Origin: a virus
Taxonomy: Duplodnaviria > Caudoviricetes
Virus record (IMG/VR): IMGVR_UViG_3300015214_000026
Coordinates: 32,001-96,000 of that record
Direction: 5' to 3' (one strand)
Length of the DNA: 64,000 nucleotides
Part shown: positions 1-64,000 of the stretch, one piece after another
How positions within the stretch are numbered: the first letter of the stretch is position 1
How the letters are laid out: the number at the start of each line of letters is the position of its first letter
Position numbers and translations under genes: made by a program
The notes under the pieces: model-generated
What the model was told of the DNA's origin: nothing
The model's database searches: none
Seen by the model: the letters and a program-made list of their open reading frames with translations, nothing else

Positions 1-181
1 GACATTGGCTGATATCTTGTCTAAATCCATGATGGATATTGAAAATAGCGGATTTATTATCAGGTTCTATATCTAAAAGATTCATAGATTTAATTAATAA
101 ATTGATAGTAGTAACAATCATAGAATCGGCGATATCCGCGTCAATCGCGGCAGCCTCTTTATTATTCTTAAATAATTCCAT
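1..181 (-). CDS. hypothetical protein, partial (runs off window start)
   Basis: ATG at 181-179 just after the queD stop; frame MELFKNNKEAAAID... stays open to the edge. Confidence 0.6.
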   Translation of the reverse strand, partial: MELFKNNKEAAAIDADIADSMIVTTINLLIKSMNLLDIEPDNKSAIFNIHHGFRQDISQC

Positions 182-193
182 TATATTAAATCC

Positions 194-679
194 TTAATTA
201 TCGAATAAATGCCATGTGGCAGGAGTACCCTGAACCCCAGCCATATTACTTTGAGTTTCGCTGACTTCAATTCTGGTACACCATATGTCTCTGTCACCGG
301 CTAGCTGCTTAAGAAATCCATGCTTTGGGTCATTCATCCATCTGTATAACCAATCTGCGAGACCTTCACAACCAGTTCTTTCTACTTCTACTACTTTAGC
401 TAAGCCGATAGCATCAAGATTAATAAGAGTTTCTTTAAATGGATCATCAATAGCTACTAAAAGAGTATGATCGAACCATTCTTCTAACCATCCCTTGAGA
501 GGACTCAAACTGCCGAAATCGATAACCCAATTCCTAGTATCTAATTCGTTAGTACCGAACTCAAAATAAAATGATGGAGAATAGCCATGTAGAAGATTAC
601 AATGGCTATCAGCCTTCCATTGTCTATAGGCAATAGAACCTAGATTCACGTATCGCTTGGAAGAAAAATACTTATACAT
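194..679 (-). CDS. queD: 6-carboxy-5,6,7,8-tetrahydropterin synthase (QueD/PTPS family)
   Basis: SHCNLLHGY, WVIDFG, FDHTLL, GCEGLA and EVSET motifs; next to queE. Confidence 0.93.
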   Translation of the reverse strand: MYKYFSSKRYVNLGSIAYRQWKADSHCNLLHGYSPSFYFEFGTNELDTRNWVIDFGSLSPLKGWLEEWFDHTLLVAIDDPFKETLINLDAIGLAKVVEVERTGCEGLADWLYRWMNDPKHGFLKQLAGDRDIWCTRIEVSETQSNMAGVQGTPATWHLFDN

Positions 680-1139
680 CTCCTACCAACCTGTATGTCT
701 TTTTAAATACTTCTTTTTCAATACGATATACATCCGTACCATCCAGTTTAGTAGAACAAATATAATCTCCTGGCTCACATAACATTTCTTCACCCCAAGG
801 AGCTTCAAATACAAAAGTATCCAGTCCTACGTATTTAACTGCGTAGCATTTACCTGTAGCTTCCCAGATTTCTGCTACACCTTTTGGTTCAATCTCAAGA
901 AATTTATACCTGTCTTTTAGTTTAGAATTAGACAGAAGATACTGTTCCCCAGCTGACCCTGTTATAAGAACATCGCCCACTTTGGCTATATTTGTAGTCT
1001 CTTTCTTGCCATTAATAATGGTATCTACCTTAGTGCCTGGCTTAATAGCCTGAACCCTAACCCTACCTATTTTCTTGTATTCATTAAGATATTCATCTTC
1101 CTTAGCCATAAGGAACAATTTTACAGCTCGGTTTGTCAT
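672..1139 (-). CDS. conserved phage protein (PGDYG-like motif)
   Basis: APWGEEMLCEPGDYI and VFKKTY; overlaps the queD start. Confidence 0.65.
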   Translation of the reverse strand: MTNRAVKLFLMAKEDEYLNEYKKIGRVRVQAIKPGTKVDTIINGKKETTNIAKVGDVLITGSAGEQYLLSNSKLKDRYKFLEIEPKGVAEIWEATGKCYAVKYVGLDTFVFEAPWGEEMLCEPGDYICSTKLDGTDVYRIEKEVFKKTYRLVGDV

Positions 1140-1216
1140 AGTAGAACCTATTCTTGAGGTTTTAAATAATAGGCGAGTGCTACTGTTTTAAAATAAGACA
1201 TTGTTGTAGTCTCCTA

Positions 1217-2077
1217 TTATGGAAGATTCCATAGAAGATGTGCCTGAATAGTACAGATAAACCCATATCTCATGGCTAACATAGCCGCTCTTTCATGTGA
1301 TCTTCTATTAGCTTCCATATCTAGAATACCCGGTTCCCAAAAAGATACACGTTCCATTTCTTCACTACGTACAGATATATCGGCGTCTTTTCCGAAATAC
1401 CTACTTTCTAACATCTTTTGCGGTTCAGACAAGTAATAATTCATCGGCGAAAGGTAAATCGGGGAATCGAGTTTTAAAGCCCATTCAGGTACGTCATAAT
1501 AAGGGCTATCGGGGTCGAAAGAAATTAGGAATTTGAAGAATACGCTTGAACTATATAGGTTATTATCGCAAGGTTTTAGGTACCTGCCAAATTTTCCATT
1601 CTTTTCATATACTTTTGGACTACATACCACTATTATATTCGGGGAAAGCATTGAAAAGTCTACAGTACCGTTTGTTTCAATTTGAATGGTATCGAATACG
1701 CTAGCTTCTTCTAAACGATTAATAAAATTAATAAAATTCGGCTGCAACATAGGCTCACCACCAGTAATAATTAGATTCCATCTATTATAAGGATCGGTAT
1801 AATCTTGTGAACCTCCATCATACGTAGCATTCCACTTATCAATGGATTCTTTTGCCGCTTCTATTAAGCTATCAAACGTATATACGTCCCCTTTATCGAA
1901 GAAAGCATCACAGAATTGGCACGCGAGATTACAGCCTGTTAACCGAACAAAAACACTTCTTTGCCCGATAAGTGGCCCCTCTCCTTGAAGACTAGCAAAG
2001 ATAGAAGTGACAAGAAGTTCATTACTATTCAACGAAGAATAGTTTTTTCGGCCGTGGATAACATTTTTACCAAACAT
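1217..2077 (-). CDS. queE: 7-carboxy-7-deazaguanine synthase, radical SAM
   Basis: [24 protein letters not shown] (CxxxCxxC), ITGGEP, IETNG, CSPK, QAH. Confidence 0.95.
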
Positions 2078-2092
2078 CTTTAAATTCCTGTT

Positions 2093-2656
2093 TTAGCGGT
2101 AGAGTCTACTAAATAGAGACTCTACATCTTTGTCTAAATCGTTCTCTACTGTTACTTTACCAGTAGATTGAATACGGTATTCTGTATAAAATGGAATACG
2201 ATCTTCTTTAGGGCCTATTGTAAAATCAGAATATTCTATAAGCATAGCATCTTTTATTAATATTGCTTGGGGAATACCATACGCTATAATAGGAATTAGC
2301 AAGTCCACAGACGTATTAAACATATCAGCCTGTATTGAATCTAGAGTATCATACACTATGGCTAAATCTTTATAAGCAATTGTATGATCTAATTTTATAA
2401 TAATATCTTCTACAGGGATACCTTTAAACAAATTAATGGTTAATGGGTTATTCGCATGTAAGGATTTAGCGGATAAATGTTCTATTCTGGCTATTTCTTG
2501 TATTTTATCGAATCTAGCCCATAAAGTTCCAGTAAATATATATTCTGGATATTCAGATTCTTCATGCATGACACCTAGTTTATCTAAAAATTTAGGTTTT
2601 AAATCTAGAACATCGCAAAATTTATTAAAAACTTCTCGTTTAATGAAGGTCATCAA
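2093..2656 (-). CDS. hypothetical protein
   Basis: 187-aa ORF in a tightly packed operon. Confidence 0.75.
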   Translation of the reverse strand: MMTFIKREVFNKFCDVLDLKPKFLDKLGVMHEESEYPEYIFTGTLWARFDKIQEIARIEHLSAKSLHANNPLTINLFKGIPVEDIIIKLDHTIAYKDLAIVYDTLDSIQADMFNTSVDLLIPIIAYGIPQAILIKDAMLIEYSDFTIGPKEDRIPFYTEYRIQSTGKVTVENDLDKDVESLFSRLYR

Positions 2657-3084
2657 AAGATTCCTTTTACTTTTTTCAATTCTGTAACTAGCTTAGATTG
2701 TGCTAAACCAATTGCTTTCTTAGATTCTCTTTTATTATTGATAGCAATTTCCGCTAAAGAAGTTATAAATTGAACCAACGAAGCTCTGAGGAATATTGTT
2801 GGAGCGTCAGGATACTGTTTTAGTATTACATGTGCAAACATCGCAAAAATATCGTAATGTAAATGACCGCGTAAAGAATTACAACGTCTACACGCAAATA
2901 ATAAGTTATCTGAATGGTCTGTGCCTCCTAAAGCTCTAGGTATTATATGCTCGATAGAACACTCTTTTCCCGCTTCAATGGGGTTAACCTTGTCACTATT
3001 ATTATAAGGTAACATTGGCCTTTTACAATAGTGACAAGGTTTACCTACACCTTCTTTAGCTTGTACTTTTCTAAATGGTTCCAT
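2653..3084 (-). CDS. HNH endonuclease
   Basis: CHYC...SIEHIIPRALGGTDHSDNLLFACRRCN. Confidence 0.9.
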   Translation of the reverse strand: MEPFRKVQAKEGVGKPCHYCKRPMLPYNNSDKVNPIEAGKECSIEHIIPRALGGTDHSDNLLFACRRCNSLRGHLHYDIFAMFAHVILKQYPDAPTIFLRASLVQFITSLAEIAINNKRESKKAIGLAQSKLVTELKKVKGIF

Positions 3085-3334
3085 CTGTATTTACACAGTC
3101 ATCATTACTAGGAAGATTCCTACTTTCATCAAATGGGCTAAATCCGTACCACTTATCTCGGGCTTTAACGGCGGTATTATACACTTCTAAACAACCTAAC
3201 ATGTATTTTGCGAGTAGAAAATCCGGTGTATTCGAATCGTTTTCTTTACAATGCTTATTAATGATATGCTCAAGGTCTTTTTCAAAATCAGATGTATCGA
3301 CTTCGACTAATACTTCAAAATCAAGATTTGACAT
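3071..3334 (-). CDS. conserved phage hypothetical protein
   Basis: ENDSNTPDFLLAKYM motif; operon packing. Confidence 0.75.
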   Translation of the reverse strand: MSNLDFEVLVEVDTSDFEKDLEHIINKHCKENDSNTPDFLLAKYMLGCLEVYNTAVKARDKWYGFSPFDESRNLPSNDDCVNTDGTI

Positions 3335-3337
3335 TAG

Positions 3338-3886
3338 TTATTCTCTTTCTCTTATAGACTCTACTGGTTTATTTTCTTGATTCTGGTATTTACCCATGTA
3401 TGGCTTTTGTGTTTTATTTACTAATTTAGTAAATAGAATTTGTGCGATCGGATCCCCGGATTTGATATGAATAGGCTTATAGCCTACACATTTCAATTCA
3501 AGTGTAAGCCAGCCTGACCAGCCTGGTTCAATAACAGTATTATGTACAGATAAGCCCTCTCTAACCCATGAAGATTTATCCTTTACTTCCGCTCTAATAT
3601 CCTCCTGTAAATTGAATTTTTCTATAGTAGAAGCCAACATGAAAGAAGGTCGTGGTTCCACGTATTCCTTTCTTGTCAATTTACACCAAACGCTGTATAA
3701 ACCATTAACAACTAAGTTACCTAATGTAACTGGATACAATGTAATTTCTTGCTTAATGCGTACGTCATATCCTGATTCTGCTAAACCATAAGATTTACCA
3801 GATTTCACAGTCTTTTCATAATACGGTGTTATTAACCCGTATTTTATACAGCGTAGTTTAATATGTTGATAAGCTAATCCAGTCAT
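3338..3886 (-). CDS. dcd: dCTP deaminase / dUTPase family
   Basis: GYDVR, DKSSWVREGL, VIEPGWSGWLTLEL, IAQILF, Y.GKYQNQ. Confidence 0.92.
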   Translation of the reverse strand: MTGLAYQHIKLRCIKYGLITPYYEKTVKSGKSYGLAESGYDVRIKQEITLYPVTLGNLVVNGLYSVWCKLTRKEYVEPRPSFMLASTIEKFNLQEDIRAEVKDKSSWVREGLSVHNTVIEPGWSGWLTLELKCVGYKPIHIKSGDPIAQILFTKLVNKTQKPYMGKYQNQENKPVESIRERE

Positions 3887-3888
3887 TA

Positions 3889-4968
3889 CTACACCGCAAT
3901 AGGAGCTTTGATAGTATCATGGCTGATATAATCATCTAGTCTAATATCAGACCATTCATAGTTTTTAGGATCATCATAACGATTATTAATAAACAGCTTA
4001 GGAGATTCACCCGCTGAATACCTAGAAAGTTGTTCTTTAGCCTGATCTTCATGGTTTCTATAAAGATGGCAATCTCCAACAGTGTAAACTAGTTCACCGG
4101 GAATCATATTAACAGTATTAGCCATCAAGTGTGTCAAAAGCGCATATTGAGCAATGTTAAAGGGCATTCCTAAATACGCATCATTTGAGCGAATAACAAC
4201 GTGACAATCTAGATATCTTTCTGGAATACCTTCCTCGTCTAGCTTACGCTTGTTTTTACCGGCCATGGAAGAATCGGACATCCATTGTTCATTAAGATCG
4301 TATAGCTCAGAACGATTAAGCCTTTCTTTCATAGAAAGCGGACGTGTATAGAATTGGAATGTATAATGACAAGGAGGCAACCCGGAAGGAATCATTTCTG
4401 GAATATCAGCTACGTTCCAAGCTGAAACAATCATTCTACGTGATTCGGGGGCAGTCTTTAGATCATTAATAACTTGAGCAATCTGGTCAATACCTCCAAT
4501 AGACCAATTTTTATTATGTTCAGCTGTTACTATTTTCCAATTACGCCATTGATATCCATAAACAGGTCCACAATCTCCCCATTTATCCGCAAATAGCTCA
4601 TTCGAACCCCAATCTCGCCCATTAGTACGAATCTTGTTTTCAAAATCCTCTTTAGTAAGAGGAAAATCATGATTTTCAGCATTATATTTCTTTAGGGGCC
4701 AATCAGTCCATATGCTAACACCATTATCCACGAGATACTTGATATTAGTATCTCCCATGAGCATCCACTTTAGCTCATGAAAAATACCTTTAAACCACAC
4801 TTTCTTTGTAGTAATAAGTGGGAATTGGGTTTCCAAATTAGAGAACCTAAGCTGTCTACCGAATAGGCTCCTAGTACCTGTACCAGTCCTATCCCCACGG
4901 ATAGGTGCTTTCAATAGTTCTTCTAGAATAGTATGATACTGCCTATCAACTGGATTTAGCCACGTCAT
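3889..4968 (-). CDS. thyA: thymidylate synthase ThyA
   Basis: DRTGTGT, FPLITTKK, GPVYGYQWR, LPPCH, RSND..LGMPFN, GDCHLY. Confidence 0.97.
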   Translation of the reverse strand: MTWLNPVDRQYHTILEELLKAPIRGDRTGTGTRSLFGRQLRFSNLETQFPLITTKKVWFKGIFHELKWMLMGDTNIKYLVDNGVSIWTDWPLKKYNAENHDFPLTKEDFENKIRTNGRDWGSNELFADKWGDCGPVYGYQWRNWKIVTAEHNKNWSIGGIDQIAQVINDLKTAPESRRMIVSAWNVADIPEMIPSGLPPCHYTFQFYTRPLSMKERLNRSELYDLNEQWMSDSSMAGKNKRKLDEEGIPERYLDCHVVIRSNDAYLGMPFNIAQYALLTHLMANTVNMIPGELVYTVGDCHLYRNHEDQAKEQLSRYSAGESPKLFINNRYDDPKNYEWSDIRLDDYISHDTIKAPIAV

Positions 4969-5621
4969 CCTATAATCTCCATTATCTTTGATCTTTTTAA
5001 ACCAGTTAAATTAGAAATTTCGCTTATTGATTTACCTTCAGCCCATAATACATTTACCTTTAACTCATTTTTAGATAAATGTTTGTTATTAGCTATATTA
5101 GATTCTAACTTTTCTTTTATCTTCTCTTTTGCTCGATTAAAAGATGACTTTAATGTACCAATAGGTAGATTTAATTTTAAAGAAGCTTCTTCGTAGCTTA
5201 AACCTAGCACACCTATATACGTAAGTATATCTCTATCGTATTTAGGCATAGACCGCATTATTCTAGATAACTGGTCTAGTTCTAATGATTCTTCTTGATA
5301 ACCCTCTATTGGAATATTTCTTGTATAAATATTATCAGTATCTTGAACTTCGAATTTAATTTTTCTTAAATTACTATACCATTCATTACGCAAAATAGTA
5401 AAACACCAAGCTTTAAACCCTCCAGCTTTTACATCAAAATATTTTTCACGGTTTAAAAGAACTTTTAAGAAAGTTATAGATACTAAATCTTCAGCATTTT
5501 CAAAATCTTTTCGTTTAGCGAAATTTAATAAATTAGGACGTATATCTATAAATCTCTTGGTTATTTCTTCTTCTGAAAGCGTTGGACCTTTATTATCATT
5601 GGTAGCGATATTACTATTCAT
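4965..5621 (-). CDS. ECF sigma-70 factor, EcfG/SigT-like, with C-terminal HTH extension
   Basis: AEDLVS..F, FKAWCFTILRNEWYS, GLSYEEAS....PIGTLKS..NRA. Confidence 0.88.
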   Translation of the reverse strand: MNSNIATNDNKGPTLSEEEITKRFIDIRPNLLNFAKRKDFENAEDLVSITFLKVLLNREKYFDVKAGGFKAWCFTILRNEWYSNLRKIKFEVQDTDNIYTRNIPIEGYQEESLELDQLSRIMRSMPKYDRDILTYIGVLGLSYEEASLKLNLPIGTLKSSFNRAKEKIKEKLESNIANNKHLSKNELKVNVLWAEGKSISEISNLTGLKRSKIMEIIG

Positions 5622-6451
5622 AACGCCCCCACGTTTTCAAAAAATTCCATCAATTTAATTGATAGTGTTTGGTTTACTGCTCGTTTCTTTCTGGATTCTA
5701 CAACAGCATTGTCTAGCGTTGTTTGCAAATTAAGTTGTTCTAAATATTTTAAGGTAGATTCCTTCTTTAAAGACGGTTCTAAATCGTATACATGGCAGAA
5801 TGCTTTTATTACCGGATCGCGTAGAAGCCCTCTATTCATATCTGCCGCTGTTTCGGTAATACTACGTAAAGCAAAAATAAGATGGTCTTCGCCATAGACC
5901 TTTAAAGATTTTTTCAAGCAGCCTAAAGCAATTGTATGACCGGGTTTAATTACCTTGTTATCTACAGGATAAGCATTGATAGTTACATTGGCCCGTCTAC
6001 ATATTTCGACTAACCTAATACTATCTTCCAATCCCGCCGCAACTTCTGCTTTGAACGTAGATAATGGAGAAACAGCAGTAATTCCCGCATTAATAGATAC
6101 GAAAGCTAATGCTTGTTCTTCTTTTGTAGCTTCAATTACGTTACAAGGTACTTCGCGTATACCCCGCAAGAAAGCAGCAATAGTTCTATGTTGACCATCT
6201 ACAATTATATACTTGTTGTTAAATAAAGCTACTTGAATAGCGCCAAATTTCTTCCAATCAAATTTAGTAGCTATTTTGACTATGTTACGTTTGCCAGTAC
6301 GAAATACTTTACGCTGAAAGGATTTGTCAATGTTTAATTGAGCTATGTCTATCCACACTAATTCAGATTTCTTTCCTATTTCAGATACGTCCTCTGGTAA
6401 TTCTAAATTAAGCTCCTTAGCTATATCTGAAAGGCAAACAATATCATCCAT
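5618..6451 (-). CDS. ParB/DGQHR-like N-terminal domain protein
   Basis: IDKSFQR, FDWKKFG, IVDGQHRTIAA, EQALAFVSIN. Confidence 0.85.
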   Translation of the reverse strand: MDDIVCLSDIAKELNLELPEDVSEIGKKSELVWIDIAQLNIDKSFQRKVFRTGKRNIVKIATKFDWKKFGAIQVALFNNKYIIVDGQHRTIAAFLRGIREVPCNVIEATKEEQALAFVSINAGITAVSPLSTFKAEVAAGLEDSIRLVEICRRANVTINAYPVDNKVIKPGHTIALGCLKKSLKVYGEDHLIFALRSITETAADMNRGLLRDPVIKAFCHVYDLEPSLKKESTLKYLEQLNLQTTLDNAVVESRKKRAVNQTLSIKLMEFFENVGAL

Positions 6452-6502
6452 ATTAAAATTCCCTAAGTATAATATACTATCTATATTTTACGGTAAGAAG
6501 CG

Positions 6503-6534
6503 AAAAAAGAGGCCGGTAGAATTTCTACCGGCCT
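6503..6534 (-). terminator. intrinsic terminator
   Basis: AGGCCGGTAGA/TCTACCGGCCT stem followed by a U-tract on the minus strand. Confidence 0.85.
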
Positions 6535-6629
6535 AAGTTACGACGAAAGGAAATTAACAACATGACGTAGTAAATATAGACGGACCCATACTTTCTACAT
6601 ACTAGAATTAGGTTATTATTATTTTTACA

Positions 6630-7160
6630 TCAATCACCAGAAGCGTCGTTATCTGTATCTGGCTTAGTTGGATTGGAAAGGCGAACAATGTCAGCCTTCA
6701 ATCTATCAATTTCTTCCATAAGAGCTGCGTTCTGTTGGTTAGCTACTTCTAATTCGTTATTTTCTTTAATTGCTTCCAAAGCGCCTCGTAATTCATCAGC
6801 TTCTTTGATAGCTTCATTCATGGCGGCTATGTTTTCCTTAGCCGCTTCATCGTACTCATTAATTGTGCTATTCAACATATCAATGGTAATATTAAGCTTT
6901 TCGTTTTCTTTAGTAAGCTTAGTCAACTCTTTATTAGTCTTAGCTGCTTTAGTAACCTTGCCGATAGATACATTATATCGACCAAAAGTGTAGACCGAAG
7001 TGCGGTCTTCTCTAAAAGTGTTAGAACTGGCTACAGAAAGGTCTTCAAATTCAATAGTGATAGTAGGTGTATCTAAGGAAAATTCAGAAGGCAAACGCCC
7101 AGACTCTACAACCTCTAACTGATTTCCAACAATTGTAATAGCTTTGATAGGATTTTCCAT
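6630..7160 (-). CDS. coiled-coil protein
   Basis: heptad-rich C-terminal half; AGGA RBS. Confidence 0.75.
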   Translation of the reverse strand: MENPIKAITIVGNQLEVVESGRLPSEFSLDTPTITIEFEDLSVASSNTFREDRTSVYTFGRYNVSIGKVTKAAKTNKELTKLTKENEKLNITIDMLNSTINEYDEAAKENIAAMNEAIKEADELRGALEAIKENNELEVANQQNAALMEEIDRLKADIVRLSNPTKPDTDNDASGD

Positions 7161-7163
7161 AAT

Positions 7164-7409
7164 CTATTTTCCTTTTAGTACCTTATTACCCAATTTAGAC
7201 AGAGAATATCTAGCTATACCACCGTTGAATTTAGGATGCGGTATTAGTTCCCTATCAGGTTCGATTAACCCCGCCTTGACTAATTTTTTAATATAATGTA
7301 AAGCGGGATCATTTTTTGTAAATTTCTCTACTGGTTGGTTATCTTTCATCCATTCCAATGTAGAGACTACTTTCTTCGTTATTCTTATGGTTATTATGCT
7401 ATTTGTCAT
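7164..7409 (-). CDS. small winged-helix-like protein
   Basis: IKKLVKAGLIE...YSLSKLG pattern. Confidence 0.6.
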   Translation of the reverse strand: MTNSIITIRITKKVVSTLEWMKDNQPVEKFTKNDPALHYIKKLVKAGLIEPDRELIPHPKFNGGIARYSLSKLGNKVLKGK

Positions 7410-8064
7410 CTATACCAATAAATTGTGCTAAATCAAGAAGATCAATAAAATAATTGGAAGCTTTGATTAATCTTTTAGATACAGTAAACGGATATGATTT
7501 ATCGTCACCACTAATTAGTTGCTTATTTTCTATTGCGGTAGAAACTCTTTTATGAGAATTACCAATTATTGTTACAGTTATACCTCTAGACTGTAAGGCT
7601 TTAACAATTTCTGTATGTTCCGTATTGCCGGTCATAAAAATAACATGATCTATGTTAATTAGATTCATGCTATCTAGTGCAATAGAAACATCGATACTGG
7701 TCTTTATTCCAATAGAATTTGTATCCGAAAATTCAAATTCTCTGCCACGCTTTAATGTAACCTTGAAGTTGTTATAACTCATCCAATTAACAACGCTATA
7801 CCACCAAGGTTTATCGTCCGTAGATAATTTTAAAGTGTCAATATCTAAATCAAATTCATTGGAATCTACTTCAACGTTTGTAACAGTTAAATAATAATTA
7901 ATATTACGTACTCTTGCTATTTCTGTAAAGAAAGATTGGAATTTATTCCAATCAATTTTCATATCAATCGATCTAGTAGCACTATGCGTGGTATGACCAT
8001 CAATTAAAATAGCTACGCGATCAAATTCTTTGATAATAAGTTCAAGCTTGTCTCTGGCATTCAT
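7399..8064 (-). CDS. NYN/LabA (DUF88) domain protein, probably catalytically degenerate
   Basis: VAILIDG, K..IDVSIALD, DHVIFMTGNTEH (for SGDGDF), LQSRGITVTII, ASNYFIDL. Confidence 0.8.
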   Translation of the reverse strand: MNARDKLELIIKEFDRVAILIDGHTTHSATRSIDMKIDWNKFQSFFTEIARVRNINYYLTVTNVEVDSNEFDLDIDTLKLSTDDKPWWYSVVNWMSYNNFKVTLKRGREFEFSDTNSIGIKTSIDVSIALDSMNLINIDHVIFMTGNTEHTEIVKALQSRGITVTIIGNSHKRVSTAIENKQLISGDDKSYPFTVSKRLIKASNYFIDLLDLAQFIGIDDK

Positions 8065-8076
8065 TACTCTAAACCC

Positions 8077-8742
8077 TTATATAAGCTGTATTAAAAAATC
8101 TGTGTGATAAGTTTTATTTATAAACATAATATGTGAAGGAGTTTCCTTATATCCATGTATGCGTTCATTAAGCTCCACACTATTTACTAATCTCCCTGTT
8201 TTTAATCCTATTTTATAGGATAAATGAAAAGCTTCTATTTCGAATTTTTCTATTAAATTTTCAGCACCTTTTAATTTTAACATAAGAAGCCTATTAGGAT
8301 ATACTATATCGCCTAATTTATCTATTATATGTTCATAATAAATAGAATTTACTATGGTGGCTACTTTAAATAAACGTATGTATTCAGTTTCTATAGATTC
8401 TGAAAAATCAATACCTATAATCAATTTAGTAATAGATTCGTCTTGAGCATAACCATAAATATAATTATAACCCAGCATAGTTGAATTTTCGAATAAATTC
8501 ATTTTAGAAGTTAATAAATATGTATATAAGTAATTTTCAAATTCTTTGGCTTCCTTTAAAAAAGATATAATCTTGAATTTTAAACCAAGGTATGTGATAT
8601 ATTTAGATAGCCTAATTGCGGATTGCTGTAAGCTCTCAACGTCCAAATTAAAATCACCTATAGGTCTGTAAGGGTAATAATCAGGGAAAACATCGGCATC
8701 AGGTATTCGTGAAAAATTACTTATTACAGCTTTTATATTCAT
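8077..8742 (-). CDS. hypothetical protein
   Basis: 221-aa ORF in operon. Confidence 0.7.
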   Translation of the reverse strand: MNIKAVISNFSRIPDADVFPDYYPYRPIGDFNLDVESLQQSAIRLSKYITYLGLKFKIISFLKEAKEFENYLYTYLLTSKMNLFENSTMLGYNYIYGYAQDESITKLIIGIDFSESIETEYIRLFKVATIVNSIYYEHIIDKLGDIVYPNRLLMLKLKGAENLIEKFEIEAFHLSYKIGLKTGRLVNSVELNERIHGYKETPSHIMFINKTYHTDFLIQLI

Positions 8743-8749
8743 AAATCAC

Positions 8750-9199
8750 CTAATGATAAGAACTGTTTTGCAAGTGCCAATGCCAATAAGCGGGTACAGG
8801 ATCGCCTCTATATAAATATTGATTCATTATAGAAATAAGTAGAACTGTGAACTTATGTTGATATTGAGGATTATTTAAAATAGCCATAAGTATTAATTGA
8901 ATACAACCTACATAAGATAGCAATTCCACTCTATGCGTACAATCTAGTACTACGCATTCTATTTTACCCGCATTAATCTGTATAAATTCTTCTAAAGGTT
9001 TACCTTTAAATTCATCATTAAATATACGCATAGATTCTTCAATTTTATTAAAATCTTTGTAATATTCAAATAATTCTTCTAAATTGGGCGAATATTCATT
9101 TTTCTTTAACTCTTTATATAAAGAGGTTTCCAAGCTTAAAAATGTATTGTAAACGGCTACTTCTATGTGAAAAGGATTTAATAAATTTGTATTACTCAT
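8750..9199 (-). CDS. hypothetical protein
   Basis: 149-aa ORF overlapping the clamp-loader stop. Confidence 0.7.
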   Translation of the reverse strand: MSNTNLLNPFHIEVAVYNTFLSLETSLYKELKKNEYSPNLEELFEYYKDFNKIEESMRIFNDEFKGKPLEEFIQINAGKIECVVLDCTHRVELLSYVGCIQLILMAILNNPQYQHKFTVLLISIMNQYLYRGDPVPAYWHWHLQNSSYH

Positions 9200-10262
9200 C
9201 GGCTTCCTCTAAGAAATAGATAATTTTTATAAGCTCTGGTAATACATAATGTTGTATATTAGAGTTAATGGAAAGCAATTCATTCTTAATAGCTACTAAT
9301 TTTGATCCTACAATAGCGGCTGTTCTTATATCAGGAACTGCTTTTCTTTCCTGTAGTTCTTTAACATGATAAAAAGCTGCCCCTACTCTTATACCGCTCA
9401 TATGGTTTATAAGATCATAATGGATAGCAGTGACTCTTTCCATTACGCCCCATATGTTTTTATCATATAATATATTAGTAAGATATTTAGCTTTTTCTTC
9501 TGCTTTCTTTTCAGAAGAATATAGACACATTATTACTTGTAAAGCAATCTGAGCATCTGTTTTATCAGATGATTTTCTAATACCATTTATAACCAATTCT
9601 TTAAAGGAAGAATATTCATTCTGAGAATCAGCTATTTCTTTTAAAAGCTGTAGCGATTCTCTAGGAACCCTATCGGATACCGTAGCTACTTCTTTACAAA
9701 TTTTCTTGATTTTGTCTTTTTCAAGCTTGGGGAAAGCTTTTTCTACTTTGGCTAATCGGAAAAGGTACTTAGCTAATCCTTCAACAGAAGGGCGCTCAAC
9801 AGCAATTTTATAAAGACGATTTAAAAGTTCTGGTTTTAATAAATGCGGTTTATCAGTACAGAGTATCCAAACTACTCTATCGTGTTCTGGCTCCTCAATT
9901 GTCTTTAACACCGCCGATTGGCTCTGACCTAGTAGTGCGTGTACTTCATCCATGATGAATACACGGTTCTTACCTCTAGGCTTAAATTGCGAGGTTTTAA
10001 TAAGAGATCGAATAGTGTCAATCCCTTTTTCATCTGCGATATTCTTCTCATCGATATCAGTAGCTTGGTCCGTAAGACCATTAGCAAGAATCTTCGCTAG
10101 CGTAGTTTTCCCCGTTCCTGTGCCGCCGTGAATAAGAATGGCGTGAACATCTTGTTTTTCAATTATTCTCTTAGCTTTTGATACGGCTACTTCATTCTCA
10201 AGAAAATCATCAAAATTCTTAGGTCTATACTTGACAGACCATTGTTTGAATTGCTTGCTCAA
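9192..10262 (-). CDS. dnaX: clamp loader AAA+ ATPase, DNA pol III gamma/tau-like
   Basis: KYRPKNF, GGTGTGKTT, IMDEVHAL, VLKTIEEP; TTG start. Confidence 0.9.
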   Translation of the reverse strand: MSKQFKQWSVKYRPKNFDDFLENEVAVSKAKRIIEKQDVHAILIHGGTGTGKTTLAKILANGLTDQATDIDEKNIADEKGIDTIRSLIKTSQFKPRGKNRVFIMDEVHALLGQSQSAVLKTIEEPEHDRVVWILCTDKPHLLKPELLNRLYKIAVERPSVEGLAKYLFRLAKVEKAFPKLEKDKIKKICKEVATVSDRVPRESLQLLKEIADSQNEYSSFKELVINGIRKSSDKTDAQIALQVIMCLYSSEKKAEEKAKYLTNILYDKNIWGVMERVTAIHYDLINHMSGIRVGAAFYHVKELQERKAVPDIRTAAIVGSKLVAIKNELLSINSNIQHYVLPELIKIIYFLEEADE

Positions 10263-10323
10263 GATTCAATCCTCTAAACATAGAACATTCAATCTTACTT
10301 TACCGTTAAAATACAAATCAAAT

Positions 10324-10872
10324 TTAATTTATACGAATTTGAAATGGCCCAAATACCGTAGTAGTTGTCCATAAAACATGGCATTGATGATGTAGTACGC
10401 CAGTTATAATAGAATTGGCTGGAATCGGTTTATCAGTTACAAGTTCCCATTCACCTTTATATATATTTCTATTATGCAGCATTTCTACATCGCTTTTGAC
10501 AATATTTATCACTCCATGAGTTGTATCTAAGCCATCTTCACTTATAATATTAGCCGCTACAGTTTGTTCTGATACGTATAAGCAATTAAATCGATACCAA
10601 GGATTAGAAGCAGATACGTTAAAAGTCCATTTATTTTCTGAACTTACATAGTTTTCTGCGTGCCACTCATTAAATACCCCTAAGAACCTAGATTCAATAG
10701 CAGGTCCGACATTTAAGCTGAATGTAAGCAATAACACTAGAACACCAGCTCGTATTCCAGTGTCTATTATAATATCTAAACATCTTCGTATAAAATATTG
10801 TATTTTATCATTATCGACTATATCAGCTAAGGTGTTGGACAGCCGATCTAAAGTCTTAGCAATGTTAATCAT
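10324..10872 (-). CDS. membrane-anchored protein with periplasmic domain
   Basis: one TM segment (GVLVLLLTFSLNVG) followed by a Cys-containing beta-rich domain. Confidence 0.65.
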   Translation of the reverse strand: MINIAKTLDRLSNTLADIVDNDKIQYFIRRCLDIIIDTGIRAGVLVLLLTFSLNVGPAIESRFLGVFNEWHAENYVSSENKWTFNVSASNPWYRFNCLYVSEQTVAANIISEDGLDTTHGVINIVKSDVEMLHNRNIYKGEWELVTDKPIPANSIITGVLHHQCHVLWTTTTVFGPFQIRIN

Positions 10873-11242
10873 CGAAGTGATCCATTTGTGGTGAAACTTT
10901 TATATTATTTTCATTAAGCTTAAATTCTAAATAACGTATTCTACTTTTTAATATTTTTATTTGTATGTATAGCTTGGTAACTGTATTATTGCGTTCTGCT
11001 AATTCTAATTGTAATCTTCGAGATTCTTCTTGACAACCTGATTTTTCTTTTTCATATTTTTCTATGGTTTGTCTAAAATATTTTTCTATTCGCGTTTCTT
11101 CTGGTTCTTTTTTAGCGCTTATACTAAGTAGAAATTTTAAAAGATGCTTAAGCAGTACAAATAAACCTGTTAGTATAATTGCTATAACAGCTATGCCGTC
11201 TTTTAATAATGGATCGGATATTATTTTTATTAAATCTATCAT
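10865..11242 (-). CDS. TM + coiled-coil protein (holin-like candidate)
   Basis: N-terminal TM, charged coiled coil. Confidence 0.6.
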   Translation of the reverse strand: MIDLIKIISDPLLKDGIAVIAIILTGLFVLLKHLLKFLLSISAKKEPEETRIEKYFRQTIEKYEKEKSGCQEESRRLQLELAERNNTVTKLYIQIKILKSRIRYLEFKLNENNIKVSPQMDHFDD

Positions 11243-11284
11243 AATAATTCAACATGACCGCTATCTAAACGTAGTTATCTAAAT

Positions 11285-11599
11285 TTATCTAGAATAAATG
11301 AAACGAATTACAGTGAAAAAATAAAGTCGAACAAATAAAGCAATAATGGTAGCAATTAATAGAAACAAACTGAATATAAAATTGTAATCAATATTTATAA
11401 ATATTGGTTTTGATACTAATAACCACGCACCTACACAGGCTTCTGTTAACCCTTCAATTAAACCTATGTACATGGATTCACGCTTACGCATGTTAGGACG
11501 TATAGATAGCAAGCCTAAAAATAGTAATAGACTGTTTAGTATTATAACTACAGCCGCTATATTTACAAAATACTCTATTATTGAGGTAAATTCTGGCAT
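11285..11599 (-). CDS. three-TM membrane protein (holin candidate)
   Basis: three hydrophobic segments in 104 aa. Confidence 0.6.
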   Translation of the reverse strand: MPEFTSIIEYFVNIAAVVIILNSLLLFLGLLSIRPNMRKRESMYIGLIEGLTEACVGAWLLVSKPIFINIDYNFIFSLFLLIATIIALFVRLYFFTVIRFIYSR

Positions 11600-11667
11600 T
11601 ATCTCTACTCTATCTTTTCATAGAAAAGAATTAGTAAAAAGTAGTATTTCTTGTGGAATAAAGGCAC

Positions 11668-11760
11668 AAAAAAGGGAGGATTTATCCTCCCAAAACTTAA
11701 ATAGATTGAACTTATAAAGTTGGTATATCAGCAACCGCCGGGTACTAAATCATGCACCCC
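11668..11760 (-). ncRNA. candidate ~93-nt small RNA
   Basis: TTGACG-N18-TATAAA promoter (11794-11765), 5' hairpin GGGTGC/GTACCC, terminator GGGAGGA/TCCTCCC + U6, no ORF. Confidence 0.5.
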
Positions 11761-11835
11761 ACAATTTATACAAATTTCATCGTAGAGGCGTCAATAGATA
11801 TTCTTGTTTTGTGGGATGGGTGCTTTCCCGTACAA

Positions 11836-12087
11836 TTAATCCTCTATTTTAACTCGACGAAGTTCGTATCCTAGCATACGATAAGCCATTTGTATTGAAA
11901 CACTTTGTGGATGTTTAACCTTGCTTTTCATCCAGTTATTCAAGGTACTAGAGGATAAACCAGAAACATTTGCTTTTGCGTAGGTACTTCGATTATCCCT
12001 ACGCAAAAGGGTTACAATATCATCCAACATAGGATCAATTTCTGGTTTTTCTGGCTTATTAACAAAGGTTCTCTGCTTTTTAACCAT
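11836..12087 (-). CDS. XRE/Cro-like helix-turn-helix protein
   Basis: STYAKANVSGLSSSTLNNW...KHPQ....MLGYEL. Confidence 0.8.
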   Translation of the reverse strand: MVKKQRTFVNKPEKPEIDPMLDDIVTLLRRDNRSTYAKANVSGLSSSTLNNWMKSKVKHPQSVSIQMAYRMLGYELRRVKIED

Positions 12088-12101
12088 TGTTGCATATTCC
12101 T

Positions 12102-12569
12102 TTATGTTTGTTCAGCTGTGTCTTCACCTAGAATATGTCTTACAATGAAATTTCTAATACGTAATAGACTTTCATTTTGATTCTGCAAATCTACAAGAAT
12201 AATATTTAAACGGTCATTAATTTTAGAAGATTCAACCGATCCATCTTTTTCTTCCGAAGATTCTTTTTCTTCCGAAGATTCGGGCATTCTATCAATTTGT
12301 GATAATAGTTGCGTAATAGTATTAATTGCGTAGTTATTATTATTCGTAATATTGGCAATTCTAGTAGTTAGATCGCAGGTAGACAATGTTTTATGTTTAC
12401 CAACTTTTTTAGATTTAGTTATAGGTAATTTATAACTATACTGATGATCGTCATCATCATCGTCGTCTTCGTTAACCCTGTTAATATAAGCTTTAGATTT
12501 CTTATTGCCCATAGAAATATCCTTTGGTGTCGATCGACTTTTTGTCGGAGCTGTTATTGGTCTAACCAT
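12102..12569 (-). CDS. hypothetical protein
   Basis: 155 aa with an Asp run and a tandem SSEEK repeat. Confidence 0.65.
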   Translation of the reverse strand: MVRPITAPTKSRSTPKDISMGNKKSKAYINRVNEDDDDDDDHQYSYKLPITKSKKVGKHKTLSTCDLTTRIANITNNNNYAINTITQLLSQIDRMPESSEEKESSEEKDGSVESSKINDRLNIILVDLQNQNESLLRIRNFIVRHILGEDTAEQT

Positions 12570-12691
12570 TATCTAGCCTTACCCTGCCCACGGTATGGTT
12601 TCTTCGTATTACGCTTGTTATTTGGTCGGCTGAATGACGAATTACCAATAGAGGTACGATGCTTCTTTGTAATGCCCTTTTTCTGTGCCAT
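12569..12691 (-). CDS. 40-aa basic protein, KKTSIG...YRGQGK type (missed by ORF track)
   Basis: MAQKKGITKKHRTSIGNSSFSRPNNKRNTKKPYRGQGKAR; GAAAGGAAA RBS; TAATG coupling to the next gene. Confidence 0.85.
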   Translation of the reverse strand: MAQKKGITKKHRTSIGNSSFSRPNNKRNTKKPYRGQGKAR

Positions 12692-12854
12692 GTTATTTTC
12701 CTTTCATTGCGCTGTTACTATATTCTATATCCGTTCGCCGGAGTTATCACTTCTGACTATACGATGAAGCACCACGGATAAACAGTATTGTCATTATGAC
12801 CCTTGCAGAATGTAGATAAACCCAACTGCTATCATAATCTAGCTTCAAAGAATC

Positions 12855-12883
12855 TGGTGAACTCGGTGGGGATCGAACCCTCT
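12855..12883 (-). pseudogene. 3' half of a split tRNA (T-arm, acceptor 3' strand, ACCA)
   Basis: GGG TTCGATC CCCAC CGAGTTC A CCA; acceptor strand pairs 7/7 with GAACTCG at 13457-13451. Confidence 0.75.
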
Positions 12884-12903
12884 TTGGATTTCTCCGAGGA
12901 ATT

Positions 12904-12979
12904 TGGTGGGTCCATCGGGATTTGAACCCGAATTTCGGAATTAAAAGTTCCGCACACTAACCAATTGTGTTATGGACCC
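12904..12979 (-). tRNA. tRNA-Lys(UUU)
   Basis: full cloverleaf GGGTCCA...CGGAA CTTTTAA TTCCG...TTCAAAT...TGGACCC ACCA. Confidence 0.93.
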
Positions 12980-12987
12980 AAATCTAT

Positions 12988-13386
12988 TTATAATCTACAC
13001 CAAGCTTTGTGCCCCGCGTAAGATTTAACAGATTTGAAAATCTTACCGCATTTACATCTTTTCCTTATTTTAGGATTAGAAAAACAACCTTCACCATTAA
13101 TTTTAGTTTTCACCTTATGACAAGTTCTGCATCTTAATTCACATTTATTGATTTCTTCCCAAAATCTAAGCTCTGAAAATGAGGAAGCTCTAGCTATTGT
13201 AATAGTTTTAGCCGAAGGGTCAACGTGGTCAAATTCTAATCTTGTTTTTCTAGAACAGTCTACACATTTACCGCCTAAATATTTTATAGCCTCTTTTCTT
13301 CTTTTACGCCATCTTTCCTTCATATAATCATTCATGTATTGATTGTATTTTTCTTTATCTTTAGATGTTTTTGATGTACTAGACAT
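12988..13386 (-). CDS. HNH homing endonuclease (true start probably MSSTS at 13386)
   Basis: YLGGKCVDC, LEFDHVDP, KCELRCRTCH, C-terminal CxC..H...C zinc finger; the upstream in-frame extension overlaps RNA structures. Confidence 0.9.
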   Translation of the reverse strand: MSSTSKTSKDKEKYNQYMNDYMKERWRKRRKEAIKYLGGKCVDCSRKTRLEFDHVDPSAKTITIARASSFSELRFWEEINKCELRCRTCHKVKTKINGEGCFSNPKIRKRCKCGKIFKSVKSYAGHKAWCRL

Positions 13387-13432
13387 TATAACCAATAACC
13401 TTACCCGCCCGGTGAGTATCGCATCCGTAATA

Positions 13433-13457
13433 GCTCTACTAGCTGAGCTACGAGTTC
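13433..13457 (-). pseudogene. 5' half of a split tRNA (acceptor 5' strand + D-arm)
   Basis: GAACTCG TA GCTC AGCTAGTA GAGC = tRNA positions 1-25. Confidence 0.75.
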
Positions 13458-13462
13458 GAGTT

Positions 13463-13894
13463 GTGGAGGGGTTAGGAAAAGCAGGAAACCTAACCCCTCC
13501 ACCAATCGTAGTAAACATTGCCGGCCTTCTCGAAAACATCCGCATGTTAGTTTCGATCGGCCACCTTTGTCTTTCGTCCATGAATGCCATCAATTACGAG
13601 GTTTCATCCATGGCATACTACGATTAACTAGAAGAAGTCGAGGGAACCAGCTTTGATATACTGGCGAGCCACCGAACGGCCTGCTTTACTTGATGAGGGT
13701 TCGGTCAACATCAAGCTATTCCCTCTACATCGCAGCCTCACCCCTTTCAAGCGGGGTAGCTTACTCGACGTATTCTTGTATTAGTTGGGACCAACCTTAC
13801 GTAGTTGGCGGGTCGCTTAGCGTCCTCTTATTCGATGGACAAGATCGAACTATCCCGTACCTATTTTAGTTTCTAGGACATACCTAAATAGGTA
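13463..13894 (-). ncRNA. tiled structured non-coding RNA domains, family unassigned
   Basis: abutting domains closed by inverted repeats: 13463-13502, 13504-13625, 13626-13786, 13787-13856, 13858-13894; GC-richer than flanks; lies between tRNAs. Confidence 0.7.
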
Positions 13895-13904
13895 AATGTG
13901 ATAG

Positions 13905-13981
13905 TGGTGGGAGCGGTCGGGTATGATCCGACATAGATTCCGTTATGAGCGGAAGGCATTCTCCATTTATGCTACACTCCC
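13905..13981 (-). tRNA. tRNA with CAU anticodon, probably Ile2 (lysidine type) rather than Met
   Basis: GGGAGTG...TTCCG CTCATAA CGGAA...GTCGG ATCATAC CCGAC CGCTCCC ACCA; atypical T-loop. Confidence 0.85.
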
Positions 13982-13996
13982 GAAAATTAATTTAGT

Positions 13997-14079
13997 TGGT
14001 GCCCGCTGCCGGACTCGAACCGGCACTCCGAAGAAGAGCATTTTAAGTGCTCCGCGGCTACCATTTACGCCAAGCGGGC
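13997..14079 (-). tRNA. tRNA-Leu(UAA)
   Basis: GCCCGCT...GAGCA CTTAAAA TGCTC, variable arm with UUCG loop, GCCGG TTCGAGT CCGGC, ACCA. Confidence 0.94.
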
Positions 14080-14113
14080 ATCAACTAAATTAATCTTAAG
14101 CGTCTACAAACGA

Positions 14114-14330
14114 AAGGGTGGTAAGATAAATCAGCCTCAGGCGGGGGACACAATTATCTGACTTACCTTACCTACAATCATCCGCGCGGGGGGATGAACG
14201 AATGACTGTATTTTACCCTTCCGCTTCTGCAAGTTACCTCGTATAGAAGCAACTCACAAACTCACAAACGTGTTTAAGACACTCTCGCAAAATATACAAC
14301 ACGTTTGGTTACTCTAGACCATCAGGGTCT
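14114..14330 (-). ncRNA. structured leader / ncRNA upstream of the tRNAs
   Basis: multibranch domain AAGGGT...ACCCTT (14114-14220) plus hairpins GCTTCT/AGAAGC, CAAACGTGTT/AACACGTTTG, AGACC/GGTCT. Confidence 0.55.
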
Positions 14331-14378
14331 GACTTCTCTTTACCGTGGGAAAAATCACTACCCTACTAGTCTACATAT

Positions 14379-14407
14379 AGTATATCCTACTACAAATACC
14401 CTGTCAA
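14379..14407 (-). promoter_or_regulatory. sigma70 promoter for the tRNA/ncRNA cluster
   Basis: TTGACA-N17-TATACT. Confidence 0.88.
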
Positions 14408-14410
14408 CCC

Positions 14411-15538
14411 CTATTTTAGTATCCTTTTGAACCCCATTTGATAGGGTATCTGGAGCAAACGTATACCCGGAGTAGCGTTAAAATCTATAATTACAGGACC
14501 TTTATCAGTTACAGCTATATCGAATCCAATTAACTTGGTGGGTCTGAAAACTTTTGCTGCCTTTTCTACGAAAGAAACAAGATCATCCCAATCAGGTACA
14601 ATTGCTCTTTTTACTTTTAGTTCAGCATTACCAAGATAATCTTTACCTCTATAGGCTGTATTAAACAAATGGCCGTTATCTAGATCGATAGCCACAGCGT
14701 AATTACCGCTTGTATTAAAATTGTCTACCCAATTTAACCCGCGAGATAACTTATACACGGCCCCTACAACGTTTCCTCGCAAAGTAACAAAACGTATGGT
14801 ATTCAAACCTTTGGAATGTCGTGTAAAGGATGGTTTAAATGAAGATTTAACTACCTTTGAAATAAGGTAGTCTTTATCGTTCATACGCTCTTTTAATTCT
14901 TCATATCCCATTTTACCAATAGGTGTTACAAAACTATCGGATAACCTATTATATTTATACGCTAATATTGTGTCGATACCGCCTACACCATCGATAGGTT
15001 TCATGAAGAATGGAGTATAATTAATAAGTTCTTTTTTAGAAATTTCTTGGCTATTAAATGTACCTAAGTCTTCTGTGGCGTGATCGTTACCTAACTTATA
15101 ACGGATCAGTTTATTCGCTAAATCCTTATCATCAAAATGAAGGAATTTCCTATCGTTTAGTTTATTCCATAAATCATACAATTTCAAACCGCTTATATAC
15201 GAATTTTTCTCTCCTTGTGTTTTATTATAAAGCCGGTATTCAAGATATTCATTCGGTGTTATTAAATTGGTTGCCGCCAATTTTGTTGTTTCTTGAATTA
15301 ATTTTACGCGATCTACACTATTAGGAGCTATCTTTTTATAAATTGTTGCTAAAGAAGCATTAGAATCGGGGTCTTCAATCAATAGAAGAAGACTACGTAT
15401 ATTACCTATAATATCTTCTTCAACGGATACTTGAGCTGATTCAGACTTATCTTTATAGGTCTTATATACAAATCTATAGGTATCAGAAGCCCATTTACCT
15501 TGCTTACCAAGAGCAATATCCATAATATCTAACCCCAT
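14411..15538 (-). CDS. ATP-grasp ligase, sugar-transfer-associated (ATPgrasp_ST-like)
   Basis: PNEYLEYRLY, FMKPIDGVGG, LNTIRFVT, VDNF..GNY, IGFDIAVTDKGPVIIDFNATPG. Confidence 0.88.
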   Translation of the reverse strand: MGLDIMDIALGKQGKWASDTYRFVYKTYKDKSESAQVSVEEDIIGNIRSLLLLIEDPDSNASLATIYKKIAPNSVDRVKLIQETTKLAATNLITPNEYLEYRLYNKTQGEKNSYISGLKLYDLWNKLNDRKFLHFDDKDLANKLIRYKLGNDHATEDLGTFNSQEISKKELINYTPFFMKPIDGVGGIDTILAYKYNRLSDSFVTPIGKMGYEELKERMNDKDYLISKVVKSSFKPSFTRHSKGLNTIRFVTLRGNVVGAVYKLSRGLNWVDNFNTSGNYAVAIDLDNGHLFNTAYRGKDYLGNAELKVKRAIVPDWDDLVSFVEKAAKVFRPTKLIGFDIAVTDKGPVIIDFNATPGIRLLQIPYQMGFKRILK

Positions 15539-15545
15539 TAAGTAA

Positions 15546-15568
15546 GGTGAGGGGTAGAACCCCTCACC
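15546..15568. terminator. hairpin, probable terminator or processing site
   Basis: GGTGAGGGG/CCCCTCACC. Confidence 0.65.
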
Positions 15569-15576
15569 ATTAAATT

Positions 15577-16155
15577 TTAATTAACTGATACAGAAAGGTT
15601 TTCAATCAAAACGCGAATAGAAGAAATGATTTGGTCTACGTGCTTGATTTGTTCATCAGTTTTACCTGATTCCATTTCAATACGGTTCTGTTTTTCCTGC
15701 ATCAATTTAGCATTCATTTGAGTAAGTTCGCCGATACGAGTTTCCAGAACCTTGATCTTATCAAGAATATCCTTAATCATAGCGGTATTAGTATCAATCT
15801 TATGATCGTATACCGATGAGATGCTTTCAATACGAACTTCATGTTCAGCAACGAGTTCTGCCTTACGCTTAAGGTAAGTAGCCAACTTATCCTTAGCTTC
15901 ATTACTTTCATTAGAAAGTAGGGCGGTGGGTAGAGCAGCATTTTTCTCCATGACTTTTGCAGTCGCCTCCTTGAGAGAAGCCCCCTTGTAGGCACCGAAA
16001 GGAAGAACTTTCTTTTCTTCGCTCGCGTTCTTTAGAAGTGTATTCATAAAGGTCTCCTTTTTATTAAAATCCTTACTAAGTTCTTGTTCAAGTTCCGCTG
16101 TCAAATTATCAAGCTTGTCAGCGACGTTATCAAAGTTGTTATTCAACATGTTCAT
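15577..16155 (-). CDS. coiled-coil protein
   Basis: long heptad pattern; AGGAGA RBS. Confidence 0.78.
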   Translation of the reverse strand: MNMLNNNFDNVADKLDNLTAELEQELSKDFNKKETFMNTLLKNASEEKKVLPFGAYKGASLKEATAKVMEKNAALPTALLSNESNEAKDKLATYLKRKAELVAEHEVRIESISSVYDHKIDTNTAMIKDILDKIKVLETRIGELTQMNAKLMQEKQNRIEMESGKTDEQIKHVDQIISSIRVLIENLSVSVN

Positions 16156-16170
16156 AATTCTCTCCTAAAC

Positions 16171-16291
16171 TGTCTCGATACACTTTATCATGTTTCATTA
16201 GACTGTCACGTCTCATTTAAAGCTTCCCTTGTTTCTATATTCTTGCATAACTCATTCAGTATCAATGATTCTGTTCTTCCATGTTAATTCA
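16171..16291 (-). repeat. TIGR-like dual-repeat array 2 (~3 units)
   Basis: alternating TGAATTA/AGAATCA/TGAGTTA/AGAAACA/TGAGACG/TGAAACA/CGAGACA motifs every 18-21 nt with unique spacers. Confidence 0.7.
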
Positions 16292-16300
16292 ATTACTATT

Positions 16301-16612
16301 TTATTCCGGCTCTTCTGGTTCTACATTAACCGGATATGCTTCTTCTAGAGATTCTTCGATAAGAAGCATAGCTTGATCTGCCGTTTCCTTTACCTGAATA
16401 TCTACCTTTCCTTCATTGAACTTAGGAAGAAAATCCGTGTTACCATAAATAAAACTAGTATGCTCATTATCTCCGGTTTTCTTGATTTTCGCTAGAGTAA
16501 CGAATTTACTAGTATCTGGCGTTTCTTCATCTATTAGGTTTGTAGGCGCGATAAAGAACAAATCGTTGAACATAAGAACCCATGTTCTAAATTTGAAATT
16601 CTCGTTTTTCAT
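16301..16612 (-). CDS. hypothetical protein between the Tas-like gene and array 2
   Basis: 103-aa ORF starting 1 nt after the Nop-domain gene stop. Confidence 0.75.
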   Translation of the reverse strand: MKNENFKFRTWVLMFNDLFFIAPTNLIDEETPDTSKFVTLAKIKKTGDNEHTSFIYGNTDFLPKFNEGKVDIQVKETADQAMLLIEESLEEAYPVNVEPEEPE

Positions 16613-16613
16613 T

Positions 16614-25527: not shown

Positions 25528-25815
25528 CTAATCCTCCCACCTTTCCATTTCTTTCTTCCAATACTGGCGAAAATCCTTGTGATATTTTCGCTTGAAGAAA
25601 CTACGGGTTTTACCCTGATAGTTCTCCCGCCAACCCCTCGGCGGATAATGAGAATGATAATAGGTCGGCGAGATACCGTCGTATCCATTCTCGTAACGAT
25701 TACGCGGATCTTTCTCCGCCCATTCTTCCCTGCCTAATCCGGTCATCGTCAATTCCCATGGGGAATACTTAGTAGAGGAAAAACCGGGAAGGATACAACG
25801 TTTGGTTCTGCTCAT
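25528..25815 (-). CDS. basic hypothetical protein
   Basis: AGGAGA RBS before MSRTK. Confidence 0.65.
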   Translation of the reverse strand: MSRTKRCILPGFSSTKYSPWELTMTGLGREEWAEKDPRNRYENGYDGISPTYYHSHYPPRGWRENYQGKTRSFFKRKYHKDFRQYWKKEMERWED

Positions 25816-25944
25816 GAACACTCTCCTGTGTAGCGGAATTGCTACATAAAAAGTGCCCATAAATCCAGTGTCGATATTGTTTCATAGTGCGCTCCTAGTC
25901 GTAGATGCCGATATCGGCATCAGTCGGATGAAACTGACCGTCTT

Positions 25945-26139
25945 CTACAGAGTACCAGAGTACCCACGCTCATCCAACATGTTTATTACATCGTCCTTAT
26001 TGACAGCGCCATCTTTGATAGTCAGCGTATCAATAATACCGCGATAATCATGGACAGTCATAAAACGGTCAACGTCTACGGTATAACCAGCTTTTTCCAG
26101 AAGAAGTTTTGCTTCCGTTACTAACATTTGATCCTCCAA
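25945..26139 (-). CDS. hypothetical protein
   Basis: small ORF with GGAGG near the start. Confidence 0.6.
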   Translation of the reverse strand: MEDQMLVTEAKLLLEKAGYTVDVDRFMTVHDYRGIIDTLTIKDGAVNKDDVINMLDERGYSGTL

Positions 26140-26274
26140 TGCTCTAAAGCAGCTTGAACAGCGTCACTTTTACGGACATAGTTATAATAGTTGTAGCCTT
26201 TCTGGCTTGTCCATACCCAACCATGTCCTCCGCCTACCCAACGGATATTCGCTAATATTTCAATATCCATGTTA

Positions 26275-26466
26275 TCACCACTTCGCGATTACGGTGATTT
26301 CCTTCGGCCCCTTCTTACCGTCCAGTGCGTCCTTACGAACGTAGATGGAGCCGATCTTGACTTCACGGAAGTCCTCGATAACGTTTCCATCGTCATCGAT
26401 TTCCGAATACTGATACGCCCCCTTGGTTTCCTTGACCCGCTTCATCTGAACGGAAATTCTGCTCAT
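26275..26466 (-). CDS. small conserved phage protein
   Basis: KETKGAYQYSE...IGSIYVRK; AGGAGA RBS; host-like codons. Confidence 0.75.
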   Translation of the reverse strand: MSRISVQMKRVKETKGAYQYSEIDDDGNVIEDFREVKIGSIYVRKDALDGKKGPKEITVIAKW

Positions 26467-26516
26467 GGTTCTCTCCTGCTTTTTACCGATTGATATTGTT
26501 AATTACTGTAATTGGG

Positions 26517-27098
26517 TTAGAGCGGATATTTCTCCGCTAACTGTTCATCATAATTCTCCCCCTCAACAATACCCAACGTTTTACACGCAGCATCCAGCAC
26601 GTCGTTCCACCAGCCATTCAGCGCCAAACTAATCAATGTCGCTTCGAAAGCATCAGGTGTAAACTGCGCCACACAATAGATTGTGTCGTACTCATAGCGC
26701 CCTTCCTTCGAATTGTAATGCTTTTCACGGAAGGACGCCGCGCGTATAGCAACCAAAGCAAGTCGTTTATCCGCCGACATCAAAGCGGTATTGAATACCG
26801 GGTCAGCTTCGCTTTTATATTTTTCATTCCCTTCTGTGAGAGGATCATTAAGATGCTGGTCAATTTCTTCGACCCTACTCATTGCTGTAATAAGTGGATT
26901 AACTCGAAACCCTACAACATACTGGCTGTCTTTCGCGTCAGCATATAAATAGTGACGGCCTTCTCCGCAATCTACATAAAGACCTTGTTGTTCATCCCGC
27001 TTTACTTCCTTTGGTCCAGCCTTCATGCAATCACTTCCACCGTCGAAATGAATGTACTGGCCGACTTTAAGTGAGAAAATATTAACCCAATTAGTCAT
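26517..27098 (-). CDS. hypothetical protein
   Basis: GAGGA RBS before MTNWV. Confidence 0.72.
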   Translation of the reverse strand: MTNWVNIFSLKVGQYIHFDGGSDCMKAGPKEVKRDEQQGLYVDCGEGRHYLYADAKDSQYVVGFRVNPLITAMSRVEEIDQHLNDPLTEGNEKYKSEADPVFNTALMSADKRLALVAIRAASFREKHYNSKEGRYEYDTIYCVAQFTPDAFEATLISLALNGWWNDVLDAACKTLGIVEGENYDEQLAEKYPL

Positions 27099-27128
27099 GG
27101 TTCTGTTCCTCAAACGTTTGAAGATACG

Positions 27129-27156
27129 AAAAGAGCGGGGTTAATAACCCCGCTCT
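27129..27156 (-). terminator. intrinsic terminator
   Basis: AGAGCGGGGTTA/TAACCCCGCTCT + U-tract. Confidence 0.8.
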
Positions 27157-27172
27157 AAATCGTCAGGGACGA

Positions 27173-28045
27173 TTAGTCATCGATATCGTCAATGTCATCG
27201 AGGCCGTCTTCATCGTCGTCCTCGTCCTCGTCCTCGTCTTCTTCATCCTCGTCTTCTTCTTCGTCCTCGTCCTCGTCCTCGTCTTCTTCTTCGTCCTTCT
27301 TGGACTTGCGCTTGGACTTGGCTTTCTTGTCCTTCTTCGACTTACGGGACGGCTTCTCGTCTTCCTCATCCTCGTCGTCTTCATCCGGTTCCTCGTCGGA
27401 ATTGAGGGCGACCAGAATGGCGGTGATCTGCTTGTTCTTGGACTTCACCTTGTCCGTGTCGATACCGAGTTCTTCGGCGAGTTCCGAAATATCGTCCTCG
27501 TCATGGAGCTTCAGTTTTGCCATCAGCGCCTTGTTGGCCGCGAGGAACATTCCGAGTTCTTCCGCCTTCTCGGCCCGCGTTTCCGCGTCCTCCGTCAGAA
27601 CGTCGGGATCGCCGCCCAGCTTCTTGACTTCCGGCTTCAGTTCACGAATGCCTCCCTCGACAGGCTCCCCTTCAAACTCGGAGAGGAAATCGTAGCAGTC
27701 ATCCAGAGTCGGTGTACCGTCGAACGGTTCCGGCTTCGAACGTTTCGACTTCTTCTCGGCCTTGTCCGCCTTGGCCTTGCGACCACGCTTCTTCGGTGCC
27801 TCGTCCTCGTCATCATCGTCCTTGGCCTTGCGACCACGCTTGGTCTTGACCTTTTCGGTCTTCTTGCCCTTCTTCACCTTATCGCGGCGCGAAGACGACG
27901 CCGTGGATTCCTCCAGATCGGAAAGGTCTTCCGAAGCGGAGAGTTCCACGATGGTCTCCAGCAGGGTCGCGACCGATCCCTGAAGCTTCTTGTTCATGCC
28001 GTCCACGATATCGAGAACGCGATCACGGTTGGAAATACGTGCCAT
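27173..28045 (-). CDS. highly charged early protein with KRGRKAK repeats and poly-D/E tail
   Basis: two KRGRKAK motifs, Lys patches, ~39-residue nearly pure acidic C-terminus; GC3-rich codons; own promoter and terminator. Confidence 0.85.
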   Translation of the reverse strand: MARISNRDRVLDIVDGMNKKLQGSVATLLETIVELSASEDLSDLEESTASSSRRDKVKKGKKTEKVKTKRGRKAKDDDDEDEAPKKRGRKAKADKAEKKSKRSKPEPFDGTPTLDDCYDFLSEFEGEPVEGGIRELKPEVKKLGGDPDVLTEDAETRAEKAEELGMFLAANKALMAKLKLHDEDDISELAEELGIDTDKVKSKNKQITAILVALNSDEEPDEDDEDEEDEKPSRKSKKDKKAKSKRKSKKDEEEDEDEDEDEEEDEDEEDEDEDEDDDEDGLDDIDDIDD

Positions 28046-28130
28046 GTTGAGAGTGTCCTTTTCTCATGTTTAGGGGATTCAAACGTTTGAATGATCCGAC
28101 CGGGTTCCCCAACCCATTAGGATCATTCAT

Positions 28131-28159
28131 ATTTTACACTGATTCGGTGTCCATGTCAA
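28131..28159 (-). promoter_or_regulatory. sigma70 early promoter (leftward) with CGAATCA in the spacer
   Basis: TTGACA-tggacACCGAATCAgtg-TAAAAT. Confidence 0.88.
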
Positions 28160-28260
28160 CCCCATCAAAATCAGGGGTTTGCGGTGAATATGTTCAAACG
28201 TTTTGAGTGACGCTTTTGATCCAAACTGACACTTTAACCGAAAGCCAGGGTTCCTCCGAT

Positions 28261-28289
28261 TTGACAAACTGACCGAATCATGATATGAT
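28261..28289 (+). promoter_or_regulatory. sigma70 early promoter (rightward) with CGAATCA in the spacer
   Basis: TTGACA-aactgACCGAATCAtga-TATGAT. Confidence 0.88.
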
Positions 28290-28353
28290 TGATTTGTCCC
28301 ACGGGGACGATTTGGGAAGAGCTGAAACCTTCAAACGTTGAAAAGAGAATCAA

Positions 28354-28599
28354 ATGTCAAACCAGTTTTATGAAATGGTCGCATCCATTACCGCTCCCAA
28401 AGCACAACAGGAAATCCAATTCCTTGTGTTTGAAGGAAACGGCGAGTTCATCGTGGCGACTCCGGCTACGCTTGATGGTGTTCGTGAGTTCTTCGAAAAG
28501 TATGAGCGTGATATTGAAGACTACGATATCACGCCCGTCTATTCACCGGCGGTACATATCGAGTTGCATCGGCCGAGTGCGAGTGTATACGGTTTGTAG
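28354..28599 (+). CDS. hypothetical early protein
   Basis: first ORF after the promoter, host-like codons. Confidence 0.7.
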   Translation: MSNQFYEMVASITAPKAQQEIQFLVFEGNGEFIVATPATLDGVREFFEKYERDIEDYDITPVYSPAVHIELHRPSASVYGL

Positions 28600-28644
28600 T
28601 TAATCCATGTAAGGCAACAATCCCTAACAAGAGGAAACGGGAAA

Positions 28645-28830
28645 ATGTCGAAAACGTTTCGTGGCAAGAATCGTGAGTTCATGAAGACCCTGGCGAAGTT
28701 CGACCGCCGGAGAAAGCATCAGAAGCGATCGAAGAAGCAAGGTTTCGACAACAGCATCGCGATGGAGTTCCATGAACCCAAGACGTTTGCGGACTCCAAA
28801 CGTTTGAGGAACCGCTTCCTCACGGCCTGA
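28645..28830 (+). CDS. small basic early protein
   Basis: GAGGA RBS, followed by a hairpin. Confidence 0.72.
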   Translation: MSKTFRGKNREFMKTLAKFDRRRKHQKRSKKQGFDNSIAMEFHEPKTFADSKRLRNRFLTA

Positions 28831-28839
28831 CACGAAACA

Positions 28840-28867
28840 GGGCTGGTGTAAAAACCAGCCCCATTCT
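28840..28867 (+). terminator. hairpin / weak terminator
   Basis: GGGCTGGT/ACCAGCCC. Confidence 0.6.
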
Positions 28868-28884
28868 TAAACAAGGAATACCCT

Positions 28885-29106
28885 ATGCTTAAGCTCGTTA
28901 GCTGCTCGCAAACTGTCTACGGAAACCTGATGGCGTTTCTGGGACGACCGTTCATCAAACGTTTCGTCACAGAAAGCGGGGATTGGTCACAGATGAATAT
29001 ATCCGTTTTCGGAATCACTGTCGCTTACACGCAACCGAATGTGATCGGCGAATACGGCGAGCCGGATTTCTTCTGGTGCCGTAAGTTTTTGCGATATCTG
29101 TTCTAA
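28885..29106 (+). CDS. hypothetical protein
   Basis: AAGGA RBS. Confidence 0.7.
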   Translation: MLKLVSCSQTVYGNLMAFLGRPFIKRFVTESGDWSQMNISVFGITVAYTQPNVIGEYGEPDFFWCRKFLRYLF

Positions 29107-29149
29107 TAATAGTGGAAACCTAATCGCCGTAACATAGGGGGTTTTATAG

Positions 29150-29464
29150 ATGGTAGTTTGGCTGGTAGTGTCCGTCGTTCTGTCGGTTCTCGGAATATGG
29201 TTTAATCTTCCTGACTTCGAATTGGCTACTATATGCAGCCTAATTCTTTCAGTCGGAGCGGTATCAACACGTATCAAACGTTTGGGGGAGTCTAACAAAA
29301 CACTGCCGTACACAACTACAATCCGATTTTGGATATCGGGCGGAGTGGTTTCTGGAATGCTCGGCATGTTTCCTAATAAGGCACCATTTGAAGTGTTATG
29401 CCTTATTATAGTGTGGTTTGGTACGGCGTATATTATGGTCGAACTTCGGGACGTGGAGCCATAG
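29150..29464 (+). CDS. membrane protein (4 TM)
   Basis: hydrophobic segments. Confidence 0.65.
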   Translation: MVVWLVVSVVLSVLGIWFNLPDFELATICSLILSVGAVSTRIKRLGESNKTLPYTTTIRFWISGGVVSGMLGMFPNKAPFEVLCLIIVWFGTAYIMVELRDVEP

Positions 29465-29466
29465 TA

Positions 29467-29646
29467 ATGGTAAGTTATGAATGGGAAGTTTTAACCGCCG
29501 ATTATATCGGCGATGGAAAATGGGAACCGAATACACCGCTGGTGTTTGATTCCGAAGATGAAGCTATAGAATACGTGAAGTTGATTAACGCGAATAATCA
29601 GCTTCGAGTGTCCAAACGTGTGCTCCATGTAAAACAAATAGGCTGA
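29467..29646 (+). CDS. hypothetical protein
   Basis: GGAG RBS before MVSYEW. Confidence 0.65.
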   Translation: MVSYEWEVLTADYIGDGKWEPNTPLVFDSEDEAIEYVKLINANNQLRVSKRVLHVKQIG

Positions 29647-29648
29647 AC

Positions 29649-29819
29649 ATGAAAGAAATGTTGAAGCATTGGTTCTTCATGATCCGGCATCGTCGATGTT
29701 GGGAATACGGAAGAACAAAGGACTGGAAATTCACCGCGTTCTATACGTGGCATGATGGTCCGATATTCGTCTATCGTTTTGGACCAATCTGGTTTGGTCT
29801 AACCTACGATAACTGGTGA
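29649..29819 (+). CDS. 56-aa Trp-rich hypothetical protein (below track cutoff)
   Basis: MKEMLKHWFF...YTWHDGP...LTYDNW fills the gap exactly. Confidence 0.6.
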   Translation: MKEMLKHWFFMIRHRRCWEYGRTKDWKFTAFYTWHDGPIFVYRFGPIWFGLTYDNW

Positions 29820-29831
29820 GGATAAAATATC

Positions 29832-30188
29832 ATGGAAGGCGCGAGCGAAATGGTTGACGACGACTACGGTTTCAATAACCTGCCGAAACAGGGTACGATT
29901 CTCACCTTCGCAGAAATTATTGGGCTTGAATTGCCGGATATGCCGTGTTTCGAGTTCAAGATTAATGGTCATATGGGATGGATACAAACGTCCCATTTGA
30001 CTATGGAGAAAGAGAGGGAATTTGTGGAGCTTGGTAAAACCAAGTGGAAATACCTCTACACTACCCGCGAGTGGATTCCGGTATTTAAGTACGCGGATAC
30101 TGTGGATTTGCGGGAAGTTCTCGATATGGAATTTGTTCCGATGGAGGATGGTCAGGAAGCATTCTGGTCCGGGTTTCCGAAAAAGTAG
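29832..30188 (+). CDS. hypothetical protein
   Basis: GAGGA RBS. Confidence 0.7.
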   Translation: MEGASEMVDDDYGFNNLPKQGTILTFAEIIGLELPDMPCFEFKINGHMGWIQTSHLTMEKEREFVELGKTKWKYLYTTREWIPVFKYADTVDLREVLDMEFVPMEDGQEAFWSGFPKK

Positions 30189-30209
30189 AAACGCTTAAAT
30201 AAAAGGAAC

Positions 30210-30506
30210 ATGAAAATGGCTAATGGTCTTCCCAACGTTTTGTGGATGGTGCAGTACAATCTCGCGGGCTTGCAAAAGCCGTATCGTATGAAGCTGCATG
30301 ATGATATCAGTAGTGACAAGGTTTCGTTATATTACGACAAGTCGGAAGATATCGGCGGTGATCCGATACCGAATAACACCAAGGTCTGGCCTGTGGTGTT
30401 CGATACTAATGACAGGGTGGCTTACTATTTCAATGACAAAAAGGAAGCGGAGGCGGCTTATGACATGCTGAACCGCTACCGCAGTCATATCGTAACTCAT
30501 ATTTAA
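30210..30506 (+). CDS. hypothetical protein
   Basis: AAAGGA RBS. Confidence 0.7.
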   Translation: MKMANGLPNVLWMVQYNLAGLQKPYRMKLHDDISSDKVSLYYDKSEDIGGDPIPNNTKVWPVVFDTNDRVAYYFNDKKEAEAAYDMLNRYRSHIVTHI

Positions 30507-30586
30507 TCGAAGAAACCAACGCTTCGGTTAGGTGGACTTTACAGTCCACCATTCCCAAACGTTGAATCCAATGAAAGGAACATAAC

Positions 30587-30932
30587 ATGCGTGAATATAC
30601 TCTCTTTCGTGAAACCCGCACCACCCGCAAGGTTACGTTTCGTGCGGACAGGTATGGTCTGTACCTATTGTGCTGGGAGCGTGGGTGTCTCGCAGCGGGC
30701 GTGTCATATCAGTGGCCTAATTGGCTGCAACGTAAGGTCAACGGTGAAGATGCCGCCCGTCACCTTAATCCCGGTTTGTCTGGTTTCAGTTGGGGACCAG
30801 ACGTTGTTGAATTTCTCGACCATTCAATGCCGGCGGCTCTGTATGACGATTGAGCCGTATCACAAAGACCATAGCCCGTTTTGGAAATGGCTGTTTAACT
30901 ACTATGAGGCGAGAAACCATGATAACGGCTAA
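30587..30932 (+). pseudogene. frameshifted gene whose 3' part is a deleted paralog of 33493..33777
   Basis: frame 1 ends MPAALYDD* (30853); frame 2 continues EPYHKDHSPFWK; 92 nt missing relative to the paralog. Confidence 0.6.
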
Positions 30933-31233
30933 TAATGAACAAGATTTTATCCTGTTGCTAGGGGATATGGATCGAAACGGAAAGAAACTGATTCGTGGTT
31001 ATAAAGCGGGTAATAGAATAAGACCCATTTATGAATGCCGAATTATGGCTACTGCCGGTGGGCTTCAATATGGGTTCGCAGAAATCAATTCTATGAATCA
31101 ACGAGGTTCCGGCATATACACAATGGATATCGAAGAGGCTTATCTTATAGCCTACGATTTCGAAACCAAAAATACATCAAGCGAATGGTTTTTGGTCGAT
31201 GATTGCGAACACACGTATTATTCGGAATACTGA
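30919..31233 (+). CDS. hypothetical protein
   Basis: GAGG RBS before MITAN. Confidence 0.65.
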   Translation: MITANNEQDFILLLGDMDRNGKKLIRGYKAGNRIRPIYECRIMATAGGLQYGFAEINSMNQRGSGIYTMDIEEAYLIAYDFETKNTSSEWFLVDDCEHTYYSEY

Positions 31234-31286
31234 ATAAGCCTACGTGAAGATTAAATAGAAACAATCAAAATGAAGGAAACTGACAA

Positions 31287-32162
31287 ATGGCTTTTGTGGA
31301 CAAACTACTGGTTAAAGGCGACCGTGTTATTATGAATATGAACGAGGAATCTCGTGGCTGGGCTGGAGATAAGTATCCTCCTAATGGCACGCTCGGAACC
31401 TTTCTCGGTCGTCATCGTATCCAGATTTATCGTGGTCGTGTTGGCGTTGATCGGTATTTTTATGAACCCGGTATTTATGAAGCCGATGGGGCAGCTATAA
31501 TTGAATGGGATAACGGTTCTACTGCTGTTGACGGGTGGAGCCACGAAATGGCAGATAAAGAGGAATATAATAGACGATTCACAGCGTATCATGCGATTGA
31601 AAATAAGCCTAATGACTATGGTGAAAACGTGGTTCGAATTGGTGATCTTCCTGAAACCAAGTTTTGGGAGGGTGATATCGTCAAACGCGAATTTCATGAT
31701 TCAAGTGAACTTAACAGAATGCGGATTAGCTCCATTCAATGGCATTGGGATAAAGACGATCGCGGATGGTGTTACAACGTTGAATGGGTAAACGAGGATA
31801 ATACGTATGCTCGTCGTGGCTCTATGTATCTTCATGATTATGAGTTGGAGCTTATAGAACGAGGGAATGTGTGGCGTGAAGCGCACAACCAGCCTCTGTA
31901 TTTTAATAATTTCGAGGAAGAAGTCACTTTCGAACGTTTGGTGGGTAGATATGAGGAAGTTCGAAATCCAAAAAGTAAGCTCTATTCATGGACGAAGGAT
32001 GAAGTTCTTATTGCAATCAAAGATGGAATTGTAGATGGTTTCTCTATGCCAGAAGGATTGTTCGGCGGTGAGCGTAAAATTCAGACTCTTCGATTGAAGA
32101 ATCGAGAACTCGGTGAGAAGCTTCGTGAGTCAACCTTGAAAGGGTTTGGTATAGAAGCTTAA
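31287..32162 (+). CDS. hypothetical protein
   Basis: 291 aa, AAGGA RBS. Confidence 0.8.
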   Translation: MAFVDKLLVKGDRVIMNMNEESRGWAGDKYPPNGTLGTFLGRHRIQIYRGRVGVDRYFYEPGIYEADGAAIIEWDNGSTAVDGWSHEMADKEEYNRRFTAYHAIENKPNDYGENVVRIGDLPETKFWEGDIVKREFHDSSELNRMRISSIQWHWDKDDRGWCYNVEWVNEDNTYARRGSMYLHDYELELIERGNVWREAHNQPLYFNNFEEEVTFERLVGRYEEVRNPKSKLYSWTKDEVLIAIKDGIVDGFSMPEGLFGGERKIQTLRLKNRELGEKLRESTLKGFGIEA

Positions 32163-32191
32163 ATAACTACGGAATAAAAAGGAACAGAATC

Positions 32192-32446
32192 ATGAGTGAT
32201 GGAAACTTTGTTATCCTAATGTATCTAATCGCTTTAATTATGAAGCCGATCTTGTCTTTGGCGTTCTTTTTCATGGTTGTGGACTACGCGGTTAACCGCG
32301 TTACCGACCGGAAGCGGGTATATGTAACAGCGGAAGGCATTCAAAAGACCACGTATTTCGCATCGTGGACAGTCAAACTTTTTGTCGTCTCCCTTATTTT
32401 GTGGGGGATACCCATCGTCCTGCTTTTCGGGCCAGCTTTATTTTGA
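32192..32446 (+). CDS. membrane protein
   Basis: 2 TM segments, AAGGA RBS. Confidence 0.7.
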   Translation: MSDGNFVILMYLIALIMKPILSLAFFFMVVDYAVNRVTDRKRVYVTAEGIQKTTYFASWTVKLFVVSLILWGIPIVLLFGPALF

Positions 32447-32458
32447 TTCTGATTATCG

Positions 32459-32487
32459 AAATGGGGAGGATTGGTCCTCCCCATTTT
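32459..32487 (+). terminator. intrinsic terminator
   Basis: AAATGGGGAGGA/TCCTCCCCATTT. Confidence 0.78.
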
Positions 32488-32570
32488 ACGTTTGAAAAAT
32501 GTGCATAATCTGGAGCTGGGAAAGGTCTGAACCCAAGGTCAAAAAAATGCAGATTTTTTTGAGAAATGGC

Positions 32571-32599
32571 TTGACATTCATATGGGGATATCGTATATT
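32571..32599 (+). promoter_or_regulatory. sigma70 early promoter with upstream A/T tracts
   Basis: TTGACA-N17-TATATT; two GANTC sites (GAATC, GATTC) around the predicted start site. Confidence 0.82.
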
Positions 32600-32644
32600 G
32601 GAATCATAGAGATTCACACATACCCAACCCGAAAGGATCAGACC

Positions 32645-33175
32645 ATGACCAAGATCAAGACCTCCAAGACCACCCGCAAGGCCGCTCCGCATACCGCGAT
32701 CATGGGTGCCGTCACCAAGTCCCTGTCGGATGGCCGTATGCGCGCCTTCATGGACAACCCGTCCGAGGAAACCCGTGACGCCATCGTCGATCAGGTTCGG
32801 AAGAACCTCACCGCCCTGATGAAGGGAAAGAAGGTCAAGTCGGCGCCGAAGACCGCGAAGACGGAAAAGACCGAAAAGGTTACGAAGTCGAAGCGTCTGG
32901 CGAAGAAGGTCCGCGCCGCTGACGAAATGTCGAAGACGGAAAAGACGATCAATCGGATCGCGTTGAAGTCTCACGCCGCTGTCCTTCGGATCAAGAGCCG
33001 CACGGACGACGCCGACAAGATCAAGTCTTCGGTTTCCCGCCTCTTGAAGAAACAGGGACTCGACGTTGTGTCCGTCCGTGGAACCGGGACCGCCAAGATC
33101 GAACGTTCTGGTCAGATTTTCGCGGTGAAGTTCACCAAGACGGCCCCGACGGTTTCCTTCATCGGTAACGCCTAA
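32645..33175 (+). CDS. Lys-rich, histone H1-like basic early protein
   Basis: GAAAGGA RBS before MTKIKTSK; K/T/A-rich; GC3-rich codons; own promoter and terminator. Confidence 0.82.
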   Translation: MTKIKTSKTTRKAAPHTAIMGAVTKSLSDGRMRAFMDNPSEETRDAIVDQVRKNLTALMKGKKVKSAPKTAKTEKTEKVTKSKRLAKKVRAADEMSKTEKTINRIALKSHAAVLRIKSRTDDADKIKSSVSRLLKKQGLDVVSVRGTGTAKIERSGQIFAVKFTKTAPTVSFIGNA

Positions 33176-33198
33176 ACCAACCATCCATCATCATCTGG

Positions 33199-33228
33199 CA
33201 GAAGGCGGGAAACGTTTCCCGCCTTCTG
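33199..33228. terminator. 30-bp perfect palindrome centred on AACGTT
   Basis: CAGAAGGCGGGAAAC|GTTTCCCGCCTTCTG. Confidence 0.7.
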
Positions 33229-33250
33229 GTCGTTTCAGAAGTGTTTCAAA

Positions 33251-33460
33251 ATGAGTGAATACGCTTTCGTGTTTTACAAGGGCACGCTGTACAAGGCGAC
33301 ATACGTCTCCGAAACGTATGAGAAAATTGCAATCGATTTGAATGAGCATAAATCGGAATATGAAGTCGATTCTCATTCATTCAAGATGAATGATCCCCGA
33401 ATCGTCGTAATTAGGGAAGCCGGTCTTCGCGCTGATTTGCTTAATAAACTAACGCGGTAA
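33251..33460 (+). CDS. hypothetical protein
   Basis: 69-aa ORF. Confidence 0.65.
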   Translation: MSEYAFVFYKGTLYKATYVSETYEKIAIDLNEHKSEYEVDSHSFKMNDPRIVVIREAGLRADLLNKLTR

Positions 33461-33492
33461 CTTACCGCTATCAATGGAAAAGGAGATTTAAT

Positions 33493-33777
33493 ATGACTGG
33501 CTATATGACTAACATGGACCTTTCTCATAAGCGGTTTGTGGAACAGGCCGCGAAGGAAACAGGGTTCAACGTTGAATTTCGCGACCATCCAATGCCGGCG
33601 GCTTTGTATGATGATTGGGAAGAAATAGACCCGGTGACTGGTATCATCGAGCCTCCAACGTATAATCCAGATAAATTTGTTGGCGTGTATGGTTCAGTTT
33701 ACACGAATGAGCCGTATCACAAAGACCATAGCTCATTTTGGAAAGCCTATGATCGTATTCGGGCAGAAGCAGAATGA
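33493..33777 (+). CDS. hypothetical protein
   Basis: AGGAGA RBS; partial paralog at ~30.8 kb. Confidence 0.75.
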   Translation: MTGYMTNMDLSHKRFVEQAAKETGFNVEFRDHPMPAALYDDWEEIDPVTGIIEPPTYNPDKFVGVYGSVYTNEPYHKDHSSFWKAYDRIRAEAE

Positions 33778-33871
33778 TATAACAATGCGAGAAATTCTTT
33801 ACGACACTTCTGCCACCGGACTTATGGAGGCGCTTACCTTCATTATGGAGCAGTTAACGAAAGGATAACCC

Positions 33872-34195
33872 ATGGACTACGTGTATGTACCAAATATCGT
33901 GGAAGGCAATGGAAAAACCATTCGTGAAAACAATTTGGAGAAGCAACACTCCATTCCAAAAGGAACGTTGGTTGAAGTTAACATTCCGTACAGTGAGCAC
34001 CATGGCATTCGATTATTCGTAACTCATTACGAGCGGGATTGTGATGGATCGCCACTATATGGCTTATACCACAAACCAGAGTTCGATCCTTTGGACGTTG
34101 ATCTTTTTCCCAACGCGAAGCATCTGGATCGATTTCGATTTGTATCCGGGTTCAGTGACGATTGTTTAATTGTTATTTCTCGTGAAGAAAGGTAA
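33872..34195 (+). CDS. hypothetical protein
   Basis: RDCDGSPLY motif; AAAGGA RBS. Confidence 0.72.
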   Translation: MDYVYVPNIVEGNGKTIRENNLEKQHSIPKGTLVEVNIPYSEHHGIRLFVTHYERDCDGSPLYGLYHKPEFDPLDVDLFPNAKHLDRFRFVSGFSDDCLIVISREER

Positions 34196-34199
34196 GCTA

Positions 34200-34442
34200 A
34201 TGCGAGAAATTCTTCAAACCGAAGACAATGAAACCGGAGAAACGTTGGAAACTCCTATCCTTCTGGCAACCGCTTCTGTAGCGGACCCGATGATGGTTAA
34301 CTTTGTGGTTAACCAGCCTGTTGGTAACGATGGCCGATCTGAATGGCAATGGTTTCGTCTCGCTAATGGTGATTTGATTCTTGGTGTGTTTCCTTGTGGA
34401 GATACGTATACCGAGACTGAAGCGGATCCTAACAGGCCATAA
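34200..34442 (+). CDS. hypothetical protein
   Basis: GRSEWQWFRLANGDLILGVFP. Confidence 0.7.
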   Translation: MREILQTEDNETGETLETPILLATASVADPMMVNFVVNQPVGNDGRSEWQWFRLANGDLILGVFPCGDTYTETEADPNRP

Positions 34443-34443
34443 A

Positions 34444-34635
34444 ATGATTACAATCAGTAAATTTCAACGGGCGGCTGAAAGATTGACCGCCCGGTATTAC
34501 CGACGATTTCCTAATATGCGCGGAACACACAAATGGGACGCCACGTCTATCAAAGATCGTTGGTATCGCCGCCAGACATGTCACGTAGTCAGAGAAAGGC
34601 TAGGTAATAATAGAGAAAGGGAATTATGTTACTAA
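34444..34635 (+). CDS. hypothetical basic protein
   Basis: operon packing. Confidence 0.6.
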   Translation: MITISKFQRAAERLTARYYRRFPNMRGTHKWDATSIKDRWYRRQTCHVVRERLGNNRERELCY

Positions 34636-34853
34636 CTTATAGTTCATTGGCAATAAATGATCCGAAGGCTACCCACAGAGTCATTACCGCTCACAATGAT
34701 ACTGGTTTTGGAGTGTACGGATATTATGATGAGTTCACAGCTCACGCTGTTGCGCGAAACCTTCGCAAGGCTGATTACGAATGTCGTATTGAACCGCATT
34801 CCATGTCCACATTAACAGGGGTTCATCCCGCTATACTGACTGGAAGACTATAG
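34626..34853 (+). CDS. hypothetical protein
   Basis: operon packing. Confidence 0.62.
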   Translation: MLLTYSSLAINDPKATHRVITAHNDTGFGVYGYYDEFTAHAVARNLRKADYECRIEPHSMSTLTGVHPAILTGRL

Positions 34854-34865
34854 GGAGTTAAACAA

Positions 34866-35093
34866 ATGATAACACAAACAGCTAAATCAATAGTTGAGAG
34901 ACGTGTGGGGCGTATACTCCATATTGGGGATCAACTTATGCATCCAGCGCATGGTTTAGTTGAATTAGTAGAAGGGCAATTTTGGGGTACATATGGGATA
35001 TCTAATTTCTGGTATTGGCGTAAAGTAGGTAAACGCGGCAAACCCATTGGTAAATTATATTCGGGATATATGGAGGGTTGGATTACGTTATGA
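34866..35093 (+). CDS. hypothetical protein
   Basis: GGAG RBS. Confidence 0.65.
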   Translation: MITQTAKSIVERRVGRILHIGDQLMHPAHGLVELVEGQFWGTYGISNFWYWRKVGKRGKPIGKLYSGYMEGWITL

Positions 35094-35290
35094 AAACAAT
35101 CTGGTATCTAATGCTTGGTCTATCTGCGGGGTATTTCTTTGTAGCGGCATTTCATTCTATCGCTTACCTGATTACCCGAACAGAAGCTGAACAAACGTTG
35201 GGTGCGATCGAATCAAGCCTTCTACGTTTCATGTTTTGGTTAGGAATAGCAGTTATTATAGGATTTTTTTCGGGGATAAGAAAGGAATAG
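35090..35290 (+). CDS. small membrane protein
   Basis: 2 TM segments. Confidence 0.62.
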   Translation: MKTIWYLMLGLSAGYFFVAAFHSIAYLITRTEAEQTLGAIESSLLRFMFWLGIAVIIGFFSGIRKE

Positions 35291-35295
35291 CTAAA

Positions 35296-35934
35296 ATGAA
35301 GATACGCTTCATCGGTGATGTGCACGGGAAATTCAAAACTTATAGGAAGCGTATCCGTAATATACCTTACAGTGTTCAGATCGGGGATATGGGGGTAGGC
35401 TTCAAGAAAAGAGTTGGTGATGATTTAGTAAACCTAGCCAATCCACCTTTTGATTCCATGTCAAAAGGAACGCATTATTTTATTCGTGGGAACCACGATA
35501 ACCCAGCGTATTGCAGGAATCATCCGTGTTGGATTGCAGACGGCACATATATGGATGGGGTATTCTACGTTGGAGGCGGGTTGTCCGTTGATAAGTATAG
35601 GCGAATAGAAGGTCTTAATTGGTGGCCTGACGAGGAATGTTCAACAGAAGAGCTGTATTCAATCGCAGATAGATACAGGAGAATCAGACCAAACGTTGTA
35701 GTTAGCCATGATTGCCCCGCTACCGTAGCAGAATCCATTATGGAGGTTAATAGAGCTAAACATAGACTTCCTAGTGTGACTAGGTTTGCATTAGAGTCAA
35801 TGTTTGATTTTCATCAACCAAAGTTGTGGATTTTCGGCCATTGGCATAAAAACATGCGGTTTTCTTATCGAGGTACAGACTTTATATGCCTAGATGAACT
35901 ATCCTATGTGGACATAGACATGGAGGCTTTCTAA
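35296..35934 (+). CDS. calcineurin-like metallophosphoesterase
   Basis: GDVHG, GDMG, RGNHD, SHDCP, FGHWH. Confidence 0.92.
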   Translation: MKIRFIGDVHGKFKTYRKRIRNIPYSVQIGDMGVGFKKRVGDDLVNLANPPFDSMSKGTHYFIRGNHDNPAYCRNHPCWIADGTYMDGVFYVGGGLSVDKYRRIEGLNWWPDEECSTEELYSIADRYRRIRPNVVVSHDCPATVAESIMEVNRAKHRLPSVTRFALESMFDFHQPKLWIFGHWHKNMRFSYRGTDFICLDELSYVDIDMEAF

Positions 35935-36158
35935 TGGCTATTATACGAGTAATGGGGCATGAATACACCAAGATAATAAATGAAGAAAAGGACGGTATTC
36001 ATTCGGTCAAGAAGGTAAGGGACATTACCATAAGGGAATTTGAAGAAACCCCAAATGGTTTGATTATGCTAAATCCTGATGGTTCGCGTGGATTTAGGTA
36101 CGCTAAATCAATTCTTGAAGAATACGGTTGGATTGAGCTGGACGTATTCCAACGTTGA
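35934..36158 (+). CDS. hypothetical protein
   Basis: TAATG coupling. Confidence 0.65.
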   Translation: MAIIRVMGHEYTKIINEEKDGIHSVKKVRDITIREFEETPNGLIMLNPDGSRGFRYAKSILEEYGWIELDVFQR

Positions 36159-36171
36159 GGGAGATAGAATC

Positions 36172-36642
36172 ATGAACATGAATAGGCAACTGTTAGATTC
36201 CATTAATGGTCTAGCCAAAAAAACATGGCTAGGCAATGACAAGATAACTGACGAGAATATGGATGAATGGTATAAGCATTGGATTAAATGTGGAAGAACG
36301 ATAGCGAATAATTTTCGTAGAGAAAATCTACATATTACCGCTAAGTATATAGACGATTTTATAAATGGGGAGGAAAAAGGTTTTAGTGCTTCCTTCGTAA
36401 ATAATAGTAAGGAAAGGGAATTTAAAGAAGCTAGAAATTCAGGTGAATTTATTGGATTCGATAAAACGCTATTTCTAAAAATGATTGGGATGGGCGAGAT
36501 TGAGGGCAAGACTTGGAAATACAATTCCAAGCAAGAAGAATGGTCTGAATGGTGGTCTAATTTGAGTAAAGAAACTCGTAAACAAATAGCTCTTCAAGTG
36601 GAAATGGCTTTCGGACGCGAAGCCTATCAGAATAAGGACTAG
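36172..36642 (+). CDS. hypothetical protein
   Basis: GGGAGA RBS. Confidence 0.68.
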   Translation: MNMNRQLLDSINGLAKKTWLGNDKITDENMDEWYKHWIKCGRTIANNFRRENLHITAKYIDDFINGEEKGFSASFVNNSKEREFKEARNSGEFIGFDKTLFLKMIGMGEIEGKTWKYNSKQEEWSEWWSNLSKETRKQIALQVEMAFGREAYQNKD

Positions 36643-36646
36643 GAGT

Positions 36647-36961
36647 ATGCGAGCAGAATTGGATATTATATTCGTCAGAATGCAGATCGATATTCTAAAA
36701 GATTTGGTGGAGAATCCCTCTGACCCAAATACTACATGGCGTAGATGGTTGCCTAGTCGTTGGATGGATTGGCGTCGCCAAATGTATTATTCCGCGGTGG
36801 ATGAGTTGAAGCGGCTGAAGCTAATTCATGTTTATGGTGTGGCAGGCAATATAACTCCCTCTTTCAGAGGCGTTAATGCGTATAATAAAATGAAGGAGAT
36901 GGAGTTTAACACGTCCACTTTTCGTTGGCTTATGACTGAACAACAGCTTAGGACAGAATAA
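36647..36961 (+). CDS. hypothetical protein
   Basis: operon packing. Confidence 0.65.
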   Translation: MRAELDIIFVRMQIDILKDLVENPSDPNTTWRRWLPSRWMDWRRQMYYSAVDELKRLKLIHVYGVAGNITPSFRGVNAYNKMKEMEFNTSTFRWLMTEQQLRTE

Positions 36962-37236
36962 TGAAGCAGTATTTGGAAATCGATGTTTCTATGTTGTCTG
37001 ATGGCGCTAAGAAAAAGCTAATGGACAACTATAGGAATATCCATGTTTATGAAATGGAATTGATGGGTGTATATGAGCATTATATTATAATTGAGGTAGA
37101 CACTTCTACGCATGGTCATAATTTCAATCATGTACATATCATCAAGGAAGTCAAGCTTTCGGATAAGCCATTTGCCGATAAAGCCCGGACTGTTCTTGAG
37201 GCTTTTCAAAAGAAATACCCCGATTTTCAAGAATAA
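36961..37236 (+). CDS. hypothetical protein
   Basis: TAATG coupling. Confidence 0.65.
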   Translation: MKQYLEIDVSMLSDGAKKKLMDNYRNIHVYEMELMGVYEHYIIIEVDTSTHGHNFNHVHIIKEVKLSDKPFADKARTVLEAFQKKYPDFQE

Positions 37237-37302
37237 AAAGGGATAAGACGTTATACGGTAGCGCCAAAAATAATACTCGACGGCAAAAACCTTATAAGGA
37301 AT

Positions 37303-37674
37303 ATGATGGTGTCGAAGAAACCTAAAATTCGCGTAGGTTCAAAAATATTTGATTTGGAAGTACCCGGCGTGGATGATTTTGGAGCTGAGACGATATTTAA
37401 TACTAAGATTGCGGTACATTATAAATGTAGGACTACTAAATCTGATGTTGTTCCATATACGTATACGTTTTATGCGTTAATGGCCGGCGATTGGGTTTAT
37501 ATAGATAAACCAAGACTTAAAAATTTATTCTCACACACTGAATTAGGCGTACTGTTTACAAAATTTGAAAATTATTTACATAGCTTGCGGTCAAATACCA
37601 TTTTTGTTGGGCGTGAAATGAAGAACATAATGCGAGGACCCTACGAAACAGGAATACGGTACACTGGAGATTAG
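37303..37674 (+). CDS. hypothetical protein
   Basis: AAGGA RBS. Confidence 0.68.
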   Translation: MMVSKKPKIRVGSKIFDLEVPGVDDFGAETIFNTKIAVHYKCRTTKSDVVPYTYTFYALMAGDWVYIDKPRLKNLFSHTELGVLFTKFENYLHSLRSNTIFVGREMKNIMRGPYETGIRYTGD

Positions 37675-37676
37675 CT

Positions 37677-37988
37677 ATGACGGATTTCAAATATATAGTC
37701 ATTCGCGTAAATGATACATACGATTATCCATTCTTCTTTCCTAACAAAGTTTGTCACGACGATATGGCCGATGCCGCTCGTCATGCTATTGTCGTCAGTA
37801 TCCAAGGTGATGGCGGCAAACAATGGGAGACTAAAATTGTCAGTGCTGGATTTATTAGCATTGAAGACATGGTAGTTACTAAACACGGCTCAGAAACGTT
37901 GGGTATTATATCTAATAAAGATAGAGCTGTGGAGGACCAGCGAATGTTTAATACTTTCAATTATAATCATGGCATAGTCGGTGTATAA
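37677..37988 (+). CDS. conserved phage hypothetical protein
   Basis: KYIV...PFFFP...H...VSAGF...GSETL motif. Confidence 0.7.
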   Translation: MTDFKYIVIRVNDTYDYPFFFPNKVCHDDMADAARHAIVVSIQGDGGKQWETKIVSAGFISIEDMVVTKHGSETLGIISNKDRAVEDQRMFNTFNYNHGIVGV

Positions 37989-37991
37989 TTT

Positions 37992-38390
37992 ATGCGGTAT
38001 AAAGAATGGGAAACTTCTCATGTTAATACGGAAGTAATGGATCGTTTGTTTAAAAAAGCTAAATCACAAAAGACCTTTGTTAAAACATCTAGACACGCAG
38101 CAGCTGTAGTATACAAAGACAAAATTATTTGTATAGGCGAAAATAAAAACAAAACGCATCCGTTTATGGTTAAACACGGCCCTAAAAATCATAAAAAGAC
38201 CCAATTACACGCAGAAATGGATTGCCTTATCAAGACTATAAACAAGTTTGGTGTTGAAATTCTATCAGAGTGCGTTATGTACTCTCTCCGTGTAACGAAT
38301 ACGGATAAAATAGCGTCAGCGAAACCATGTCCAGTGTGTATGGACGCTATACGAATTTTTAAATTGAAAAATGTTTATTGGACTAGTTAA
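37992..38390 (+). CDS. zinc-dependent cytidine/dCMP deaminase-like protein
   Basis: LHAEMD and KPCPVC. Confidence 0.88.
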   Translation: MRYKEWETSHVNTEVMDRLFKKAKSQKTFVKTSRHAAAVVYKDKIICIGENKNKTHPFMVKHGPKNHKKTQLHAEMDCLIKTINKFGVEILSECVMYSLRVTNTDKIASAKPCPVCMDAIRIFKLKNVYWTS

Positions 38391-38612
38391 GTGGATAGGA
38401 TTAACATGAAAACATATACTTGCGCATATAAATTTAATGGTAAGAATTATGTTGTTCATATAGAGGCAGAGGATTTTGCAGACGCTTCTAGGCGTCTTCG
38501 AGCAATTGGTATGACTGCGCAGGTAGACGGGGAATTGGTTGCGGAAGGTAATTTATATCCGTTGAATTGGATAAATAAGCTTGCCAGAATAATCTTAGGA
38601 GATGCAAAATGA
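38391..38612 (+). CDS. hypothetical protein
   Basis: operon packing. Confidence 0.65.
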   Translation: MDRINMKTYTCAYKFNGKNYVVHIEAEDFADASRRLRAIGMTAQVDGELVAEGNLYPLNWINKLARIILGDAK

Positions 38613-38655
38613 CCGAAGAATTGTCGAGCGGTATGGTTTAATCTGGAGATAAATT

Positions 38656-38859
38656 ATGCCTGATGAAGTCGGTACAATAACCATATATGTAAATAAAGCT
38701 GGTAAATATCAAGCTAAGTTTACATATTGGAACGATGAATTGTTTTGGTATTCTCAAGACTACGATAATATAGATTCGTTGAAGAACGCTTTAGAACGTA
38801 TTAAAGCTTATACGCATTCTGCTAAAATAGTAAATCTTGTGGATAATCTTAATGGATAA
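38656..38859 (+). CDS. YegP/DUF1508-like small protein
   Basis: NKAGKY.....N.E....SQDY.......ALERIK. Confidence 0.55.
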   Translation: MPDEVGTITIYVNKAGKYQAKFTYWNDELFWYSQDYDNIDSLKNALERIKAYTHSAKIVNLVDNLNG

Positions 38860-39271
38860 AATATTCCCTATTAATTTATATCCCTCTGGTAGGCAGGGTG
38901 GTATTACTAGAGACTTTAAAGAAAACTTTCTAAAAACAAGGAAAGAGTCAATATACGCGGATTATATATGGTACGCAGTAACTGTATCCATTCTGTCAAA
39001 TTCTTCTGTAGAATACCATGTTCATGATATTCTAGACAATGTATATGGTGGTGTAGGTAAGAAGCTATATACCATTACGGCGGAAGTAAACCCCAATGTC
39101 ATAGAACCGTATATTAGGCAGCGCCTATATGATATGGCGGAAGAAGAAATAGATAGGGAGGAAAAGCAACGCCGTCATAATGCGATTAACGCTAGGGCTA
39201 ATCAAATATCCAGACGTATCGGTGTATACCCTACGCTAAAAAAGTCAAAGGAAACTATTAATGACGGTTGA
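38852..39271 (+). CDS. hypothetical protein
   Basis: operon packing. Confidence 0.65.
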   Translation: MDKIFPINLYPSGRQGGITRDFKENFLKTRKESIYADYIWYAVTVSILSNSSVEYHVHDILDNVYGGVGKKLYTITAEVNPNVIEPYIRQRLYDMAEEEIDREEKQRRHNAINARANQISRRIGVYPTLKKSKETINDG

Positions 39272-39569
39272 TGAAATCATTGCCTATTATGAAACAATTG
39301 AACCCCCTACTGAATCAATATCACAGCTAATAATGGAAATTACAAGGCTGCGTGCGGAAAAATTTAGTACTACGGCGAAGCAAAAATATGATGAACGTAA
39401 ACGTCTTAGGATCGAAAATGGTCTTCGACGTGAGCAGAAGCGAAAAGAAAAACTCGATAAAGATGAAGAAATGGAGAATTTAGTAATCTCTATAGGTACA
39501 TCGCTACAGCGAATAGCGGATGTAATGGAACTATGGGCTGACCTACAAAAAGAGTCAGCAAACAATTGA
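39261..39569 (+). CDS. hypothetical protein
   Basis: AAGGA RBS. Confidence 0.65.
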   Translation: MTVDEIIAYYETIEPPTESISQLIMEITRLRAEKFSTTAKQKYDERKRLRIENGLRREQKRKEKLDKDEEMENLVISIGTSLQRIADVMELWADLQKESANN

Positions 39570-39607
39570 ATACTAATTCTTTATTAAACGTAGAAAGGAA
39601 CAATGAC

Positions 39608-39874
39608 ATGACTCGTTCAAAGATTCAGGAGAAGGTAGATTACATTCTAACAGATTTCTATGACAATAGTGATGGGACTAAGTTTTCTATTCAGAAAACT
39701 ACTGATGAAATTCTTGCAGTAATTCGTCTAGAAAAGATTAATACTAAGGCTGCTCGTACTCGTTCCGTTCATCGCGACGCAGTAACTGGTAAGTTTTTGT
39801 CTAAAGAAGTAGCAGAATCCCGTCCTAATACTACTATTCTTCAAAAAATTAAACAGAAGTTTCTACCAAAGTAG
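39608..39874 (+). CDS. hypothetical protein with RDAVTGKF motif
   Basis: GAAAGGA RBS; HRDAVTGKFLS.E.A...P.TT. Confidence 0.7.
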   Translation: MTRSKIQEKVDYILTDFYDNSDGTKFSIQKTTDEILAVIRLEKINTKAARTRSVHRDAVTGKFLSKEVAESRPNTTILQKIKQKFLPK

Positions 39875-39897
39875 GTAGCTTAAACAAAGTTAGGTAC

Positions 39898-40068
39898 ATG
39901 CAAAATATCGTGTATTTAATAATTATACTATTTCCTGCTTCACCGTCCGACAATATAAAAATAGATGTTGTCGGACGGTATACCGTAGCTCAATGTGATT
40001 TTATAAAAAATACTATATCACCTAAACATAATCAACTAGTAGTGTGCGCTAACATAAGAGATTTGTAA
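39898..40068 (+). CDS. 56-aa hypothetical protein containing a 12-bp inverted repeat
   Basis: MQNIVYLIIILFP...; TAATG coupling; ACCGTCCGACAA/TTGTCGGACGGT at 39942-39979. Confidence 0.5.
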   Translation: MQNIVYLIIILFPASPSDNIKIDVVGRYTVAQCDFIKNTISPKHNQLVVCANIRDL

Positions 40069-40967
40069 TGTCTGATAAATTTCAATATCTTCCAACGTCC
40101 ATAGTTTATCAGATGATTAGAACTAAAAAGCCAGATAATTTCTTTCGGCTTAAATACAAAGATAAGAGTTATCAGCTTTCTATTTTTGAATTTACAAAAA
40201 CTGATTTGGCTAAAATTTACAGAGTAGACGGTAATGCTGCACTGTTTGTTGGTTCAGTTTCTACTAAAGGCCAAGAATATGATCTTCATGCGAAATCAAT
40301 AAGCATAGATGAAATAAAGAAGGTATTGAAAAAGTTTCCTAGAATCGCTGTACTTTCTGTGAATAGGGGCAATGGAGAAGCTAAGAAATTCGTCCCCGTT
40401 ATTTCTATTGCCTTTGAAGATATGAATTTAGTGGATTCTTTAAAAAGAGAAACTTTAAAGACATATCTATCTCACTCTGATAAGCCTAGAGACGGCCAAA
40501 GAAATGCCCTATATAGGTGGGAAAGTAGAGAATTAATCAAGTTTACAGGCAAAAACGGTGAGAAGGCTATCCCTCTAGGTAAATTAAATTCTTATGCTAA
40601 GAAGATTATAGGTTTCTTTAATCTACCTATGGATAAGATTCATGTGACAAATGAATCTACTAGAAGCGCAAAGAAATTGGGTGCCTGTCGTGTCATCAAG
40701 GATGATATTACCGCAGAGAATCCTAATTTCGCTATTTTGAACATACACGATTCTACATTAAATACGTTGGTTCATGAAATAGCCCATCTTGTTTGTTATT
40801 TTAAGCATAAATCAATATCTTCTCATGGCGCTGAATATACAGGCGTTTATGCTTATCTGATTAGCAAAGTATTTCAAGCAGAAATGAAAGATGTTATAGA
40901 ATCTATGAAGGCTGGAGGACTAAAAGTTTCTAAATTTATCGGCCCTAATAAGGTTATGAAACTATGA
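40068..40967 (+). CDS. SprT-like zincin metalloprotease domain protein
   Basis: LVHEIAH...SHGAEY. Confidence 0.75.
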   Translation: MSDKFQYLPTSIVYQMIRTKKPDNFFRLKYKDKSYQLSIFEFTKTDLAKIYRVDGNAALFVGSVSTKGQEYDLHAKSISIDEIKKVLKKFPRIAVLSVNRGNGEAKKFVPVISIAFEDMNLVDSLKRETLKTYLSHSDKPRDGQRNALYRWESRELIKFTGKNGEKAIPLGKLNSYAKKIIGFFNLPMDKIHVTNESTRSAKKLGACRVIKDDITAENPNFAILNIHDSTLNTLVHEIAHLVCYFKHKSISSHGAEYTGVYAYLISKVFQAEMKDVIESMKAGGLKVSKFIGPNKVMKL

Positions 40968-41329
40968 ATAAAGAAGATTTTATACGAAAATGGTATAATA
41001 GCTTTCCTGAAAATATAGAACCCTATGAAATACAGCAAAATATAATAGAAGATCATATCAGAGATTTCGAGGAAGGGGACATAGCGGATAGGCTGTTTAA
41101 ATTCAAAAGCTATAAGAAACAAATTGTATTTTTAGCTAAAATACGTGGTGGTCAATGGAATATTAATGAACAAAAGGTAGCTAGATTCAAAAATAAAATT
41201 TTGAACAATGAAATCCCGTTTCCCATTGTGTATGATAAGCGTAAAGCTAGTATAATAGACGGTTCTCATAGATATGAAGCATTTAAAGAATTAAATTTTG
41301 AACAAGTAGTTTGCTATATAGGACAGTAA
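40964..41329 (+). CDS. ParB/Srx-like domain protein
   Basis: PIVY...IIDGSHRYEA. Confidence 0.78.
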   Translation: MNKEDFIRKWYNSFPENIEPYEIQQNIIEDHIRDFEEGDIADRLFKFKSYKKQIVFLAKIRGGQWNINEQKVARFKNKILNNEIPFPIVYDKRKASIIDGSHRYEAFKELNFEQVVCYIGQ

Positions 41330-41350
41330 TGTAATTAAGTCACAATTTTC

Positions 41351-41376
41351 AAAAGGGTCGGATTTCCGGCCTTTTT
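41351..41376 (+). terminator. intrinsic terminator
   Basis: AAAAGGGTCGGA-TT-TCCGGCCTTTTT. Confidence 0.7.
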
Positions 41377-41425
41377 GTATTTTGTGCCCAATGGTAAAAT
41401 ATAATTAAAGACGGGGTTTAACAAC

Positions 41426-42298
41426 ATGTATTACGGCAAACTTGGCTTAGTAGACTACACAAAATGTGGCTATAGAAAACTTAAAGATGAAGATTTTCTT
41501 AGCTATTATAACTACCCTATTTTCTCAAATGAGGTAGAAACGATTGTTAAATCGTGTAAGAGGAACATCTTTTCGGTGTATTCCTCCATTTGGCGTATGA
41601 TTGCCAAGCCTATAATGGGTATCGAGCATCCCGATACATCGCATTTTGATAAAGTAAAGAGGCGAGTAGAAGCTGTTTATCTGGATGATTTGCTTCCAAA
41701 TGTACTGTATGACAAAGCTTGGAAAGACAATTATTTAGAAATATTTAAGGCTATTACATTTGAATTAAAGCAACTTGGTTCTGTATGTCGGAATGCGTCT
41801 ATCCGATTTGTAATTTGCCTTCCTAAAGATGTTAAACTAGACTCATACATAGCTAAAATCCTGTTGAAACTGTGGGATACGTTGGGTTATCCTAAATCAA
41901 ATCCAAATACTGTCGTTTCGTATAGGTTTTTTATACATTCGTCATCTTTACCAAAAGATTTAGGGCAAGCGGTTGGTTTGTTAAGTAGACTACCTAAATT
42001 GCATGATAAGCTATGTATTATAGCCGATGATAAAAATCTGTATTCTGTAATGCGTATTTGTAAAGAGTTTAAATACAAAATACGTCCATCCTTTGATATC
42101 GAAATACATAAAGATAAAAAGAATAAACGCATAGGTATTAAGTCTAAAGAATGGACAGTATTCGAAAACTTCTGGCGTTCCGATAAGAACGGTAGCGTAT
42201 TCCTTCCTGTAGTATTTTGCTCAAGAGACATTGAAGCTGAAGGAACAGAAAAATTACTTAGGCACTATGTAAGAAGAGCTTCAGTTGTATTTTACTAG
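41426..42298 (+). CDS. UvsE/UvdE UV-endonuclease-like protein, degenerate
   Basis: KLG start, LKQLG..R...IRF, L..LP..L..KLCI, IC......PSFDIEIH, DIEAEGTEK spacing. Confidence 0.5.
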   Translation: MYYGKLGLVDYTKCGYRKLKDEDFLSYYNYPIFSNEVETIVKSCKRNIFSVYSSIWRMIAKPIMGIEHPDTSHFDKVKRRVEAVYLDDLLPNVLYDKAWKDNYLEIFKAITFELKQLGSVCRNASIRFVICLPKDVKLDSYIAKILLKLWDTLGYPKSNPNTVVSYRFFIHSSSLPKDLGQAVGLLSRLPKLHDKLCIIADDKNLYSVMRICKEFKYKIRPSFDIEIHKDKKNKRIGIKSKEWTVFENFWRSDKNGSVFLPVVFCSRDIEAEGTEKLLRHYVRRASVVFY

Positions 42299-42304
42299 GA
42301 AAAG

Positions 42305-42871
42305 TTGAAAAAGATGATCGATAAAGAATCTATGGAAAAGCTAACAGAAGACGTAGTTGTTAGCGCAATTGTTGCTGTAGGCATGCACAATCAAATAGGT
42401 TTGTATGGCGGTTTACCTTGGAAGAATATACTAGAATTAACAGACATAACGCAGAAGGACTTAGCTAATTTCCGTAAAATGACTACAGATAGCGTTGTCG
42501 TAGTAGGCCGTAATACATGGCCGTCTGTATCACGTTTAGACAAAACCAATGGTCGAGATTTTCTTATCGACGGTTCGGATACTTATGTGCATAATGAAGA
42601 TTTAAAGTTTAAAATAGAAGTACCGTGGGATTTTTGGGTTCCTAAATACATTGCTAAAATTAGACATGATCGTGGTATAGGGAATAAGCAGATATGGATA
42701 GCTGGTGGTGCTAAAACATATCTAAAATGGCTTCCACATATTCATGATCTTCATGTGTTTGAAATACCTTATTATGGCCCCGCGGATACGTATCTACCAG
42801 AAGAAATGAGTATGCCTAACCTAGCTGAAAAGTATCCTAATATAAATGTGTTTGTTACTTCGTATTATTAA
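42305..42871 (+). CDS. folA: dihydrofolate reductase
   Basis: IVAV...IG..GGLPW, DLANFRKMT, VVVGRNTW, WIAGGAKTY, ADTYLP. Confidence 0.92.
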   Translation: MKKMIDKESMEKLTEDVVVSAIVAVGMHNQIGLYGGLPWKNILELTDITQKDLANFRKMTTDSVVVVGRNTWPSVSRLDKTNGRDFLIDGSDTYVHNEDLKFKIEVPWDFWVPKYIAKIRHDRGIGNKQIWIAGGAKTYLKWLPHIHDLHVFEIPYYGPADTYLPEEMSMPNLAEKYPNINVFVTSYY

Positions 42872-42909
42872 CGAATCTCTACAATCAAATAAAAAGAGAA
42901 CATAGCAAC

Positions 42910-43995
42910 ATGAGCGAAAAAGACGCAAAATACAAAGTAGACACAAAGCTGCTTAGTGCTGCTATATCTAAGTGTCTATCAGTTATTTCATTAGGTGAAC
43001 GTAGCGATACTAACATTGTTACGCTTATCTTCTCTAAAAAGGGATTATCTATTGAAGCAATGAACTCAATCGCGGAGTTTAAAACAGAGCTTCCAGTAGA
43101 AATAATCGCGCCTGTAAAACATCAAGAAGTAAGTATTATTCCAGAGGTTCTTTTGTCCTATACCAAGGCGTATAAAGAGCTTAATTTATCCCCTAAGCAA
43201 GATAGGATGGTTGTTTCATCTAAGGGATTCAATGCCACTATTTTCTACGTAGGTAATCCAGAATTAGTTAATCGCAGAGAATTTAAAAATTCTGAAAACA
43301 TTTCAAGGGTAGCTAAAACTGCCAATGAAGTGTTATCGCTTGTTTCAGGTATGCGTAATCGTACAGATAGTCAAGCTCTTGGCGTTATAATGAATTGGGG
43401 TTCCAATAAGATGGAGCTATCAATTGGTGATACTCATCACGCTATTGTAGTGGACGCAGAAGTAAAAATCAAATCTTCCAATACGCTAACTACAACACTG
43501 CCTAATCTACAAAACATCATGAGCGTAGGTGGTACATTTGCTGCTACCGATGATAGATTTTACGCCTATTCAGACACTGATTACCTAGCTATTTCTAATA
43601 AGACAGAAAACATGTTCCTGGCGGACATGGCCAGATCAGTTATCGAAAGTGGTAAGAGAACCACAAAGTTTTCTGTTAATACAGAAAAACTTAAATCAGT
43701 TATAGATACTTTGACAGGAGCCGTGACAGAAACAGAAGTTCTTACTTTCAATATCGAAGATAAAACCTGTCTTATTTCCAGTAATACCAATATAGGTAAT
43801 GCTAAAGCTTCAATTAAAATAGATAATTTTAAAGGCAAATCTACCAAGATAAAAGTAGCTATTCATCATTTGAAGGATTGTATTTCTTCTATGAAAGAAA
43901 AGACTATCAATGTATCAGTAATGCAGAATATGTTCTTGATGGAAAGCAAATCTAAAGAAATAAAGATCACCGCAGCTTTGACCGCGATTGGTTAA
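42910..43995 (+). CDS. dnaN: sliding clamp, DNA pol III beta (DnaN)-like
   Basis: 361 aa with three-fold beta-clamp-like pattern (GLSIEAMN, GDTHH, KVAIHHLKDCISS); upstream of the polymerase; DnaX-like loader present. Confidence 0.72.
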   Translation: MSEKDAKYKVDTKLLSAAISKCLSVISLGERSDTNIVTLIFSKKGLSIEAMNSIAEFKTELPVEIIAPVKHQEVSIIPEVLLSYTKAYKELNLSPKQDRMVVSSKGFNATIFYVGNPELVNRREFKNSENISRVAKTANEVLSLVSGMRNRTDSQALGVIMNWGSNKMELSIGDTHHAIVVDAEVKIKSSNTLTTTLPNLQNIMSVGGTFAATDDRFYAYSDTDYLAISNKTENMFLADMARSVIESGKRTTKFSVNTEKLKSVIDTLTGAVTETEVLTFNIEDKTCLISSNTNIGNAKASIKIDNFKGKSTKIKVAIHHLKDCISSMKEKTINVSVMQNMFLMESKSKEIKITAALTAIG

Positions 43996-44416
43996 GTCTA
44001 TGGAATTAAATAAGCTTTTCTTTGAAAAAGAAAGAATATTAACCTATCCAGAGAAGACTTTTACGCCTTTATTAATGAAAATAGGGTTAGAGCATCCTAT
44101 TTTGTTTTTATCCAGCAAAAGCAAAGTGGATAGTTCTAGTTATTTCAATCTAGACACTATTGAAGAGCGTAATTATACAATAAATGTTGTGTCTTCTAAT
44201 GGGTTTGTTATACTCTATGTCGTAAACATAAAAGCCCCTTATTTTAATGTATTAAACAATGGGCTATTAATTCGTAATAGAAAGAAATGGGACGAAAAAA
44301 CAGATACAGAGGGTGTAGCTACTCGATACACATTTGAAGACTTCACCGTAGTTTCTAATAAAAATCAATCCAGTGAAATATTTTGTAGAAGTATTGCATC
44401 GGAGCAGAAAACATGA
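43988..44416 (+). CDS. hypothetical protein
   Basis: replication operon packing. Confidence 0.68.
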   Translation: MVKSMELNKLFFEKERILTYPEKTFTPLLMKIGLEHPILFLSSKSKVDSSSYFNLDTIEERNYTINVVSSNGFVILYVVNIKAPYFNVLNNGLLIRNRKKWDEKTDTEGVATRYTFEDFTVVSNKNQSSEIFCRSIASEQKT

Positions 44417-44880
44417 TTAAAGGATTTTATCACGGGAAAGGTAAAGTAGCCACCATAATTAATCATATTAATACCACTAGAAGTGCTGAGGCGTATTCAA
44501 TAAAATACAAGAGTGTAGAAGATTTCTACATTTTATTGAGAGATGTATTAAAAGACGCTGATAAATCTCAAGCTAGATACGCTATACCGCATAGAATATT
44601 ACAGGGGTTTGTTGATACTTATTATGTATTAAAAGTGCTTGAAACTTGGGGTTTTAGGCCAGACGAGTATAGGGCTTATTGGTATAGATCACCTGATAAT
44701 TTATCCGCTACGCCATATGAAATTGTAAGCGGCCGCTATACTAGAGATAGTGTATTAGTAGTAAACAATACTATAGAAGGTGGTGTTAAAGATAACCTAT
44801 ATATTGTGCGTAATCTATATAAAGACGTGCTTACCGTTACTGATAGCCTCACAGAGGCTGAAAGGTATATGACGCTGTGA
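44413..44880 (+). CDS. hypothetical protein
   Basis: replication operon packing. Confidence 0.7.
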   Translation: MIKGFYHGKGKVATIINHINTTRSAEAYSIKYKSVEDFYILLRDVLKDADKSQARYAIPHRILQGFVDTYYVLKVLETWGFRPDEYRAYWYRSPDNLSATPYEIVSGRYTRDSVLVVNNTIEGGVKDNLYIVRNLYKDVLTVTDSLTEAERYMTL

Positions 44881-47735
44881 AATCTCCAAAGATTAGTAAT
44901 AAGACTATAAAAGTAGATGGTCAAAAGCTGAAGCAATACATTGTTCAGTTTGGAGAGAACGCTAAAAAGACAATATTGATATTAGACCATTGGTTTAATC
45001 TAAGTCATGATATCCATAGGTCTACTTTTGCTAATCTTTGTTACGAAGTGTGTAAAGCCGAGCGTAAAAACGCTCGTTTTGTATATCAGGAGCTGGGTTC
45101 TACGAACGAATCCGGCATTAGCCGTATTATAGCCAATGTTAAGCCAGATGGAATAGTATTCGTACACCAAACTCCGTTCAATCGTATTAATTTAAATCCA
45201 TTGGAATATTTTGGATTTGTTAGAAATTGGCAAAATATCCCTACTATTTTGTCTACACCGTTTAGAGAATGGTCTAAAACAGAGGGTTTTGAGAAGGGGG
45301 AATCAGGCAAATCTCTTATAGGGTTTAATTTAAAACATATTCAATGTGCATTTAGAGGTAGTAATTATTTTTCTCCTATTACTGGCGAAGATTTAGACTA
45401 TAAACTTAGAATTATTAGATCGATCGAGCAATTTGATAAATTCTATAAAGTACTATCTAATCAAAGTTTAGTTGCTTTGGATGTTGAGAGCGCTAATCTA
45501 AACAGAACAGTTAATACGCTGTTCACTATTCAGTTTGGGTTACAACTATCTAATAAAAAGATAGCTTATGTTCTTCCTTGGAAACAAAAAGATCATTTAT
45601 GGTCTGACAAGGAGTTAAAATACATAAAGCGTAAACTACAAAAATTTTTTAGTAGAGAAGAAGTGGAGTGTATATTTCATTTTGGTCAGTTCGATATTGG
45701 ACAAATTAGCGTTAATTTAGAGCTACCATTCTTCCCATGTAAGGTATGGGATACTATTGGTGGTGAATTTGCTGTTGATGAAAACTATAAAGCTTGTGAA
45801 AAAATAATTGATCTACCTAACGGTGGTTCTTATAAGCCATATGCGTTAGAATATGTAGAACATAGATACGGCATATTCCGCTCAGAAGGCATCGTAATTA
45901 ACAAGGAAGATAGAGCCAATATGGCTAAATTTTCACTTGATGAGATAGCTGAATACGGCGCGATCGACGTAATTAATCTTCTTGAAATACGCAAGCGACA
46001 GATAGAACAATCTACAGAGAAATTTATAGGATATAAGTCTAAGAACAACTATAAGAATCTAGTAGTTAATCAGCTAGGAATGATGATTTCCACATTCTCT
46101 ATGCTAATGGACACGGGTATTTATATAGATTTGGATAACGCAAAGGAATTAACTAAATCGGGCAGTATTTTCGATAAAACAGTTGAAGGCATTAAAGATT
46201 CTGTATTAAATACAAAGTCTGGTAAGAAAGCCAACAATCGTATAATGCGTAGGATGGGTATTAACCCATCAGGAGGGATGTTTTCATCACAAAAAGCAGA
46301 TGTTTTATCTCTAACTAAACCCGCCCATTTAAGAACATTGTTCTTTGATGTAATGAAATTAGAGCCAACTAAGACTGGCAAATCCGGCGAGCCGTCTACA
46401 GATAAGAGTTTTCAAAAGACTTATAAACATATTAAAGAAGTAAAATTATTTTCTCACTTTAATAAAACAAAAATTCTTAAATCCACTTTTGCTGAAGGTA
46501 TTATTAAGAGGTACAAAGAAGACGCTGATTTCCAAAATGACGGTAGACTTAGACCATTTTTCGGGTTTACAAAGGTTTTGCCCGGCCGTATTTCAGTTGT
46601 TAGGCCGAACTCACAGAATATTGCTACTCACGCGGATAAAGAGTTTGAACTTCACAAAGATTTGATTAAAGGAATCAAAGGCAATTTCTCTGTAAAGTTT
46701 GGTAGAGTTATGCTGGGTTCTGACTTCTCAGCGCATGAAATTCGAATGACTGGTGTTATTGCTAAAGATAAAACAGTTAGGAAAACTTTTATTCTAGCTA
46801 ATAACGCTATCAAACAATTTCGTCTAGCCAATATGGATAAATTGGAAGAGGCGAAGAAGATATTAGAACGTGAAGGCGACATTCATATTTTGAATGTCAG
46901 ATTTTTCTTCAAAAAGAACGTTGATAAGAAGCATGTTCTTAGACAACAGATTAAGCAGGTAGTTTTTGGTGTTTTATACGGTAAAATGGCTAAGGCTCTA
47001 GCTAAAGAACTTGGAATAGATGAAGATGAAGCTAAGAATCTTATCGATATTCTATTTGAGCGTTGGGATGGTGTAGCCAATTGGATTGAAAATACTCATA
47101 GAACAGGTAAAGAAACCTTTATGGTTCATTACCCTAATCATCGTATTCGTCATCTATGGGCGTATATGCATGATGATATTTGGGTTGAACGAGCTATGGA
47201 TAGGCGGGCAGTCAATAGCCCAATTCAAGGCTTTAGTTCTGATATCGGCATAGCATCGGTTTATTCTTCCAAGGAATGGACATTTAATAATATAACAAGG
47301 CGGGGTTATAATTTAGATAGTCTTCATACTAATATAGTCCATGATGCTCAATATAGTGATGTATTATATGAACATATGCCATTTGCTGTATATCTAGCTG
47401 AACATTCTATGTCTACACTGCCTATGAATTATTATAGAGAGAAATTTGATTTTGAAATATCCATTCCATTATCCTATGGAATGGAATTTGGTGCTAATTG
47501 GGCTAATCTTAACGAATGGGATTTCAGGCCAGAAACATTGTTGAGTATGCTAGAAAAAGAAGGTCAAAGATTAGAAAAATCTTCTAAAACTATAAATAGA
47601 GTGTTGGAAGACACCAAGTTCATGCTTAAAATACGTGAAAGTGAGCTTAAATCTGATCCTTATAGTATGAAAGTAGGGCATAATTCTATAAACGAAGTGT
47701 TTGAAGGTTTACACATGTTTAGGGCTCAATCATAG
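44877..47735 (+). CDS. polA: family A DNA polymerase with 3'-5' exonuclease and extra N-terminal domain
   Basis: ExoI ALDVES, ExoII FHFGQFD, ExoIII YGAID; motif A SDFSAHEIR, B RQQIKQVVFGVLYG, C IVHDA. Confidence 0.95.
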   Translation: MKSPKISNKTIKVDGQKLKQYIVQFGENAKKTILILDHWFNLSHDIHRSTFANLCYEVCKAERKNARFVYQELGSTNESGISRIIANVKPDGIVFVHQTPFNRINLNPLEYFGFVRNWQNIPTILSTPFREWSKTEGFEKGESGKSLIGFNLKHIQCAFRGSNYFSPITGEDLDYKLRIIRSIEQFDKFYKVLSNQSLVALDVESANLNRTVNTLFTIQFGLQLSNKKIAYVLPWKQKDHLWSDKELKYIKRKLQKFFSREEVECIFHFGQFDIGQISVNLELPFFPCKVWDTIGGEFAVDENYKACEKIIDLPNGGSYKPYALEYVEHRYGIFRSEGIVINKEDRANMAKFSLDEIAEYGAIDVINLLEIRKRQIEQSTEKFIGYKSKNNYKNLVVNQLGMMISTFSMLMDTGIYIDLDNAKELTKSGSIFDKTVEGIKDSVLNTKSGKKANNRIMRRMGINPSGGMFSSQKADVLSLTKPAHLRTLFFDVMKLEPTKTGKSGEPSTDKSFQKTYKHIKEVKLFSHFNKTKILKSTFAEGIIKRYKEDADFQNDGRLRPFFGFTKVLPGRISVVRPNSQNIATHADKEFELHKDLIKGIKGNFSVKFGRVMLGSDFSAHEIRMTGVIAKDKTVRKTFILANNAIKQFRLANMDKLEEAKKILEREGDIHILNVRFFFKKNVDKKHVLRQQIKQVVFGVLYGKMAKALAKELGIDEDEAKNLIDILFERWDGVANWIENTHRTGKETFMVHYPNHRIRHLWAYMHDDIWVERAMDRRAVNSPIQGFSSDIGIASVYSSKEWTFNNITRRGYNLDSLHTNIVHDAQYSDVLYEHMPFAVYLAEHSMSTLPMNYYREKFDFEISIPLSYGMEFGANWANLNEWDFRPETLLSMLEKEGQRLEKSSKTINRVLEDTKFMLKIRESELKSDPYSMKVGHNSINEVFEGLHMFRAQS

Positions 47736-47830
47736 CTTGTGGTAAATTAGTATAGAAGGAGTTTACACAAAGCGATCGAAAAAGTCTAATACGAAAAAAT
47801 AATACAATATCCTCTTATCATGCGGAAAGT

Positions 47831-48877
47831 ATGATGCTTAACAAGTTCGCTTTTATGGAAGAAAAATACAATATACCACCGTCTAACCAACTAAGAAACA
47901 TGTGGAGGCTGTGGAGAAGTAATAAGATACTTCCGAATGAGTATTTTGATTTACGTCTAGTTAATGATGATATGTTTAATTATATAGGGTTGATTAAATC
48001 TAAGGAGATTTGGAATAAGTATAATACTAATAAAGAAGCAGCAGCCTATATTAATAACAAATGGAAGTTTTATCACAAGTTTCCTGATTTGCCTGTTCCA
48101 GAAACTACATTGCTGACTTTTGATAATCTAAATGAGCAAATTGTTGAGGTATACGAACTATCTAGACATACAGACTTGTTCTTTAAACCAATAGACGGAT
48201 ACGGCGGCCAAGGCGCATTCAAAATTACTAGCAAGCATGTTAAGAGAAATGTAGAGGATATACTTTTAAGGAAGTATTCTAGAGGTTACGTGTATCAAAA
48301 GGCTTTAAAACCTCATTTTGATATGGCTAAGTTTACAGACTCCCGCGGTATTGGCGCCTTACGGATTATTACCTTAGTTAGACAGCCGGATAACATTGAA
48401 ATCATAGGTGCTTTTACTAAATTTGTAGGTTCAGGCAACATTACAGATTATACATCGAATCCAGGCAATTACCTAGTCGGTGTTGATATAACCAATTGGT
48501 CGCTGACTTATGCTATGACTAATAGTGGATTGGAATCGAAATCGTACACAAGTCTAAATAATCATGATATATATGGACATGAAATACCAGTAGGCGTAGA
48601 TTTTGATGAAGAAATCTATAGATGGGTTAGCGTTGTACATAACAATTTGAAGTTAGAAACCTCGTTAATTGGGTGGGACATAGCAGTAACCAACGAAGGC
48701 ATCTATTGTTTAGAAGCTAACCTGAAGCCGGGTTTTGCTTCTTTACAGAAGGCTGACGAGAAAGGATACTTAAATGTTTTTGAATATAAAAATTGTGTAT
48801 ATCCTGATTATCCTAACACTAAGTGTGTTACTAAGAAAGATCTCACAACTTCTTGGAAACCACGCGGAAAACCTTAA
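47831..48877 (+). CDS. second ATP-grasp ligase (ATPgrasp_ST-like)
   Basis: PNEYFDLRL, FFKPIDGYGGQG, ALRIIT, IGWDIAVTNEGIYCLEANLKPG. Confidence 0.88.
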   Translation: MMLNKFAFMEEKYNIPPSNQLRNMWRLWRSNKILPNEYFDLRLVNDDMFNYIGLIKSKEIWNKYNTNKEAAAYINNKWKFYHKFPDLPVPETTLLTFDNLNEQIVEVYELSRHTDLFFKPIDGYGGQGAFKITSKHVKRNVEDILLRKYSRGYVYQKALKPHFDMAKFTDSRGIGALRIITLVRQPDNIEIIGAFTKFVGSGNITDYTSNPGNYLVGVDITNWSLTYAMTNSGLESKSYTSLNNHDIYGHEIPVGVDFDEEIYRWVSVVHNNLKLETSLIGWDIAVTNEGIYCLEANLKPGFASLQKADEKGYLNVFEYKNCVYPDYPNTKCVTKKDLTTSWKPRGKP

Positions 48878-48928
48878 TTCTAGGATGATAAATAGAGAAT
48901 TATCCAGCAATATGAAGGAAAATATATC

Positions 48929-49480
48929 ATGATTATTGCATTAACTGGTGATCGATTAGTAGGTAAATCGTCTGTAGCTAATCATCTTACACATAACCAT
49001 GGCTTCATACGTGTACACCCGTTTGATGGTGGTAAGCAAATGTGTAAAGCTTATTACGTTTATCATGGATTTAGTGAAGAAGACGCTGAAAGAATGATAA
49101 ACGGCGATCTTAAAGATACGCCAATGGAAGATTTGCCTTATGGGCAATCTTCTAGATATTTCATGGAAGAAGTAGGTAAATTTATTCCTACTTTAGGCTT
49201 AGATTGGACACTTGGGGCGGAAATTAAACGTGTCCATAGAATGTATGGGGACGTAGATATAGTAATTGAGTCGCTGGTATACGAAGAATTTGTAGTTCGT
49301 GAGTATGTTAACTCAATGATTATTAGAATTGAAAGACCGGATGGGTATATAACAGGCATGCATTCGAGTGTAGCTGTTAATACTATTACGCCCGATATAA
49401 CTGTTCAAAACACTGGATCAATAGATATGTTGTATGCGGTGTTTGATGGCTTAGTTTTAGGGACTAGACAACATGTCTGA
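48929..49480 (+). CDS. deoxynucleoside monophosphate kinase
   Basis: IIALTGDRLVGKSS, KDTP...SSRYFMEEVG, IRIERP, HSS. Confidence 0.85.
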   Translation: MIIALTGDRLVGKSSVANHLTHNHGFIRVHPFDGGKQMCKAYYVYHGFSEEDAERMINGDLKDTPMEDLPYGQSSRYFMEEVGKFIPTLGLDWTLGAEIKRVHRMYGDVDIVIESLVYEEFVVREYVNSMIIRIERPDGYITGMHSSVAVNTITPDITVQNTGSIDMLYAVFDGLVLGTRQHV

Positions 49481-49781
49481 TCCTATTCCAACACATGAAT
49501 TTAATCCTCCTCCTACTAATGATTCTGGCACTAACATAGTTAAACCTGTTAATCTAATCCCTTCATTTGTTGTCACAGAAAAAGCAACAGGAAATCTACG
49601 TTTAAAGAACGGTAGATTGCAAATGTGCTATCAAGTAGACTACGTAGATAGCACGACTAACGCTTATAATATATATTTAGAATGGCGTTATGTAGATGAA
49701 GTAGATGAATCGGCTCCTGATAAGGAAATATTACATCAATCAGATAATTGGAGATTCATAAATGAAGGTGACAAAAGTTAG
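49473..49781 (+). CDS. hypothetical protein
   Basis: operon packing. Confidence 0.65.
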   Translation: MSDPIPTHEFNPPPTNDSGTNIVKPVNLIPSFVVTEKATGNLRLKNGRLQMCYQVDYVDSTTNAYNIYLEWRYVDEVDESAPDKEILHQSDNWRFINEGDKS

Positions 49782-49965
49782 TGTATCATTTGGTAGAACA
49801 GTTAATCCTAGGCAATATAATCCTGTTCGTACTGAAATGTATATAGAAGCAGAATTAAGTAAAGGCGAGGATGAACGTGAAATTAGGAAGAAGCTATTTA
49901 ATAGATTAAAGAAGGACGTTGATAAAATTTCAGAAAAGATTTTAGAGGATGAAAAAGAAGATTAA
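49762..49965 (+). CDS. small conserved phage protein
   Basis: VSVSFGRTVN..QY...R motif. Confidence 0.7.
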   Translation: MKVTKVSVSFGRTVNPRQYNPVRTEMYIEAELSKGEDEREIRKKLFNRLKKDVDKISEKILEDEKED

Positions 49966-50164
49966 GAATTTATTTAACGCGCTATTTAAATCGCATAATA
50001 AACAAGTTCATAATACTTATATGCGTATAGAAGGTAAATGGTGTCGAGCTACTCGTGTAAAAATAAATGGGAAATATATAAATATCAAGGAAACAAGATA
50101 TGACGGAAGTGAAGATTAACCTATTGTGGAGCAGAATAATGGCTCCTAATCAACCAATATTACT

Positions 50165-50389
50165 ATGGGAAAGCAAATGTTAGAGAGTGAAAAGACTATT
50201 AATATAGTCTATACAAACTATAAAAACCTTACAGGTATTAGAAGGATCACACCTATTAAAATATGGTTTGGTTCTACAGCCTGGTATCCAGAAGAGCAAT
50301 GGCTACTTACCGGATACGATCATGACAAGGGCGCTTTAAGAGATTACGCCTTCTCCCATATTAAATCTTTTAATGTAGAAACTCCCTAA
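50165..50389 (+). CDS. stand-alone WYL-domain protein
   Basis: YTNYK...RRITP..IWFG...QWLL..YD.DK.A.RDYA. Confidence 0.8.
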   Translation: MGKQMLESEKTINIVYTNYKNLTGIRRITPIKIWFGSTAWYPEEQWLLTGYDHDKGALRDYAFSHIKSFNVETP

Positions 50390-50430
50390 TTCTCATATGG
50401 AATACATCATAACCCATATGAGAGGCTATA

Positions 50431-50565
50431 ATGTCTACTGGAATTAAAACACTGCTTATTATTTTATTGTTAGTAGGTTTAGTATATGGTATTTCTTATG
50501 TGTCAGAAAATTCTGACCTTGTGCTTATTAATTTACTTTCATTTGCTAATACATTTGTTAGGTAA
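50431..50565 (+). CDS. small membrane protein
   Basis: MSTGIKTLLIILLLVGLVYG...; GAGG RBS inside the hairpin TCTCATATGG/CCATATGAGA. Confidence 0.5.
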   Translation: MSTGIKTLLIILLLVGLVYGISYVSENSDLVLINLLSFANTFVR

Positions 50566-50570
50566 CTATT

Positions 50571-51020
50571 ATGTATAAATCTGTTTGGGTTATATTAACT
50601 GTAGGTGATGAGGTTCTTTTACTTAAACGAGGTAAAAAGTCTAACAATCCAAATCTATGGAATTTTCCCGGCGGCGGCGTAGAAAAGAATGAAGCCATAA
50701 AGACTTCCGCCGTTAGAGAAGTTTGGGAAGAAGCTGGAATCAGAATTAAAGAGTCTGATCTAGTATTCACTAAAAGAGAAGAAAAATCAAAAAGAATACT
50801 GTATTTTTATACAGTAGCGTTTGACAAGAAACCTACAGTAAAAATCAATAAAGAAAGCGCAAAATATAGATGGGTTAAATGGGAAGATTTTCCGATAAAT
50901 CTCCATAAACCTACTAGATTTTTCTATAAAAACAAAATAAAGAAGGCTGAAAAAGCTTCAATTGGCTCCGCTTTAACAAATCTTGTTAATAAGGCCTTAG
51001 AAGTAGCTAAGAAAAAATAA
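50571..51020 (+). CDS. Nudix hydrolase
   Basis: Nudix box GGGVEKNEAIKTSAVREVWEEAG. Confidence 0.93.
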   Translation: MYKSVWVILTVGDEVLLLKRGKKSNNPNLWNFPGGGVEKNEAIKTSAVREVWEEAGIRIKESDLVFTKREEKSKRILYFYTVAFDKKPTVKINKESAKYRWVKWEDFPINLHKPTRFFYKNKIKKAEKASIGSALTNLVNKALEVAKKK

Positions 51021-51044
51021 AATAAATAACGAAAGGAAATTAAT

Positions 51045-51659
51045 ATGCCCAATGTGGTATTTCTTACTGGTAGTTCGGGAGTGGGTAAATCTTCATTAGC
51101 TGAATTGCTTTTTCGCAAACATGGTTTTTATATTGAAGCTTTATCAGCTAGAACACCAAGGGCCTTAATTAATAACCCTAATTTTGAAATACTAGAGAAA
51201 TTTCCACATAAGGGAATGGCTCATCAAGAGCTTGTTTATACATTTTTTGAAGAATATATAGCTTCTAAATTAGCGTATATCGATAATCTAAATATAGATG
51301 CTAATTATCTATTTGAGAGAGATTTAATAGACGTAGTAGGTTATTCCTACGCATTCTCTAAACAATGGACTTGGCATGATTATACAGCTTGGCTGGATTT
51401 TCAGCTTTGTTCTGTAAGAATGTTTAGAGCTAGAATGAAATTGAAGTATACAAACATTAATTTCTTTTATGTATACGTACCTATTAATGAAACAGTTCCG
51501 TATGAAGCTATAGAAGCAAGACCTAGTAAAAATATTCGTAATCTTTGCGATGAATTTATCAAATTGTCCGATACCTTTGATATAGCGTTAATACCCTCTA
51601 ATATAGAAACTTACGCAAACGAAATAGTGGTTAATGTATCAAATCCTAATATTTTATAG
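51045..51659 (+). CDS. P-loop nucleotide kinase (AAA_28/NadR-Ttd14-like)
   Basis: FLTGSSGVGKSS, FERDLIDVVGY. Confidence 0.8.
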   Translation: MPNVVFLTGSSGVGKSSLAELLFRKHGFYIEALSARTPRALINNPNFEILEKFPHKGMAHQELVYTFFEEYIASKLAYIDNLNIDANYLFERDLIDVVGYSYAFSKQWTWHDYTAWLDFQLCSVRMFRARMKLKYTNINFFYVYVPINETVPYEAIEARPSKNIRNLCDEFIKLSDTFDIALIPSNIETYANEIVVNVSNPNIL

Positions 51660-51912
51660 AATATCTGATCTTCTCATCCGCATTTAAAGTAGCGGATAAA
51701 TAAATATCACTATATTTAGGTATAGCTTCATCAGTATAAATATTATTGATAAGCAATGATTTCCACGGGGTGTTACCTGATTTATAAAAAACATAAACAG
51801 GCACATCATTATAAATTAGCTCTATAGAAACTTTATCTAAGGTAGACACAATTGGGGATTTAACAACTTCCCTGTGTTGTGTTCTGCCTTTTATTTCACC
51901 AAAAACTTCCAT
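51646..51912 (-). CDS. hypothetical protein
   Basis: last gene of the convergent late operon. Confidence 0.6.
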   Translation of the reverse strand: MEVFGEIKGRTQHREVVKSPIVSTLDKVSIELIYNDVPVYVFYKSGNTPWKSLLINNIYTDEAIPKYSDIYLSATLNADEKIRYSIKY

Positions 51913-51935
51913 GGCTTTATCACTTAAATTTATAA

Positions 51936-52541
51936 TTATTTATATGGAATGGGCTTACCCATGGAATTTAATTCAAACTTAGACGCTTCTTTAACATACT
52001 TCTCGTCGTCATTAACTATAACTCGTAAACTAGCTAAATAGCTAGACGCACTATCCCAAGCCATATATCCAACAGTTACCGCTGCGCGTTTAGCTAACCA
52101 TTGAGCGCGGTTGTACACAACCAGCTTTTCATGTGCTTGGGCATATTTTTCTAATAAAATACCAATTTTAGCTCTATAGTCTCGTATAGTTTTATTTTTA
52201 AATTTACCTTTTTCTTTAAAATATTCAAAATTATTCTCAATATTTTGATGAAATTCCCTTTCAAAACCATAAGAACTATTAAGCCATTTATATGTCTTAT
52301 GGACCTTATCATACACCATATCATGACCTAATTCATTATTAGTAGGTAAGCGATCATTAGGTGTATGTTTAACAAGGTGCGTCATTCTATGAGTTATATC
52401 GCCTACATGCTCGACTAACGGGTTTAGTACGCCTCCACCCATCAAGAATTGAATATCAAGCATACGTTGTTCTGGTTCACCCCGCTGATCGTCACCTAGT
52501 TTAACAAAAGCTTTCTTAACAGATTCAGGAAAAATATTCAT
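51936..52541 (-). CDS. hypothetical protein
   Basis: 201 aa, ATGA coupling. Confidence 0.75.
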   Translation of the reverse strand: MNIFPESVKKAFVKLGDDQRGEPEQRMLDIQFLMGGGVLNPLVEHVGDITHRMTHLVKHTPNDRLPTNNELGHDMVYDKVHKTYKWLNSSYGFEREFHQNIENNFEYFKEKGKFKNKTIRDYRAKIGILLEKYAQAHEKLVVYNRAQWLAKRAAVTVGYMAWDSASSYLASLRVIVNDDEKYVKEASKFELNSMGKPIPYK

Positions 52542-52885
52542 TTTGTTTTCTTCTTAAGCTTTCTATTAAAATATGTAGATATGGCCTTGCTGGCGATCTT
52601 TTGACGTCCGTTTAATTTACCAGAAGCCTGTGATTTACGTACACTATTAACTAGACGCCTATCACAAACACGTTTATTTTCTCCAGAATGATAGCATATA
52701 TCGTGACGCTTACAAGCAGAATCGATACGATCTATAGGCTTACCACCTTGATTACCCTTACCACAGTAATTTCCATATATTTTATGAAATTTCTTGGTTT
52801 TAGGTAAAGATATTTTATTTCGTTTCTTTAACGAATCACTTATCTTCTTTCGTGTAGCAGCACTATGCTTGGAGCCTTTTCTCAC
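52538..52885 (-). CDS. phospholipase A2-like protein with N-terminal NUMOD3-like basic motif
   Basis: YGNYCGKG, PIDRIDSACKRHDICY, CDRRL; KHSAATRKKIS. Confidence 0.85.
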   Translation of the reverse strand: MRKGSKHSAATRKKISDSLKKRNKISLPKTKKFHKIYGNYCGKGNQGGKPIDRIDSACKRHDICYHSGENKRVCDRRLVNSVRKSQASGKLNGRQKIASKAISTYFNRKLKKKTK

Positions 52886-52896
52886 TTATACCTCTA

Positions 52897-53172
52897 TTAA
52901 CCAATAAATACGTCTGGTGAACCTTCTGCTCTCGAATGTCCACAAGAATCCGCGTCGCCTTTACGATTTATACTTATATTCTCAGCGAATACCGTAGTTG
53001 AGCCATTAGCGGTAACAGTACCTGTATGCGGCGGAATGAATGGTGGATGCGGAGTTACAGGACTACCATTTACCGATATTAATATATTATTAGCGTATAC
53101 CGTAGACTGTAGTGAAGAAGACACTACACCGCCTGCGTCATTAGCATCACCTATTCGATGACATTGCGGCAT
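52897..53172 (-). CDS. PAAR-repeat spike tip protein (T4 gp5.4-like)
   Basis: HRIGD, GSTTVF, RKGDADSCGH, GSPDVFIG. Confidence 0.9.
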   Translation of the reverse strand: MPQCHRIGDANDAGGVVSSSLQSTVYANNILISVNGSPVTPHPPFIPPHTGTVTANGSTTVFAENISINRKGDADSCGHSRAEGSPDVFIG

Positions 53173-53174
53173 AA

Positions 53175-53441
53175 TTACTCACCAAAAAGAGCGATAAATA
53201 ACTTATTTCGTAGGCCTGTAGGTACATTATTATACTGAACATACGCTTTATAAGAAGCGGACAGGTTCTTATAGTCAGTCTTAGCAGTTTCACGAATAGC
53301 GTGACAGGCTTTCTCTATAAATTTTTCCTCAATATTTTCTAATTTTCTAGACCTAGTAGAATTATTGGATATAGGAGTTTCAGAAGCGGTCTTTATAGCG
53401 GCAGACTCTAATGCTTTCTGAACAATGGTTTCTAAAGACAT
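53175..53441 (-). CDS. hypothetical protein
   Basis: GAGGA RBS. Confidence 0.68.
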   Translation of the reverse strand: MSLETIVQKALESAAIKTASETPISNNSTRSRKLENIEEKFIEKACHAIRETAKTDYKNLSASYKAYVQYNNVPTGLRNKLFIALFGE

Positions 53442-53459
53442 TTTAGCTATCCTCTTTTA

Positions 53460-53831
53460 TTATCTAGTTAATTTATTAATAAGCCCATTACGTTGAGTGC
53501 GTTGGCTGTTATACCAATTTGTGCATCTACGTATAGTATTATTGGCGGATAATAAAGCGATATCCGCCTTATCCAAGGCTATATCTAATCTATCACCCTT
53601 CTTTATATTAGAATTAACAGTTTTTGAACATGACGCTGGATAAGGAGGTAATTTTAAAGCTTCCTTTACTCGATTATCCGCTATAACAGTCTGTTTATCT
53701 AATTGTTTTCCAGTTTCTTCTGCTATCTTAGCCCCCGCTAACCTATCTGCAGCATTATTGGTTCCGCATCCTGTTAAGAATAGACTCATCAACAACACAG
53801 GCATCAGGAGGAGGTTGATCCGATAGTTCAT
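53460..53831 (-). CDS. o-spanin (Rz1-like lipoprotein)
   Basis: lipobox FLTGC, LPPYPASC; overlaps the i-spanin 3' end. Confidence 0.82.
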   Translation of the reverse strand: MNYRINLLLMPVLLMSLFLTGCGTNNAADRLAGAKIAEETGKQLDKQTVIADNRVKEALKLPPYPASCSKTVNSNIKKGDRLDIALDKADIALLSANNTIRRCTNWYNSQRTQRNGLINKLTR

Positions 53832-54189
53832 CTAATTTTTCCAATGCTTCCTTGAGTTCTTGTTCGTCTTTCTCAATCTGCTCTTCTAATTCACGTACTA
53901 TTCTGGATTCTATTTCCATCAAAATACGTTGTTCTTCTAATTGTTTTTCTTGTTCTGCTAATAGTTTCTCATTATTGATTATTATAGCTTCCAAAGCCTG
54001 AATTTCTGCCTTAGCAGTTATTTCCACAATAGTTTTTCTTATAGCTTCAGCTACAGCTGTATCTTTCATATAGATACCTATAACTATAGCAGCTATAATA
54101 AGACCTAATGGAATTTTTATAGGAAACTTAAATATAGCGTAAAGGGTAGAAAGTAACCCTTTGCCCATAGACAATAAAATTGGAATCAC
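53755..54189 (-). CDS. i-spanin (Rz-like)
   Basis: N-terminal TM, coiled coil, C-terminal Cys; follows the endolysin. Confidence 0.82.
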   Translation of the reverse strand: MIPILLSMGKGLLSTLYAIFKFPIKIPLGLIIAAIVIGIYMKDTAVAEAIRKTIVEITAKAEIQALEAIIINNEKLLAEQEKQLEEQRILMEIESRIVRELEEQIEKDEQELKEALEKLDELSDQPPPDACVVDESILNRMRNQ

Positions 54190-54208
54190 TTTCTACCCTC
54201 CAATATGA

Positions 54209-55459
54209 TTAAGAAAACATACGCTGTAATTCTTCAGCTTTAGTTTTCAATTCATCTACGCCCTTCTTAGCGGTATTGAGATTCTTTACATACGATACAA
54301 CAAGAATTAGAATCATACCAATAAGAATAAGTAACGCTATCTGTACCATAGGATCAAGCTGTAAGAAAGCTTCTACGCCGCTCTGTAAGAAAGCTACAGT
54401 AGAGGCTATAACCCCCATGATAGTAGTCCACAGAGTCTTATTCTGCGTAACCGGCTTATCAAGCTCTTCAAGAGTTTCAGGAACTTCCTGAACTACTACT
54501 TCTTCTATAACTTCTGCCGGCTTTTCCTCAAGAACTACTTCAATTGGTGCTTTGATAACGGTTTCTATCGTATCCAATGTGTTATCAATAGCTTCTCTTG
54601 TTTCCTTACCAATAACACCATCTACTTTAAGATAACCAGTAGATTTCTGGAAAGCTTTGGTAGCTTTAACGGTTTTTGGACCGTTCCATCCATCCGCCTT
54701 ACCAACACTTAGAGATTTATCATTACGATACTCTGAAATCTTATTAAGCTTTTCCTGATAAATAAGAAGAGTAGTATCGGGTTCAGCTGCGGGTTTCTTA
54801 GTAACCGGAGCGGGAGCGGCCTTACCTAGAACCTTCTTAGCTCTGTTAACATAGATAACTCGATCATTAATACCGTTTAAGCCACCATTAATAGCTTTAG
54901 TGGCAGCTCTAATATCGCCAGCTTTGAGATATACTTTCTTAGTATACCAATACCAAACGGCAGACCAGAACGCCCATGGAAATTGCTCAACTAATTCGGG
55001 ATTTTTGACAAAATCCGGACAATTAGGGATAATTGTACGCATCCACTTGGTAAATTCCGTGTAATTGGCTTTACCAGTGATTTGTTTAATACCACGACCT
55101 ATATACAACCAACCGTCATTAGGACCAGTATTACCTAAGCGACCGCCATAAGTATGATTAGCTAATTTCTGTGGGTTATTAGCATAAGGACTAGCTGCCG
55201 CAATATTTTTGTAACGATTAGGCCATACAGCTGTAAGTCTCTTAGCTGAATAATTTAGATTCTCTTTAAGAGTAGTGAAGCCACCAGATTCTAGAGCCGT
55301 CTGCCCTAAAAATTGGGTTATTTCTTCAAAAGACGTAGTAATACGGTATTTTTCACCATGCTCATTAATAAGATAAGCTAATTGAGTGGCTATTGAAGTA
55401 TTAGCTTTACCCTTCGATATCTCAATTAATTGTTGTGGTGTAACTTTATATTTAGACAT
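54209..55459 (-). CDS. endolysin: GH19 domain + peptidoglycan-binding domain + C-terminal TM helices
   Basis: FLGQ..ESGGF..LKENLNYS, DGWLYIGRGIKQITG..NY, AINGGLNG..DR; ADGWNGPKT..A.KAFQ...VDGVIG. Confidence 0.92.
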   Translation of the reverse strand: MSKYKVTPQQLIEISKGKANTSIATQLAYLINEHGEKYRITTSFEEITQFLGQTALESGGFTTLKENLNYSAKRLTAVWPNRYKNIAAASPYANNPQKLANHTYGGRLGNTGPNDGWLYIGRGIKQITGKANYTEFTKWMRTIIPNCPDFVKNPELVEQFPWAFWSAVWYWYTKKVYLKAGDIRAATKAINGGLNGINDRVIYVNRAKKVLGKAAPAPVTKKPAAEPDTTLLIYQEKLNKISEYRNDKSLSVGKADGWNGPKTVKATKAFQKSTGYLKVDGVIGKETREAIDNTLDTIETVIKAPIEVVLEEKPAEVIEEVVVQEVPETLEELDKPVTQNKTLWTTIMGVIASTVAFLQSGVEAFLQLDPMVQIALLILIGMILILVVSYVKNLNTAKKGVDELKTKAEELQRMFS

Positions 55460-55493
55460 ACTATTTCCTTTAATTACTTACTATAATTACTTA

Positions 55494-56489
55494 CTATATA
55501 TCATGTATAATTAATCTTCCTGTAGAACCGCTACCTGAGCCTGATAAACCTCCGTCTCCAGCACCGTCCCTTCTAAAATAATCAGCATTACCGGGAGTAC
55601 GCCGATTACCTGTGTCTAACCATGCGCTAGTAACTAAACTACTATGGACGTATCCCGATCCGCCACCGCCACCGCTTCTATTTCCGCTGTTACCATCTCC
55701 GCCACCGCCGCCGTAATATCCATTACCTCCTCCACCAGACCCAGTACCACCTTTACCTGCTACTAAGGCACCACCGCCGGTGCCTCCATTATTAGGAGTA
55801 AACGGTGGCTCTCCTGCCCATCCTACGTTACCGCCCGCTGTTTGTGTTCCAGGATAACCTCCCCAATTACCACCGCCGCGCTGACCGCTGGATCCCCCAC
55901 CAGCTCCGGGACCGCCATTGACTCCTCCACCACCACCACCACCGGCTATTGCTATAGCGTTGGCTTGAGAAACCGAATTAGAGAAAATCCCTACTAACCC
56001 ACCACCCTGTCCAGCGTTTGTGTTACCGGGTTGACCACCACCATAAGGTTCCTGATAAATCGTGGATGAAAATACACCGGGAGCTCCTACTACTAATACA
56101 TATTGATTACCATCTACTAATGTAAAATTACCCCAAGCGAAACCACCACCCCCACCATGATTATTGTTAGAGGCCGCACCACCGGACCCCCATAAGTTAA
56201 AGCCGACATTCACGTTACTTATAGGTGTAATATACCATATTCCAGGCGTGTTTAAATTAAGTAATCCGTCTGTAGAAAGATTCCAAAAAGTTTTACCACT
56301 AACCGCTGGTGATATATTGAAAGCTTTCAAGGACTTACCATAAAAATCCGAAAAAGAAATAGCACCGCTTGGCTTATTAGCTAAGGATCGCACTAAACTA
56401 TCATTCATAGAAAATGGGTCTGTAGACGCTCGACCTATTTCAATATTTATCATTGAAGCCGTGATATTTCCAGAAACCGGAAGAGCCAT
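55494..56489 (-). CDS. glycine-rich tail adhesin (gp38-like)
   Basis: MALPVSG.I...ISFSDFYGKS N-terminus, poly-Gly motifs. Confidence 0.82.
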   Translation of the reverse strand: MALPVSGNITASMINIEIGRASTDPFSMNDSLVRSLANKPSGAISFSDFYGKSLKAFNISPAVSGKTFWNLSTDGLLNLNTPGIWYITPISNVNVGFNLWGSGGAASNNNHGGGGGFAWGNFTLVDGNQYVLVVGAPGVFSSTIYQEPYGGGQPGNTNAGQGGGLVGIFSNSVSQANAIAIAGGGGGGGVNGGPGAGGGSSGQRGGGNWGGYPGTQTAGGNVGWAGEPPFTPNNGGTGGGALVAGKGGTGSGGGGNGYYGGGGGDGNSGNRSGGGGGSGYVHSSLVTSAWLDTGNRRTPGNADYFRRDGAGDGGLSGSGSGSTGRLIIHDI

Positions 56490-58471
56490 TATTTGATCCT
56501 CTTGAGAGTTTCCACTTCGGCCTTCAGCTCCTTTATCGCCTCTATCAGAACTCCAACGAGGTTCCCATAAGAAACTGTTAGGTACTCTCCGGACTTTCCG
56601 ACGACCTCCGGGATCACCTTCTGTACTTCTTGGGCTATTACGCCAACTCCCCTCTTGTCATCCTTGGTGTAGTAGACTCCTCTGAGGTTGGATACCTTAT
56701 CCAAGGCGCTCTCTATGGTCTCGACGTTGGACTTTAGTTGCCCGTCGGAGTAAGCACCGACGTCGCCAGTAGCAGTTATGTTTCCTGTCACTGATAGGGC
56801 TGTCGTCGACAACTCCATCCTAGTTGTGCCGGTAGAAACCGAGGTCGAACCAGTTCTCCACCTAAAATTGGAGGCGGACCAATGAGTTAAGGTGGTAGAT
56901 TCTATTCCTACGCCGTAGGTATTACTGTAGTACCTAATTTTATCAGTTGCTTCATTACTGAACTGTACTACGGCGTTGGCGCCCATAGTTCCACCAGATA
57001 ACTGTAAATATCTAGCGTCTTGTTCTGCCTGAGCTAGTTGAAGCTTATACCAACCAGTCCATGTACCATTTTTTCTATGTCTACGGTAGGCTACAGTATT
57101 AGTGTCTGAAGCGTCAGTAAAAGAATGAACAGTTTGAGTTACCCACAAACTAGGAATATGTGTTTCGACGTTGCCGATAAACCAAATACTCGGAAGTGGG
57201 GCGTTTGTAGCATCAGACCCCATGTACCAACCATTTTCTATAGCGTCGTCCCAACTAGTAATACCATAACCAGCTGGGCCTAATCTGTAGGAAGTAACAG
57301 GAGTTAGGGCGGCGGTTAATCCGCTAACTGTGGATATCGCCTGAGAGCCTGTATGATTAGCTCTATTAAGAAGGTAGGCGTCTGTTTGGTTTGCGGTCGC
57401 AGCTGTAGCTATACCATTGAGTTTAATTTTATCAGTGGAAGACATAAGACCGTTAGCGGACGTTGTAGCTATTCCCGCTGAAACCTGTTCTGTCCAAGCT
57501 CCCCACACAGTTGAGCTAGTAGCTCTTCGAATCCATCTATTACCTGTTGATCCTGTCAATATTTGATAACAATAAACATAGTCAGAACTTGATAAAGTAT
57601 AGCCTTCAACAGTACCATATCCTACACCCACAACAGAAGTCCAAGAGGCTGGAAATTGGATAGGCCCACCAGTAGAAGTAGCTAATCTATAAAAACCAAT
57701 ATGGTTTAAAGCGGTATAAAAAGCAGCTGGCGTAAGATCACCACCAGATATGTCTAAAGTAATAATAGGCTGGCCACCACCTTGAGTTTGAGGTAGTTTT
57801 CCGTTACTATCTAACGAGGCGATACCATTAGCAATGCCTATAGATGCGGTATTAGCTTTTGAATTTAAAGCCGCCTGTAATCCGTCTACAGTAGAGATAG
57901 CTTGCGTATTAGTATGATTTCCTCTATCTAATAGGTAAGAATTGGATTGGTTATTTGTAGCCCCTGTAGCTATTCCATTAAGTTTAGTCTTATCCGCAGC
58001 AGACATAAAACCACTTACAGAAGTGGTAGCATTATCATGAATATGATCGCCAGCGGCTACATTTCCAGAATCAAGGCCTATAGATGCAAAGGCAGCATTA
58101 CCTAGACTAGGCTTATTTAGTATTTGAGCAGGACCAGATATAGCTTCCCAATCAGGATTAACTAAATCAGGTGTTAACGGTCCAGTAGTTACATCATAGC
58201 TAGTTAAATCTTCATATGTAAATCTAATAGTAACTTCACCGTCTACAGAAGTGTCTATAACTTCTACATCGGTTAATCTCGCTGAAGATTCCGATACTAT
58301 TACCCAATAGTCTTCATCAGTAGGAGGAGTACCGAGCGGGGGAATCTCCACCGCTCGATAAGATGCCCCAAAATAGAATACTTCGTCCATTACCCGATAT
58401 TGTACATCAGGATCGTATCCGCCTCTATGATTTGGAACTATTTTACCTAAATTTTGAGTAATTTGTGACAT
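56489..58471 (-). CDS. tail fibre with knob domains and C-terminal S74-type intramolecular chaperone
   Basis: repeated G.MS..DK.KLNGIA..AT.NQ...YLL.R.NHT module; YSD..LK.N.....SALDKV...GVIAQEV. Confidence 0.9.
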   Translation of the reverse strand: MSQITQNLGKIVPNHRGGYDPDVQYRVMDEVFYFGASYRAVEIPPLGTPPTDEDYWVIVSESSARLTDVEVIDTSVDGEVTIRFTYEDLTSYDVTTGPLTPDLVNPDWEAISGPAQILNKPSLGNAAFASIGLDSGNVAAGDHIHDNATTSVSGFMSAADKTKLNGIATGATNNQSNSYLLDRGNHTNTQAISTVDGLQAALNSKANTASIGIANGIASLDSNGKLPQTQGGGQPIITLDISGGDLTPAAFYTALNHIGFYRLATSTGGPIQFPASWTSVVGVGYGTVEGYTLSSSDYVYCYQILTGSTGNRWIRRATSSTVWGAWTEQVSAGIATTSANGLMSSTDKIKLNGIATAATANQTDAYLLNRANHTGSQAISTVSGLTAALTPVTSYRLGPAGYGITSWDDAIENGWYMGSDATNAPLPSIWFIGNVETHIPSLWVTQTVHSFTDASDTNTVAYRRHRKNGTWTGWYKLQLAQAEQDARYLQLSGGTMGANAVVQFSNEATDKIRYYSNTYGVGIESTTLTHWSASNFRWRTGSTSVSTGTTRMELSTTALSVTGNITATGDVGAYSDGQLKSNVETIESALDKVSNLRGVYYTKDDKRGVGVIAQEVQKVIPEVVGKSGEYLTVSYGNLVGVLIEAIKELKAEVETLKRIK

Positions 58472-58643
58472 TATTAATATCTCGGTTTAAAATCATGAAC
58501 GAAATGGATACATTCTACCCGCTGGAATAGGTTCAATTCTAGCTGATGAAAATACACTTTCATCAATATCTGGAGCATGGTATATCACGGCATCAGCACG
58601 CCCCTCATAGGGTAGCCTAATCCAAGCTCATGGCTGGTTGTTG

Positions 58644-59027
58644 CTACGCAGCCTCCCCGGTGACGTGCTGCAAGTCGTTTGCTGCTAACACAATATCAAA
58701 ATGGCCCATCATTTCTCCGGCGCCGCGAACATCGATGATCTGCGCTGCCAACACGTCAGCAACGTCCTGTGCTGTGACGCCGAACTCATCCAGTGGGAAA
58801 TCTGGCGGCAGGTGCCCATCGCCAGCTGCTGCCAGGATATAAACGAATTCCGGCTTTGCTGTTGTCCGGCAACCGTAGTGGGTGACGGTTTCGCCATCGC
58901 TGGACAGAGGCACGGAGAACGTATTGCCGGGCAGCACATCATGTCCAAGAGCACATGACAGGCGGTTCGCTTTGTCCTGTAGGTGTGCAGGCACGATCAG
59001 GACGATTGAGAGGTTCCAGTCGGTCAT
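58644..59027 (-). CDS. tail-associated hypothetical protein (GC-rich cassette)
   Basis: GGAGG RBS, ATGA coupling. Confidence 0.72.
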   Translation of the reverse strand: MTDWNLSIVLIVPAHLQDKANRLSCALGHDVLPGNTFSVPLSSDGETVTHYGCRTTAKPEFVYILAAAGDGHLPPDFPLDEFGVTAQDVADVLAAQIIDVRGAGEMMGHFDIVLAANDLQHVTGEAA

Positions 59028-60316
59028 GTCCAGTCCTCCTGTGCGCGAAGTTCTCGGAACGAGATATTGTCGAATGAAACCGTGCCAGAATTTCCCGCTA
59101 CACGTAAAAGGAAGGGTGAGTTGCCCGTTGCAGCAGCTCTACGTACTGTACGAGTCGTACCAATAGGACCGTTGAAACTAGTAACATTGGTAAACTGGAC
59201 ATAAGAGCCTGTTGGGCCTGAATTATCAAATGACAGCAGATATGTAGACCCTTCCTCTATCGGCACACTTTGTGTGATCGCACCATAGTTTGAGCCGTTG
59301 GTAGATGTAATTATAGCTCTGCCATCAGAAACCGAAACGCTGCCCGTCCCTTCGCTCGTCACCGACCAGCCATCAAGTCCATCTGAGAAATCACCGTTGA
59401 CTATTTTCTCCGGCCCCTCGACAAGCAGCCCCTTTGCACCCTTACCCTTGTAATACGCGACAAGCAGCCTGCGTTCTGTCGCCGAAAGGGTACGGTCGAT
59501 CAGCACCATACCGACGATATCGCCGAGAGCATGGAATAGGCCCGGTGTCCCGCCAGTGTATGTCGTCGGTCCGATGGTCAGCGTATCGCCGGAGAACGGC
59601 TCGATGATTGTGCCGCCCGTTCCTGCGATTAGAATGTCACCGGTGATTGCTTGGGGCAATACGGTGGTCAGTGCGTCGTCAACCAAGTCGAAACGCAAAC
59701 CTAGATTGCCCGAAACATCTAAAAGCGTCGGACGTGCTGCGGCTGTAGGCTGGGAGAGTGGGGGATTGATGACTTCTTTGATGGAGCCGATCTCAAAGTA
59801 AAACGTATCGCCGACAGAGCTAGTCGAGTATAGATCAACATTTCCACTGGCACCTGCGGGAACCACACCAGCCACGTTGCCTGATTCTCCATTCCCCAAC
59901 ACAATAACGTTGCCAGCGATAGCGAACCGAATGGTTCTTCCATTAGCGTTTCCCGACCATGCTACGCTGTATCGGTACAATTTACCCGTCTGCCATGTTC
60001 CCGGCTGCCTAACTCCAGCAGTAGAAACGCTTGTAGTCGTGATATTCCACCCGTTTCCGCTTCGCGTGCCTGTCGCAAGCACAAGACTTTGTGTGAGAAC
60101 GTCAGACAACTCCGGCCCCAACTCCTGCCGCGCGTCCAACACCAACCGAACTGGATCACCCGGAAGCGCAGGTGTTGTGCCGTTCGCGTCTTGGAAGAGC
60201 GTGTCCAAAGCGGACGGATCGTATAAGCCACCCCCCAGCCCCGTCGCGCCGAATATCGCAGCAGCAACGTCCCATGCGAATGGTGCAGGACGATTGACAT
60301 ATGGGATCATATTCAT
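59024..60316 (-). CDS. receptor-binding/tail protein with inserted carbohydrate-binding-like domains
   Basis: YDPS.LDTLFQD..G...GDPV.L, QPTAAARP, LRFDLVDD, VNGDFSDG..GW. Confidence 0.75.
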   Translation of the reverse strand: MNMIPYVNRPAPFAWDVAAAIFGATGLGGGLYDPSALDTLFQDANGTTPALPGDPVRLVLDARQELGPELSDVLTQSLVLATGTRSGNGWNITTTSVSTAGVRQPGTWQTGKLYRYSVAWSGNANGRTIRFAIAGNVIVLGNGESGNVAGVVPAGASGNVDLYSTSSVGDTFYFEIGSIKEVINPPLSQPTAAARPTLLDVSGNLGLRFDLVDDALTTVLPQAITGDILIAGTGGTIIEPFSGDTLTIGPTTYTGGTPGLFHALGDIVGMVLIDRTLSATERRLLVAYYKGKGAKGLLVEGPEKIVNGDFSDGLDGWSVTSEGTGSVSVSDGRAIITSTNGSNYGAITQSVPIEEGSTYLLSFDNSGPTGSYVQFTNVTSFNGPIGTTRTVRRAAATGNSPFLLRVAGNSGTVSFDNISFRELRAQEDWT

Positions 60317-62052
60317 GCCACCGCTCCATAGAGTTTGACGAACAGCTCACGAACCCCGGCTGATGCAGTCACCATGAAACTCAGATCGTCGGTAGACGTG
60401 ACGGCAATCGACAGGTCGTCAATTGCAACAGGCGTGTCCTGCTCAACCAGCACTGGTCCATGAACCGCAACACCGCCGACCATGACGATTATTGACGCCT
60501 CACTACCCGGATCGCCGTTGATAATCTCGGCATAGATGTCGGTCTGAACACTCGGCGATGTCGCCCGCCGCTCCGCGTAATAGCCACCGGACTCAATCCC
60601 GTTCTCATTATAGATCGAGACGCTGTAGCCAATCAGTGTGGCGTTCTGTGCAGCTGTTGCACTGTTGGCAGCATCGAGCGCGTGTTCGCGGGCTGATTTT
60701 GTACCGGGACCGCCGGGTTCTGTGCCTGTTGCGTATGCCTGCGAGGCGTCACGTGCATCAGCAGCATCACTGGCAGCCTGTGGCGCAGCCTGAATATCTG
60801 GGAGGTTGGCAACAGCAGTCTGAACATCACCAACAGCAGGGGCGAGCGTCTGAACGTCAACTGCAACGCTGGCAACGGCCTGCACCTCAGTACTGATAGC
60901 GGCAACGGTAACAATCTCGGCAGCAATCCCGGCGACTGTTGAAACGTCCGCCACATCAGAGCCGAGCGCGACTACCTGCCAGACTGTTTCCCAATCTACG
61001 CCAGTTCCCGGCTCTGTCTCAGGCGCTGCAATATGTTCGTACAGCGCACGATAACTGGTCCCGTCATGCTCCAGCGCCTGATTGCGCTGATATTGCGCAT
61101 CCAGCGCCCATCCGGTGTCGATCCAGACCAGCCCGTCGCGTCCTGTAAAATAGGCTGGCCCTACCCAGTCGCCAATTCCGGAACCTCTCATGTATACGGC
61201 AGCTCTACCATCTCCATTGTCTGATACTAATACGGAAAAACCTTCGTCTTCTGTATCATAAGCGTCTCTATCCGATAAATTATCAACTTGAACAGAATAG
61301 GTTCCACCAAGAGCGTAAGAATAAACTAAAGTCCAATGATTTGTGTCTATAGGTAAAATGTTAATAACTGGGTCAGAATCTGTTTTTACTCTATACAGTT
61401 TATTATTATAGCTTACTTCGTCTAAACTGTGGTAATAAATACCTCCCTGATATTCGCCCCTAGCTCTAACAAGTATTTTACCTAAATCAGTATGTATGGT
61501 AGTGCCATTTATAGCGGCATATTCAATAATTAAATGTCCGTCATCATCTATAGAGCCAGTAATTGGCCCCATAGTGTCGTCTTGATTAAGAACATTCATC
61601 ATTAAGTTACCATTCTCGATAGAGAATGATATAACTGGACCGCTAGCGTCAGAGCCTTTTTTACCCCTGACATTCGTAGCTAGAGCGGGATTAGTAGTAA
61701 ATCCAGTATTAGAAACATAAACAGGAAATTCTGGTTTATCCCCGGCTCCACCTACCCAATCTTTTATTAATAGAAGTTCTCTATCGCCATTCGCTTCTGT
61801 AGTTATAACTGGTGTCCAGCCATCAACACCACGCTTAGCAAGAACTTCTAGAACTTCTTCACTTAAAGTAAGCTCTTTAAGATTAGAAAGATCAAAAGTT
61901 TCAGATTTATCTGTTATAATTTTTGGTGGGCTAGAGGTATCATCACCTATTCTAGCATTCTTAGTATCGGTATCATACCCAAACTCACCCGGTCTTAATT
62001 GAGGAGTTTGCGCTGATGTACCTATTCTGGATACTATTCTTACAGCGGTCAT
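60313..62052 (-). CDS. chimeric tail fibre protein
   Basis: GEFGYDTDT...IGD N-terminus, G.DGWTP, CBM5-like YRALYEH; AT-rich 5' part, GC-rich 3' part. Confidence 0.82.
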   Translation of the reverse strand: MTAVRIVSRIGTSAQTPQLRPGEFGYDTDTKNARIGDDTSSPPKIITDKSETFDLSNLKELTLSEEVLEVLAKRGVDGWTPVITTEANGDRELLLIKDWVGGAGDKPEFPVYVSNTGFTTNPALATNVRGKKGSDASGPVISFSIENGNLMMNVLNQDDTMGPITGSIDDDGHLIIEYAAINGTTIHTDLGKILVRARGEYQGGIYYHSLDEVSYNNKLYRVKTDSDPVINILPIDTNHWTLVYSYALGGTYSVQVDNLSDRDAYDTEDEGFSVLVSDNGDGRAAVYMRGSGIGDWVGPAYFTGRDGLVWIDTGWALDAQYQRNQALEHDGTSYRALYEHIAAPETEPGTGVDWETVWQVVALGSDVADVSTVAGIAAEIVTVAAISTEVQAVASVAVDVQTLAPAVGDVQTAVANLPDIQAAPQAASDAADARDASQAYATGTEPGGPGTKSAREHALDAANSATAAQNATLIGYSVSIYNENGIESGGYYAERRATSPSVQTDIYAEIINGDPGSEASIIVMVGGVAVHGPVLVEQDTPVAIDDLSIAVTSTDDLSFMVTASAGVRELFVKLYGAVA

Positions 62053-62063
62053 TAGGCTTTACC

Positions 62064-62660
62064 TCAATCGTGACCTTCAACTTTATTAGGTAATGGCCAA
62101 CCTTCTGATACAGCAGCCACATAAGTTTCAATTATCTTAGATAAATTCTTTTCTTTCTTAAATTCTTTATCGAATAGAGCAAGAATTTCCATTTCCCTAT
62201 CGTAGCAAATCTGAATATGAGTTGTTATAAGTAACTTAATAGCCTTTAAATCTTCTAAGTTAAGAGTGGTATAACCTGTAAAAGATTTAAAATTTACAGT
62301 ATATTTTTCAGGTTTGTCAGATTGCTGAGCGTCAAAAATCTTTTCTGTTAAAGCACTAGATACATCATTATTAGTTAAATACTCAAAATCTTTATAGGTA
62401 ACTTTAAAGTTTTGAGCAATATATCTAATAGTAGCTAAATCCGCCTTCAATTGATCTAAAAGATACTCTTTAGAAGGTGGAACAACTTTATTATTCTCTA
62501 CTATATAGTCCTGATTTACATACTCAGTAAAACAAGAATCAGCCTCTACCCATTCAAAATTTTCAGAAGTTTCACCTTCTGGCTTATCGTCTCTAACTTC
62601 TTGAGGAGCGCCGTTAAAAACACCTACCCAAACCATCACGTATTCTCCTAAATCCACCAA
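62064..62660 (-). CDS. tail fibre assembly protein (DUF4376-like)
   Basis: LA.IRY...VNFKS..GY..L...HIQ.CY.RE...GWP; exact start uncertain. Confidence 0.7.
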   Translation of the reverse strand: MVDLGEYVMVWVGVFNGAPQEVRDDKPEGETSENFEWVEADSCFTEYVNQDYIVENNKVVPPSKEYLLDQLKADLATIRYIAQNFKVTYKDFEYLTNNDVSSALTEKIFDAQQSDKPEKYTVNFKSFTGYTTLNLEDLKAIKLLITTHIQICYDREMEILALFDKEFKKEKNLSKIIETYVAAVSEGWPLPNKVEGHD

Positions 62661-62849
62661 ACTTTTTCTTTATCGGGGTAGCTATACACTGCTATAGCTA
62701 TAGGATTTGCTTCCAAATCACATACCATTTTATAATAATTAATGGCTTCTTCTACAGCTCCAGTAACACCTACTCCCTTTATTATTACATTTGCGGTTCC
62801 TGTGGGAAGTTGTAAAGTAACTTCCCACAGGTTATATTTAAATCGTGGT

Positions 62850-64000
62850 TTAATCGGATTGGTTCGGATAAGACCGTCCCGGACCCCATATAATTCGGAC
62901 ACCGCCGTTGCCACCAAGTCCGAAAGTGGCACCGTTTCTGGAGCCTCCACCGCCGCCGCATACACCGCCATTTGGACGGCCAGAGCCAGCGCCGGGGGCT
63001 GAGCTATTTGTACCACCAGAACCTCCTAAACCACGACGATTGTTATTACCACCGTTAGCGCCTTGCTTTATAAGACCGACACCGCCTCCGCCGCCAGATA
63101 AACTACTGGAAGGAGAATGAAGCCCGTGCGATCCACCGCCTCCGCCGCCACCGGAGCCATTTCTATTGCTATAATGACCAGTACCACCATTACCTGTATA
63201 ACCAGCAGCACCACCGCCAGCGCCGGTACGACGGTCATCCGCTAAACGAGCGGGTCCACCATTACCGCCTCCGCCAGAACCACCAAACAGATTACCACCG
63301 CCACCTTGAGCAGTACCACTAAGGACACCATGCGATCCACCATCCCCCCGTAGCATATTCTGTATGGTTGAAGCCTGTCCCGGACCACCAACTACTATTG
63401 GTATTTGCGAGCCTGGCGTAACCGGAATGTTATTTCTCCAACGAAGTCCAGCTCCAGCCCCGCCTGTACCATTAGAACCCCAAGCTCCCGGAGAGAATCC
63501 TGCTCCAGAATATCCATTACCACCGCCACCTACGCATACGGCGCATATAGAAAACACACCGTCAGGAACAGTAAAGGTATACGTGCCAGGAACTGTATAA
63601 ACCTGCTGACCAGTAACAGTTGGTGTAGTAAATGAAATCGAAGCAGACCAATTACTATGCCCGTATAACGTACCTTTATGTCTAGCTCTAGCGAACAGAG
63701 TGGAGCCAGGAGGTAGACCTACGCCAGTAATCTGTACTTTATTGGTAGTATTATCCGTAGAACTCCATATAAGGGTTCCAGCGCCATCATTTGTAGTACG
63801 AATTTCCCAATCTGTACTTTCATGGCTATCATTGGCGCCTGACGTAATGCCAAAAGCTGTTGTTCTAAGCACTACGGTAGTACCAGTTACATTTGAAGTT
63901 GTAACCGTAGGTGTAAGAATATTAACTACAATGGTTGTAAATTCAATTGAAGCCGACCAATTAGACCAGCCCGAGTTTAACCCTCTATGTCTAGCTCTTA
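62850..64000 (-). CDS. glycine-rich tail protein with FN3-like repeats, partial (frame open to window end)
   Basis: RARH.G...SNWSASI.FTT occurs twice; YTVPGTYTFTVP..V....VGGGG; G.GG.GGVRIIWG. Confidence 0.85.
   Translation of the reverse strand, partial: RARHRGLNSGWSNWSASIEFTTIVVNILTPTVTTSNVTGTTVVLRTTAFGITSGANDSHESTDWEIRTTNDGAGTLIWSSTDNTTNKVQITGVGLPPGSTLFARARHKGTLYGHSNWSASISFTTPTVTGQQVYTVPGTYTFTVPDGVFSICAVCVGGGGNGYSGAGFSPGAWGSNGTGGAGAGLRWRNNIPVTPGSQIPIVVGGPGQASTIQNMLRGDGGSHGVLSGTAQGGGGNLFGGSGGGGNGGPARLADDRRTGAGGGAAGYTGNGGTGHYSNRNGSGGGGGGGSHGLHSPSSSLSGGGGGVGLIKQGANGGNNNRRGLGGSGGTNSSAPGAGSGRPNGGVCGGGGGSRNGATFGLGGNGGVRIIWGPGRSYPNQSD

Follow-up and report, generated by a model that had tools for sequence, protein, structure and literature searches.

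A probable intron-less homing cassette: an HNH endonuclease gene and a complete tRNA-Lys(UUU) gene nested inside a split phage tRNA gene

Anatomy of the locus

Why should a phage tRNA gene be split into two halves that still match each other, with an HNH endonuclease gene and a second, complete tRNA gene lying between them? The window (the whole stretch of 64,000 nt that was analysed) belongs to a 170-kb virus record of IMG/VR and carries T4-like replication and tail genes, including those for a clamp loader, a family-B-type DNA polymerase and tail fibres. Reading the minus strand directly and using ARAGORN and Rfam, we confirmed the arrangement described in the initial annotation: a tRNA is split around an HNH gene and a complete tRNA-Lys(UUU) gene, and its acceptor strands pair at 7 of 7 positions. 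The split outer gene is referred to below as X0.

Table 1. Features of the locus, in the order of the minus strand. R3 is a related phage described in the text.
Feature	Position	Strand	Basis or remark
Sigma-70-like promoter, TTGACA-17-TATACT, 11/12	14379–14407	-	consensus scan only
tRNA-Leu(UAA)	14079–13997	-	downstream of the promoter
tRNA-Met(CAU)	13981–13905	-	after tRNA-Leu(UAA)
5' half of split outer tRNA (X0)	13432–13457	-	read directly
HNH leader, 45 nt, Shine-Dalgarno-like AAGG	13387–13431	-	replaces outer tRNA positions 27–36
HNH endonuclease gene, 132 aa, intact	12988–13386	-	phrog_4234, motif alignment
Inner tRNA-Lys(UUU), intact, encoded CCA	12904–12979	-	ARAGORN Lys(ttt); Rfam RF00005
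3' half of X0, ends ACCA	12855–12903	-	adjoins inner tRNA 3' end; alignment to R3 tRNA(UUU)

The 5' half of X0 (GAACTCG TA GCTC AGCTAGTA GAGC T) consists of the 5' acceptor strand GAACTCG (13457–13451), U8 and A9, the D-arm (13448–13433) and nucleotide 26. The 3' half opens with the loop nucleotides A37 and A38 (12903–12902) and the 3' strand of the anticodon stem, TTCCT (12901–12897). It continues with a variable arm of 14 nt, C-GGA-GAAA-TCC-AAA (12896–12883; hairpin GGA-GAAA-TCC at 12895–12886), the T-arm GAGGG TTCGATC CCCAC (12882–12866), the acceptor strand CGAGTTC (12865–12859), A73 and CCA (12857–12855). The acceptor pairs (13457–13451 with 12865–12859) are all Watson-Crick, and the D-stem pairs at 4 of 4 positions. 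The flaws noticed earlier in the D-loop and T-stem are also real: A stands in place of G18, and the T-stem forms 4 of 5 pairs, with an A50-A64 mismatch.

The genomes of the window phage and of two relatives were scanned permissively for a T-arm followed by a 3' acceptor strand for which a 7-mer able to pair with it, together with a D-arm, lay no more than 2.5 kb upstream. Many weak matches were obtained; the combination of A-CCA with a 4/4 GCTC/GAGC D-stem occurred only in true tRNAs, in the X0 pair and in one pair of the related phage G001. Since nothing else passed, chance pairing of the X0 halves is excluded. The split gene was called neither by ARAGORN in intron mode (introns of 0–900 nt) nor by the Rfam covariance models.

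The inner tRNA-Lys(UUU) has a canonical cloverleaf (RF00005, 71.5 bits, E 7.5e-15, against a cut-off of 29) and begins 8 nt after the HNH stop codon. The best PHROG match of the HNH open reading frame is the HNH endonuclease family phrog_4234 (E 6e-21). When the protein is aligned with four relatives, the motif CxxC...LEFDHVDP...CxxCH is conserved without change; the protein also has a C-terminal Cys/His tail. The Pfam HNH match is weak (16.9 bits, below the cut-off), and a PDB sequence search returned no close solved structure. Judged from its sequence, the window HNH is an intact free-standing nuclease gene outside any self-splicing intron or intein, and its activity is predicted. A longer frame of 201 aa, which extends across the 5' half of X0, is an artefact of the ORF caller, because the homologues in L180, L182 and L183 (60–65% identity) start at a methionine equivalent to 13386. 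The leader of the gene matched no Rfam family.

An Rfam search of positions 11500–15500 at E values up to 5 returned only three tRNAs and no ribozyme, whether group I (RF00028), group II or other. As a positive control, the same search detected group I introns at 88–90 bits in the related contigs L049 and L051. No further tRNA encloses the X0 bracket, which is flanked by a conserved hairpin upstream and by unstructured sequence downstream. In the minimum-free-energy fold of the 603 nt, the acceptor stem was closed and the T-arm was not formed; the fold was no better than those of shuffled sequences (z = -1.6).

The promoter probably drives one transcript comprising tRNA-Leu, tRNA-Met, a structured RNA and the split tRNA with its HNH and tRNA-Lys genes; no terminator-like sites were seen between it and position 12855. 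The T-loop of the tRNA-Met(CAU), GGATCATACCC, is odd in lacking TTC, and the gene reaches no more than 50 bits. Between this gene and X0 lie approximately 440 nt of structured non-coding RNA with a 12-bp hairpin at its end. The part just 5' of X0 (13465–13623, minus strand) is conserved in R3 (L044 10222–10402); it is closed by CGTAGTA...TACTACG, followed by the 12-bp hairpin, shows compensatory changes in 7 of its 44 predicted pairs and matches no Rfam family. Elsewhere in the window, a 344-aa open reading frame at 16614–17648 matches the PHROG 'transposase' family phrog_4285 (6e-37).

Identity of the split outer tRNA

The relative R3 (L044, IMGVR_UViG_3300028603_000022 and L173 are the same phage) has a clamp loader 79% identical to that of the window phage and an intact tRNA of 86 nt with the anticodon UUU and a 14-nt variable arm (L044 10667–10752). 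A 1570-bp contig identical to the window occurs in the sample that yielded R3 (JGI 3300028603). The 3' half of X0 aligned without gaps to positions 38–86 of this tRNA, beginning at A37, with 38 of 49 nucleotides identical. The differences include a compensated pair in the variable-arm hairpin (GGC/GCC against GGA/TCC) and two compensated pairs in the acceptor stem. The GGA-GAAA-UCC hairpin is thus the variable arm of X0 itself, so that only about positions 27–36 are missing. These results change the initial annotation in two respects. It had the anticodon and variable arms replaced, and of this the loss of positions 27–36 stands whereas the variable arm is present; and it had limited the 3' half to 12883–12855, which leaves out the part from A37 onwards.

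Since positions 27–36, anticodon included, are absent and there is no ribozyme, X0 is dead as a tRNA. Together with the kinship of its 3' half to the tRNA(UUU) family, this supports the earlier proposal that the cassette destroys the outer tRNA at the anticodon arm. In-silico joining of the two halves gave 952 products, 4 of which were called by ARAGORN, none with U33 or a canonical loop. Neither a bulge-helix-bulge nor a complementary leader/trailer helix, both features of archaeal split tRNAs, was found at the junctions of X0.

X0 probably once belonged to a Lys(UUU) family with an unusually long variable arm, as its alignment to the R3 tRNA suggests. The lysine identity is probable rather than certain, because an 18-nt stretch of the 3' half is also present in a metagenomic tRNA-Leu(UAA). 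X0 combines a D-arm like that of class I tRNAs with a class-II-like variable arm in its 3' half; with the 18-nt match, this means that X0 may be a recombinant mosaic. The R3 tRNA itself has an unusual shape among lysine tRNAs: its variable arm is class-II-like (GGC-GAAA-GCC), its D-stem has 3 bp and it carries U73. Its anticodon and variable arms resemble those of a metagenomic tRNA-Leu(UAA) (L130).

No uninterrupted allele of X0 was found by exact scans with the 5' half and the 3' half in IMG/VR and in metagenome contigs. A degenerate scan with the variable-arm motif returned 120 stretches, and the 80 loci checked contained only one tRNA, a tRNA-Leu(UAA). BLAST of the locus against cultured phages gave generic tRNA-Leu matches only, and when only the halves were used, the matches did not point to one isotype (Lys, Val, Arg, Phe and Met). 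In four related phage lineages there is no intact outer gene at the X0 locus, and tRNA-Lys, where present, is always nested. A search for related loci with the neighbouring ATP-grasp gene returned none, and an alignment of clamp loaders added no further lineage.

Nested HNH and tRNA genes in other lineages

A homologue search with the HNH protein covered 5.8 billion proteins, and the closest matches lay on short contigs from three other lineages (L180/L181, L182 and L183/L184; 60–65% amino acid identity to the window protein and 68–70% to one another). In all three, a tRNA-Lys(UUU) gene starts at or overlaps the HNH stop codon. Pairing tRNA halves bracket the two genes in two of the three. In L180/L181, a 5' half GGGGGTG TA GCTC AGTTGGTA GAG faces a 3' half GTGGG ATCGAGC CCCAC CGCCCCC A, and the acceptor stem pairs at 7 of 7 positions, with one G-U. 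In L183/L184, the 5' half is cut short (AGGGGCG TA GCTC AG), the 3' half reads GTGGG TTCGACT CCCAC CGCCCCC A, and 6 of 7 positions pair. L182 has a tRNA-Gln on the 5' flank and no half there; its contig ends within tRNA-Lys, and pairing is not applicable.

The initial annotation had proposed finding the uninterrupted allele in related phages and reading its anticodon. Since no unbroken X0 allele was found, this check was carried out on the homologous L181/L183 bracket: IMG/VR was scanned with its acceptor stem, the start of its D-stem and its T-stem fixed, and with the middle, including the anticodon, left free. The intact form was present in two contigs and is a tRNA-Lys(UUU) in both, an answer that concerns this bracket rather than X0 itself. 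The two contigs are large phage contigs in which two different tRNA-Lys(UUU) genes stand in tandem, 2 nt apart (L185 4113–4263 and L186 275–425), the second of them, at 4190–4263 in L185, being the intact form of the bracket.

The sequences of L183 and L184 match at 100% from the point where the shorter contig begins up to and including the final nucleotide of the 3' half. Immediately beyond it follow a 134-nt indel (L183 724–857 against L184 555–557) and then sequence of 96.9% identity. An identical tract ending at the bracket fits a recent conversion tract and hints at recent mobility. In more distantly related members of the HNH family, the gene lies 0–10 nt upstream of a tRNA-Glu or tRNA-Trp gene, or overlaps it; in L031 the order is tRNA-Trp, HNH gene and orphan 3' tRNA half.

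The nested layout recurs with three unrelated HNH genes at no fewer than six loci. Three relatives of the window phage have it with HNH_3 cassettes that are unrelated to the window HNH. The phage G001, whose clamp loader is 54% identical, has two such loci, each in the order 5' half, intact tRNA, HNH_3 gene and 3' half. At the locus with tRNA-Lys(UUU) the acceptor strands GGGTGCT and AGCACCC pair at 7 of 7 positions; at the locus with tRNA-Met(CAU), GGGCTTG and CAGGCCC do so with one G-U. In R3, the intact tRNA(UUU) and a frameshifted HNH_3 gene are nested inside another split tRNA, the 5' half of which retains TGGAA CTTTT, a Lys anticodon loop. The frameshift in this HNH_3 gene (L044 10813–11385) lies at an A-run near 11229 and fits a homing endonuclease gene decaying after fixation. 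The Lys cassettes of G001 and R3 have the same left junction (anticodon loop to position 36, TTT, inner tRNA). Their spacer hairpins are homologous and their HNH_3 proteins are orthologous, yet the outer and inner tRNA sequences differ.

HNH_3 homologues of approximately 40% identity also lie inside the group I introns of L049 and L051, at position 36/37 of a tRNA(CAU) (RF00028, 88–90 bits). These introns are genuine, as in-silico removal of the 754-nt insert gives a canonical tRNA(CAU). L046 carries tRNA-Leu, HNH_3 and an orphan 3' half, L048 carries tRNA-Lys(UUU) and HNH_3 without halves in a unit orthologous to the G001 cassette, and G002 has neither cassette nor tRNA-Lys. In L048 (a contig of GCA_016294905.1), hammerhead-ribozyme candidates at 1513–1571 and 2557–2617 flank the unit; their cores are complete, their scores (29 and 29.5 bits) are below the Rfam cut-offs, and the second begins 2 nt past the HNH_3 stop codon. 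In the Agrobacterium phage Atu_ph07 (L042 2001–2125; MF403008.1, approximately 68156–68280), a tRNA-Lys-like gene that is unannotated and was not called by ARAGORN has an insert of approximately 48 nt after CTTT in its anticodon loop; a group I intron would need more length than this.

Interpretation and relation to known systems

We consider it probable that the locus is an intron-less homing cassette, made of the HNH gene and the intact tRNA-Lys(UUU), that replaces the tRNA it breaks. The mobile unit would be the HNH gene fused to the tRNA-Lys(UUU) gene, sitting in the anticodon arm of a resident Lys(UUU)-family tRNA gene. Its insertion would have removed positions 27–36, so that the outer gene could no longer make a tRNA, and the outer pieces would persist as slowly decaying remnants; the phage would retain a working tRNA-Lys(UUU) because the cassette supplies one. 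During co-infection, the HNH nuclease would cut the unbroken tRNA-Lys genes of related phages. Repair would then copy the cassette from the donor, and the insertion would destroy the cut site. The tRNA-Lys sequence of the cassette may be different enough to escape cutting. The whole region would be transcribed from the promoter in Table 1, and normal tRNA processing would free the inner tRNA.

Of the earlier proposal of a homing cassette with a replacement tRNA, the parts that gained ground are the conservation of the HNH/tRNA-Lys(UUU) unit in three lineages, its bracketing in two and the identity of the intact bracket as tRNA-Lys(UUU). The insertion into X0 is something that we infer and have not seen, since no unbroken allele of X0 was found. 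The simplest account of the tRNA-linked HNH genes in these phages is that they are homing elements targeting tRNA genes, some of which live in self-splicing introns, and others of which, including that of the window, instead bring along a complete tRNA of the species concerned, while the gene that they invaded stays broken.

Two features of the brackets also fit a different account. Comparison of the outer halves in the window with those in R3 gives one fully compensated pair (5-68, T-A against C-G), and acceptor pairing is kept at 6–7 of 7 positions across all brackets, which selection on pairing would also yield. The two halves could then be a selected, tRNA-shaped bracket belonging to the mobile element, whose pairing lets RNase P and the 3' maturation enzymes excise and stabilise the HNH message. 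Six brackets of differing sequence keep the pairing (7/7, 7/7, 7/7, 6/7, 7/7 and 6/7). Despite their homologous HNH genes, the brackets of the window and L181 differ by four fully compensated pairs. The 3' half always adjoins the end of the cassette, and the hammerhead candidate of L048 and the group I core of L049 and L051 occupy the same position after HNH_3; some RNA-processing element therefore always follows the nuclease gene, be it a tRNA 3' half, a hammerhead candidate or a group I core. The acceptor stem is closed in the predicted fold, and no related phage retains an unbroken outer gene.

Against this bracket, which the initial annotation had offered as its alternative, the fold does not exceed shuffles and lacks the T-arm. 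Every bracket is defective whereas the inner tRNAs are canonical: in addition to the flaws of X0, relaxed selection shows in R3 as a G-G mismatch of the acceptor stem, in L181 as A54, and in L183 as A1-C72 with a truncated D-arm. Moreover, the 5' half is truncated inside the D-arm at the second G001 locus and in L183, and is absent in L031, L046, L182 and L048; 3' halves are orphaned in L031 and L046. The alternative is weakened because the 5' half is truncated or absent in homologous cassettes. The remnants of anticodon stem, loop and variable arm differ in extent and resemble leftovers of real tRNAs, not a designed shell. These leftovers, the defects in every bracket, the variably cut back or missing 5' half, and the lack of a ribozyme and of RtcB- and Rnl2-type ligases favour a broken remnant over a functional bracket, and we hold the processing bracket to be unlikely. 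A more specific form of it, which we rate a little lower still, is that the halves are a selected shell of the mobile element that pairs across approximately 600 nt to recruit RNase P and the tRNA 3'-end machinery, which would free the nuclease message and its passenger tRNA from the transcript of the tRNA operon; in the anticodon loop of another tRNA, such a shell could allow protein-only 'splicing' in bacteria.

The mixture of a class-I-type D-arm and a class-II-like variable arm in X0 suggests mosaicism, and the tRNA clusters of these phages are hypervariable. Tandem tRNAs might thus have been rearranged in a recombination-prone cluster without homing, the HNH gene being there by happenstance and the halves stemming from different tRNAs or pairing by chance. 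This is improbable: 7/7 Watson-Crick pairing with a canonical D-arm and T-arm was unique in the genome scan, the nested layout recurs with unrelated HNH genes as described above, and the HNH and tRNA-Lys genes are tightly linked across lineages. It is very improbable that X0 still yields a working tRNA whose giant intervening sequence is taken out of the RNA, either through self-splicing or through cleavage at the inner tRNA's termini and subsequent ligation. In favour of this, the 3' junction coincides exactly with loop position 36/37, where tRNA introns classically lie and where homologues of the relatives' HNH_3 genes occupy real group I introns, and the inner tRNA abuts the 3' exon in the window and starts 3 nt past the 5' exon in G001 and R3. 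Against it, positions 27–36 are absent, no junction restores a canonical anticodon arm, no ribozyme of any class was found, and searches of the phage for RtcB and Rnl2-type ligases returned none (that for T4 Rnl1 had no valid control).

The locus, read as a homing cassette, has several partial counterparts. SegB of T4/T6 is a free-standing homing endonuclease in a phage tRNA cluster (PMC2330249; PMC13096335). Like the window HNH, it is a nuclease encoded among phage tRNA genes and outside introns, and its spread has been attributed to cleavage of the tRNA region in related phages, into which it is then copied with its flanks. SegB, however, is a GIY-YIG enzyme encoded between intact tRNA genes. 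In the window, the nuclease is of the HNH type, its gene is joined to a tRNA gene, and the two together interrupt a further tRNA gene, of which both halves are left.

Group I introns carrying HNH genes are known in bacterial tRNA-Leu(UAA), tRNA-fMet and tRNA-Ile(CAU). In tRNA group I introns such as those of L049 and L051, as in the window, the anticodon loop is broken at 36/37 by an element encoding a homing endonuclease; unlike them, the window element has no ribozyme, the outer tRNA has lost some of its sequence, and function is regained through another gene instead of through splicing.

Insertions of homing endonuclease genes also split protein genes without splicing, giving 'fractured genes' (PMC2677866). 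There, as in the window, a selfish nuclease gene interrupts a gene of use to its host, which manages although neither an intron nor an intein takes the nuclease ORF out; the two products of a fractured gene reassemble, however, whereas in the window the split gene is apparently abandoned and a complete spare copy supplied. In Aeromonas phage Aeh1, mobE is reportedly inserted in nrdA in this way. Split and permuted tRNA genes are found in Nanoarchaeum and other archaea (PMC4090602). As in X0, their halves are encoded apart and have complementary acceptor strands, but they hold the full tRNA sequence and a bulge-helix-bulge for the splicing endonuclease, whereas X0 lacks ten nucleotides, including the anticodon, and lies in a bacteriophage. 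No description of a nuclease and a replacement tRNA nested in a split tRNA was found in full-text literature searches. Such brackets are invisible in databases because standard tRNA finders and annotators miss them.

Homing endonuclease genes are considered to persist within essential genes only if an intron or intein keeps them out of the final product. The locus and its relatives point to a third way for RNA genes, in which the selfish element, having broken the gene, supplies a complete spare for that tRNA species. If true, this would explain the fast turnover of phage tRNA clusters, the unrelated tRNA-Lys(UUU) sequences in related phages and the origin of orphan tRNA fragments. Host anticodon nucleases classically attack tRNA-Lys(UUU), so that, on this reading, the nuclease-driven spread of fresh tRNA-Lys alleles could also matter for how phages counter this defence.

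Follow-up and report, generated by a model that had tools for sequence, protein, structure and literature searches.

The locus examined here raises the question of whether a run of RNA-like folds, lying among the tRNA genes of an uncultured phage, represents one RNA, a set of separate RNAs, or no RNA at all. Structured RNAs sit in the tRNA islands of many phages, T4 rnaC/rnaD, ROOL and GOLLD being examples. The locus lies in a window of 64,000 nucleotides (the whole stretch of DNA that was analysed), which was cut from an IMG/VR virus record of 170,266 bp (positions 32001-96000), the completeness of which is put at 94%. The closest cultured phages are distant, the clamp loader being less than 37% identical to that of any INPHARED record. 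The first-pass annotation had placed structured non-coding RNA modules beside the phage tRNAs, and our analysis bears this out.

The array runs from 13895 to 13463 on the minus strand (433 nt), with its modules in the order D5, D4, D3, D2, D1, and the three tRNAs, the promoter and all other neighbours are on the same strand (Table 1). All the stems quoted in the first-pass annotation were found at their places. Its consensus sigma70 promoter also exists, at 11 of 12 matching positions and conserved in both relatives described below, but it has to be read on the minus strand. Other parts of that description needed revision. Of the gaps, given as 0-1 nt, two are indeed of 1 nt and the others measure 11 and 17 (in the order 1, 11, 17, 1), and what had been called a 160-nt rod is D3, a domain of 133 nt. 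The helices named for D3 are present, but GTCGAG/CTCGAC and GAGGGAA/TTCCCTC overlap by three bases and therefore cannot both form in full, and ACCGAAC/GTTCGGT can pair alongside the 7-bp hairpin CUUGAUG/CAUCAAG only if both are accommodated in an H-type pseudoknot. Judging from the sequence, D3 could form such a pseudoknot from the helices CUUGAUG (13715-13709)/CAUCAAG (13695-13689) and ACCGAAC (13705-13699)/GUUCGGU (13677-13671); none of its pairs vary.

Table 1. Features of the tRNA-array locus in the window, listed in minus-strand order.
Feature	Position	Strand	Basis or remark
Sigma-70-type promoter TTGACA-17-TATACT	14407-14379	-	11/12 matches; kept in L003 and L176
Structured non-coding leader, ~280 nt	14095..14372	-	branched domain closed by GCGGAAGGGU/ACCCUUUCGU
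tRNA-Leu(UAA)	14079-13997	-	inside leader/trailer helix, 13983..14094
tRNA-Met(CAU)	13981-13905	-	tRNA searches (ARAGORN, Rfam)
D5, A/U-rich hairpin	13858..13895	-	z -1.7; sequence variable
D4, 70-nt cloverleaf-shaped module	13787..13856	-	4-bp closing stem and three arms; MFE fold in L176
D3, 133-nt branched domain, pseudoknot-capable	13637..13769	-	folding energy and L176 comparison
D2, 122-nt three-way junction	13504..13625	-	folding energy, covariation, model match in L176
D1, perfect 14-bp hairpin	13463..13502	-	folding energy, covariation, conserved loop
5' half of split tRNA	between D1 and HNH gene	-	position in minus-strand order
HNH endonuclease gene	13386-12988	-	after split-tRNA 5' half
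tRNA-Lys(UUU)	12979-12904	-	intact; downstream of HNH gene

TAA, TAG and TGA are all present in each of the six frames of the array, so that no stop-codon reassignment opens a frame, and a coding reading was dropped since all frames are closed. The minimum free energy (MFE) of the 515 nt from 13390 to 13904 is -183.9 kcal/mol on the minus strand (z -5.4) and -162.3 kcal/mol on the plus strand (z -3.8), the minus fold being better by 21 kcal/mol. The G-U pairs of D2, as well as the U-G to U-A changes in the stems of D3 and D4 described below, are valid on the minus strand only. When each module was compared with dinucleotide shuffles, the z-scores (minus/plus) were -6.5/-6.5 for D1, -5.6/-3.7 for D2, -2.3/-1.6 for D3, -1.4/-1.0 for D4 and -1.7/-1.3 for D5. 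On energy alone, only D1 and D2 clearly beat chance, D3 is marginal, and D4 and D5 lie within chance; D3 and D4 gain their support from the comparison with the relative L176.

The comparative evidence is drawn from three uncultured lineages, namely the window, L003 and L176. L003 is a syntenic phage of ~174 kb that was reached via the neighbouring ATP-grasp gene (52% amino-acid identity), and L176 is a third lineage reached via the clamp loader (79% amino-acid identity). In L176 an HNH_3 gene splits tRNA-Met, and the 3' part of this tRNA gene is followed directly, on the plus strand of L176, by the complete array in unchanged order (a D5-like hairpin, D4, D3, D2, D1). In L003 the order is tRNA-Met, the protein gene phrog_1349, D2 and D1. 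Here phrog_1349 is a real protein gene occupying the place of D5-D3, and neither blastn nor a covariance model found D4 or D3 in the whole 173,848-bp record. The 5' part of the array (D5-D3) is modular in that it is present in the window and L176 and missing in L003. The array makes up a non-coding unit that is conserved, driven by a promoter and carried on the strand of the tRNAs.

A blastn search of INPHARED returned no homologues, pattern scans of IMG/VR and GTDB genomes (their matches filtered with models R1 and R2) returned L003 plus chance matches only, and locus searches based on the ATP-grasp gene gave no new relatives. In more distant relatives, with 50-61% clamp-loader identity, the modules were absent within the 21-kb loci. 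Within the L176 population the contigs hardly differ and hence add no covariation. Two short public contigs that are 100% identical to the window both end at 13770-13771, in the D4/D3 linker, which may mark a strain-level breakpoint or mere low coverage.

In D1, GTGGAGGGGTTAGG (13463-13476) pairs with CCTAACCCCTCCAC (13489-13502) around the conserved loop UUUCCUGCUUUU (13488-13477). Each lineage has a perfect 14-bp stem of its own, different from the other two: both sides are changed in 10 of 15 aligned pairs and 97.7% of cells are paired. The 11-nt loop core, UUUCCUGCUUU, is invariant across all three. None of 500 shuffles reached the observed pairing or covariation score, and 4 of them attained the number of extra pair types. 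The stem is followed by no U-tract in the window, L003 or L176, and an intrinsic-terminator scan did not list D1; since the U-tract is missing in all three lineages, D1 is no terminator and that role was rejected. An anti-RBS regulatory role of the loop was also considered and dropped: there is a 10-nt match at the RBS of the ORF at 26466, but L003 does not preserve this match. The loop sequence recurs at genome position 161,926, but this copy lies in coding sequence and was rejected as a chance match. An 11-nt perfect complement of the loop, AAAGCAGGAAA, occurs in L003 at 12888-12898, within the HNH_3 ORF and ~490 nt downstream of D1; the HNH_3 gene of L176 lacks this complement, so that chance may account for it.

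D2 is closed by the pairing of AATCGTAGTA (13504-13513) with TACTACGATT (13616-13625). Of its 38 pairs, 8 have both partners changed, and pairing is kept in 98% of cells. The observed pairing and covariation score were again reached by 0 of 500 shuffles, and the extra-pair-type count by 196 of 500. The three-lineage alignment was fitted to the model, so that its count of double changes leans towards the model; a MAFFT alignment of two sequences had already shown 5 double changes, as well as 3 pairs altered to G-U. Model R1, built from two sequences with L176 left out, finds the L176 copy with 89 bits (E 4e-21). The P1 helix (9 bp) and the junction bases are invariant and P2 is covarying, while the P3 arm is almost wholly replaced in L176, yet folds as a long arm. 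As judged from these alignments, D1 and D2 are two modules with solid covariation.

A different pattern was seen for D4 and D3: the window and L176 share 95% identity there, and 67-72% in the flanking coding genes. The differences fall in 24 columns, 22 of which the model leaves unpaired; the remaining two are in stems, and both are U-G to U-A changes that keep the pair. This avoidance of stems has a hypergeometric P of 1e-5 by column and of about 0.02 when 12 events are counted. In L176 the cloverleaf is the MFE fold of D4 (z -2.6), and D3 has a z of -2.9. The pattern is consistent with selected structure, and the high identity of D3 and D4 could instead reflect a recent transfer of the cassette. 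The covariation across homologues that had been proposed as a check is found in D1 and D2 but not in D3 and D4, where the window and L176 differ by no compensatory changes. At the place of D5, L176 has a different, longer hairpin (z -3.3). The leader has 51 predicted pairs, 11 of which are changed on both sides across the three lineages, and its conserved branched domain contains the motif CAUCCCCCGCC; a similar motif occurs in a non-coding gap of a more distant relative (L182 7940-7960).

The closing stem of D4 pairs GGGA (13787-13790) with TCCC (13853-13856) and is accompanied by three arms. Like a tRNA, D4 is a four-way junction; it is tRNA-sized and lies among real tRNAs. It differs from one in having a 4-bp closing stem in place of a 7-bp acceptor stem, no CCA, no T-loop or D-loop signature, and a middle loop of 3 nt (UAA) in place of a 7-nt anticodon loop. 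It had been described as non-canonical, and neither Infernal nor ARAGORN called it as a tRNA: Rfam gave none at 13787-13856 at E up to 10, and ARAGORN, whether introns were allowed or its thresholds set to 70%, added neither a tRNA nor a tmRNA to those already called, its mitochondrial mode giving no D4 call either.

The Infernal/Rfam scan suggested in the first-pass annotation matched no family in the array. Rfam 15 at gathering thresholds returned three tRNAs only from the whole window, and a cmscan with all 4227 Rfam families over 12700-14700, at E up to 10, gave no above-threshold family beyond the tRNAs and matched neither GOLLD nor ROOL. The ROOL model alone had no match in the whole genome, in a search run without a positive control. 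The DUF3800-X family (RF02984) gave a full-length, sub-threshold match to D3 on the minus strand (20.2 bits against a cut-off of 38.2), D3 sharing GAGUAAG, GAAA and CAAGUA with it. Membership was dropped because the score is below the cut-off, no match to a DUF3800 gene (PF12686) was found in the phage genome, and the E-value is unremarkable when all families are counted; we treat the match as chance. Two 16-bit microRNA-family strays near D1 in the cmscan (E about 9-10) are likewise chance. No tmRNA was found by ARAGORN at default settings, and an Rfam stray of 16.9 bits lies elsewhere. No Rfam intron family was matched at E up to 10, and neither in the window nor in L176 does the array fall within the split tRNAs, which does not suit a group I intron.

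Two of the lineages have HNH genes within tRNA genes (window 12855-13457, minus strand; L176 1899-2731). In the window the split tRNA encloses the HNH gene together with an intact tRNA-Lys, and in L176 an HNH_3 gene splits tRNA-Met; in both, the flanks of the split tRNA look too short for a group I intron core. L003 has a tRNA-Lys(UUU) with a long variable arm at 12667-12752, the 3' part of which is the homologue of the window's orphan 3' tRNA half (12855-12903). In L176 a SpoU-family methyltransferase gene (4419-4983) directly adjoins tRNA-Lys. The window also encodes, at 16614-17648 on the minus strand, a 344-aa protein that matches only the C-terminal IS110-type domain (Transposase_20) and phrog_4285; this gene has 75% nucleotide identity in L003.

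We consider the locus to be a minus-strand non-coding RNA operon, with a probability of about 60%, composed of the promoter, the leader, tRNA-Leu, tRNA-Met and five independently folding, separable modules. As part of the same reading, D2 and D1 would probably form a conserved 3' unit of ~165 nt, and D5, D4 and D3 an optional 5' unit. The array would be co-transcribed with the tRNAs, and the precursor would be cut by the host tRNA-processing and other RNases. By analogy with T4 rnaC and rnaD, the modules may then persist as stable small RNAs. It would not be unreasonable to suppose that a protein or another RNA recognises the D1 loop and, in D2, the P1 helix and the junction bases, all of which are invariant.

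The first-pass annotation had suggested either one new large RNA or a polycistronic set of decoy RNAs; the roles it named for the latter (tRNA mimic, 6S-like rod, protein sponge) would be speculative. The former reading, in which the five domains make up one ornate RNA of ~430 nt, a small analogue of GOLLD or ROOL that perhaps multimerises, is unlikely, although it is the best placed of the alternatives. The domains do abut, L176 keeps them in the same order, the array is directly downstream of tRNA-Met, and its 3' part is conserved and its 5' part variable, as in GOLLD. In addition, the D1 loop sequence CCUGCUUU has an 8-nt complement, AAAGCAGG, in D3 (13687-13680) in both the window and L176, and such a contact would fit a single folded unit; covariation for inter-domain contacts was not found, nor was a match to GOLLD or ROOL, and at 433 nt the array is smaller than either. 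The idea fits L003 poorly, since D2, D1 and the intact loop are kept there, yet a protein gene replaces D5-D3, which occur nowhere in the genome. A single ornate RNA is therefore less likely than an array of separable structured RNAs.

The next alternative, that the modules are structured spacers or cis elements acting as processing guides, in tRNA-end protection or in control of the gene after D1, and have no role in trans, is improbable. The 5' leader and 3' trailer of tRNA-Leu(UAA) form a helix of ~12 bp that lengthens the acceptor stem (window 13983-14094; L003 11393-11498). Compared with L003, 8 of 13 pairs of this helix are changed on both sides and the sequence is completely different, which means that the operon does use flanking structure and favours the cis reading. 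So does an ORF that begins 20-35 nt after D1 in L003 and L176, has an SD of its own and encodes an RRxFLK N-terminus. The same ORF is absent from the window, however, where D2 and D1 persist, and an 11-nt invariant loop and an invariant 9-bp P1 exceed what a spacer needs; the finding that D1 is no terminator also argues against this explanation.

Quite improbable is a new modular class of ornate phage RNA, possibly including the leader, in which the contact between the D1 loop and D3 would tie the array into one GOLLD/ROOL-like body; were this true, L003 would be its minimal core form. It is very improbable that the array is a mere remnant or acts at the level of DNA (as decayed tRNA genes, scars of homing-endonuclease traffic or endonuclease target sites), for although the locus is crowded with HNH genes and split or partial tRNAs in each of the three lineages, D5-D3 behave like a cassette that is inserted or deleted and D4 is cloverleaf-shaped, the compensatory changes in D1 and D2, the strand-specific G-U pairs, the avoidance of stems by substitutions in D3 and D4, the tRNA-like G+C content of these two modules (53-54%, against 35% locally) and the lack of a tRNA signal even at loose thresholds all speak against it.

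Returning to the operon of separable modules, the array resembles GOLLD and ROOL in that these are phage- or prophage-encoded and often near tRNA islands, and it too is phage-encoded beside tRNAs. GOLLD can lie downstream of Met-tRNA, and its 3' region is conserved and its 5' region variable (bioRxiv 10.1101/2024.12.08.627333). At 433 nt the array is smaller than the known RNAs (about 580 nt and more than 800 nt), and it differs further in having a 5' part that can be lost outright and in having no Rfam match.

The nearest precedent, by analogy and without homology, would be the tRNA cluster of T4. Its rnaC (species 1) and rnaD (species 2) are structured RNAs of 119-139 nt located 1-6 nt from a tRNA; tRNA-Arg is followed by rnaD and rnaC, the spacings being 1 and 6 nt, beside the segB homing endonuclease gene. 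The array, too, lies inside a phage tRNA transcription unit and abuts tRNAs. Neither the D2 model R1 (filters off) nor the D4-D3 model R3 (default filters) matched rnaC or rnaD, and homology to them was rejected on these searches; the best R1 match in the T4 stretch (14.5 bits, rough E 0.0095) is at 6379-6473, in the 57B/57A genes and ~3.3 kb away. The T4 rnaC has a tRNA-like T-arm, whereas D1-D5 have none. We know of no established function for T4 rnaC/rnaD, ROOL or GOLLD. To these RNAs the present locus, within a narrow distribution of three uncultured lineages that bounds its value, adds at least two RNA families without an Rfam match, one of which has clear covariation and an invariant 11-nt loop, and it shows such RNAs being gained or lost as cassettes in a homing-endonuclease hot spot.

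Follow-up and report, generated by a model that had tools for sequence, protein, structure and literature searches.

Two questions are raised by positions 16171 to 16612 of a Caudoviricetes phage genome: whether a short series of repeats behind a tas gene is a genuine guide array, and whether the small gene lying between tas and these repeats belongs to the same system. The window, to which coordinates refer unless they are given as genome positions, is the whole stretch of 64,000 nucleotides that was analyzed (positions 32,001 to 96,000 of IMG/VR record IMGVR_UViG_3300015214_000026). TIGR-Tas systems were reportedly first described in 2025. A preliminary description had read the locus as array-tas-orf-array and proposed the small gene as a partner or effector of Tas. 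The repeats (array 2) are probably a genuine, short and irregular three-unit dual-repeat TIGR array of TasA, one of three that are scattered in the genome, with the small gene (orf103) as no demonstrated component. The three small arrays sit in intergenic leaders of this ~170-kb phage.

Organization of array 2

Array 2 (16171..16293, minus strand) comprises seven 9-nt repeats in the order E-L-E-L-E-L-E and six spacers, making up three dual-spacer guide units. The edge repeats are T-type: E1 ATTGAATTA (16293-16285), E2 AATGAGTTA (16256-16248), E3 AATGAGACG (16217-16209) and E4 ATCGAGACA (16179-16171). The loop repeats are of an A-rich type: L1 ACAGAATCA (16274-16266), L2 ATAGAAACA (16238-16230) and L3 AATGAAACA (16199-16191), all on the minus strand. 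The motif string reported earlier was correct, as were its coordinates, when read on the minus strand at 16171-16293. Two alternating repeat types with shared terminal box motifs and short spacers between them were present, and edge-type repeats stood at both ends, as in published arrays; 3 of the 7 repeats end in TTA or ACG, not in CA.

Spacer lengths were 10 (A1), 9 (B1), 9 (A2), 12 (B2), 9 (A3) and 11 nt (B3), with no mutual relatedness among the six, and repeat-to-repeat spacing was 19, 18, 18, 21, 18 and 20 nt. The guide units measured ~37, ~39 and ~38 nt, not one fixed length of ~36 nt; the exact 9+9+9+9 unit of the preliminary description was present in the register B1-E2-A2-L2 only, and none of the guide units has that form. 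Spacers of up to 12 nt are allowed in published TIGR arrays, where their size is conserved within a locus; array 2 (9-12 nt) departs from one spacer size per locus.

The array occupies part of the 145-nt gap between orf103 (16301..16612, minus strand) and orf192 (15577..16155, minus strand). Its last edge-type repeat is followed by a Shine-Dalgarno sequence and the orf192 start, not directly by a terminator, and array 2 forms the orf192 5' leader. A coiled-coil gene had been claimed after the array, and the 192-aa product of orf192 (from the ORF list) is indeed coiled-coil-like; it had syntenic homologs in relatives at 36-49% identity, and a family search returned no match. Going downstream from array 2, the first element resembling a terminator was a GC-rich 10-bp palindromic hairpin (15546..15568, minus strand) after orf192; it was detected on the plus strand, its stem is palindromic, and its T tail is weak on the minus strand.

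Genome-wide search for array repeats

Because the motif is weak, a 9-mer repeat matrix was trained solely on the arrays of two relatives, L015 and L007, and not on the repeats of the window itself (consensus A-N-N-G-A-A-N-C-A). Matches scoring 4 bits or more were chained, with 17-21 nt from one to the next, on both strands of the whole 170,266-bp genome. Three chains stood out genome-wide: one upstream of tas (17664-17838, 10 repeats), array 2 (7 repeats), and one on the plus strand at genome 28439-28519 (5 repeats). All other chains had at most 4 repeats (two chains of 4), and the longest chain in each of 40 block-shuffled genomes had 3-4. The L2 repeat occurs 7 times in the window (1.0 expected), with three copies flanking tas, and TGAGTTA-N10/11-AGAAACA was present in both arrays that flank tas.

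Standard detectors were silent at array 2. Tandem Repeats Finder reported nothing there, which is consistent with a published statement that TIGR arrays go undetected by ordinary repeat finders; Rfam gave no match, and a lag-36 autocorrelation detector missed the array because its spacing is irregular. The sole false positives of the latter detector were long coding tracts for poly-Asp/Glu with Lys-rich tails behind them (window 27155-27350; genome 167824-168029), which mimic a 33- or 36-nt periodic array.

Additional arrays in the phage and its relatives

Array 1 (17646..17838, minus strand; 10-11 repeats) lies upstream of tas. Its start overlaps the stop codon of a 68-aa gene. At the other end, the tas Shine-Dalgarno serves as the final spacer, and the tas start codon falls within the final edge-like repeat, AATGACATG. 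It has spacers in common with the L011/L010 arrays upstream of tas and with the array at queC in L018. Adjacent to the tas cluster on its upstream side, a high-GC block (18010-18730; ~55-60% GC in a 37% GC phage) looks foreign and carries overlapping small ORFs of 124 aa (coiled-coil-like, with a weak Rz-like spanin match) and 73 aa.

The third array is a mini-array of 6 repeats (a chain of 5, followed by a sixth) at genome 28439-28537 (L017:1440-1538, plus strand). It is located in the dnaB-queC gap, 20 kb from array 2 on the other strand and 3.5 kb before the window start; it keeps an exact 9+9+9+9 register, runs in the same direction as the genes on either side and extends up to the ribosome-binding site of queC. 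At the corresponding queC site of L018 (L018:2081-2500), 22 repeats were found. All three phage arrays terminate at the ribosome-binding site of a downstream gene, which, together with the use of the tas Shine-Dalgarno as a spacer, suggests that the arrays ride on ordinary mRNAs.

No nearby phage record was found in the GenBank phage collection by DNA or protein searches, and comparisons were made with related contigs. L015 (Tas 83% identical) has 34 repeats in near-perfect 18-nt register in the 619-nt gap upstream of tas, and L010, L011 and L012 (Tas 80% identical) have 16-20 repeats there (20 in L011). L007 (Tas 60% identical) has clean arrays on both sides of tas, in which AATGAATCA alternates with AAAGAAACA at 9-nt spacers, and L001 and L002 (Tas 46-49% identical) have canonical AGAGYACCA / AGCGAGCCA arrays. 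The earlier reading of a second array with the repeat grammar of array 1 was upheld: array 2 has this grammar and lies on the tas strand, and the window arrays share both grammar and orientation relative to tas with the arrays of orthologous tas genes, while the spacers differ.

The Tas protein

The tasA gene (16614..17648, minus strand) encodes a 344-aa Nop-domain protein that was characterized by phmmer, AlphaFold (AF2) and Foldseek. The best PDB match by phmmer was 9MTY_A (TaTasR, E 8.7e-15), the TaTasR structure of Faure et al. 2025 (PMC12045711), followed by TasH chains at E 2e-4. The AF2 model, built from 38 homologs, was all-helical (pLDDT 87), and its top 10 Foldseek matches in the PDB were all TasH/TasR complexes (probability 1.00), with IS621/ISCro4 recombinases next. 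Pfam gave Transposase_20 alone, as a weak match, and more than 2,300 homologs were found.

The TaTasR alignment begins at TasA residue 36 and TasR residue 123, so that ~35 residues precede the coiled coil in TasA. As this leaves ~35 N-terminal residues, and as HNH/RuvC or other nuclease families were not detected in Pfam and PHROGs, the product of 16614..17648 is, by sequence and predicted fold, a nuclease-less Tas protein of the TasA type. Its Nop domain and coiled coil are homologous in sequence and fold to those of TaTasR (PDB 9MTY) and SpTasH (PDB 9W03/9W04, 21KL), and the C-terminal GHVDYIPP of TasA resembles GHVDYIKPP of TaTasR. TasA differs from both in having no RuvC or HNH and in carrying a ~68-aa insertion.

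The processing residue H296 of SpTasH corresponds to TasA H325, which is invariant in 38/38 relatives. The catalytic Tyr289 of SpTasH aligns with TasA F318 (codon at 16693-16695), 7 residues upstream of H325; of the 38 relatives, 22 have Y and 16 have F at this position, with F throughout the clade of the phage itself. With Phe at the catalytic Tyr position, self-processing by this TasA is not assured.

The ~68-aa insertion spans residues 135-202 (window 17043-17246). Members of the clade and L007 carry it, whereas homologs at 43-49% identity lack it, and it was modeled as helices with a few short strands, with no family match.

Divergence and turnover of array 2

Besides the window, L006 (Tas 98% identical) has array 2, which was missing in four related lineages that retain tas, orf103 and an orf192 homolog. 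The gap at the array 2 site in these lineages is 47 nt (L008, L010-L014), 14 nt (L015) or 45 nt (L009/L023). In the comparison of the window with L006, identity was 96-97.6% for the flanking genes, 97% for array 1 and 88.6% for the array 2 gap. Changed columns within array 2 numbered 3/63 in repeats vs 13/64 in spacers (Fisher p = 0.014), i.e. spacers changed ~4 times more than repeats, and spacer A3 was replaced, from 9 nt to 12 nt. Third-codon-position divergence nearby was 5-9%, so that the repeats change at about the local background and the spacers well above it. From these alignments, array 2 appears to have been gained, or retained, in the lineage of the window alone, and its spacers appear to evolve faster than the adjoining genes.

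It had been noted that array 2 has different spacers; this holds for most of them, but 2 of the 6 are nearly duplicated in other arrays. In array 2, TGCAAGAAT is similar to TACAAGAAT of the tas-upstream array of L015, and TGACAGTCT to TGTCAGTCT of the third array of this phage; two or more near-copies of this kind occurred in 0.6% of shuffles (P = 0.006). One complete guide unit of array 1 (window 17691-17718), in which an ATAGAA-type loop lies between spacers TACGACTGA and AGAACTGTT, was also found in the array of the L018 queC leader (L018:2260-2290). Apparently, guide units either move from one array to another or are preserved by selection, and since spacers are partly common to several arrays, units seem to have been inherited and moved between sites, unlike CRISPR spacers, which are captured afresh.

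These data bear on the reading of array 2 as a decaying TIGR derivative, a relic or misplaced copy that no longer supplies usable guides and now serves just as the orf192 5' leader. The irregular spacer lengths, the degenerate repeat ends, the fastest divergence in the region, the absence from four related lineages and the Phe in place of the catalytic Tyr equivalent all agree with decay, but changes have spared the repeats, which diverge at about the rate of the neighboring genes. All seven repeats and the edge-to-edge bracket are also kept in both alleles across several sludge and landfill samples (the L006-type allele was recovered in DNA contigs of four sludge and sediment runs), and L015, which likewise has Phe, retains a regular 34-repeat array. 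Decay was on these grounds judged rather unlikely, and array 2 is treated below as a genuine TIGR array.

orf103 and its association with Tas

The 103-aa ORF had been said to start 1 nt after the tas stop, and this was confirmed (TGA-A-ATG); its GAGGGA Shine-Dalgarno lies inside the tas 3' end. orf103 is a real gene under purifying selection, with 8 synonymous vs 2 non-synonymous codon changes relative to L006, and each contig of the clade (window, L006, L008-L015, L009/L023) has the orf103 start 1-5 nt past the tas stop. Identity in three other lineages was 62-68% for orf103 vs 78-83% for Tas. Among 5.8 billion proteins, homologs formed four clusters, all from one phage clade (Tas at least 77% identical). 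No family was found in PHROG or PADLOC, the ESM Atlas gave no usable match, and Pfam gave nothing at E <= 0.1 except a chance herpesvirus match, a ParB-like domain included. The AF2 model had a pLDDT of 58 and was too weak for a fold search. A complex prediction of TasA with orf103, both supplied as alignments, scored 0.00 and, having been run with no control runs, says nothing either way.

Conservation of the neighborhood had been proposed as a check on the link between orf103 and Tas. It held within one syntenic clade and did not extend to more distant Tas genes: orf103 was not beside those at 60% or 43-49% identity, where an array directly follows tas, and it was in none of ~80 other viral TasA loci. 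An operon of orf103 with tasA was sought across loci with differing flanks, and syntenic close relatives alone were found. As the linked cases are all close syntenic relatives, they count as a single observation. Nor does the array-tas-orf-array order itself mark a partner, given that four lineages have tas and orf103 with no array behind orf103. A natural deletion variant of an L015-type phage was also found (L016:1-905 vs L015:2437-5334), in which 1,983 bp were lost across a 10-nt microhomology; the deletion takes the whole upstream array and all of tas except its last 135 nt, and orf103 is kept intact.

The layout was further compared across 83 additional viral TasA loci, with arrays called by an autocorrelation test that gave zero false calls in 817 kb of shuffled sequence. 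Arrays were found in 57/83 loci and on both sides of tas in 13. In 5/57 loci (L033, L052, L056, L069, L071), tas was separated from an array with matching grammar by a same-strand ORF of at least 100 aa. ORFs beginning at the tas stop in those loci were unrelated to orf103 and to each other. Enclosure by arrays is thus a known and fairly common layout and by itself no marker of a system component.

orf103 could be a lineage-specific partner or effector of TasA, translated in coupling with tas and recruited to TasA-bound DNA. Its tight coupling to tas in every member of the clade and its purifying selection speak for this, as does the published precedent of tasParB, a TasA partner encoded in an operon whose genes have arrays on their flanks and between them. 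The tasParB-tasA operons (Faure et al. 2025, methods, fig. S14) are the published form of array-tas-gene-array and share this layout; tasParB, however, recurs in operons with varying flanks, whereas orf103 encodes 103 aa, is confined to one clade and has no ParB-like or other domain. The restricted distribution, with no copy at Tas loci of 60% identity or less, the lower conservation relative to Tas, the retention of orf103 after loss of the array and most of tas in L016, and the mutual unrelatedness of tas-coupled small ORFs at other loci all weigh against a partner role, which was considered distinctly unlikely. The earlier suggestion that array enclosure makes orf103 a partner or effector was not supported, given the clade-only homologs, the absence beside distant Tas genes and the unrelated genes enclosed in 5/57 loci. 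orf103 is a clade-specific phage gene that probably just happens to lie between tas and array 2.

Assessment of non-array explanations

The predicted minimum free energy of array 2 RNA was -13.8 kcal/mol vs -16.3 for shuffles (z = +0.86), indicating no stable fold, and palindromic stems flanking each spacer pair, as in stem-loop arrays, were not found. An unfolded RNA fits dual-repeat arrays and argues against a stem-loop type or a structured leader. That array 2 is no guide array at all, and instead a chance periodicity in AT-rich DNA, a promoter/operator cluster or a structured orf192 leader, was already disfavored and is extremely improbable: the motif is low in information, Tandem Repeats Finder is silent and weak sigma-70-like matches occur inside the array, but those matches are at chance level, the RNA has no stable fold, the chain of 7 exceeds the shuffle maximum of 3-4, the motifs cluster at three sites and so are no genome-wide promoter elements, and the grammar is shared with arrays adjoining orthologous tas genes.

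Target searches and proposed mechanism

Self-targets were searched in the 170-kb genome with both spacer geometries at up to 4 mismatches, and matches were no better than those of shuffled spacers. No target with 2 or fewer mismatches was found in ~0.9 Mb of the other loci analyzed. When six patterns were searched in a 174-kb relative (G001), one match with 2 mismatches, both mid-spacer, was obtained for unit 2 read as spacer B plus the reverse complement of spacer A. This candidate target (G001:C1:148298-148315; L103:1501-1518, minus strand) lies inside a 169-aa phrog_17451 gene, whose homolog in the phage itself (genome 21883-22389, 82% identical) has 8 mismatches at the site. Further relatives of this gene were not found in viral or metagenome contigs. 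A match as good as this one arises by chance in ~5% of six-pattern tests, and in more when the other searches are counted; the unit 2 match is accordingly a lead only, borderline vs chance.

Array 2 as a genuine TIGR array would be transcribed together with the co-oriented tas, orf103 and orf192 genes. TasA dimers would recognize the ...GA...CA motifs common to edge and loop repeats, and the transcript would be cut inside the edge repeats to yield RNAs of ~37-39 nt, each with two spacers that may pair with opposite DNA strands. The complex would bind and block its target rather than cut it, because TasA has no nuclease. Published work describes Tas proteins as processing arrays and binding 36-nt guides (PMC12045711), and TasA as repressing transcription (bioRxiv 10.64898/2026.09.09.750476). 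Given the published self-processing of Tas, it can fairly be inferred, as the preliminary description did, that array processing would also cut the mRNA between genes.

Comparison with published systems

The closest published counterparts are the dual-repeat TIGR-TasA loci (FpTasA of Flavonifractor plautii and phage loci; PMC12045711), which likewise have a solo Nop-domain Tas and are phage-borne. They share with this locus two alternating short repeats, ~9-nt spacers, arrays up- and downstream of tas, and an expected mode of binding or repression with no nuclease. They differ in usually having 5-15 units, whereas the phage arrays here have 3-5 (three in array 2), and in one spacer size per locus, whereas array 2 is irregular (9-12 nt). 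Here, moreover, tas and the array are separated by a protein gene, and a gene, not a terminator, follows the array. The survey of Xu et al. (bioRxiv 10.64898/2026.09.09.750476) covered 10-kb flanks, and the third array here, 20 kb away, falls outside that range.

Stem-loop TIGR arrays (PlTasA, BlTasA, MbTasA) also have dual spacers bracketed by box C/D-like motifs, and their flexible positions, even inside genes, are a likeness to the arrays described here. Their units are flanked by palindromic stems, whereas array 2 has none and folds no better than shuffles; the TasA of this phage retains the long C-terminal loop that is characteristic of dual-repeat binders, unlike the stem-loop TIGR type.

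Implications

The locus belongs to a kind published in 2025-2026 and is nothing new in kind. A further reading takes array 2 as a recent, fast-turnover mini-array, made of units that move among the tas, orf192 and queC leaders, with guides aimed at rival relatives. We regard this as unlikely; if true, the clade would be a natural series for the gain, movement and loss of TIGR arrays, and the targeting of rivals would supply a rare natural TasA target.

What the locus does provide is a comparison set: orthologous tas genes with arrays ranging from 34 repeats down to a handful, an array that one lineage has and four lack, units common to arrays at different genomic sites, and a natural tas deletion variant. 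It also carries a warning, in that the position of a gene between tas and an array is no evidence of membership in the system. Arrays are scattered among unrelated phage genes in ~1/10 of viral TasA loci.
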